Shown: positions 1 to 20,000 of the stretch, piece after piece
Numbering within the stretch: the first letter of the stretch is position 1
Layout of the letters: every line of letters begins with the position of its first letter
Virus record (IMG/VR): IMGVR_UViG_3300030101_003361
Span: 44,470 to 64,469 of that record
Strand: one strand, 5' to 3'
DNA from: an uncultured virus (IMG/VR IMGVR_UViG_3300030101_003361)
Taxonomy: Duplodnaviria > Heunggongvirae > Uroviricota > Caudoviricetes
Length of the DNA: 20,000 bases
The notes under the pieces: model-generated
Told to the model about the DNA's origin: nothing
Database searches by the model: none
The model's input: the letters and a program-made list of their open reading frames with translations, nothing else
Made by a program: the position numbers and the translations under genes

Positions 1-2
1 GA

Positions 3-1754
3 GAAGCTGTTGAAACTGTGTATAGCAAAGAAAATTTAAATAAACTTAAAGCTATATATGGTGATAATTATGTAGAAGCTTTAAAAGATATGCTTTACAG
101 AATGGCAACCGGAAGTAATAGACCTACCGGACAAAATAAAATAGCTAATCAATGGTTAAACTGGCTAAATAATTCTGTGGGTGGTATAATGTTCTTTAAT
201 AGTAGATCTGCACTTCTTCAAACATTATCTGCTGTAAACTATACAAATTTTAGTGATAATAATCCTTTAAGAATTGCACAAGCTTTTGCTAATCAACCAC
301 AATTTTGGAAAGACTTTAGTTTTCTTTTTAACTCAGATTTTCTAAAACAAAGAAGAGGTGGCTTACAAACAGATGTTAATGCTGATGAAATAGCAAAAGC
401 AGCTGAATTGTCTAATAATAAGTATAGAGCCGGTATTGCTTATATACTTAAAAAAGGATTTATACCAACTCAATTTGCAGATAGTTTTGCAATATCTTTT
501 GGTGGTGCTACATTTTATAGAAATAGAATTAGATCTCTTATGAAAGAAGGTATGGATCAAAAGCAAGCTGAAGAACAAGCATATTTAGATTGGAAAGAGC
601 TTTCTGAAGAAGCTCAACAATCCTCTCGACCAGATAGAGTTTCTATGCAACAAGCAAGCCCTTTAGGACGCGTTGTGCTAGCTTTTGCTAACACACCTAT
701 ACAATATACTAGATTGATGAAAAAAGCTATTCTAGACTTAAAAAACAAAAGAGGCGATTGGAAAACAAATGTTTCTAAAATTGTATGGTACGGTGCTGTT
801 CAAAATATTATATTTACAGGTTTACAAAATGCTTTATTTGCTTTAATGTATGGAGATGATGAAGAAGATGAAAAGGCTAGAGAAATGGCTAAAAAGAATA
901 AGTATCTTAGATCTGCAAATAGTATATTTGATACTTTATTAAGAGGTATGGGATTAGCTGGGGCCGTTGCTGTTACAGCAAAAAATGTTATACAGGATAT
1001 TATTTTACAAACATATGGTAAAGAGTTAGGTTTGAAAAAAACTAATAGAAAAGATTATCAAAAATCTTTTATGGAAATTACAACTCTTTCTCCACCGTTA
1101 GATTCTAAAATAAGTAAACTAATGTCAGTAGGGCGTGCTTTTCAATATAAACAAGAATTAGAAAAAATGAAAACGTTGCCTTTATATAATATTAATAATC
1201 CAGCATTAATGGCAGCAGGACAACTTTCTTCTGCAATAATTAATTTACCTGCAGATAGAGTATTGCAAAAAGCTAGAAATTTAAAATTAGCTATGGATAA
1301 AGATACTGAAGCGTGGCAATCTATAGCTTTATCTTTAGGTTTTAATCAGTGGGATTTATTAATGGAAGACCCTATTAAAAGAGATTATCCAGAAATATTT
1401 AAAAAGAAAAAGAAAAAGAAAAAGAAAAAGAGCAGAAAAAGCTCGAGGATAGTAAGCCCTATTAAAAAATTAGAAAATTTACCTAATGGTGTACTTGGAA
1501 AAGCACATAAAGACGGCACAATACAAATCAGGGAAGGATTGCCAAAAGAAAAAAGAAAAAAAGTTATAGCACATGAGAAACAACATGTAAAAGATATGAA
1601 GTCTGGTAAATTAAACTATGATAATTCTTTTGTATATTGGATGGGTTGTAAATACCCTAGAACTAACGATAAAAAAATAATTTATAACGGGAAAGCTTTG
1701 CCTGAAGGGCATAGATCATTTCCTTGGGAAAAATCCGCAAATAAAGCAATATAA
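3..1754 (+). CDS. C-terminal part of a very large putative virion/ejection (internal) protein with a C-terminal HEXXH zincin metallopeptidase domain; 5'-truncated by the window
   Basis: Frame is open from the window edge (GAA GCT GTT GAA ACT GTG). Helical Ala/Gly/Gln-rich body typical of phage internal proteins, then poly-Lys, then GVLGKAHKDGTI...IAHEKQH...FPWE. Function of the body is inference. Confidence 0.6.
   Translation, partial: EAVETVYSKENLNKLKAIYGDNYVEALKDMLYRMATGSNRPTGQNKIANQWLNWLNNSVGGIMFFNSRSALLQTLSAVNYTNFSDNNPLRIAQAFANQPQFWKDFSFLFNSDFLKQRRGGLQTDVNADEIAKAAELSNNKYRAGIAYILKKGFIPTQFADSFAISFGGATFYRNRIRSLMKEGMDQKQAEEQAYLDWKELSEEAQQSSRPDRVSMQQASPLGRVVLAFANTPIQYTRLMKKAILDLKNKRGDWKTNVSKIVWYGAVQNIIFTGLQNALFALMYGDDEEDEKAREMAKKNKYLRSANSIFDTLLRGMGLAGAVAVTAKNVIQDIILQTYGKELGLKKTNRKDYQKSFMEITTLSPPLDSKISKLMSVGRAFQYKQELEKMKTLPLYNINNPALMAAGQLSSAIINLPADRVLQKARNLKLAMDKDTEAWQSIALSLGFNQWDLLMEDPIKRDYPEIFKKKKKKKKKKSRKSSRIVSPIKKLENLPNGVLGKAHKDGTIQIREGLPKEKRKKVIAHEKQHVKDMKSGKLNYDNSFVYWMGCKYPRTNDKKIIYNGKALPEGHRSFPWEKSANKAI
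1401..1430 (+). repeat. (AAAAAG)x5 tandem repeat encoding K10
   Basis: Read directly: aaaaagaaaaagaaaaagaaaaagaaaaag. Confidence 0.95.
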
Positions 1755-1756
1755 TT

Positions 1757-2425
1757 ATGAGAAATACACCATTACCTTCACTAAGCGCCTTTAGTGGTAT
1801 AGAATCTTTAAGAAAAAAATCTAAGGAAGAAGAAAAAAAAATGAAAATTTCTTCACCTAATATTGATAATACTGTTGATGCAGAAAGAGAAAGACTTAGT
1901 AAAAATTTTGAATCCGCAAGAACTAAAAAAGAAAAAAGAAAACAAAAATTTGTAGATTCAAAAAAAGATATTAAAAAAGAAATAAGCTACACTCAAAGAG
2001 GTTTAATAAATGTAAGAACGTCTGATCTTGATAAAGATGGAAAGAAAGAAGCTGCTTTTAGAGATAGAAAAAAAGCTTTAAGAATGAAATTACAAAAAGC
2101 TAGATTAGACGAAAGAAAGAAAAGAGCAGAAGATAGAAAACAACAATGGGCTGAAAAACAGTTTATGAAAGGTAAATATGATAGCGTAGATGCTGCAAAA
2201 TCTAGATTTCAATCTGTGCAAGATATGACAGTAAAAGATAAAGAAAATAGAGAAAATTTATTTAAAACAAATAAATTTTACGACGGAGGAGGCGAAGAAG
2301 ATAGTAATAACCCTGAGGTTGAAGCTTCAGAAAACGCAGAGGTAAGCTTAACTAATAACGTGCAAGATAATAATTTAACAAAAGAAAAAAAAATAATTGG
2401 CACAATGTATAAAGGTGAGTATTAA
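1757..2425 (+). CDS. Hypothetical Lys/Glu/Arg-rich coiled-coil protein
   Basis: 222-aa ORF starting 2 nt after the previous stop; highly charged, no recognisable motif. Confidence 0.75.
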   Translation: MRNTPLPSLSAFSGIESLRKKSKEEEKKMKISSPNIDNTVDAERERLSKNFESARTKKEKRKQKFVDSKKDIKKEISYTQRGLINVRTSDLDKDGKKEAAFRDRKKALRMKLQKARLDERKKRAEDRKQQWAEKQFMKGKYDSVDAAKSRFQSVQDMTVKDKENRENLFKTNKFYDGGGEEDSNNPEVEASENAEVSLTNNVQDNNLTKEKKIIGTMYKGEY

Positions 2426-2454
2426 AAAAAGGGGCTGTTTAGGCCCCTTTATTT
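2424..2454. terminator. Bidirectional intrinsic terminator between the convergent arms
   Basis: AAAAAAA-GGGGC-TGTTTAG-GCCCC-TTTATTT: GC stem with A-tract on the left and T-rich tract on the right, between stops at 2425 (+) and 2457 (-). Confidence 0.9.
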
Positions 2455-2456
2455 GT

Positions 2457-2648
2457 TTAAAAGAATAATAATCCAACAACAAAACCAAACACCGGGCCTA
2501 GTAATGCCCATACTTTATATAGTTTTATTATTTTATTTTCTGAAGAAGAATAAATATTATCTCCTGTATCTAAATTTAAAGATTCAATTTTATCTTCTAA
2601 TTCTTTTATTTTTGCTTTTGCATCAGCAAATGTAAATCGCTTTCCCAT
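2457..2648 (-). CDS. Small tail-anchored membrane protein (N-terminal coiled coil, C-terminal TM helix)
   Basis: AKAKIKELEDKIESL heptads; VWALLGPVFGFVVGLLFF hydrophobic C-terminus. Confidence 0.7.
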   Translation of the reverse strand: MGKRFTFADAKAKIKELEDKIESLNLDTGDNIYSSSENKIIKLYKVWALLGPVFGFVVGLLFF

Positions 2649-2662
2649 ATTATTAATTTATA

Positions 2663-4405
2663 TTAACCATCGCAGCTTAAACAATTAGGATCCATAGCTG
2701 CTGCGGCTATATCTCCTCTCAGTACAGACTCAGTACGCATATAATACAAAGTTTTTATGCCATGTTTCCATGCTTCCATATGTACTTGATTTATCCAACG
2801 TGGAGTTGCCTCAGAAGGAAAAGCAAGATTAAGTGATACTGATTGATCAATATAATCTTGTCTTATACCTGCTTGTCTAACTAACTCTAGTTGATTTATT
2901 TCTTTAAATGTTTTGAACACGTTTTTAACTGGCTCTCCATCTTCTTGATTGAGTCTTCCTCTTTCGTCATAATACCATCCTTTAAGTGCGTCGATTGCCT
3001 GAACAGATCCACCATCGGCAAGTATCTTATCCCATGTATCTTTGTTATCAATCCCAATTTTTCTTAATACTTTTTTAAGTTCGTTATTTTTTCTAATAAA
3101 TGTACCTTTAGCAGATTGCTCTGTAAATACATTTGCAGCCCAAGGTTCAATACCCGGTGAAACATTACCTGCTAATTTAGAATTACTTACAGTTGGTGCT
3201 ATAGCACGAAGATGTGTATTTCTAAATCCTGTACCTACACACCAAAGAGGTTCACCATATATTTCAGCAAGCGCTCTTGAAGCACGCTCAGTTTCAATTT
3301 TTATTTTTGAAAATATTTCACGTGTTTTAAACTGTGCTAATAAACTTTCATAAGCAATACCTTTATTTTGTAATAAGCTATGCCACCCAAGTACACCTAA
3401 CCCAACGGCTCTTCCCTTTTCAGCAGATCTTACTGCATTTTCAAAACCTTTCATGTTTTTAGCTTTTTGAATAAATTCTTCAAGAACTCCATCTAAAAAC
3501 CATGTAGCATCATATATAAGATTTGTATTTTTCCATTCATCATATTTGTCTAAATTAACAGAAGATAAGCAGCATACAAAGCTATGAGACTCATCTGTAT
3601 GCAATACTATTTCACTGCATATATTAGTCATATGAACTTTTAAACTATTTTTCTTATATGCTTCTGGATTAGCTTTGTTTGTATTTCCTTTAAATAAGAT
3701 ATATGGTTCTCCAGTGGCTTTACGCTTTTGGATAAGCTTTGACCATCTTTGCCTAGCTTCTGGATCTCCTCCTTCAAGCTTTCGCATAAACTTATCACCA
3801 ACAACAGCACACTGGTGCAAGTTAAGTGATTGTCTATTGACATCTCCTTTAGGTTCTCTAATTTCAAGCCATTCGAGAAAATCGTTATGTTCAATATTGA
3901 TATTAACGCTTGCAGCTCCTCTTCTAACGGAGCCTTGGTTGGTTGCGAGTATAGTTGAGTCGTATATTTTGCAAAAAGGGACAACGCCGTCTGAAGTTCC
4001 ATTACCTGTAATTTTAGCACCGGCAGGACGAATCATATTAACTCCGATACCTACACCCCCGCCGTGTTTTGCAAGTAACATCATTTCTAAATTTTTATTA
4101 CCTATATCTTGAATGCTATCTGCAACATCAATTCCAAAACAACTTATAGGTAAACCTCTGTCTGCACCTGTATTAGAAAGTACAGGAGAAGCTAAACACA
4201 ACCATCCTTTCCATATATAATCAAAAAATTTATCTGCAAGTTCTGGTTTATATAAACGCTTTGCTATAGTTTTAGCAACACGTGTATAAGCATCACGAGG
4301 TGATTCACCATTTATAAGATAGCCACCTGATATAGTTTTTTTGTAAACATCATTATCACCCCATGAAGGATAATCTTTACCCTTAACCCAATTGTTATTC
4401 CACAT
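2663..4405 (-). CDS. nrdA: Class I ribonucleotide reductase alpha subunit (short form, no ATP cone)
   Basis: ASPVLSN, PISCF, GGGVG, QGSVRRGA, TNICSEI (catalytic N-x-C-x-E), IAPTVSNS, KTLYY, C-terminal CLSC. Confidence 0.97.
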   Translation of the reverse strand: MWNNNWVKGKDYPSWGDNDVYKKTISGGYLINGESPRDAYTRVAKTIAKRLYKPELADKFFDYIWKGWLCLASPVLSNTGADRGLPISCFGIDVADSIQDIGNKNLEMMLLAKHGGGVGIGVNMIRPAGAKITGNGTSDGVVPFCKIYDSTILATNQGSVRRGAASVNINIEHNDFLEWLEIREPKGDVNRQSLNLHQCAVVGDKFMRKLEGGDPEARQRWSKLIQKRKATGEPYILFKGNTNKANPEAYKKNSLKVHMTNICSEIVLHTDESHSFVCCLSSVNLDKYDEWKNTNLIYDATWFLDGVLEEFIQKAKNMKGFENAVRSAEKGRAVGLGVLGWHSLLQNKGIAYESLLAQFKTREIFSKIKIETERASRALAEIYGEPLWCVGTGFRNTHLRAIAPTVSNSKLAGNVSPGIEPWAANVFTEQSAKGTFIRKNNELKKVLRKIGIDNKDTWDKILADGGSVQAIDALKGWYYDERGRLNQEDGEPVKNVFKTFKEINQLELVRQAGIRQDYIDQSVSLNLAFPSEATPRWINQVHMEAWKHGIKTLYYMRTESVLRGDIAAAAMDPNCLSCDG

Positions 4406-4426
4406 TATTTTTATTATTTAAATTTT

Positions 4427-5395
4427 TTACCAGATATCTTCAAAATCTTCTCCTTCGTTAGCTTTTGAGTAATCAGTCGGACGAACAGCAAAGAAATCAG
4501 TATGAGTGTGCCCCCCGGTAAGATGGTAGAACCAGTCAAGATTGCTCGCTGCAATTTTGTCGTATTCAAAGTAGGTCCCACTGTTTGAGTAACCGAGTTC
4601 AACAATTTTTTCGTTGAGACGTTTTCTGATAAATTGTTTAAGGTCGTATGCACTGAGGTTTTCAATGTCTCCTTGTTCAAACATTTTATCAATGTATCTT
4701 TCTTCTGCTTTAAGCATTGTTTTTGCTGCTTTAATAACGTGTGTATAGCAATCATTTTGTAATCCTTTAATTTCTTGGCACATATGCCTAAATAGTTGAC
4801 ATCCCATTTTAGAATGTAATGACTCATCTCTTACACTCCATTTCATTTGTTGTCCGATACCCTTAAGTAAATTACGTAACTGAAAAGAATATAAAACAGC
4901 AAAGGCAGAATATAAAGAAACCCCTTCCGCAAAAGCACTAAATACAGCAAGTGACTTGCCAATCCCAATTGGATCAGTGCCACTATAGCTAACAAGATTA
5001 TCAAACCGTGCAGCTGTTGCAGGTTCGTGTAAAAACGCTTCAAAATTTTCAAGACCAAGTGTTTCATTTAAATAAGAATATGCTACTGCGTGAATTGTTT
5101 CTTGTGAGCCAAACATCATGGCCATTTGTTGGATTTCATGTTTAGGAAACCACGATACAACTTTTTGGGTCCAATAATCAGAAACCGCACACTCCGTTTG
5201 TGCAAATCCCAAAAGTATATTTCCAACCAAGTTCTTCTCTGCTTTGGTAAGTTTTTCATTCCAATCTTTGACGTCACCTGACATTGGTATCTCTGTGTGA
5301 AGCCAAAAAGCTTGCGCTTGTTTAAGCCAACCTTCTGTATAATATTCCGGATATTCAAAAGGTTTATAAGGTATTCTTTCATTGAATAGACTCAT
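4427..5395 (-). CDS. nrdB: Class I ribonucleotide reductase beta subunit
   Basis: KPFEYP, FWLHTE, QTECAV, ETIHAVAY, EGVSLYSAF, RDESLH, DFFAVRPTDY. Confidence 0.97.
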   Translation of the reverse strand: MSLFNERIPYKPFEYPEYYTEGWLKQAQAFWLHTEIPMSGDVKDWNEKLTKAEKNLVGNILLGFAQTECAVSDYWTQKVVSWFPKHEIQQMAMMFGSQETIHAVAYSYLNETLGLENFEAFLHEPATAARFDNLVSYSGTDPIGIGKSLAVFSAFAEGVSLYSAFAVLYSFQLRNLLKGIGQQMKWSVRDESLHSKMGCQLFRHMCQEIKGLQNDCYTHVIKAAKTMLKAEERYIDKMFEQGDIENLSAYDLKQFIRKRLNEKIVELGYSNSGTYFEYDKIAASNLDWFYHLTGGHTHTDFFAVRPTDYSKANEGEDFEDIW

Positions 5396-5585
5396 CTTTT
5401 TTCTTTTTCTTATATTGTTCTTTTAATTTATCTAATGCTTTATCGTAACCAGGAAGCTTTTTAACTAACTCCATTGTACCAACACTTAAATCTTTTAAAT
5501 GTGTAAGTTCTTGTACAACTCTATTCATTGCAGCTCCTATAGTTTCAATTTTATTGCGCATTTCTATTAGCTTAGTTTCCTTCAT
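5379..5585 (-). CDS. Hypothetical protein
   Basis: 68-aa ORF overlapping both neighbours in operon fashion. Confidence 0.7.
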   Translation of the reverse strand: MKETKLIEMRNKIETIGAAMNRVVQELTHLKDLSVGTMELVKKLPGYDKALDKLKEQYKKKKKDESIQ

Positions 5586-5787
5586 TAAAATATTTATTTA
5601 ATGTTTTAATTCTATCGTCAGCATCAACTAACATTTGTAATGCTTGCTCTGCATTTTTGTAATAGTCATCAGTTGAGTGATCACCAATACCTGCAGCTTT
5701 ATTGCTTAATAAATCTAAACTAAGCAATGCTTTTGTTTTATCTGCTTCAGCAGACTTTAATAACATATTATATAATTGTGAGTACAT
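5572..5787 (-). CDS. Hypothetical phage protein (GIGDHS motif)
   Basis: 71-aa ORF; the helix-AAGIGDHS-helix pattern resembles small proteins I recall from marine phages (not verified). Confidence 0.75.
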   Translation of the reverse strand: MYSQLYNMLLKSAEADKTKALLSLDLLSNKAAGIGDHSTDDYYKNAEQALQMLVDADDRIKTLNKYFNEGN

Positions 5788-5983
5788 CTTTACTAAGTAT
5801 TATAGGACTCGCATCCTTATTATTTTTAACTTCTATATGTGTTTCTTTAATGGTAATAATAGGATCTATTGGTTCCATTATTCTTCTAATAACTTTACCG
5901 TATTGATCCCTAATTACTTTCTTTTTAGAAAATAATCGTTTGTAATTTTTTAAAACGTATTCTTTTAATTTTTCTTCATTCAT
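5768..5983 (-). CDS. Hypothetical protein
   Basis: 71-aa basic ORF, tightly packed. Confidence 0.65.
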   Translation of the reverse strand: MNEEKLKEYVLKNYKRLFSKKKVIRDQYGKVIRRIMEPIDPIITIKETHIEVKNNKDASPIILSKDVLTII

Positions 5984-6119
5984 AATGTACGGTTATACAT
6001 AATTCTATAAGTGGTAAATAAAATACATGCTCTATAAAATCTTTCTCAGGATAGCTTCTTACTCCTATAACAATACCTGGATATAAACCTAAACTAACTT
6101 CCCATCCTGCTATTTTCAT
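5976..6119 (-). CDS. Hypothetical 47-aa protein (not in ORF track)
   Basis: MKIAGWEVSLGLYPGIVIGVRSYPEKDFIEHVFYLPLIELCITVHYE*; fills the gap and overlaps the next start. Confidence 0.7.
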   Translation of the reverse strand: MKIAGWEVSLGLYPGIVIGVRSYPEKDFIEHVFYLPLIELCITVHYE

Positions 6120-6163
6120 TTAAATAGTAATTTAACATTTTCATATGGAAAGATATTCTTTCG

Positions 6164-6286
6164 CTATAGTGTTCCTGTAGACTGAACTCCATATTTTCTG
6201 TGCAATCTAACAATTTCTCCATATTTAATAATTTTATTTTTAAGTAATTTTTTAATTTCTTTTTCTAATAATCTTTTAGTATACAT
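6164..6286 (-). CDS. Small basic protein (~40 aa; start re-called from 6397)
   Basis: ATG at 6286 shares a TAATG junction with the endonuclease stop; MYTKRLLEKEIKK... Confidence 0.5.
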   Translation of the reverse strand: MYTKRLLEKEIKKLLKNKIIKYGEIVRLHRKYGVQSTGTL

Positions 6287-6738
6287 TAACCGCGCTTTCT
6301 TTTTCTCGATTCTTTGATCAATGCTATTGTCAAATCCACTTCCTTCTGATTTTGCGGCTTGTAAAGTATCTTTCCAATATTGTTTTTCGTAAGCCATAAT
6401 TTAAATAATTTCCAGCGTAAAGGAAAAGATTCGTTTGGTCTTCCTTTACATTCTATTATATAATCTTTACCAATAAAATCAGGTGTATATTTTATACCTA
6501 ATATTTTTTTAGTACCTCTATTTATATATTCTCCTTTACCATTAGCTTGCTTTTCATAACTTGTATTAGGAAATTGAAATGAAGTTATTAATTCAAATGT
6601 TTCATTTTCATATCCTTCAAACAGTTTACTTTTTTTTAAAGCTATGTAAGTGTATCTTTCAAGCCCTGATGCAAATTTAATACCATCATAAGATATTTTT
6701 TTAGCTTGTACAGGGCCTCTCTTCTTACTTCTTTTCAT
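6286..6738 (-). CDS. T7 endonuclease I-like Holliday junction resolvase (PD-(D/E)XK)
   Basis: FASGLE, YTPDF and IIECKG match endonuclease I family motifs (FRSGLE / YTPDF / ETKG). Confidence 0.85.
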   Translation of the reverse strand: MKRSKKRGPVQAKKISYDGIKFASGLERYTYIALKKSKLFEGYENETFELITSFQFPNTSYEKQANGKGEYINRGTKKILGIKYTPDFIGKDYIIECKGRPNESFPLRWKLFKLWLTKNNIGKILYKPQNQKEVDLTIALIKESRKRKRG

Positions 6739-6986
6739 GTAGTACTCTGTGTCCAGCTAGATTCAGGATATTTACTTATTTTTTTATCCTCTTCAATTAA
6801 TACAGCTCTAATCTTTTCAATATAGTTAGCAGCATCCATAAGCTCTTCTTGTAAATGATTAAGCCAAGTATCAAGTGATTGTTCGTCTTTATCTAAACCA
6901 ACACCATACTTTTTATAACCTGCTTCAGCACGCTTTTGAATTTTATCAATTACTCTATTAATTATTTTATCGTTTACTTTACTCAT
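6735..6986 (-). CDS. Small all-alpha NTP pyrophosphohydrolase (MazG-superfamily)-like protein
   Basis: R-x3-G-x-KKYG and WLNHLQEELMDAANY (EE-x-x-D acidic helix). Confidence 0.55.
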   Translation of the reverse strand: MSKVNDKIINRVIDKIQKRAEAGYKKYGVGLDKDEQSLDTWLNHLQEELMDAANYIEKIRAVLIEEDKKISKYPESSWTQSTT

Positions 6987-7740
6987 CTTTTACAAATGTT
7001 CCGTTAACCATTTTACCTGTTCTTTTTGATATTACATTAAATGATTCATCAATGCAATCTTCAATTCTAAATCCTTCAAGCTCTGAAAGATTAGCAAGTA
7101 CTATTACCATATCACCAATAGCATCTTTTATTTCAGCTTTATCTTGTTTTAATAATGCTTGTGCAAGTTCTCCTGCTTCCTCCATTAATTTAACATACTG
7201 AGTCTTACTATCGCCTTTTTGATAAAGGTTACGATCTTTAGCCCAGTCTCTTATCTTATTAAATGCTGATGTACTATTAGGCTTAAATGCTTTAGTAAAA
7301 GCTTTATTATAAATATAACAAGTACCAGGACCAAACTGACTTGCATGTACATTAGTTAATATCCAATCAATATAATCTTGATTATTTAATTCAAATACAC
7401 CTTCAGGTAACTCTAATGTAATACCTCTTAAGTATTCAGCATTAATATCGCTAGGTGATATTTTAAATGTTGTTGTTGCTTGTGACGAACTGTGTTTATT
7501 CATTTTTTTACGAAATAAGTCTTTATATAATTTAATATCTGTTTTATATTTAAGTTCTTTTTGCAGATTTCTTTCAGCTTCAGAAGCTTCTACTATATCA
7601 TCTGTTTCATATAGTATATCATATTCACCAGGTTTATAACCTTGTTCTTCTTCAACACGTTTTTTAACATTAGTTGTGCAACCAATCTTAACTCCGGGTA
7701 TGTGGTATATTTTATATTTACCAGTTTTTAATTCTATCAT
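6979..7740 (-). CDS. Fusion of an N-terminal GIY-YIG-like nuclease domain and a C-terminal MazG-like NTP pyrophosphohydrolase
   Basis: N-term YKIYH...KIGCTTNVKKR...EAERNL. C-term WAKDRNL...KLMEEAGEL...IKDAIGDMVIVL...RTGKMVNGTFVK. Confidence 0.8.
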   Translation of the reverse strand: MIELKTGKYKIYHIPGVKIGCTTNVKKRVEEEQGYKPGEYDILYETDDIVEASEAERNLQKELKYKTDIKLYKDLFRKKMNKHSSSQATTTFKISPSDINAEYLRGITLELPEGVFELNNQDYIDWILTNVHASQFGPGTCYIYNKAFTKAFKPNSTSAFNKIRDWAKDRNLYQKGDSKTQYVKLMEEAGELAQALLKQDKAEIKDAIGDMVIVLANLSELEGFRIEDCIDESFNVISKRTGKMVNGTFVKDE

Positions 7741-8561
7741 GTATTTAATTTTGCTTTAATTGGTGGATGTGGATTATAATTTTTTATTTTAATCATATCA
7801 GATGTTGGTATTACTATATACTCTCTTACTCCTTGTTCAATAGTAAGTCCGAGAGAAATATCAACATTAGGTAATTTCCTGAAATCATTATCCAGTTGTT
7901 GTTTAGCTTGTTCGATATGATTATTATACAAATGACAATCGCCAAGGGAAGCAATAAGTTGCCCTTCTTTATAGTTATTGCCTTTAGCCAATAGCTTGAG
8001 CAATAAACCATACATTGCAATATCATAAGGTAAGCCAAGAAACACATCAACTGATCTTTGTTGCCACATAAGATTAAGTTTGCCATCATTTATATATACT
8101 TGAAAGCAATAGTGGCAAGGTGGCAACACCATATCGTCCAAATCATTGGGATTCCATAAGCTTGCCATAATGCGCCGCGAGCTTGGTTCTTCTTTAATTT
8201 GGATGAGTATTCTTTTAAGCTGATCAATACCATTGAAGTCCCTAAGCTGCTTGCCGTAAACAGGACCAAGCGTGCTATCAGTTCTACCTGATCGATTATA
8301 ATCATCGTTCCAGTAATTAACACCATTAGACTGAAGGTAACGCAAATCAGTGCGGCCTTGTAATATCCATAATAATTCCGTAACTGCATGTTTAAAATAT
8401 ATTTTTTTAGTTGTTAATAGCGGAAAACCTAAAGCCATATCGTGCTTTATTATTCTACCAAATACTGATTTAGTACCAGTACCTGTTCTATCTTCCTTAT
8501 CTTTACCGTTATATAATACACCAGCTAATAAGCTTCTATACTCGTCTTGTATGTTTATCAT
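7737..8561 (-). CDS. thyA: Thymidylate synthase (start re-called to MINIQDEY)
   Basis: DRTGTGT, FPLLTTKK, ELLW, GPVYG, SRR, LPPCH, QRSVDVFLGLPYD, GDCHLY. Confidence 0.97.
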   Translation of the reverse strand: MINIQDEYRSLLAGVLYNGKDKEDRTGTGTKSVFGRIIKHDMALGFPLLTTKKIYFKHAVTELLWILQGRTDLRYLQSNGVNYWNDDYNRSGRTDSTLGPVYGKQLRDFNGIDQLKRILIQIKEEPSSRRIMASLWNPNDLDDMVLPPCHYCFQVYINDGKLNLMWQQRSVDVFLGLPYDIAMYGLLLKLLAKGNNYKEGQLIASLGDCHLYNNHIEQAKQQLDNDFRKLPNVDISLGLTIEQGVREYIVIPTSDMIKIKNYNPHPPIKAKLNT

Positions 8562-8829
8562 AGTAGTATTTACACATTTCATAATATTCAGACCAAATAG
8601 AATATTTATCATATACATTTGGTGCATAATATATTTTTTCACCTTTTTTATATGGACCTAAAGCAATTGCTATTTTCCATTTACCTGGTTCATTATTAAT
8701 ACCATAAGGTGATATTCTTATATTATTATCTATACAATATTTTTGCCATTTCATTTGTTCATAAGATGCATTATGTGGTGGCATTTTATATGCATCTTTC
8801 TTTTTAGAACCTGTTAACCCACTTCCCAT
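8536..8829 (-). CDS. Hypothetical protein
   Basis: 97-aa aromatic-rich ORF bridging helicase and thyA with short overlaps. Confidence 0.7.
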   Translation of the reverse strand: MGSGLTGSKKKDAYKMPPHNASYEQMKWQKYCIDNNIRISPYGINNEPGKWKIAIALGPYKKGEKIYYAPNVYDKYSIWSEYYEMCKYYYDKHTRRV

Positions 8830-10523
8830 GGCATAATATCATTTGATACATCAAATACAGGTACATAGTTACCGCTAATATGATCCCATTTAAAATGAGC
8901 TTCAGCTTGATTTTCACCTAAGTTTTGAAACTTTACTTTAAGCACCTTAACTTTAACGGTTTTTTTATTATAATCGCGATGAACAAGTAAGCCATGATAT
9001 GAAGCATCATACCATTCCCCACCACCTTTAATATTATACATATTTGGTTCATCAATTGTACCATCTTCTTTTTTATACATTTTAGTTGGGTGTGCAACTA
9101 CAATAACAAGTACATCATATTTTTTAGCAAAAGCTTCTATACGAGTTAAGTATTCCATAGTTGCATCAGGTATACTCATATTAGCAGATCCATTCATTTT
9201 AATTTTATTATACGGATCTATAACTAAACATTTAATACCTTTTCTTTTAACGAGCTGCGCTCCTTTATTTAATACAGAATCTAAATCATATCTTTCATTT
9301 TCAATGAAAAAGAAATTATCATTCACAACATTTGCAACTTCATTCCATTTATCTGAACCTATATCATTTTTATTTGGCATCCAATTACCAATCTTACGCA
9401 TTAGCTTATGTGCATGTAAGAATGTAGGTTTATTTTCTGGAGATGCAAATGCTGTTTTCCAACCATACTTTTGTTGATAACCAACAATCATTCTATCTAC
9501 AAAATCAGATTTACCTGAACTCGGTACACCTGTTACTGTAATAAATTGGCCTGTATAAGTTGAAAATATATTATCAAAATTATCAAGACCAATTTGGTAG
9601 CCTGGTTTAAATCCTTCATGAATAAATTCCTGCAGCTCATCATCAATATCATTTAACGTTATTACGTTTTCAATAGGAACAGGACTAGCGTTTTTAATAA
9701 CATCATTGAGCTTAGCGCTGCTGTTGTGTAACAAAAAATCATTAGCGTCTTTGTAAATTCCGAAATCACACGTAAAACACGTTTCAGCTCCGAGTCTGCG
9801 AATAAGCTCTTGCTTAAGGTTTTCACCCGCCTCATCTTGATCAACCGCAATAATGATCTTTTCTTTTCCTTCGAGATAATCAATGCAGCTGTCCAAGTAA
9901 TCAAGGTTATTATTATTAATTGTAGCTCCGTTTGGTACACTGATGACAGATTTGATACCCACTTCAACAAAAGATAAAGCATCAATCTCTCCTTCCACAA
10001 TAACCACATAGTCGTGCCCAATAGTAGAGTCAATATTATAAAAGATTTTTTCGGCTCCTTTAACCAGTTTAAAATTTTTCTTACCATCTCTATACTTTAT
10101 GTTAATTAATTCATTGTTAATAAAGTAATTGAATTGTATTGTATTCTCTTCTTTACCAGTTTGAGGCATCCATTCTTTACCTTCAGTAATTTTCATTTTT
10201 ACTAAAGTGTTATTTGAAATACCTCTGCTCTCAAACCACTTAATTACTTTGTCACTTAAAAGTGGATTGGCTATTGTTTTAGGCTTAGTATAAACTTTAT
10301 CGTTACCACCTTTTCTTTTGAACGTATGTAATTGAAATACTTCATTACAATTCATACATGTACCAAGACCTCTATCCCAATCGTACATAGCACATTTAGC
10401 TTTACGATTTTGTGGTTTACGATTAGCAGAGCAAAGAGGGCATATACCCTCTCGCTTGCCAACCTCTAATTTATATTGATTGAATGTATCAATCTGAAAA
10501 CCATTAATCTCGGTTTTGTTCAT
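8814..10523 (-). CDS. Bifunctional DNA primase-helicase (T7 gp4/Twinkle-like)
   Basis: Zn domain CPLC...CMNC; TOPRIM EGEIDALS and DQDEAG; KDAND; Walker A GVPSSGKS; VIDPY; VAHPTK. Confidence 0.95.
   Translation of the reverse strand: MNKTEINGFQIDTFNQYKLEVGKREGICPLCSANRKPQNRKAKCAMYDWDRGLGTCMNCNEVFQLHTFKRKGGNDKVYTKPKTIANPLLSDKVIKWFESRGISNNTLVKMKITEGKEWMPQTGKEENTIQFNYFINNELINIKYRDGKKNFKLVKGAEKIFYNIDSTIGHDYVVIVEGEIDALSFVEVGIKSVISVPNGATINNNNLDYLDSCIDYLEGKEKIIIAVDQDEAGENLKQELIRRLGAETCFTCDFGIYKDANDFLLHNSSAKLNDVIKNASPVPIENVITLNDIDDELQEFIHEGFKPGYQIGLDNFDNIFSTYTGQFITVTGVPSSGKSDFVDRMIVGYQQKYGWKTAFASPENKPTFLHAHKLMRKIGNWMPNKNDIGSDKWNEVANVVNDNFFFIENERYDLDSVLNKGAQLVKRKGIKCLVIDPYNKIKMNGSANMSIPDATMEYLTRIEAFAKKYDVLVIVVAHPTKMYKKEDGTIDEPNMYNIKGGGEWYDASYHGLLVHRDYNKKTVKVKVLKVKFQNLGENQAEAHFKWDHISGNYVPVFDVSNDIMPWEVG
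10297..10326 (-). promoter_or_regulatory. Degenerate copy of the phage bipartite motif inside the primase gene
   Basis: Minus strand TACGTTcaAAA-N14-GATAAag; 19 nt between TACGTT and GATAA, as in three of the exact copies. Confidence 0.35.
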
Positions 10524-10843
10524 TAGAATGGTAAATCTGGTTCGTTAGACTTAGACTCAAAAGTATTTGTAGCAGGTGCCGGTGATGCAACATTTTTATT
10601 AGTTGTATCAACATTTTGGCCGTCTGTCCATATGACTTTAACGTTACCTAAATATTCTTTTGGTATACTTGCATCTCTTTCATCTTTAGTTTGTTCAGTC
10701 ATTATATAGCCTGAATCACCATATTCACCAACCTCGTTATTTATAACGACGGTAACTGGATAGTATTTACCCTTCTTGCCTTCATAAATTTTATCTTTAT
10801 TTATTTTAGATAAATTTATATTACCAGATATAATACTTGCCAT
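10523..10843 (-). CDS. Single-stranded DNA-binding protein (putative)
   Basis: Beta-rich ~75-aa core (INLSKI...GKYY...YLGN), flexible tail ending EPDLPF, adjacent to primase-helicase. Confidence 0.75.
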   Translation of the reverse strand: MASIISGNINLSKINKDKIYEGKKGKYYPVTVVINNEVGEYGDSGYIMTEQTKDERDASIPKEYLGNVKVIWTDGQNVDTTNKNVASPAPATNTFESKSNEPDLPF

Positions 10844-10844
10844 A

Positions 10845-11012
10845 TTAATATGTAGATATTTGATTAAACATTCTTCTAAGCTGTGTTTTACTAGCTCCAG
10901 TAGTTCTTCTTATATTATCTACAGCTTTTACATGAGATTGATTAGTATAAAAATTATTCATACTAGTCGTGACTCCTGTTACATCACAAGTTCTTTTTCT
11001 AGTTCTTGCCAT
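10845..11012 (-). CDS. Small basic hypothetical protein (55 aa, not in ORF track)
   Basis: MARTRKRTCDVTGVTTSMNNFYTNQSHVKAVDNIRRTTGASKTQLRRMFNQISTY*; fills the gap exactly. Confidence 0.75.
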   Translation of the reverse strand: MARTRKRTCDVTGVTTSMNNFYTNQSHVKAVDNIRRTTGASKTQLRRMFNQISTY

Positions 11013-11021
11013 AAAATTAAA

Positions 11022-11753
11022 TTAAAGTGTTTTAGTTAAAAAATATTGGTTAAGGTCAACACCACTGTCAACAAAAAATTCGTTGTAAGCTTGTACTGCC
11101 TTAGCCACTTTATTCTGCCCTGATTGTAAAAAATCAGCACTACAATCAAATAGGCCTAATTGATGAGTTGATTTATCTATTACAATAAATACTAACTCAT
11201 ATCCAAACATTTTACTATAAATATATGCTTGGCTATCATAGTTAAACTTATAAGCTGAACTATGAAAAGAAGATATATTACTTGTAGTTTTTAAATCAAC
11301 TAATAACTGTTGACTATGATTTACAATATCTGCTTTACCTTTCCATAGTAAAGATTCTAATTCAACTATTCCGGGTTGTTCATATTCAACCTTTCCTTCT
11401 TGTATTAATTCTTTAAACAAATCAATACTTAAAACTTTATCACGCATTAACGCAATTTCATCTGCTTCTTTTTCTAATAAACAAATATCACCATCAGATA
11501 GTTCTTTATATAGTTTTGTATTTCTGCTGGTTGTTGGTATAATTTTATACTTATCTAATTTATTAGGTTCTAATATACATGTGTGAAAATATCCTCCAAT
11601 AACTAATGCTGTACTGGGTTTTGTTTCTTTTTTAAAGTTAATAGGATTATTAATTAAAGCGTTTATATCACTGTTTGATAAAAACTGTTTACCAAAATCG
11701 CCATAATAATGCTCGTCATCTTTTAACTTTTTAAGTATTTCTTTTTTATTCAC
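11022..11753 (-). CDS. PD-(D/E)XK exonuclease (RecE/exonuclease VIII-like)
   Basis: LSNSDI, GGYFHTCILEP, KGKADI, VDLKTT, YDSQAYIY. Confidence 0.88.
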   Translation of the reverse strand: MNKKEILKKLKDDEHYYGDFGKQFLSNSDINALINNPINFKKETKPSTALVIGGYFHTCILEPNKLDKYKIIPTTSRNTKLYKELSDGDICLLEKEADEIALMRDKVLSIDLFKELIQEGKVEYEQPGIVELESLLWKGKADIVNHSQQLLVDLKTTSNISSFHSSAYKFNYDSQAYIYSKMFGYELVFIVIDKSTHQLGLFDCSADFLQSGQNKVAKAVQAYNEFFVDSGVDLNQYFLTKTL

Positions 11754-12321
11754 TCAATTGTACTCTAACATCGTCAGAGATTGTATATTTATCTTCAAGT
11801 GTTTTCATTAATCCACCATTTGCTAAAAACTTTTTAGCTTGAGCTAAATTATTAGAATCAATAGAAGGCTTTTCAGAAGCTTTAATTTTATTCTTTAATG
11901 TTTGTACCTTATTAGAATAATTATGTTGATTAGTAGCATCAGAATCAGCTGTATCGTCAATTAACAGAAGATTACCAAGTGCATATTTTTTACCATACGA
12001 TGATGCACTACCAAATCTTTGTGGCATTTGTTGGCCTTTTGCGGTTAAATCAACACCTACTATTGCTGTAGCTAAAATTTTATCACCAGATTTATTATCT
12101 ATAATTCTAGCAGCTGAATGTATTATAGGAAATTCACCAGTAGTTAAATTTTCTTCAACTGTAAAATGTACATCATACTTATCATTAAATGGTTTTAATG
12201 CTTCAAGTATGTCTTCAGCTGACCTGAAGTTATATTTGCCAAAAGAATTATATCTTGATTTTTTGGCTTTAAATTCAAATTGTATTTTACTTAATTTTTC
12301 TCTTATATTCATTTGATTCAA
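11746..12321 (-). CDS. ERF-family single-strand annealing protein (recombinase)
   Basis: N-x-FGKYNFRSAEDIL and GSASSYGKKYALGNLLLIDD are typical ERF motifs; paired with the exonuclease. Confidence 0.88.
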   Translation of the reverse strand: MNQMNIREKLSKIQFEFKAKKSRYNSFGKYNFRSAEDILEALKPFNDKYDVHFTVEENLTTGEFPIIHSAARIIDNKSGDKILATAIVGVDLTAKGQQMPQRFGSASSYGKKYALGNLLLIDDTADSDATNQHNYSNKVQTLKNKIKASEKPSIDSNNLAQAKKFLANGGLMKTLEDKYTISDDVRVQLSE

Positions 12322-12402
12322 TTATTTTATAACCGGTATATAATCCATTTTTGTAATAAGTTATAATACCATCACCTATTACATAATTAGTTTCGCTATT
12401 TA

Positions 12403-12434
12403 TATTATCACGAGCTTTCATAGTTTGTAACGTA
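12403..12434 (-). promoter_or_regulatory. Putative phage promoter copy A (upstream of the recombination/replication operon)
   Basis: Minus strand TACGTTACAAA-ctatgaaagctcgt-GATAATA, intergenic. Confidence 0.8.
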
Positions 12435-12436
12435 TT

Positions 12437-12772
12437 TTATGAAATTAAATCATAAATAATATTATTCTTTTTAAATAATCTTTTATGTTTTATATCATCT
12501 AATTTACCAAAAACACAAAACGAACTTTTGTCAACTTCAATGTCTTTGTATATATTCTTTTCTTTATTAACACCTTTACCTGATAAACGGTTAGATTTAA
12601 TATTTAAATATTTAGACCCTGAAATAGCTTTTACATGGCTAACTGTATAATTAGGGTTTTTAAAATGTAGGTTCTGGTCGTTATGCATAGACTCAGAATT
12701 ATCTTGTTTTATATATTGCATCTCGTCTATTGTAGACGGTAAAAATTGGTATTTAGTTTTAAATTTATTCAT
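12437..12772 (-). CDS. Hypothetical protein
   Basis: 111-aa ORF, no motif recognised. Confidence 0.65.
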   Translation of the reverse strand: MNKFKTKYQFLPSTIDEMQYIKQDNSESMHNDQNLHFKNPNYTVSHVKAISGSKYLNIKSNRLSGKGVNKEKNIYKDIEVDKSSFCVFGKLDDIKHKRLFKKNNIIYDLIS

Positions 12773-12816
12773 AAGAGTACATAATTAATATAGTACAAAA
12801 TTTGTATTATGAGACG

Positions 12817-13602
12817 TTAATTTTGATAAATCTTTAAATGTTTTTCAGCATATAGATGTACCATTGAAGAACTTTTTATGCCGTGTATAGCAACGAAGTG
12901 TGCTAACTCTTTTAAAGCCAGCTCGTTAGATTTTAATTTAGCTAATATACGTTGCTTTTGCTTTCTAACATTTTCAACACGTATGCCAAAATAATTAGCA
13001 ATATCAATCATCTTTTTAGGCTTAGAGTAAATATCATCTAATCCAAAAAACATTTTTAACATTAAATGTTGCTTAGGTAAATATTTTTTAGACCATCCAT
13101 CTAAATACTCACCTAATTTATCATAACTATATTCATAAATCTCTTCTTCAACCATATTAATAATAGAACTATCAAACCAATGTGGAAATAGTTTAGTTAT
13201 ATACCCAAAACCACCGGTTATTTTCTTTTGTTCTTCATTACTCCATATACCTTTAATAGGTCTTTTAGTACCATCTGCATTAACTTTTATTCTATCTTTA
13301 AGAATACCAGTAATACTTTTTTTAAGATATTTAGAAATAGTTTTTTGCTTTTCAACTTTATCTTTAATATCATTAACTATATTCCATTTTATATTACGCC
13401 ATGATATAAGTAAAGCTAAATAACCTTCTTGAGTTAAATCATTTAAATCAACAACGCCTACAGCTCCATAATCTTTAGAAAAACTATTAGCTATATTTAT
13501 TGCCATTTTATAATATTCAAATGGAATATCAGTATTAGATTTTTTAACTTTTTCAAGTGTTGCAATATTTAACGAATATATTTTTTTATTAAAATTTTTC
13601 AT
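12817..13602 (-). CDS. Phage-encoded sigma70-family RNA polymerase sigma factor
   Basis: Region 2.2-like DLNDLTQEGYLALL; region 4 HTH LMLKMFFGLD...KKMIDIANYFGIRVENVRKQKQRILAKLK. Confidence 0.85.
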   Translation of the reverse strand: MKNFNKKIYSLNIATLEKVKKSNTDIPFEYYKMAINIANSFSKDYGAVGVVDLNDLTQEGYLALLISWRNIKWNIVNDIKDKVEKQKTISKYLKKSITGILKDRIKVNADGTKRPIKGIWSNEEQKKITGGFGYITKLFPHWFDSSIINMVEEEIYEYSYDKLGEYLDGWSKKYLPKQHLMLKMFFGLDDIYSKPKKMIDIANYFGIRVENVRKQKQRILAKLKSNELALKELAHFVAIHGIKSSSMVHLYAEKHLKIYQN

Positions 13603-13700
13603 CTACGTTTTTTCTTATTGCTTTTTCTTTCAGCTTTAATTTTATCTGCTATTTTAAAAGCATTAGTTTTTATAAAATGTGTATATATTTTTTTACTCAT
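13599..13700 (-). CDS. 33-aa basic peptide
   Basis: MSKKIYTHFIKTNAFKIADKIKAERKSNKKKRR*; ATGA overlap with the sigma gene start. Confidence 0.5.
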   Translation of the reverse strand: MSKKIYTHFIKTNAFKIADKIKAERKSNKKKRR

Positions 13701-13701
13701 A

Positions 13702-13860
13702 TCAATCAATTTTATATATCCAAGTTAATCCTTTATCATTAAACCATACCCAATCTCGGTTATGTTTATCAAATCCTTTTGGTATCTCACCGATTTTGTA
13801 AGGTTTAAATTTAATTTTTATACCTATTTTAGGTTTTATTAATGTTCTTGTTTTTTTCAT
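13702..13860 (-). CDS. Hypothetical 52-aa protein
   Basis: MKKTRTLIKPKIGIKIKFKPYKIGEIPKGFDKHNRDWVWFNDKGLTWIYKID*; ATGA overlap with the upstream ORF. Confidence 0.65.
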   Translation of the reverse strand: MKKTRTLIKPKIGIKIKFKPYKIGEIPKGFDKHNRDWVWFNDKGLTWIYKID

Positions 13861-14015
13861 ATTACGTCTTTAAAATTTATTTCATCGTACCATTCCCATT
13901 CACAATTAGGATAACTATCAATAATAGAATTAATAGTTGCTTCCTGTACTTTATGAGAAACGTCAGTATTAATTATATAAGTTTTATTATTTATTATTAG
14001 CTTACCTAGACTCAT
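13857..14015 (-). CDS. Hypothetical 52-aa protein
   Basis: MSLGKLIINNKTYIINTDVSHKVQEATINSIIDSYPNCEWEWYDEINFKDVI*. Confidence 0.65.
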   Translation of the reverse strand: MSLGKLIINNKTYIINTDVSHKVQEATINSIIDSYPNCEWEWYDEINFKDVI

Positions 14016-14253
14016 CTCTAAAATGTTTTTGATATAACAAAAATATAATTATTTTTAATACTGTACCAAATAAAATGCCAACTGCAATTGGTAATTTTAT
14101 TTGTACTATAAATGCAATCGTACCGACCGCAAGTCCATCAAACATAAACATAATACCCATGAGTATCAGCACGTTACGTTTAAATGTATCACCAAGAATG
14201 CATACTAAATATGCAGTTAGTGCAAAGAAAGATGCTATAGATATACTACTCAT
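14002..14253 (-). CDS. Small multi-pass (about 3 TM) membrane protein (start re-called from 14319)
   Basis: MSSISIASFFALTAYLVCILG...; three hydrophobic segments; ATG overlaps the ligase stop. Confidence 0.7.
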   Translation of the reverse strand: MSSISIASFFALTAYLVCILGDTFKRNVLILMGIMFMFDGLAVGTIAFIVQIKLPIAVGILFGTVLKIIIFLLYQKHFRDESR

Positions 14254-15118
14254 AGTTTCTAATTGTTTTAGCTCTTGGAAATCTGTAAGCTCCAGCTGGA
14301 GTTCTTTCAAAGAATTCAAATGTTAATAGCTTACCAATATATTTTTTTCTAGCTTGCCACATTTGTTTTCTGTTTTCAATAGTTAGTGTAGGCCAAGGTA
14401 TTTCAACTTCTCTACCGTCTTTATCAACAGCTAGCCATTTACCAAGACCATTAGCAAACTTACCTTTACCTTCAACATAACCTGTAATAGTTGCTTCAGT
14501 ATCCGACCAGTCTTTTATTTTCATTAGATTATTACTTCGTTTAGTTTCATAAGGAGTATTGTATCTAAGTATTGAACCTTCAAAACCTAAATCTTTAAAC
14601 TCATTGTGGTAGTCTTTTATTTCTGTATCTGAAGTAACTTCATACGTAGGAACTGTTTTAATTGAACGCCACTTGTAATATTCTTTATATCCTGTAATTC
14701 TTTCACTTCTTTTTTGAAATAAAATAGTATTACTTAAACTTTGATGTGTATTAATATTTGAATCAGGAATAAACTGGTCATAGCAATGAAACTGTAAATA
14801 CATTGCAGATTCAAATTTATCAGCTTGCGTTGGCTTTTGCTTTTTAACAAGTGATATAATTTTGTTAAAATCATTTTTAAATTTATGATTGTACAACTCG
14901 CCGTCAAGTATTCTATCAGGATAATCTTTAAAGAAAGATTGTAATGTAGTTGTAATATGTTTACAATTTTTAAATGGTTTATGGTTTCTGCTAAATGCAC
15001 CGTCTTTAGTTATATAGCATCTAACACCATCTAGTTTTGGCTGTATAAAGTTTTTAATGTCTAACCGTCTATTCATAGGGTCGAACTCTTTAGCCAGCAT
15101 TACGTTAAAGTTTGTCAT
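14246..15118 (-). CDS. lig: ATP-dependent DNA ligase
   Basis: MLAK, motif I QPKLDGVRC, SRN, LDGELY, FHCYD, FEGSILR, LMKIK, RFP. Confidence 0.93.
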   Translation of the reverse strand: MTNFNVMLAKEFDPMNRRLDIKNFIQPKLDGVRCYITKDGAFSRNHKPFKNCKHITTTLQSFFKDYPDRILDGELYNHKFKNDFNKIISLVKKQKPTQADKFESAMYLQFHCYDQFIPDSNINTHQSLSNTILFQKRSERITGYKEYYKWRSIKTVPTYEVTSDTEIKDYHNEFKDLGFEGSILRYNTPYETKRSNNLMKIKDWSDTEATITGYVEGKGKFANGLGKWLAVDKDGREVEIPWPTLTIENRKQMWQARKKYIGKLLTFEFFERTPAGAYRFPRAKTIRNYE

Positions 15119-15398
15119 ATTCTTTTTTAATTCTTTCATATATTTCATTTAATTCTATTACTAATTCATATTTTTCGTCAGCTAATAATTTAGCTCGTTT
15201 AGCTTCTAAATCTATTAGTTGAGCTTTTAGCATATCTTTTTTAGAAGGATGTCTAATATTTCCAAAACCATCAACCTCTGCTTCAAAGAATTCTTTAGGA
15301 GTCATAGGTTTAAAGTCTTGTTGTATTCTATTGTCAAACTCTTCTAAAATTTTATCTGCTACTAATTGTGCTAATTTTTCTAAATCTTTACGAGTCAT
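15105..15398 (-). CDS. Hypothetical protein with a C-terminal UVR-like helical hairpin
   Basis: LEAKRAKLLADEKYELVIELNEIYERIK resembles the UvrB/UvrC E-x-Y-E-x-A-A-x-L-R-D motif. Confidence 0.6.
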   Translation of the reverse strand: MTRKDLEKLAQLVADKILEEFDNRIQQDFKPMTPKEFFEAEVDGFGNIRHPSKKDMLKAQLIDLEAKRAKLLADEKYELVIELNEIYERIKKEYDKL

Positions 15399-15624
15399 GA
15401 TTTACAATTATAGTATACATATATTTTAATAATTTTTGTTTTCTAGTTAAGCATTCAACTTGCTTAGCAATTTCTTCTTTAGTAGGCCCAAAAAATGAAT
15501 CAGGAGTCATATTCTCCCAGTCTTTTATCTTTTCATCTAAAGGACCTTGCCTACTCATAATGTATATAAGTGCTTGACCTTTCAAATCGTCGTGGTCAAG
15601 CTTTAAGTGTTTTTCTCTTAACAT
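15388..15624 (-). CDS. Hypothetical protein
   Basis: 78-aa ORF in operon packing. Confidence 0.7.
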   Translation of the reverse strand: MLREKHLKLDHDDLKGQALIYIMSRQGPLDEKIKDWENMTPDSFFGPTKEEIAKQVECLTRKQKLLKYMYTIIVNHDS

Positions 15625-15625
15625 A

Positions 15626-15958
15626 TTAATCTTCTTTTTGTTCTAGCCATTCAATTACTTCTTGTTCAGGCAGATAAGATTCAGCATCTATATATATTCT
15701 TACTTCACTGCCATAGCCTAAGTCGTGGCATGTTTCTTCTATTCTATCCATAATAGTATCAAATTGAGGTTCATAATAATATACATCATTTTCCCAATCA
15801 ATATTTCTAGCGTCGTTTGTTAATACATGTAATGTATAATCATCAGCAGTATACCATTCAGACATTTCTAAATCTGGGTTACTCAAATCGTCTTTAATTA
15901 CAACGATGCTATCATACTTATTGCTTAAGTATTTTTCTAATTTATTTATATAATCCAT
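15626..15958 (-). CDS. Highly acidic protein, possible DNA mimic (start re-called from 16003)
   Basis: 110 aa from MDYINKLE; ~29 D/E versus ~8 K/R by hand count; leader TTTAAATTAAATAAAATG. Confidence 0.75.
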   Translation of the reverse strand: MDYINKLEKYLSNKYDSIVVIKDDLSNPDLEMSEWYTADDYTLHVLTNDARNIDWENDVYYYEPQFDTIMDRIEETCHDLGYGSEVRIYIDAESYLPEQEVIEWLEQKED

Positions 15959-15978
15959 TTTATTTAATTTAAAGTTAG

Positions 15979-16051
15979 AGCGAAAAGTGGGAATCGAACC
16001 CACAACCTTTAGATTGGAAATCTAATGCTCTGCCAGTTGAGCTATTTTCGC
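15979..16051 (-). tRNA. tRNA-Gly(TCC), CCA not encoded
   Basis: GCGAAAA/TTTTCGC acceptor with U73, GCTC/GAGC D-stem, TTAGA-TTTCCAA-TCTAA anticodon arm, GTGGG-TTCGATT-CCCAC T-arm. Confidence 0.96.
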
Positions 16052-16055
16052 ATAA

Positions 16056-16155
16056 GGAGGCGGATGAAACTAGGAATGACAGAGATGCACTCAGCGCCTT
16101 ACACTCTTAATCTGTTTATATCATCTTTCTACCTTTCGGCTTCCTGACTACCTCC
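16056..16155 (-). ncRNA. Candidate structured ncRNA 1 (~100 nt)
   Basis: Nested stems GGAGGT/GCCTCC, AGGAA/TTCCT and AGATG/CATCT, plus a GCC-GAAA-GGT tetraloop hairpin; GC-richer than surroundings; between tRNAs. Confidence 0.6.
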
Positions 16156-16158
16156 AAT

Positions 16159-16225
16159 ATGAAAACGACGGTTTGATTGCATTGGTATTTTAAATTGTAC
16201 CGCGTTCAGGTATATTCGTTTTCAT
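16159..16225 (-). ncRNA. Candidate structured ncRNA 2 (~67-nt hairpin)
   Basis: Perfect 10-bp terminal stem ATGAAAACGA/TCGTTTTCAT with inner TGA/TCA, GC/GC and GGTA/TACC pairings. Confidence 0.55.
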
Positions 16226-16228
16226 TAG

Positions 16229-16302
16229 GTGCGCGGGGTGGATTCGAACCACCGACCTCGAGTTTATGAGACTCGCGAGCTGTCCCGCTGCTCTACCGCG
16301 CA
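16229..16302 (-). tRNA. tRNA with CAT anticodon (Met; initiator-like D-arm)
   Basis: TGCGCGG/CCGCGCA acceptor, GAGC/GCTC D-stem, CGAGT-CTCATAA-ACTCG anticodon arm, GGTGG-TTCGAAT-CCACC T-arm. Confidence 0.93.
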
Positions 16303-16412
16303 ATATTATATCGTTTCCAATATTCTATTTCAAACAATTCAATTTGTTCTTTTGACATTTTTAATAGAACATTTTTTTTATTTCTTCTTTTTTTAATCAA
16401 CGTACTCTTCAT
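16293..16412 (-). CDS. Possible 39-aa basic peptide whose stop lies inside the tRNA 5' end
   Basis: MKSTLIKKRRNKKNVLLKMSKEQIELFEIEYWKRYNIAR*. Confidence 0.3.
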   Translation of the reverse strand: MKSTLIKKRRNKKNVLLKMSKEQIELFEIEYWKRYNIAR

Positions 16413-16629
16413 CTATTTCATCTTTTAACCATTCTTTTTTAGAATCTAATTCCATAATTTTGATTGTCATATAGTCAATTACATTTTGAACTGAAAACTT
16501 TTTAGATTTCATAAGTTTAGGATATACTTTTTCAATAGCATATTCAACTGAGAATGTATCTATATGTTGTTCAACATTATTTTTTAAATCTATTATATCT
16601 GCATAATTTTTTAAGTCTATTTTATTCAT
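16393..16629 (-). CDS. Hypothetical protein
   Basis: 78-aa ORF directly downstream of promoter copy B. Confidence 0.75.
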   Translation of the reverse strand: MNKIDLKNYADIIDLKNNVEQHIDTFSVEYAIEKVYPKLMKSKKFSVQNVIDYMTIKIMELDSKKEWLKDEIDEEYVD

Positions 16630-16647
16630 ATTTATTTAATTTTATTA

Positions 16648-16678
16648 TATTATCGTTTTAATTTTAATTTGTAACGTA
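16648..16678 (-). promoter_or_regulatory. Putative phage promoter copy B (upstream of the tRNA/ncRNA cluster)
   Basis: Minus strand TACGTTACAAA-ttaaaattaaaac-GATAATA, ending about 19 nt before the ATG at 16629. Confidence 0.8.
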
Positions 16679-16778
16679 TTATGTATAGCAAATTATATTA
16701 TATATAATTTTAGTACACAATAAATATATGTTATAATGTATATAACAAAAAACATATTACCTATTATTCTATCATCTA

Positions 16779-16973
16779 TCATTTTCTTCTCCAAGATTTA
16801 TGTACTAAATTACTTAATTCTTGCGATACGATTTGAATACTATTTCCAGTTTTATGTTCTATTATAGGTACATAACTAACTTGCTGAACGTCAGAGCATT
16901 GCACACATTTATTATAACCTAACTCTATTCTAACTGGGTGTAGTACTGAACCACATCTACAAAATTTATTCAT
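16779..16973 (-). CDS. DksA/TraR-type C4 zinc-finger protein
   Basis: CRCGSVLHPVRIELGYNKCVQCS resembles CxxCGxxIPxxRLxxxxxxxxCxxC. Confidence 0.65.
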   Translation of the reverse strand: MNKFCRCGSVLHPVRIELGYNKCVQCSDVQQVSYVPIIEHKTGNSIQIVSQELSNLVHKSWRRK

Positions 16974-16974
16974 A

Positions 16975-17097
16975 TTATTTTAAATTTAATTTAAAGTAAA
17001 TATTTTTTATGACCGGACCATAATTTTTATAGTCATCACTATTAAGTGCATTTTGCAATATATCGGTCAATAATTCTTTTTCTACTTTATTAAACAT
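16975..17097 (-). CDS. 40-aa hypothetical protein
   Basis: MFNKVEKELLTDILQNALNSDDYKNYGPVIKNIYFKLNLK*. Confidence 0.55.
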   Translation of the reverse strand: MFNKVEKELLTDILQNALNSDDYKNYGPVIKNIYFKLNLK

Positions 17098-17209
17098 TTT
17101 TTAATTTATTTATTTCATTTATATCTTCAACTTCTAATTCGTTGAACATATCTATTATTTCTTTACTAATATTATCGTTGCTAATATAAGTTTGTAACGT
17201 ATTTTTCAT
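17090..17209 (-). CDS. 39-aa acidic peptide containing promoter copy C
   Basis: MKNTLQTYISNDNISKEIIDMFNELEVEDINEINKLKNV*. Confidence 0.45.
   Translation of the reverse strand: MKNTLQTYISNDNISKEIIDMFNELEVEDINEINKLKNV
17170..17201 (-). promoter_or_regulatory. Putative phage promoter copy C
   Basis: Minus strand TACGTTACAAA-cttatattagcaac-GATAATA. Confidence 0.8.
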
Positions 17210-17211
17210 AA

Positions 17212-17313
17212 TTATTTTATTTTTTTTAAAACACCACAAACCATACATACATAATGGTTTTCAGATGTTTTTATTAAAACATATTTATTGTTGCATTTAT
17301 CACAACTATCCAC
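17212..17313 (-). CDS. 33-aa Zn-ribbon microprotein (GTG start)
   Basis: MDSCDKCNNKYVLIKTSENHYVCMVCGVLKKIK*; CxxC-x15-CxxC. Confidence 0.55.
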   Translation of the reverse strand: MDSCDKCNNKYVLIKTSENHYVCMVCGVLKKIK

Positions 17314-17569
17314 AAATTTCTCTTGTTCCATCATTATTTATATCATATCTATCAACTTTCTTCCAACCATAATCAAGTATTTCATTACTAATATCATAAG
17401 TTATGACTTTACCATTTGTTTCCATCCACTGACAATTTGACGTATCATGGCCTTTATCTTCTAAAAATTGTTCAGCATCCTCACTATTTTTAAACCATTC
17501 CACTAATTCATATTGCCAAACATTTCCATGATAAGTTTCAAGAACTGTTATATATTTTTTATCTTTCAT
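17306..17569 (-). CDS. Hypothetical protein
   Basis: 87-aa ORF with TAATG coupling to the upstream gene. Confidence 0.75.
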   Translation of the reverse strand: MKDKKYITVLETYHGNVWQYELVEWFKNSEDAEQFLEDKGHDTSNCQWMETNGKVITYDISNEILDYGWKKVDRYDINNDGTREICG

Positions 17570-17985
17570 TATTTAAAATTTTTATTAAAGTTATCTTTAT
17601 TATATGCATCTATAAACAAATCTGAATCAAATTTTAATTTAGGTACTTGTTTTAAATGTCTTTTATTATATATTAATTTACCTTGATAATTATCAATAAG
17701 AATTGCAATGCAATCTTGTTGTAGTATATCACATAAATCTTTTACTTTATCTTTTATTTCTTTTACAGAAGCGATTATTGAAGTTAAACCTACAAAAGTT
17801 GGTTCATCATTTCCTAAATACTTACCATTATCTACAAAGTAAGCATCGTCATATATTTTAAAACCAGCTTGTCTTAATAAAGTTGCAACACCATTTTCAG
17901 TATACATATGACCGTTAAGACCGATGTTAAACTCAACTTGAGTAATTTTTACACCACTTCCAATACAATTTTCTATTTTATTCAT
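17569..17985 (-). CDS. Putative S-adenosylmethionine lyase (T3 SAMase-like)
   Basis: GKYLGNDEPTFV...LCDILQQDCIA...GKLIY parallels T3 gp0.3 GCY...EEKTV...LACNEWEQDCV...AGLVY (from memory); size and early-region location fit. Confidence 0.65.
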   Translation of the reverse strand: MNKIENCIGSGVKITQVEFNIGLNGHMYTENGVATLLRQAGFKIYDDAYFVDNGKYLGNDEPTFVGLTSIIASVKEIKDKVKDLCDILQQDCIAILIDNYQGKLIYNKRHLKQVPKLKFDSDLFIDAYNKDNFNKNFK

Positions 17986-18158
17986 TTTACTTTATTGTTT
18001 AACCATTTATCTAATTCATAACTTTCAATATAATCAACTATATCGTCAGTTATATCTATATCATATTTATTAATTAATACTTGACACATTTCGATTGTAT
18101 TCAAATATTCGTAGTTTTCAACTACATAATTTACTATATTTTCTATACTATCATTCAT
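17982..18158 (-). CDS. 58-aa acidic hypothetical protein (not in ORF track)
   Basis: MNDSIENIVNYVVENYEYLNTIEMCQVLINKYDIDITDDIVDYIESYELDKWLNNKVK*; ATGA overlap with the next gene. Confidence 0.7.
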   Translation of the reverse strand: MNDSIENIVNYVVENYEYLNTIEMCQVLINKYDIDITDDIVDYIESYELDKWLNNKVK

Positions 18159-18159
18159 A

Positions 18160-18312
18160 TCAACTATTTATAATTAATGTATCTAACACATGAAAACCAC
18201 CTTTAATTAAACCTTCATACATTACAATTACCCATAAAGGTATAAAGATTGCACTTCCAACTATTGTTATTATATTTTCTAATTTTAATGTTTTATTTAT
18301 TACTTTATTCAT
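18160..18312 (-). CDS. Small single-TM membrane protein (start re-called to MNKVINK)
   Basis: IITIVGSAIFIPLWVIVMY hydrophobic segment; leader AATAAATTAAATAAAATG. Confidence 0.65.
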   Translation of the reverse strand: MNKVINKTLKLENIITIVGSAIFIPLWVIVMYEGLIKGGFHVLDTLIINS

Positions 18313-18332
18313 TTTATTTAATTTATTTATTA

Positions 18333-18612
18333 TTATGTACCTGAATATGTCCAAGGATTATTTGAACAATACTCATCTATTTCTTTTTCTTCTTTATATA
18401 TTTCATCTAGATTTTCAATTGTTTCATTAATTCTTTCNNNNNNNNNNTTCACCCATTGAAGTTTTAATGTAACAAACTTTTGTACCATCAAACTCATTTT
18501 CTAATTCCCATACGAATTTACCATTTAGATATTTTTTATATCCATTAGGAAAATAACCTGACATAAAGTCATTTATTACTAATCTACTAAAATCATTTCT
18601 TTTTACTATCAT
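18333..18612 (-). CDS. Hypothetical protein probably spanning the N gap at 18438-18447
   Basis: MIVKR...SMGE before the gap; open frame ERINETIENL...WTYSGT* after it. True gap length unknown. Confidence 0.55.
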
Positions 18613-18788
18613 AATGTATTTTTTACTTTTATTAATTCTTTATTAACTTTTTCTATTCTATCATAATCTTCCGCATCTCTTACTTGTTCTAATAAAGTTT
18701 CAAGTGCAAGTATTATCATACTTTTATTTAATTTTCTTACTTGGACATATTTTTTAAATATTCCATCACAATTTAATATATTACTCAT
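18609..18788 (-). CDS. Small protein with UVR-like C-terminus (start re-called to MSNILN)
   Basis: LLEQVRDAEDYDRIEKVNKELIKVK. Confidence 0.6.
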   Translation of the reverse strand: MSNILNCDGIFKKYVQVRKLNKSMIILALETLLEQVRDAEDYDRIEKVNKELIKVKNTL

Positions 18789-18802
18789 AATTTTTAATTT
18801 AG

Positions 18803-18843
18803 AGAGATAGGTGAGAATCGAACTCACATTAACCATTTATCTC
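18803..18843 (-). ncRNA. Minimal tRNA-like element (acceptor stem + T-arm only)
   Basis: GAGATAA-ATGGTTAAT-GTGAG-TTCGATT-CTCAC-CTATCTC-T. Confidence 0.7.
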
Positions 18844-18905
18844 AAACTTGTTCAACAGTTTTTATAGTGGTATCAGAAAAGAAAGTTATAAACCTCCACT
18901 TTTTA

Positions 18906-19106
18906 TTAAAATTTTATTTTATCTAATTCTTTATCAATTCTTTCTAATTCATTTGAAAAGTATTTTTGAATCGATTTCGGTTGATGTTGTGTATAGCAAT
19001 TTTTAAAATTATTTAAACTATATTTAATTTTTTCAATTGCTAACAAATTAATTATTTTTTGTTTCAACTTTTTATCTTTTATATTATTATCGAATGTTGT
19101 TTTCAT
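18906..19106 (-). CDS. Hypothetical protein
   Basis: 66-aa ORF; ATGA overlap with the upstream ORF. Confidence 0.6.
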   Translation of the reverse strand: MKTTFDNNIKDKKLKQKIINLLAIEKIKYSLNNFKNCYTQHQPKSIQKYFSNELERIDKELDKIKF

Positions 19107-19116
19107 TTGTAACGTA
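19085..19116 (-). promoter_or_regulatory. Putative phage promoter copy D
   Basis: Minus strand TACGTTACAAA-tgaaaacaacattc-GATAATA, straddling a gene junction. Confidence 0.78.
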
Positions 19117-19404
19117 TTTTTATATGATTATTATTTTTTGACCAATAATTTGACCACATGTCATCAATTTCCATTGGGTCTTGATTTTGAAAGAATTTAA
19201 AATCTTTATCATCACTTTCTTCATATAAGAATTTAATTTTATCTATATAATCAGATATTTCGTCATGTGACAAATCGTCATGATTTTGAATCCAATCGTT
19301 ATATACTTCGTCTCTATCNNNNNNNNNNTTTTGTCATTACTTTTATTTTTTAATCGGTTATAAAATGTATTAAATCTTTTTTTATCTATTCTAGTGAATT
19401 TCAT
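19103..19404 (-). CDS. Acidic hypothetical protein interrupted by the N gap (19319-19327); start at 19404 or 19337
   Basis: Post-gap frame DRDEVYNDWIQNHDDLSHDEISDYIDKIKF...HIKIRYK*. Confidence 0.55.
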
Positions 19405-19550
19405 TTATTTTCATTTATTTTAAATTTTACATAATTTGTTAGATTTTTAACTAAATATTTAAAATCATCTTCATTATTGAAATGAGATGAAAATTCATCT
19501 AAGTTAAAATCATCTAATAAACTTTCTATATCTTTTTTAATTTCATTCAT
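19401..19550 (-). CDS. 49-aa hypothetical protein
   Basis: MNEIKKDIESLLDDFNLDEFSSHFNNEDDFKYLVKNLTNYVKFKINENK*. Confidence 0.6.
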   Translation of the reverse strand: MNEIKKDIESLLDDFNLDEFSSHFNNEDDFKYLVKNLTNYVKFKINENK

Positions 19551-19553
19551 AAT

Positions 19554-19799
19554 TTATAGTATTGAATAATAAATATCATTTTTATTATATGACATAGAAA
19601 AAATTATATCATCATTAAATAATTCTTTTTCAAATCTTTCATAAAAATTTTCATCATCAATATCTAGATTTATTACATTATTTATATATAATACTTCTAA
19701 TTTATTATTTGTTTTCTTATCATATATTTGAACAGAAAAATTATTTGGTATTGTATCTGTTTTATATTTATTTAAATAGTTTATTAATTCTTTATTCAT
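19554..19799 (-). CDS. Hypothetical protein
   Basis: 81-aa ORF. Confidence 0.65.
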   Translation of the reverse strand: MNKELINYLNKYKTDTIPNNFSVQIYDKKTNNKLEVLYINNVINLDIDDENFYERFEKELFNDDIIFSMSYNKNDIYYSIL

Positions 19800-19802
19800 A
19801 TT

Positions 19803-19946
19803 TTAACAATTTTTATTTTCAAAATTTTGTAAGTGATTAAATCTATCACATTCTTTTTCTATCATAACTCTTACATTATGTGGAAATTTATAACTACAAC
19901 TTTCATAAACTTCAACTTTTTTATTTATTTGATATAAAAATTTCAT
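19803..19946 (-). CDS. 47-aa hypothetical protein
   Basis: MKFLYQNNKKVEVYESCSYKFPHNVRVMIEKECDRFNHLQNFENKNC*. Confidence 0.5.
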   Translation of the reverse strand: MKFLYQINKKVEVYESCSYKFPHNVRVMIEKECDRFNHLQNFENKNC

Positions 19947-20000
19947 TTGAAATTTATAATTATTATATTTTTTATTTAATTTTTTACTTACTCTTACGTA

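What the first reader, a model, noticed from the sequence alone, without database searches (positions are those of the whole stretch)
16056..16155. Unassigned ~100-nt structured RNA immediately upstream of tRNA-Gly
Seen: a closing stem, two inner stems, a GAAA tetraloop side hairpin and an apical region; it ends 4 nt before tRNA-Gly G1. I do not recognise it as a known family. Inference: tRNA processing (RNase P at tRNA-Gly) would release it as a discrete RNA. It could be a sponge/decoy (anti-defence, antitoxin mimic, 6S-like RNAP regulator) or a ribozyme.
Basis: partly seen in the sequence, partly recalled or inferred. Interest (0 to 1): 0.75.

Follow-up and report, generated by a model that had tools for sequence, protein, structure and literature searches.

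The report
Phage knotted RNA with swappable modules
A marine bacterial virus encodes a 100-base knotted RNA of an uncatalogued family whose fixed core holds two sockets that relatives fill with many different folded RNA modules, some of them shared with other RNA carriers, so it looks like a natural display scaffold; what the modules bind is untested.

Summary
The element is real. It lies on the minus strand (16155-16056), between tRNA-Met and tRNA-Gly of a 64-kb phage that probably infects Bacteroidota. Single-sequence folding is unremarkable (z -1.06), but relatives settle it. In 102 of 104 metagenome pattern matches the P4 partner, which was not in the pattern, pairs 5/5 (permutation mean 33). 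The two inner stems cross, so the core is a pseudoknot. The GAAA hairpin and the apical arm are sockets: 97 distinct copies carry inserts of 10-89 and 27-100 nt. Some modules recur letter for letter (up to 34 nt) in a tmRNA-end-like carrier, and related ones occur in a sister pseudoknot or free-standing. No Rfam family matches. RNase P, theta ribozyme, Y RNA and UG27 features were tested and not met. Best reading (0.55, inferred): a stable chassis, cut out of the tRNA operon by host enzymes, that displays swappable decoy or aptamer modules under host pressure. A catalytic core remains possible (0.15). Discrete transcript ends were not shown. The scan noted similar portable pseudoknot or headless-tmRNA themes on other DNA, but no look-alike of this sequence.

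The parts
16056..16155 (-). Pseudoknot-core small RNA (100 nt): P1-P2-P3 socket-P4-P5 socket-P2'-P4'-P1'
   Evidence: single copy in the genome
16150..16155 (-). P1 5' strand (closing stem), pairs with 16061-16056
   Evidence: 5 of 6 pairs show two-sided change in alignment A1; a 5-9 bp P1 in all 97 copies
16141..16146 (-). P2 5' strand, pairs with 16076-16070 (one bulged A in this copy)
   Evidence: four inner pairs invariant; one pair swaps U-A/A-U
16131..16140 (-). P3 socket, here a 3-bp GAAA hairpin; 10-89 nt in relatives
16126..16130 (-). A-rich J3/4 linker, near-invariant
   Evidence: also kept in loci found without this motif
16121..16125 (-). P4 5' strand, pairs with 16067-16063 and crosses P2 (pseudoknot)
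   Evidence: 200 of 200 cells paired, 4 of 5 pairs with two-sided change; 102 of 104 in the unbiased test
16113..16120 (-). A-rich J4/5 linker, near-invariant (variants with one more A or a first G)
16078..16112 (-). P5 socket: covarying internal-loop 'wrapper' plus a short terminal loop; 27-100 nt in relatives
   Evidence: wrapper helix changes on both sides across relatives; same wrapper also in the sister scaffold
16056..16077 (-). 3' strand carrying P2', a 2-nt linker, P4', one C and P1'
16158..16226 (-). Second, free-standing structured cassette in the same operon; absent or replaced in close relatives
   Evidence: 3 of 17 pairs compensatory against L014; its inner module occurs in other wrappers; absent in L001, different in L009
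15978..16051 (-). tRNA-Gly(tcc); RNase P cleavage at its 5' end would define the RNA's 3' end (inferred)
16228..16302 (-). tRNA-Met(cat), first unit of the operon
16305..16333 (-). Promoter-like site directly ahead of tRNA-Met
   Evidence: best consensus match in the region, 11 of 12, but the total site count is near chance (15 against 11.6); resembles a recurrent phage motif

Best explanation
A stable RNA chassis that displays interchangeable modules. SHOWN: a fixed pseudoknotted core with two insertion sockets; modules that nest and reshuffle between sockets, between core haplotypes and onto other carriers in the same operons. INFERRED: the operon is transcribed from the promoter ahead of tRNA-Met, and host RNase P and 3' trimming at the flanking tRNAs release the RNA. 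The closed stem and knot protect it from decay, as a tRNA scaffold does in the laboratory. The exposed modules act in trans as protein-binding decoys or aptamers against host factors such as defence or stress proteins or their signals, and they turn over under host-driven selection.
For: Near-identical phages keep the same core and swap the P5 insert completely. 97 distinct copies hold 70 different P3 and 63 different P5 fillings. Exact 33-nt (P3) and 34-nt (P5) module matches occur inside a tmRNA-end-like carrier, which has 74 distinct versions in 81 loci. 9 of 21 hand-picked module motifs occur in two or more defined carrier slots, and several also stand free. One tRNA-like gene carries a large insert in its anticodon arm (L067). 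Modules keep their structure by compensatory change, unlike unique guide spacers. The element is optional: L014 has the same two tRNAs without it, and 6 of 19 neighbour-gene loci carry it. Contigs from 3 of 4 RNA runs cover all or part of it.
Against: No ligand or activity was tested, and no module matches a known aptamer or host RNA (Rfam; no match over 10 nt to three RNase P RNAs). The window's own terminal P5 module was found only in P5. No stretch of 13 nt or more is shared between P3 and P5 fillings by exact match. One P5 family goes with one P3 wrapper in 28 of 29 copies, so some modules are coupled or linked rather than free. The core's unpaired bases are more conserved than a passive chassis may need. 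One search gave contigs only: no strand, ends or level, and DNA carry-over is possible.
Confidence: 0.55

Rival explanations
1. The core is a new ribozyme (self-cleaving or ligating) and P3 and P5 are tolerant peripheral arms.
For: Near-invariant unpaired A-rich linkers and invariant P2 pairs; a pseudoknotted junction; a sister family keeps the same linkers. Conserved core with variable periphery is the usual ribozyme pattern (own knowledge).
Against: No Rfam ribozyme hit even at E up to 10. Both ends are locked in P1 and the neighbour varies (tRNA-Met 33, tmRNA-like 18, tRNA-Gly 8, tandem 2, other 35, contig end 1, of 97), so there is no fixed substrate. The same tRNAs occur without it (L014). 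Catalysis would not explain why modules travel to other carriers.
Confidence: 0.15
2. The core is a shrunken mimic of the RNase P catalytic domain that binds the host RNase P protein or pre-tRNA, and the modules are secondary.
For: The helix order matches that of the fetched RNase P RNAs: closing stem, P2, hairpin, purine-rich linker, crossing P4 (compared by eye). The same operons co-opt tRNA and tmRNA ends. The sister family has an A-rich run before its P2 partner like the one in those RNase P RNAs.
Against: No bulged U in P4 and only 2 nt between P2' and P4', where the fetched RNase P RNAs have a long conserved linker. No RNase P covariance-model hit.
Confidence: 0.12
3. A self-assembling structural RNA that dimerises through palindromic loops or loop-receptor contacts, like a miniature OLE, ROOL or GOLLD.
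For: Several P5 families keep a self-complementary 6-8-mer with compensating or wobble changes, including the window's family. Such palindrome switching marks intermolecular bridges in OLE and GOLLD (PMC12286853, passages).
Against: Palindromes are not enriched overall: P5 34 of 63 against 32.1 expected, P3 20 of 62 against 34.6, tmRNA-like inserts 38 of 82 against 46.4. An excess at 8 nt or more in P5 (19 against 10.2) vanishes when families are weighted.
Confidence: 0.08
4. A cis-acting processing, stability or termination signal inside the tRNA operon transcript.
For: Usually abuts tRNAs or tRNA-like units.
Against: Dispensable between the same tRNAs (L014); occurs in tandem (L080, L098, L137); carries large variable payloads.
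Confidence: 0.05
5. A guide or antisense RNA whose variable part base-pairs with a target.
For: Constant flanks around a variable centre.
Against: The variable parts are folded and recur across phages. No complement longer than a chance 9-13 nt to the P5 insert in the phage's own genome. No reverse transcriptase in the 98%-complete genome. Host targets were not searched.
Confidence: 0.03

Closest known systems
GOLLD and ROOL RNAs (PMC12286853, passages seen; PMC5737381, passages seen)
   Same: Phage or prophage non-coding RNAs of unknown function near tRNA genes, pseudoknotted, with variable linker regions
   Different: ROOL about 660 nt and GOLLD often over 800 nt, against 98-214 nt here; no Rfam match; no socket-and-module exchange in the passages read
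Bacterial RNase P RNA catalytic domain (RF00010; PMC3488217, passages seen)
   Same: Order of helices and a purine-rich run before a crossing P4
   Different: No bulged U, no long conserved 3' linker, no specificity domain, variable P4 sequence
Theta (minimal HDV-like) ribozymes (PMC10879173, passages seen)
   Same: Small pseudoknotted RNAs beside tRNAs in phages of Bacteroidota
   Different: One pseudoknot with both ends in P1; not tied to tRNA 3' ends; no HDV-like Rfam hit
UG27 reverse-transcriptase ncRNA arrays (10.64898/2026.09.22.753630, passages seen)
   Same: Arrays of about 150-nt pseudoknotted units with variable hairpins in Bacteroidota prophages
   Different: No reverse transcriptase in this genome; units sit among tRNAs; modules move between unrelated carriers
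YrlA-type Y RNAs (PMC4201824, passages seen)
   Same: Phage-borne small RNAs; this copy's P3 hairpin fits the short Ro60-binding motif
   Different: That motif lies in a variable socket; no tRNA-like domain; no Ro60 gene in the genome
Engineered tRNA-scaffold aptamer display (own knowledge; PMC7590224 seen as a search listing only)
   Same: A stable, enzyme-processed carrier presents a foreign folded RNA
   Different: Here natural, with several carriers and nested, recombining modules

Membership tests
Any Rfam 15 family | Score at or above gathering threshold | tested here: not met
   Window: only tRNAs. Best overlapping hits DUF805b 13.8 of 35.6 bits and SAM-SAH 13.1 of 40 on the other strand. 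18 and 20 relative loci gave no hit on the core.
RNase P RNA | P1-P2-P3-P4 pseudoknot topology | tested here: met
   against the fetched RNAs, compared by eye
RNase P RNA | Universal bulged U in P4 | tested here: not met
   P4 is a continuous 5-bp helix in the 97 copies; feature defined in PMC3488217
RNase P RNA | Conserved region V linker before the P4 3' strand | tested here: not met
   2-nt linker here; long conserved linker in the 3 RNAs printed
RNase P RNA | Pre-tRNA cleavage or RnpA binding | not testable with these tools
   needs biochemistry
Theta/HDV-like ribozyme | HDV fold with catalytic C in J4/2 | tested here: not met
   single pseudoknot with a different strand order; no Rfam hit; feature from PMC10879173
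Theta/HDV-like ribozyme | Fixed position at tRNA 3' ends | tested here: not met
   72 nt downstream of tRNA-Met here; neighbours vary
Self-cleaving ribozyme of a new class | Site-specific self-cleavage | not testable with these tools
   needs an in vitro assay
YrlA Y RNA | Ro60 gene within 4 kb on the same strand | tested here: not met
   no TROVE match in the genome; criterion from PMC4201824
YrlA Y RNA | Conserved Ro60-binding motif and tRNA-like domain | tested here: not met
   motif only in the short-P3 copies, replaced in others; no T-arm in the element
UG27 ncRNA array | Linked reverse transcriptase | tested here: not met
   no RVT_1 match; UG27's own profile was not available
GOLLD/ROOL | Large size and Rfam model match | tested here: not met
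   98-214 nt; no hit
Fremin et al. viral candidate RNAs (PMC10690425) | Listed among the 10,006 anonymous candidates | tested here: inconclusive
   no motif or contig hit in the four readable files; the two zip files could not be searched and three more files could not be read

The most novel reading that the evidence does not exclude
These marine phages carry a natural combinatorial RNA library. Several stable carriers (this pseudoknot, a sister pseudoknot, a headless tmRNA end, a tRNA) display nested aptamer-like modules that recombine between carriers and neutralise changing host defence proteins or signals, an RNA counterpart of rapidly swapped anti-defence protein genes.
Probability: 0.35. 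Interest if true: 0.92.

Novelty: categorically new. Interest (0 to 1): 0.8.

Why it matters
It defines an uncatalogued, strongly covarying RNA fold and shows a design principle known mainly from RNA engineering, fixed scaffold plus plug-in modules, at work in wild phages. The modules are dozens of naturally selected, pre-folded candidate aptamers that can each be tested on a common carrier. That makes the open question of what the unexplained RNAs in phage tRNA clusters do directly testable. If the core proves catalytic instead, it would be a new ribozyme class.

Tried and rejected
Single-sequence folding: not significant. BLAST against cultured phages found only tRNA matches or chance 24-40-nt pieces. 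A 15-nt 3' pattern gave 33 loci, of which 2 were true and already known. The first 17-nt pattern gave 2 true of 10. One search used mis-indexed columns and is discarded; one search is the corrected count. General palindrome or kissing-loop enrichment was rejected. Cellular homologues: 5 GTDB pattern hits, of which 4 are chance by eye and 1 (L193) lies on a contig with phage-like small genes. The covariance model over 151 genomes of that phylum gave L193 plus two weak hits without the core; only 25 candidates per genome were scored, so this is 'not found', not absence. RNA run X12 has no contig over the element, and uncovered parts prove nothing. Antisense targets in the own genome: none. Ten literature searches listed no paper describing this family; the library lacks most subscription journals. 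The likeness of the P5 wrapper to a GAAA-tetraloop receptor is recalled and untested, and the wrapper occurs with non-GNRA P3 fillings.

Full report
Setting. The window is the last 20 kb of a 64,469-nt virus record, 98% complete by the tool's estimate. It encodes a ligase, sigma factor, primase-helicase, Erf-like protein and MazG-like protein. The best cultured matches of its ribonucleotide reductase and primase are Flavobacterium and Cellulophaga phages at 59% and 41% identity, so a Bacteroidota host is inferred. The finding lies in a minus-strand RNA operon: promoter-like site (16333-16305), tRNA-Met, a 69-nt hairpin cassette, the 100-nt element, 4 nt, tRNA-Gly.

Observation. The lone sequence folds no better than shuffles (z -1.06), and Rfam has no family for it.

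Relatives. A 17-nt pattern found two close phages (2 of 10 loci) with identical flanks and wholly different centres. The neighbouring gene gave 19 loci, 6 with the element. A core pattern gave 16 true of 23 viral loci, one more with a long insert, and 102 metagenome loci. Parsing gave 97 distinct full-length copies; that parse required at least 4 of 5 P4 pairs.

Structure. The clean test is. The scan pattern held neither the P4 3' strand nor the P2 5' strand, yet 102 of 104 matches pair 5/5 in P4 (G-U and two offsets allowed). Permuting partners gives a mean of 33 and a maximum of 47 in 2000 trials. 97 of the 102 also show the P2 5' strand; the other 5 are cut by a locus end. On a 40-row alignment chosen for diversity, P4 is paired in 200 of 200 cells with two-sided change in 4 of 5 pairs. 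The whole structure is 87.6% paired against 76.9% in shuffles (0 of 500) and at most 54.4% when slid. Related sequences inflate such counts, but 13 P4 strand combinations occur. P2 and P4 cross, so the core is a pseudoknot closed by P1, with two A-rich linkers.

Ascertainment check. Because the patterns fixed the linkers, I drew a separate sample of 81 viral loci through a neighbouring tmRNA-end-like RNA. A covariance model found 16 strong hits in them; 5 are contigs already seen and 11 are new. The new ones keep the core with only small variants, so the conservation is real.

Sockets and modules. P3 holds 10-89 nt and P5 27-100 nt, with 70 and 63 distinct fillings. Fillings are nested: covarying internal-loop wrappers enclose further modules. 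The window's P5 is one such wrapper with a short loop, and its P3 is the minimal filling. Module families recur on several core haplotypes. One P5 family is tied to one P3 wrapper in 28 of 29 copies, by linkage or by a tertiary contact.

Other carriers. The same operons hold a tmRNA-end-like RNA with a G3-U70 acceptor stem and T-arm (sub-threshold tmRNA hits) in 74 versions with different inserts. They also hold a sister pseudoknot with the same strand order and similar linkers (24 true of 29 loci), free-standing hairpins, and in L067 a tRNA-like gene with a large insert. Exact matches of 33 nt link P3 to the tmRNA-like carrier and of 34 nt link P5 to it; none of 13 nt or more links P3 to P5. 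Of 21 motifs that I picked by eye, 9 occur in two or more carrier slots; the window's terminal P5 module is not among them, though its wrapper is.

Expression. Of 24 runs listed, four from four studies were laid. Contigs of X1 and X9 span the element or nearly all of it, X6 covers parts with a different insert, and X12 does not cover it. The X9 contig is 208 nt, stops 3 nt short of the element's 3' end and holds only RNA cassettes. These are contigs, so they show presence in RNA libraries, not strand, ends or level.

Mechanism. Shown: fixed knot, two sockets, portable folded modules, optional presence, position beside tRNA-like units (59 of 97 within 0-12 nt upstream of one). Inferred: release by host tRNA processing, stability from the closed knot, action of the modules in trans as decoys or aptamers, and selection by the host (0.55). 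Rivals: catalytic core (0.15), RNase P-core mimic (0.12), self-assembly (0.08; general palindrome enrichment failed), cis signal (0.05), guide RNA (0.03).

Comparison. It works most like an engineered tRNA-scaffold display (own knowledge) and sits where GOLLD and ROOL sit. It shares helix order with RNase P RNA but lacks the bulged U and the 3' conserved linker. It is not a theta ribozyme, Y RNA or UG27 unit. All papers were seen as passages or listings, none in full. It was not found in the cellular genomes searched apart from one phage-like contig.

Novelty. No Rfam family and no describing paper in ten searches. An anonymous listing in PMC10690425 cannot be excluded, because its zip and oversize supplements could not be searched. 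The scan's own index has no look-alike of this sequence but holds notes on portable pseudoknot modules and a headless tmRNA in other phages, which I did not test. Verdict: a real, new RNA family within a modular system, function untested; interest 0.8.

Noticed in passing
window 16158-16226 (-): Second structured cassette with compensatory changes against L014; its inner A/U-rich hairpin appears in other wrappers in relatives.
   Followed up: partly
L194-L274: Headless tmRNA-end-like RNA (G3-U70, T-arm) with highly variable inserts, 74 versions in 81 loci; not found in the window's own genome by ARAGORN.
   Followed up: partly
L289-L317; L196, L212, L229, L231, L245: Sister pseudoknot family with the same strand order, one socket and a palindromic 3' loop; covariation visible in two helices.
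   Followed up: partly
L067:417-556: tRNA-like gene of 140 nt with a structured insert replacing the anticodon loop.
   Followed up: no
window 19091, 17176, 16654, 12409 (-), variant at 16312: Recurrent two-part intergenic motif ahead of early genes, probably a phage promoter; one spacing accounts for 185 of 191 matches across loci, redundant loci included. The phage encodes its own sigma factor at 12817-13602.
   Followed up: partly
L023-L026, L019, L020, L028: Further unrelated closed-stem RNA cassettes at the same genomic position.
   Followed up: no
run X1 contig, between window 16059 and 16054: A relative carries about 58 extra bases between the element and tRNA-Gly, probably another cassette.
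   Followed up: no
L193 (G001:C16): A Bacteroidetes MAG contig carries the element with phage-like genes; it may be a prophage or a binned phage and could hint at the host.
   Followed up: partly
genome C1 3732-5903: Phage-encoded GroEL-like and GroES-like genes (named by eye from the translations) and several short basic proteins beside the structural module.
   Followed up: no

What the first reader, a model, noticed from the sequence alone, without database searches (positions are those of the whole stretch)
18803..18843. 41-nt tRNA 'top half': acceptor stem plus canonical T-arm, with no D or anticodon arm
Seen: GAGATA/TATCTC stem (7th pair A-C), a 9-nt linker containing GG (ATGGTTAAT, D-loop-like), a perfect GTGAG-TTCGATT-CTCAC T-arm and U73. 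It is followed by CTAA and an AT-rich leader into an ATG, the same 3' context as tRNA-Gly (T-CTAA...ATG). Known: acceptor plus T-arm is what RNase P, RNase Z, CCA-adding enzyme and EF-Tu recognise. Inference: a purposeful tRNA mimic, either a processing signal that cuts the early polycistronic mRNA or a decoy for tRNA-targeting defence proteins, rather than random decay. Standard tRNA finders would likely miss it.
Basis: partly seen in the sequence, partly recalled or inferred. Interest (0 to 1): 0.85.

Follow-up and report, generated by a model that had tools for sequence, protein, structure and literature searches.

The report
Pseudoknot-capped tRNA top-half in marine phage
A 41-base RNA shaped like the top half of a tRNA, preceded by a small RNA knot, is a real and conserved element of uncultured marine phages; it most likely tells the host's tRNA-trimming enzymes where to cut the phage's early message, though no cut has been shown.

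Summary
The element is real, on the minus strand (18843 to 18803), but the acceptor is 6 bp, not 7. It belongs to a family in uncultured marine phages, probably of Bacteroidota. Of 81 viral loci found by fixing only linker and T-arm, 79 close a 6-bp acceptor, with extensive compensatory change. An unbiased, protein-anchored sample has a minihelix at this slot in 44 of 76 loci. No relative examined has a full tRNA here. The 3' trailer (mostly A73, then CTA/CAA) matches phage and flavobacterial tRNA genes that lack encoded CCA. Acceptor sequences carry no conserved synthetase identity. Best reading (0.55): a cis signal for host tRNA-maturation enzymes that punctuates the early transcript, like plant mitochondrial t-elements, in a MALAT1-like layout. 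The 3' cut is better supported than an RNase P cut. A decoy role remains open (0.2). No RNA ends were observed. There is no Rfam match and ten paper searches found no description; this scan has noted similar minihelices on other DNA.

The parts
18803..18843 (-). tRNA top-half minihelix: 6-bp acceptor (18843-18838 with 18809-18804), 10-nt linker with D-loop-like GG (18834-18833), 5-bp T stem with TTCGATT loop (18827-18811), unpaired C 18810, discriminator U 18803
   Evidence: Sequence; covariation; covariance model score 65.5 bits, by construction
18800..18802 (-). CTA trailer at tRNA positions 74-76, as behind this phage's own tRNA-Gly and tRNA-Met genes
   Evidence: CTA 30 and CAA 7 of 44 unique minihelices; CTA 15 and CAA 5 of 22 phage tRNA genes
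18845..18900 (-). Predicted H-type pseudoknot: P1 AGTGG 18900-18896 with CCACT 18870-18866; loop 1 with conserved GTT 18893-18891; P2 AACTT 18887-18883 with AAGTT 18849-18845, plus conserved GAA 18853-18851; A-rich loop 3 18865-18854
   Evidence: P1 perfect in 20 of 28 unique stems against a null mean of 2.2; an A-U to G-C swap in P2 between the window and L001; P2 support weaker. The fold is inferred, not probed.
18786..18799 (-). AT-rich leader without Shine-Dalgarno sequence, and the ATG (18788) of the downstream 59-aa ORF 18788-18609
   Evidence: The longer ORF from the linker ATG (18836) is probably not used: the linker ATG is in frame with the next ORF in only 21 of 72 relatives.
18906..19106 (-). 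Upstream small ORF (66 aa from ATG; the true start may be internal); its stop lies 5 nt before the pseudoknot
   Evidence: no PHROG or Pfam family at threshold
19083..19117 (-). Promoter-like repeat (ATACGTTACAAA ... GATAAT), one of four copies in the genome, about 180 nt upstream of the cassette
   Evidence: copies at window 19117, 17202, 16679 and 12435, all on the minus strand. The promoter role is inferred from position only.

Best explanation
The pseudoknot plus minihelix is a cis-acting punctuation cassette in the phage's early transcript. SHOWN: the secondary structure is kept by compensatory change, it lies in the sense of transcription between genes, and its 3' trailer copies that of CCA-less tRNA genes. 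INFERRED: the linker GG docks on the T loop to mimic the tRNA elbow. Host RNase Z (or trimming to C74) then cuts after N73 and the CCA-adding enzyme completes the end, freeing the downstream early genes with a short AT-rich leader. INFERRED, less securely: RNase P also cuts at N1, releasing a 41-44-nt RNA and leaving the upstream mRNA with a pseudoknot 1-4 nt from its 3' end as an exonuclease shield. If RNase P does not cut, the upstream mRNA ends in pseudoknot + tRNA mimic + CCA.
For: Acceptor closes with >=5 of 6 Watson-Crick pairs in 79 of 81 viral loci where the pattern did not fix it; 22 of 32 unique combinations are perfect against a null mean of 1.3, maximum 8 in 10,000 permutations. 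92 of 94 elements lie in the sense of flanking ORFs; 0 antisense T-arms in 80 protein-anchored loci. GG is in the linker in 39 of 43 short closures found without a linker pattern. Trailer: CTA/CAA in 37 of 44 and A73 in 36 of 44; a flavobacterial MAG has 0 of 22 tRNA genes with CCA and all 22 with C74. That MAG has RNase Z and an RNase P RNA with the L15 GGU. The pseudoknot sits at fixed distance (GAA to N1 9-12 nt in 33 of 34). Where no tRNA-like element fills the slot, a hairpin + U-tract does in 3 of 23 loci against 0 of 53 (p=0.025, weak). Minihelices are RNase P substrates in vitro (PMC11221534); t-elements mark mRNA ends (PMC1920247); a 3-nt spacer is tolerated in the T4 Pro-Ser dimer (PMC11143913).
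Against: No RNA end was observed: only contigs were available, and RNA-library contigs run across the element. G1 is present in only 9 of 44 minihelices against 16 of 22 tRNAs of the flavobacterial MAG. The stem is 6 bp, and 19 of 44 have only 11 bp from the T loop to the end, while a 7-bp acceptor is called a major RNase P determinant (PMC4201824). The leader before the pseudoknot is 1-4 nt, shorter than the -8 to -3 stretch bound by the RNase P protein. 23 of 76 relatives lack a canonical element at the slot, so it is dispensable or replaceable. The host is inferred, not known. Every feature that suits a processing signal also suits a matured decoy.
Confidence: 0.55

Rival explanations
1. 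Trans-acting decoy or ligand: the matured minihelix (or pseudoknot + minihelix, about 105 nt, CCA-tailed) is the product. It soaks up host proteins that bind the tRNA elbow or 3' end, such as defence enzymes that modify tRNA 3' ends (recalled, not from a call).
For: Made in the earliest region, behind a promoter-like repeat. The T-arm and trailer are kept while flanking genes change (46 downstream clusters among 93). The same phages carry longer anticodon-less tRNA look-alikes. Found in 1 of 101 genomes of the flavobacterial MAG's family, and that hit is the phage-like contig.
Against: There is no anticodon loop, so it cannot decoy anticodon nucleases. No synthetase identity is conserved (23 distinct 5' hexamers, G3.U70 in 1 of 44), so charged-tRNA mimicry is unlikely. 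Single copy in 9 of 10 genomes by pattern. No dedicated promoter directly in front.
Confidence: 0.2
2. Passive structural boundary: the two folds act as a pause, terminator or exonuclease barrier without cleavage by tRNA enzymes.
For: Terminator-like hairpins fill the slot in some relatives (3 of 23 strict). A promoter-like motif lies within 100 nt downstream in 7 of 85 loci.
Against: A barrier needs no canonical T loop, GG, A73 or C74, all of which are kept. No U-tract follows and no terminator is called here.
Confidence: 0.1
3. Ligand-controlled processing: the pseudoknot is an aptamer whose folding hides or frees the minihelix leader.
For: Conserved unpaired GTT and GAA triplets, with a matched GTC/GAG variant in 2 of 47, and fixed spacing to the minihelix.
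Against: No Rfam riboswitch match. The pseudoknot is optional and replaceable by a second type or a hairpin. Two unmatched variants also occur. Downstream genes share no theme.
Confidence: 0.06
4. Neutral remnant of a deleted tRNA gene.
For: The T-arm and trailer are clearly tRNA-derived, and longer variants exist.
Against: All six acceptor pairs show two-sided changes (9-20 of 32 sequences each). No full tRNA at this site in 13 close relatives.
Confidence: 0.04
5. DNA-level element: an attP site or a recombination hotspot that shuffles early genes.
For: The same cassette lies between different genes in close relatives.
Against: No tyrosine integrase (PF00589) in the 98% complete genome. An attP does not need a covarying 5' strand or G-U-tolerant stems. 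No match in 100 other genomes of the putative host family.
Confidence: 0.05

Closest known systems
Plant mitochondrial t-elements (Forner et al. 2007, PMC1920247; passages read)
   Same: Non-coding tRNA-like structure with a T-arm motif beside an mRNA, proposed cis signal for RNase Z and RNase P.
   Different: Those are organellar, longer (74 nt for cox1) and have mapped ends. This is a 41-nt phage element without D or anticodon arm, coupled to a pseudoknot, with no mapped ends.
MALAT1 ENE + mascRNA 3'-end module (PMC8457004; passages read)
   Same: A protective fold directly followed by a tRNA mimic; a cut at the mimic would leave a shielded 3' end and a small tRNA-like RNA.
   Different: Here the upstream fold is an H-type pseudoknot, not a U-rich ENE with an A-tract; the setting is a bacterial virus; cleavage is untested.
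Plant virus tRNA-like structures with upstream pseudoknots (PMC8127992; passages and cited titles seen)
   Same: Pseudoknot(s), in tandem in some relatives (by eye), followed by a tRNA mimic with a conserved T loop.
   Different: Those have a pseudoknotted acceptor, a terminal CCA and a specific amino acid. This has a plain 6-bp stem, lies inside a transcript and has no conserved identity.
Phage RNase P substrates: P1/P7 C4 RNA, bacteriophage M3 RNA, T4 tRNA-Pro-Ser dimer (PMC11143913, section 11 read)
   Same: Phage RNAs handled by host tRNA-processing enzymes; the T4 dimer lacks encoded CCA and has a 3-nt spacer.
   Different: Those are full tRNAs or other stable RNAs; no sequence family link was found.
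tmRNA tRNA-like domain (RF00023) and YrlA Y RNAs (PMC4201824; passages read)
   Same: Acceptor, GG loop and T arm; relatives give sub-threshold tmRNA hits that skip the whole middle of the model.
   Different: No G3.U70, no tag reading frame, no Ro60 gene in the genome; YrlA has a D stem and a closed acceptor loop.
Synthetic minihelices (PMC11221534; passages read)
   Same: Acceptor + T stem as a sufficient substrate for RNase P and other tRNA-binding enzymes.
   Different: This one is natural, keeps a 10-12-nt GG linker and has no encoded CCA.

Membership tests
tRNA (RF00005) | 7-bp acceptor stem | tested here: not met
   Pair 7 formed in 10 of 32; A7 invariant
tRNA (RF00005) | D stem and anticodon arm | tested here: not met
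   10-nt linker only; no ARAGORN or Rfam call
tRNA (RF00005) | 5-bp T stem with 7-nt TTCGANT loop | tested here: met
   stem variants in unbiased relatives
t-element-like processing signal | Non-coding tRNA-like fold with T-arm motif next to an mRNA, in sense | tested here: met
   92 of 94 in sense; ATG of an ORF within 40 nt in 64 of 93
t-element-like processing signal | Element ends coincide with mapped transcript ends | tested here: inconclusive
   Only contigs could be laid and they cannot show ends
t-element-like processing signal | Cleavage by RNase Z and/or RNase P | not testable with these tools
   Both enzymes are present in a flavobacterial MAG; cleavage needs a bench test
tmRNA (RF00023) | G3.U70 alanine identity | tested here: not met
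   1 of 44 unique minihelices; the window has G3-C70
tmRNA (RF00023) | mRNA-like domain with tag | tested here: not met
   No ARAGORN tmRNA in the genome; Rfam hits far below gathering
YrlA Y RNA | Ro60/TROVE gene nearby | tested here: not met
   No PF05731 match in the genome
YrlA Y RNA | D stem-loop and Rfam Y RNA match | tested here: not met
MALAT1-type ENE + mascRNA | U-rich internal loop with A-rich tract forming a triple helix | tested here: not met
   The upstream fold is an H-type pseudoknot; triples only hinted
MALAT1-type ENE + mascRNA | RNase P cut at the 5' end of the tRNA mimic forms the upstream 3' end | not testable with these tools
   G1 rare and stem 6 bp argue for caution
Plant virus TLS | Pseudoknotted acceptor stem and terminal CCA | tested here: not met
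   Plain stem, CTA/CAA trailer
attP site | Integrase in the genome and identity to a host tRNA 3' end | tested here: not met
   No PF00589 match; serine integrases not searched; no model match in 100 other genomes of the family

The most novel reading that the evidence does not exclude
Marine Bacteroidota phages have evolved a MALAT1-like 3'-end-forming module: a triple-helix pseudoknot set at a fixed distance before a minimal tRNA mimic. Host tRNA-maturation enzymes would use it to give the first early mRNA a protected end and to release a natural CCA-tailed minihelix that may itself act on host tRNA-binding proteins.
Probability: 0.3. Interest if true: 0.82.

Novelty: new variant of a known kind. 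Interest (0 to 1): 0.62.

Why it matters
Minihelices are known mainly as laboratory constructs. If the cassette punctuates transcripts, tRNA-style processing of mRNA ends, described in plant mitochondria and at MALAT1, also operates in phage early genes. The many natural variants (11 or 12 bp, 7- or 9-nt T loop, with or without pseudoknot) give a ready test set for what RNase P, RNase Z and the CCA-adding enzyme need.

Tried and rejected
Rfam: no family for the element or the upstream fold (window; 20 loci at E<=1; 17 loci at gathering). Isolate phage collection: no record covers 80% of the 126-nt cassette; only short matches, many to tRNA T-arms. RNA evidence: two RNA-library runs hold 0.41 and 0.28 of the words, but all four laid runs were contigs. 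One RNA contig stops at 18840, yet another contig with different upstream sequence branches there and RNA contigs of two other runs cross the site, so this is no evidence of an end. Coding explanation: linker ATG in frame in 21 of 72, about chance. Sigma-70 promoter scan: 43 sites against 42.2 expected, uninformative. The conserved 75-aa gene found upstream in 54 of 94 loci is absent from this genome and has no Pfam or Atlas hit. The ligase-anchored search gave 5 loci whose stored DNA mostly did not reach the slot. Five Bacillus/Pradoshia hits do not close a short acceptor and were left out. A first regex for the pseudoknot was too strict. The stop codon was mis-assigned in some loci and corrected. 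A ribozyme reading of the upstream fold (HDV-like, pistol; features recalled) was dropped for lack of any Rfam match. Papers: searches found no description of this element; two searches were for background. In PMC10690425 (10,006 viral candidate RNAs), supplement files 3-6 gave no hit to short motifs or sample numbers, but those tables may hold no sequences, and the alignment archives and PDFs could not be read, so an unnamed entry there is not excluded. PMC5389517, PMC5737381 and PMC9004378 (passages only) describe nothing like it in what was shown.

Full report
Observation. The element is on the minus strand: a 6-bp stem (18843-18838 with 18809-18804), a 10-nt linker with GG, a perfect T-arm, U73, CTA and an ATG 14 nt later. 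ARAGORN and Rfam see only tRNA-Gly and tRNA-Met in the window. No shuffle out of 300 gave a T-arm closed by a short acceptor, and the genome has only three perfect T-arms. Stability alone is unremarkable (z -1.5). Independent DNA and RNA-library contigs span the site.

Setting. The window is the end of a 64,469-nt virus record, 98% complete, with replication genes followed by small early-type ORFs, all on the minus strand. The primase-helicase is closest to Cellulophaga, Tenacibaculum and Flavobacterium phage proteins at 32-41% identity, and the runs that hold the DNA are mostly marine metagenomes. A Bacteroidota host is inferred from this. The four MAG contigs with the element were binned to one Flavobacteriaceae and three Gammaproteobacteria genomes, so binning gives no firm host.

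Close relatives. One viral contig and 12 metagenome contigs share the core. All keep the minihelix and about 60 nt upstream of it, while the genes on both sides change; none has a full tRNA there.

Family. A pattern that fixed only the linker and T-arm found 81 viral loci. The acceptor, which was free, closes with at least 5 of 6 Watson-Crick pairs in 79 and 6 of 6 in 68. Among 32 unique stem combinations 22 are perfect, against a permutation mean of 1.3 and a maximum of 8 in 10,000. I aligned 32 of 56 unique elements (those with one unpaired base after the T stem): each of pairs 1-6 shows two-sided changes in 9-20 sequences, whereas pair 7 forms in only 10. Related sequences share changes, so these counts are cells, not events. 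Nineteen of 44 unique elements lack the unpaired base altogether.

Unbiased sample. In 54 of 94 loci the cassette follows one conserved 75-aa ORF, which this genome lacks. Anchoring on that protein gave 527 relatives, of which the best 80 were fetched and 76 had enough DNA. Within 400 nt of the stop, 44 have a minihelix (35 with a 7-nt and 9 with a 9-nt T loop), 8 a longer tRNA-like form, 1 an unclosed T-arm and 23 none. No T-arm lay antisense in the 80 loci, and GG was in the linker of 39 of 43 short closures. A strict hairpin + U-tract was found in 3 of the 23 empty slots and 0 of the other 53 (p=0.025), a weak hint that the slot marks a transcript boundary.

Upstream pseudoknot. A descriptor scored 24 or more in 51 of 82 unique upstream regions against 8.5% of shuffles. 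In 35 regions that I picked by eye as one type (one misaligned row dropped), P1 anchored on unpaired motifs is perfect in 20 of 28 unique stems (null mean 2.2, maximum 8 of 5,000). P2 is weaker: 11 of 22 against 6.9. The conserved GAA lies 9-12 nt before N1 in 33 of 34. On the raw alignment P1 pairs in 65.7% of cells, above all 500 shuffles. A profile of this fold gave 53 unique hits in 191 sequences: 42 have a T loop within 35 nt, 8 within 110 nt and 3 none; these loci were chosen through the minihelix or the anchor gene, so the coupling is overstated by design. Loop-1 GTT and the GAA triplet change together to GTC/GAG twice and separately twice among 47, so a triple helix is only hinted. The pseudoknot is optional: some minihelices follow the stop codon within about 20 nt, and a second pseudoknot type occurs.

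What the ends say. Positions 74-76 read CTA in 30 and CAA in 7 of 44 unique minihelices, and A73 occurs in 36. The phages' true tRNA genes read CTA 15 and CAA 5 of 22. A flavobacterial MAG has no encoded CCA in 22 tRNA genes, all starting with C74. That MAG encodes RNase Z and a type A RNase P RNA with the L15 GGU. So the 3' side copies a CCA-less tRNA gene. The 5' side is less tRNA-like: G1 in 9 of 44 against 16 of 22, a 6-bp stem, and a very short leader. PMC4201824 calls a 7-bp acceptor a major RNase P determinant, but RNase P cleaves minihelices in vitro (PMC11221534) and a 3-nt spacer occurs in a T4 precursor (PMC11143913). No synthetase identity is conserved (G3.U70 in 1 of 44).

Mechanism. 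I commit to a cis processing signal (0.55): 3' maturation by RNase Z or trimming plus CCA addition is the better supported step, and an RNase P cut that leaves a pseudoknot-capped upstream mRNA is the less certain one. Structure, orientation and trailer are shown; enzyme action, RNA ends and host are inferred. A trans decoy (0.2), passive barrier (0.1), ligand-controlled switch (0.06), DNA-level site (0.05) and neutral remnant (0.04) are the rivals. The element is single copy by pattern in 9 of 10 related genomes and in this one, and was not found in 100 other genomes of the putative host family.

Comparison and novelty. It works like a plant mitochondrial t-element (PMC1920247) laid out like the MALAT1 3' module (PMC8457004), but it is not a member of tRNA, tmRNA, YrlA, MALAT1-type or plant virus TLS families on the features tested. 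Rfam has no match, and searches found no description. The alignment archives of PMC10690425 could not be read and may hold it unnamed. Earlier notes of this scan report similar minihelices on other phage DNA and gave me the t-element comparison; they are unchecked and not independent support. A word search of those notes for a pseudoknot partner found nothing. Verdict: new variant of a known kind, interest 0.62.

Noticed in passing
L003:397-461 (+), L130 (minus strand, T-arm at 941), L164, L202: Longer anticodon-less tRNA look-alikes (about 65-80 nt) in the same phages; these four have G3.U70 with A73, an alanine-type identity like a tmRNA tRNA domain without its message part. Similar forms in L143 and L154 lack G3.U70.
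   Followed up: partly
   Followed up: partly
window 19117, 17202, 16679, 12435 (minus strand): Four copies of a promoter-like repeat, all in the early/middle region; a looser form lies within 500 nt upstream of 50 of 85 elements (no null computed).
   Followed up: partly
window 16053-16156 (minus strand), between tRNA-Met and tRNA-Gly: ORF-free segment closed by a GGAGG/CCTCC stem whose ends are also seen in L003 and L005; folding z-score only -0.8, no Rfam match.
   Followed up: partly
L029, L039, L081, L085, L093, L111, L152, L153, L180: A second upstream pseudoknot type (short GGT/ACC stem plus a 7-bp stem) stands before the minihelix, sometimes in tandem with the first type.
   Followed up: no
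L257, L264, L266, L276, L278, L279, L292, L293, L295: Minihelix variants with a 9-nt T loop and a 12-nt linker.
   Followed up: partly
L219, L220, L223, L224, L226 (Bacillus and Pradoshia records): A different T-arm-bearing non-coding element that does not close a short acceptor; no Rfam match at gathering for the two tested.
   Followed up: no
L076, L169, L171, L184, L201: GC-richer contigs with unlike flanking genes carry the same minihelix design, two or three copies within a few kb in L076 and L169.
   Followed up: no
L001:2263-2305: A second minihelix with a different acceptor in the closest viral relative.
   Followed up: yes
window 18438-18447 and 19320-19329: Two 10-N scaffold gaps break small ORFs near the finding.
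   Followed up: yes
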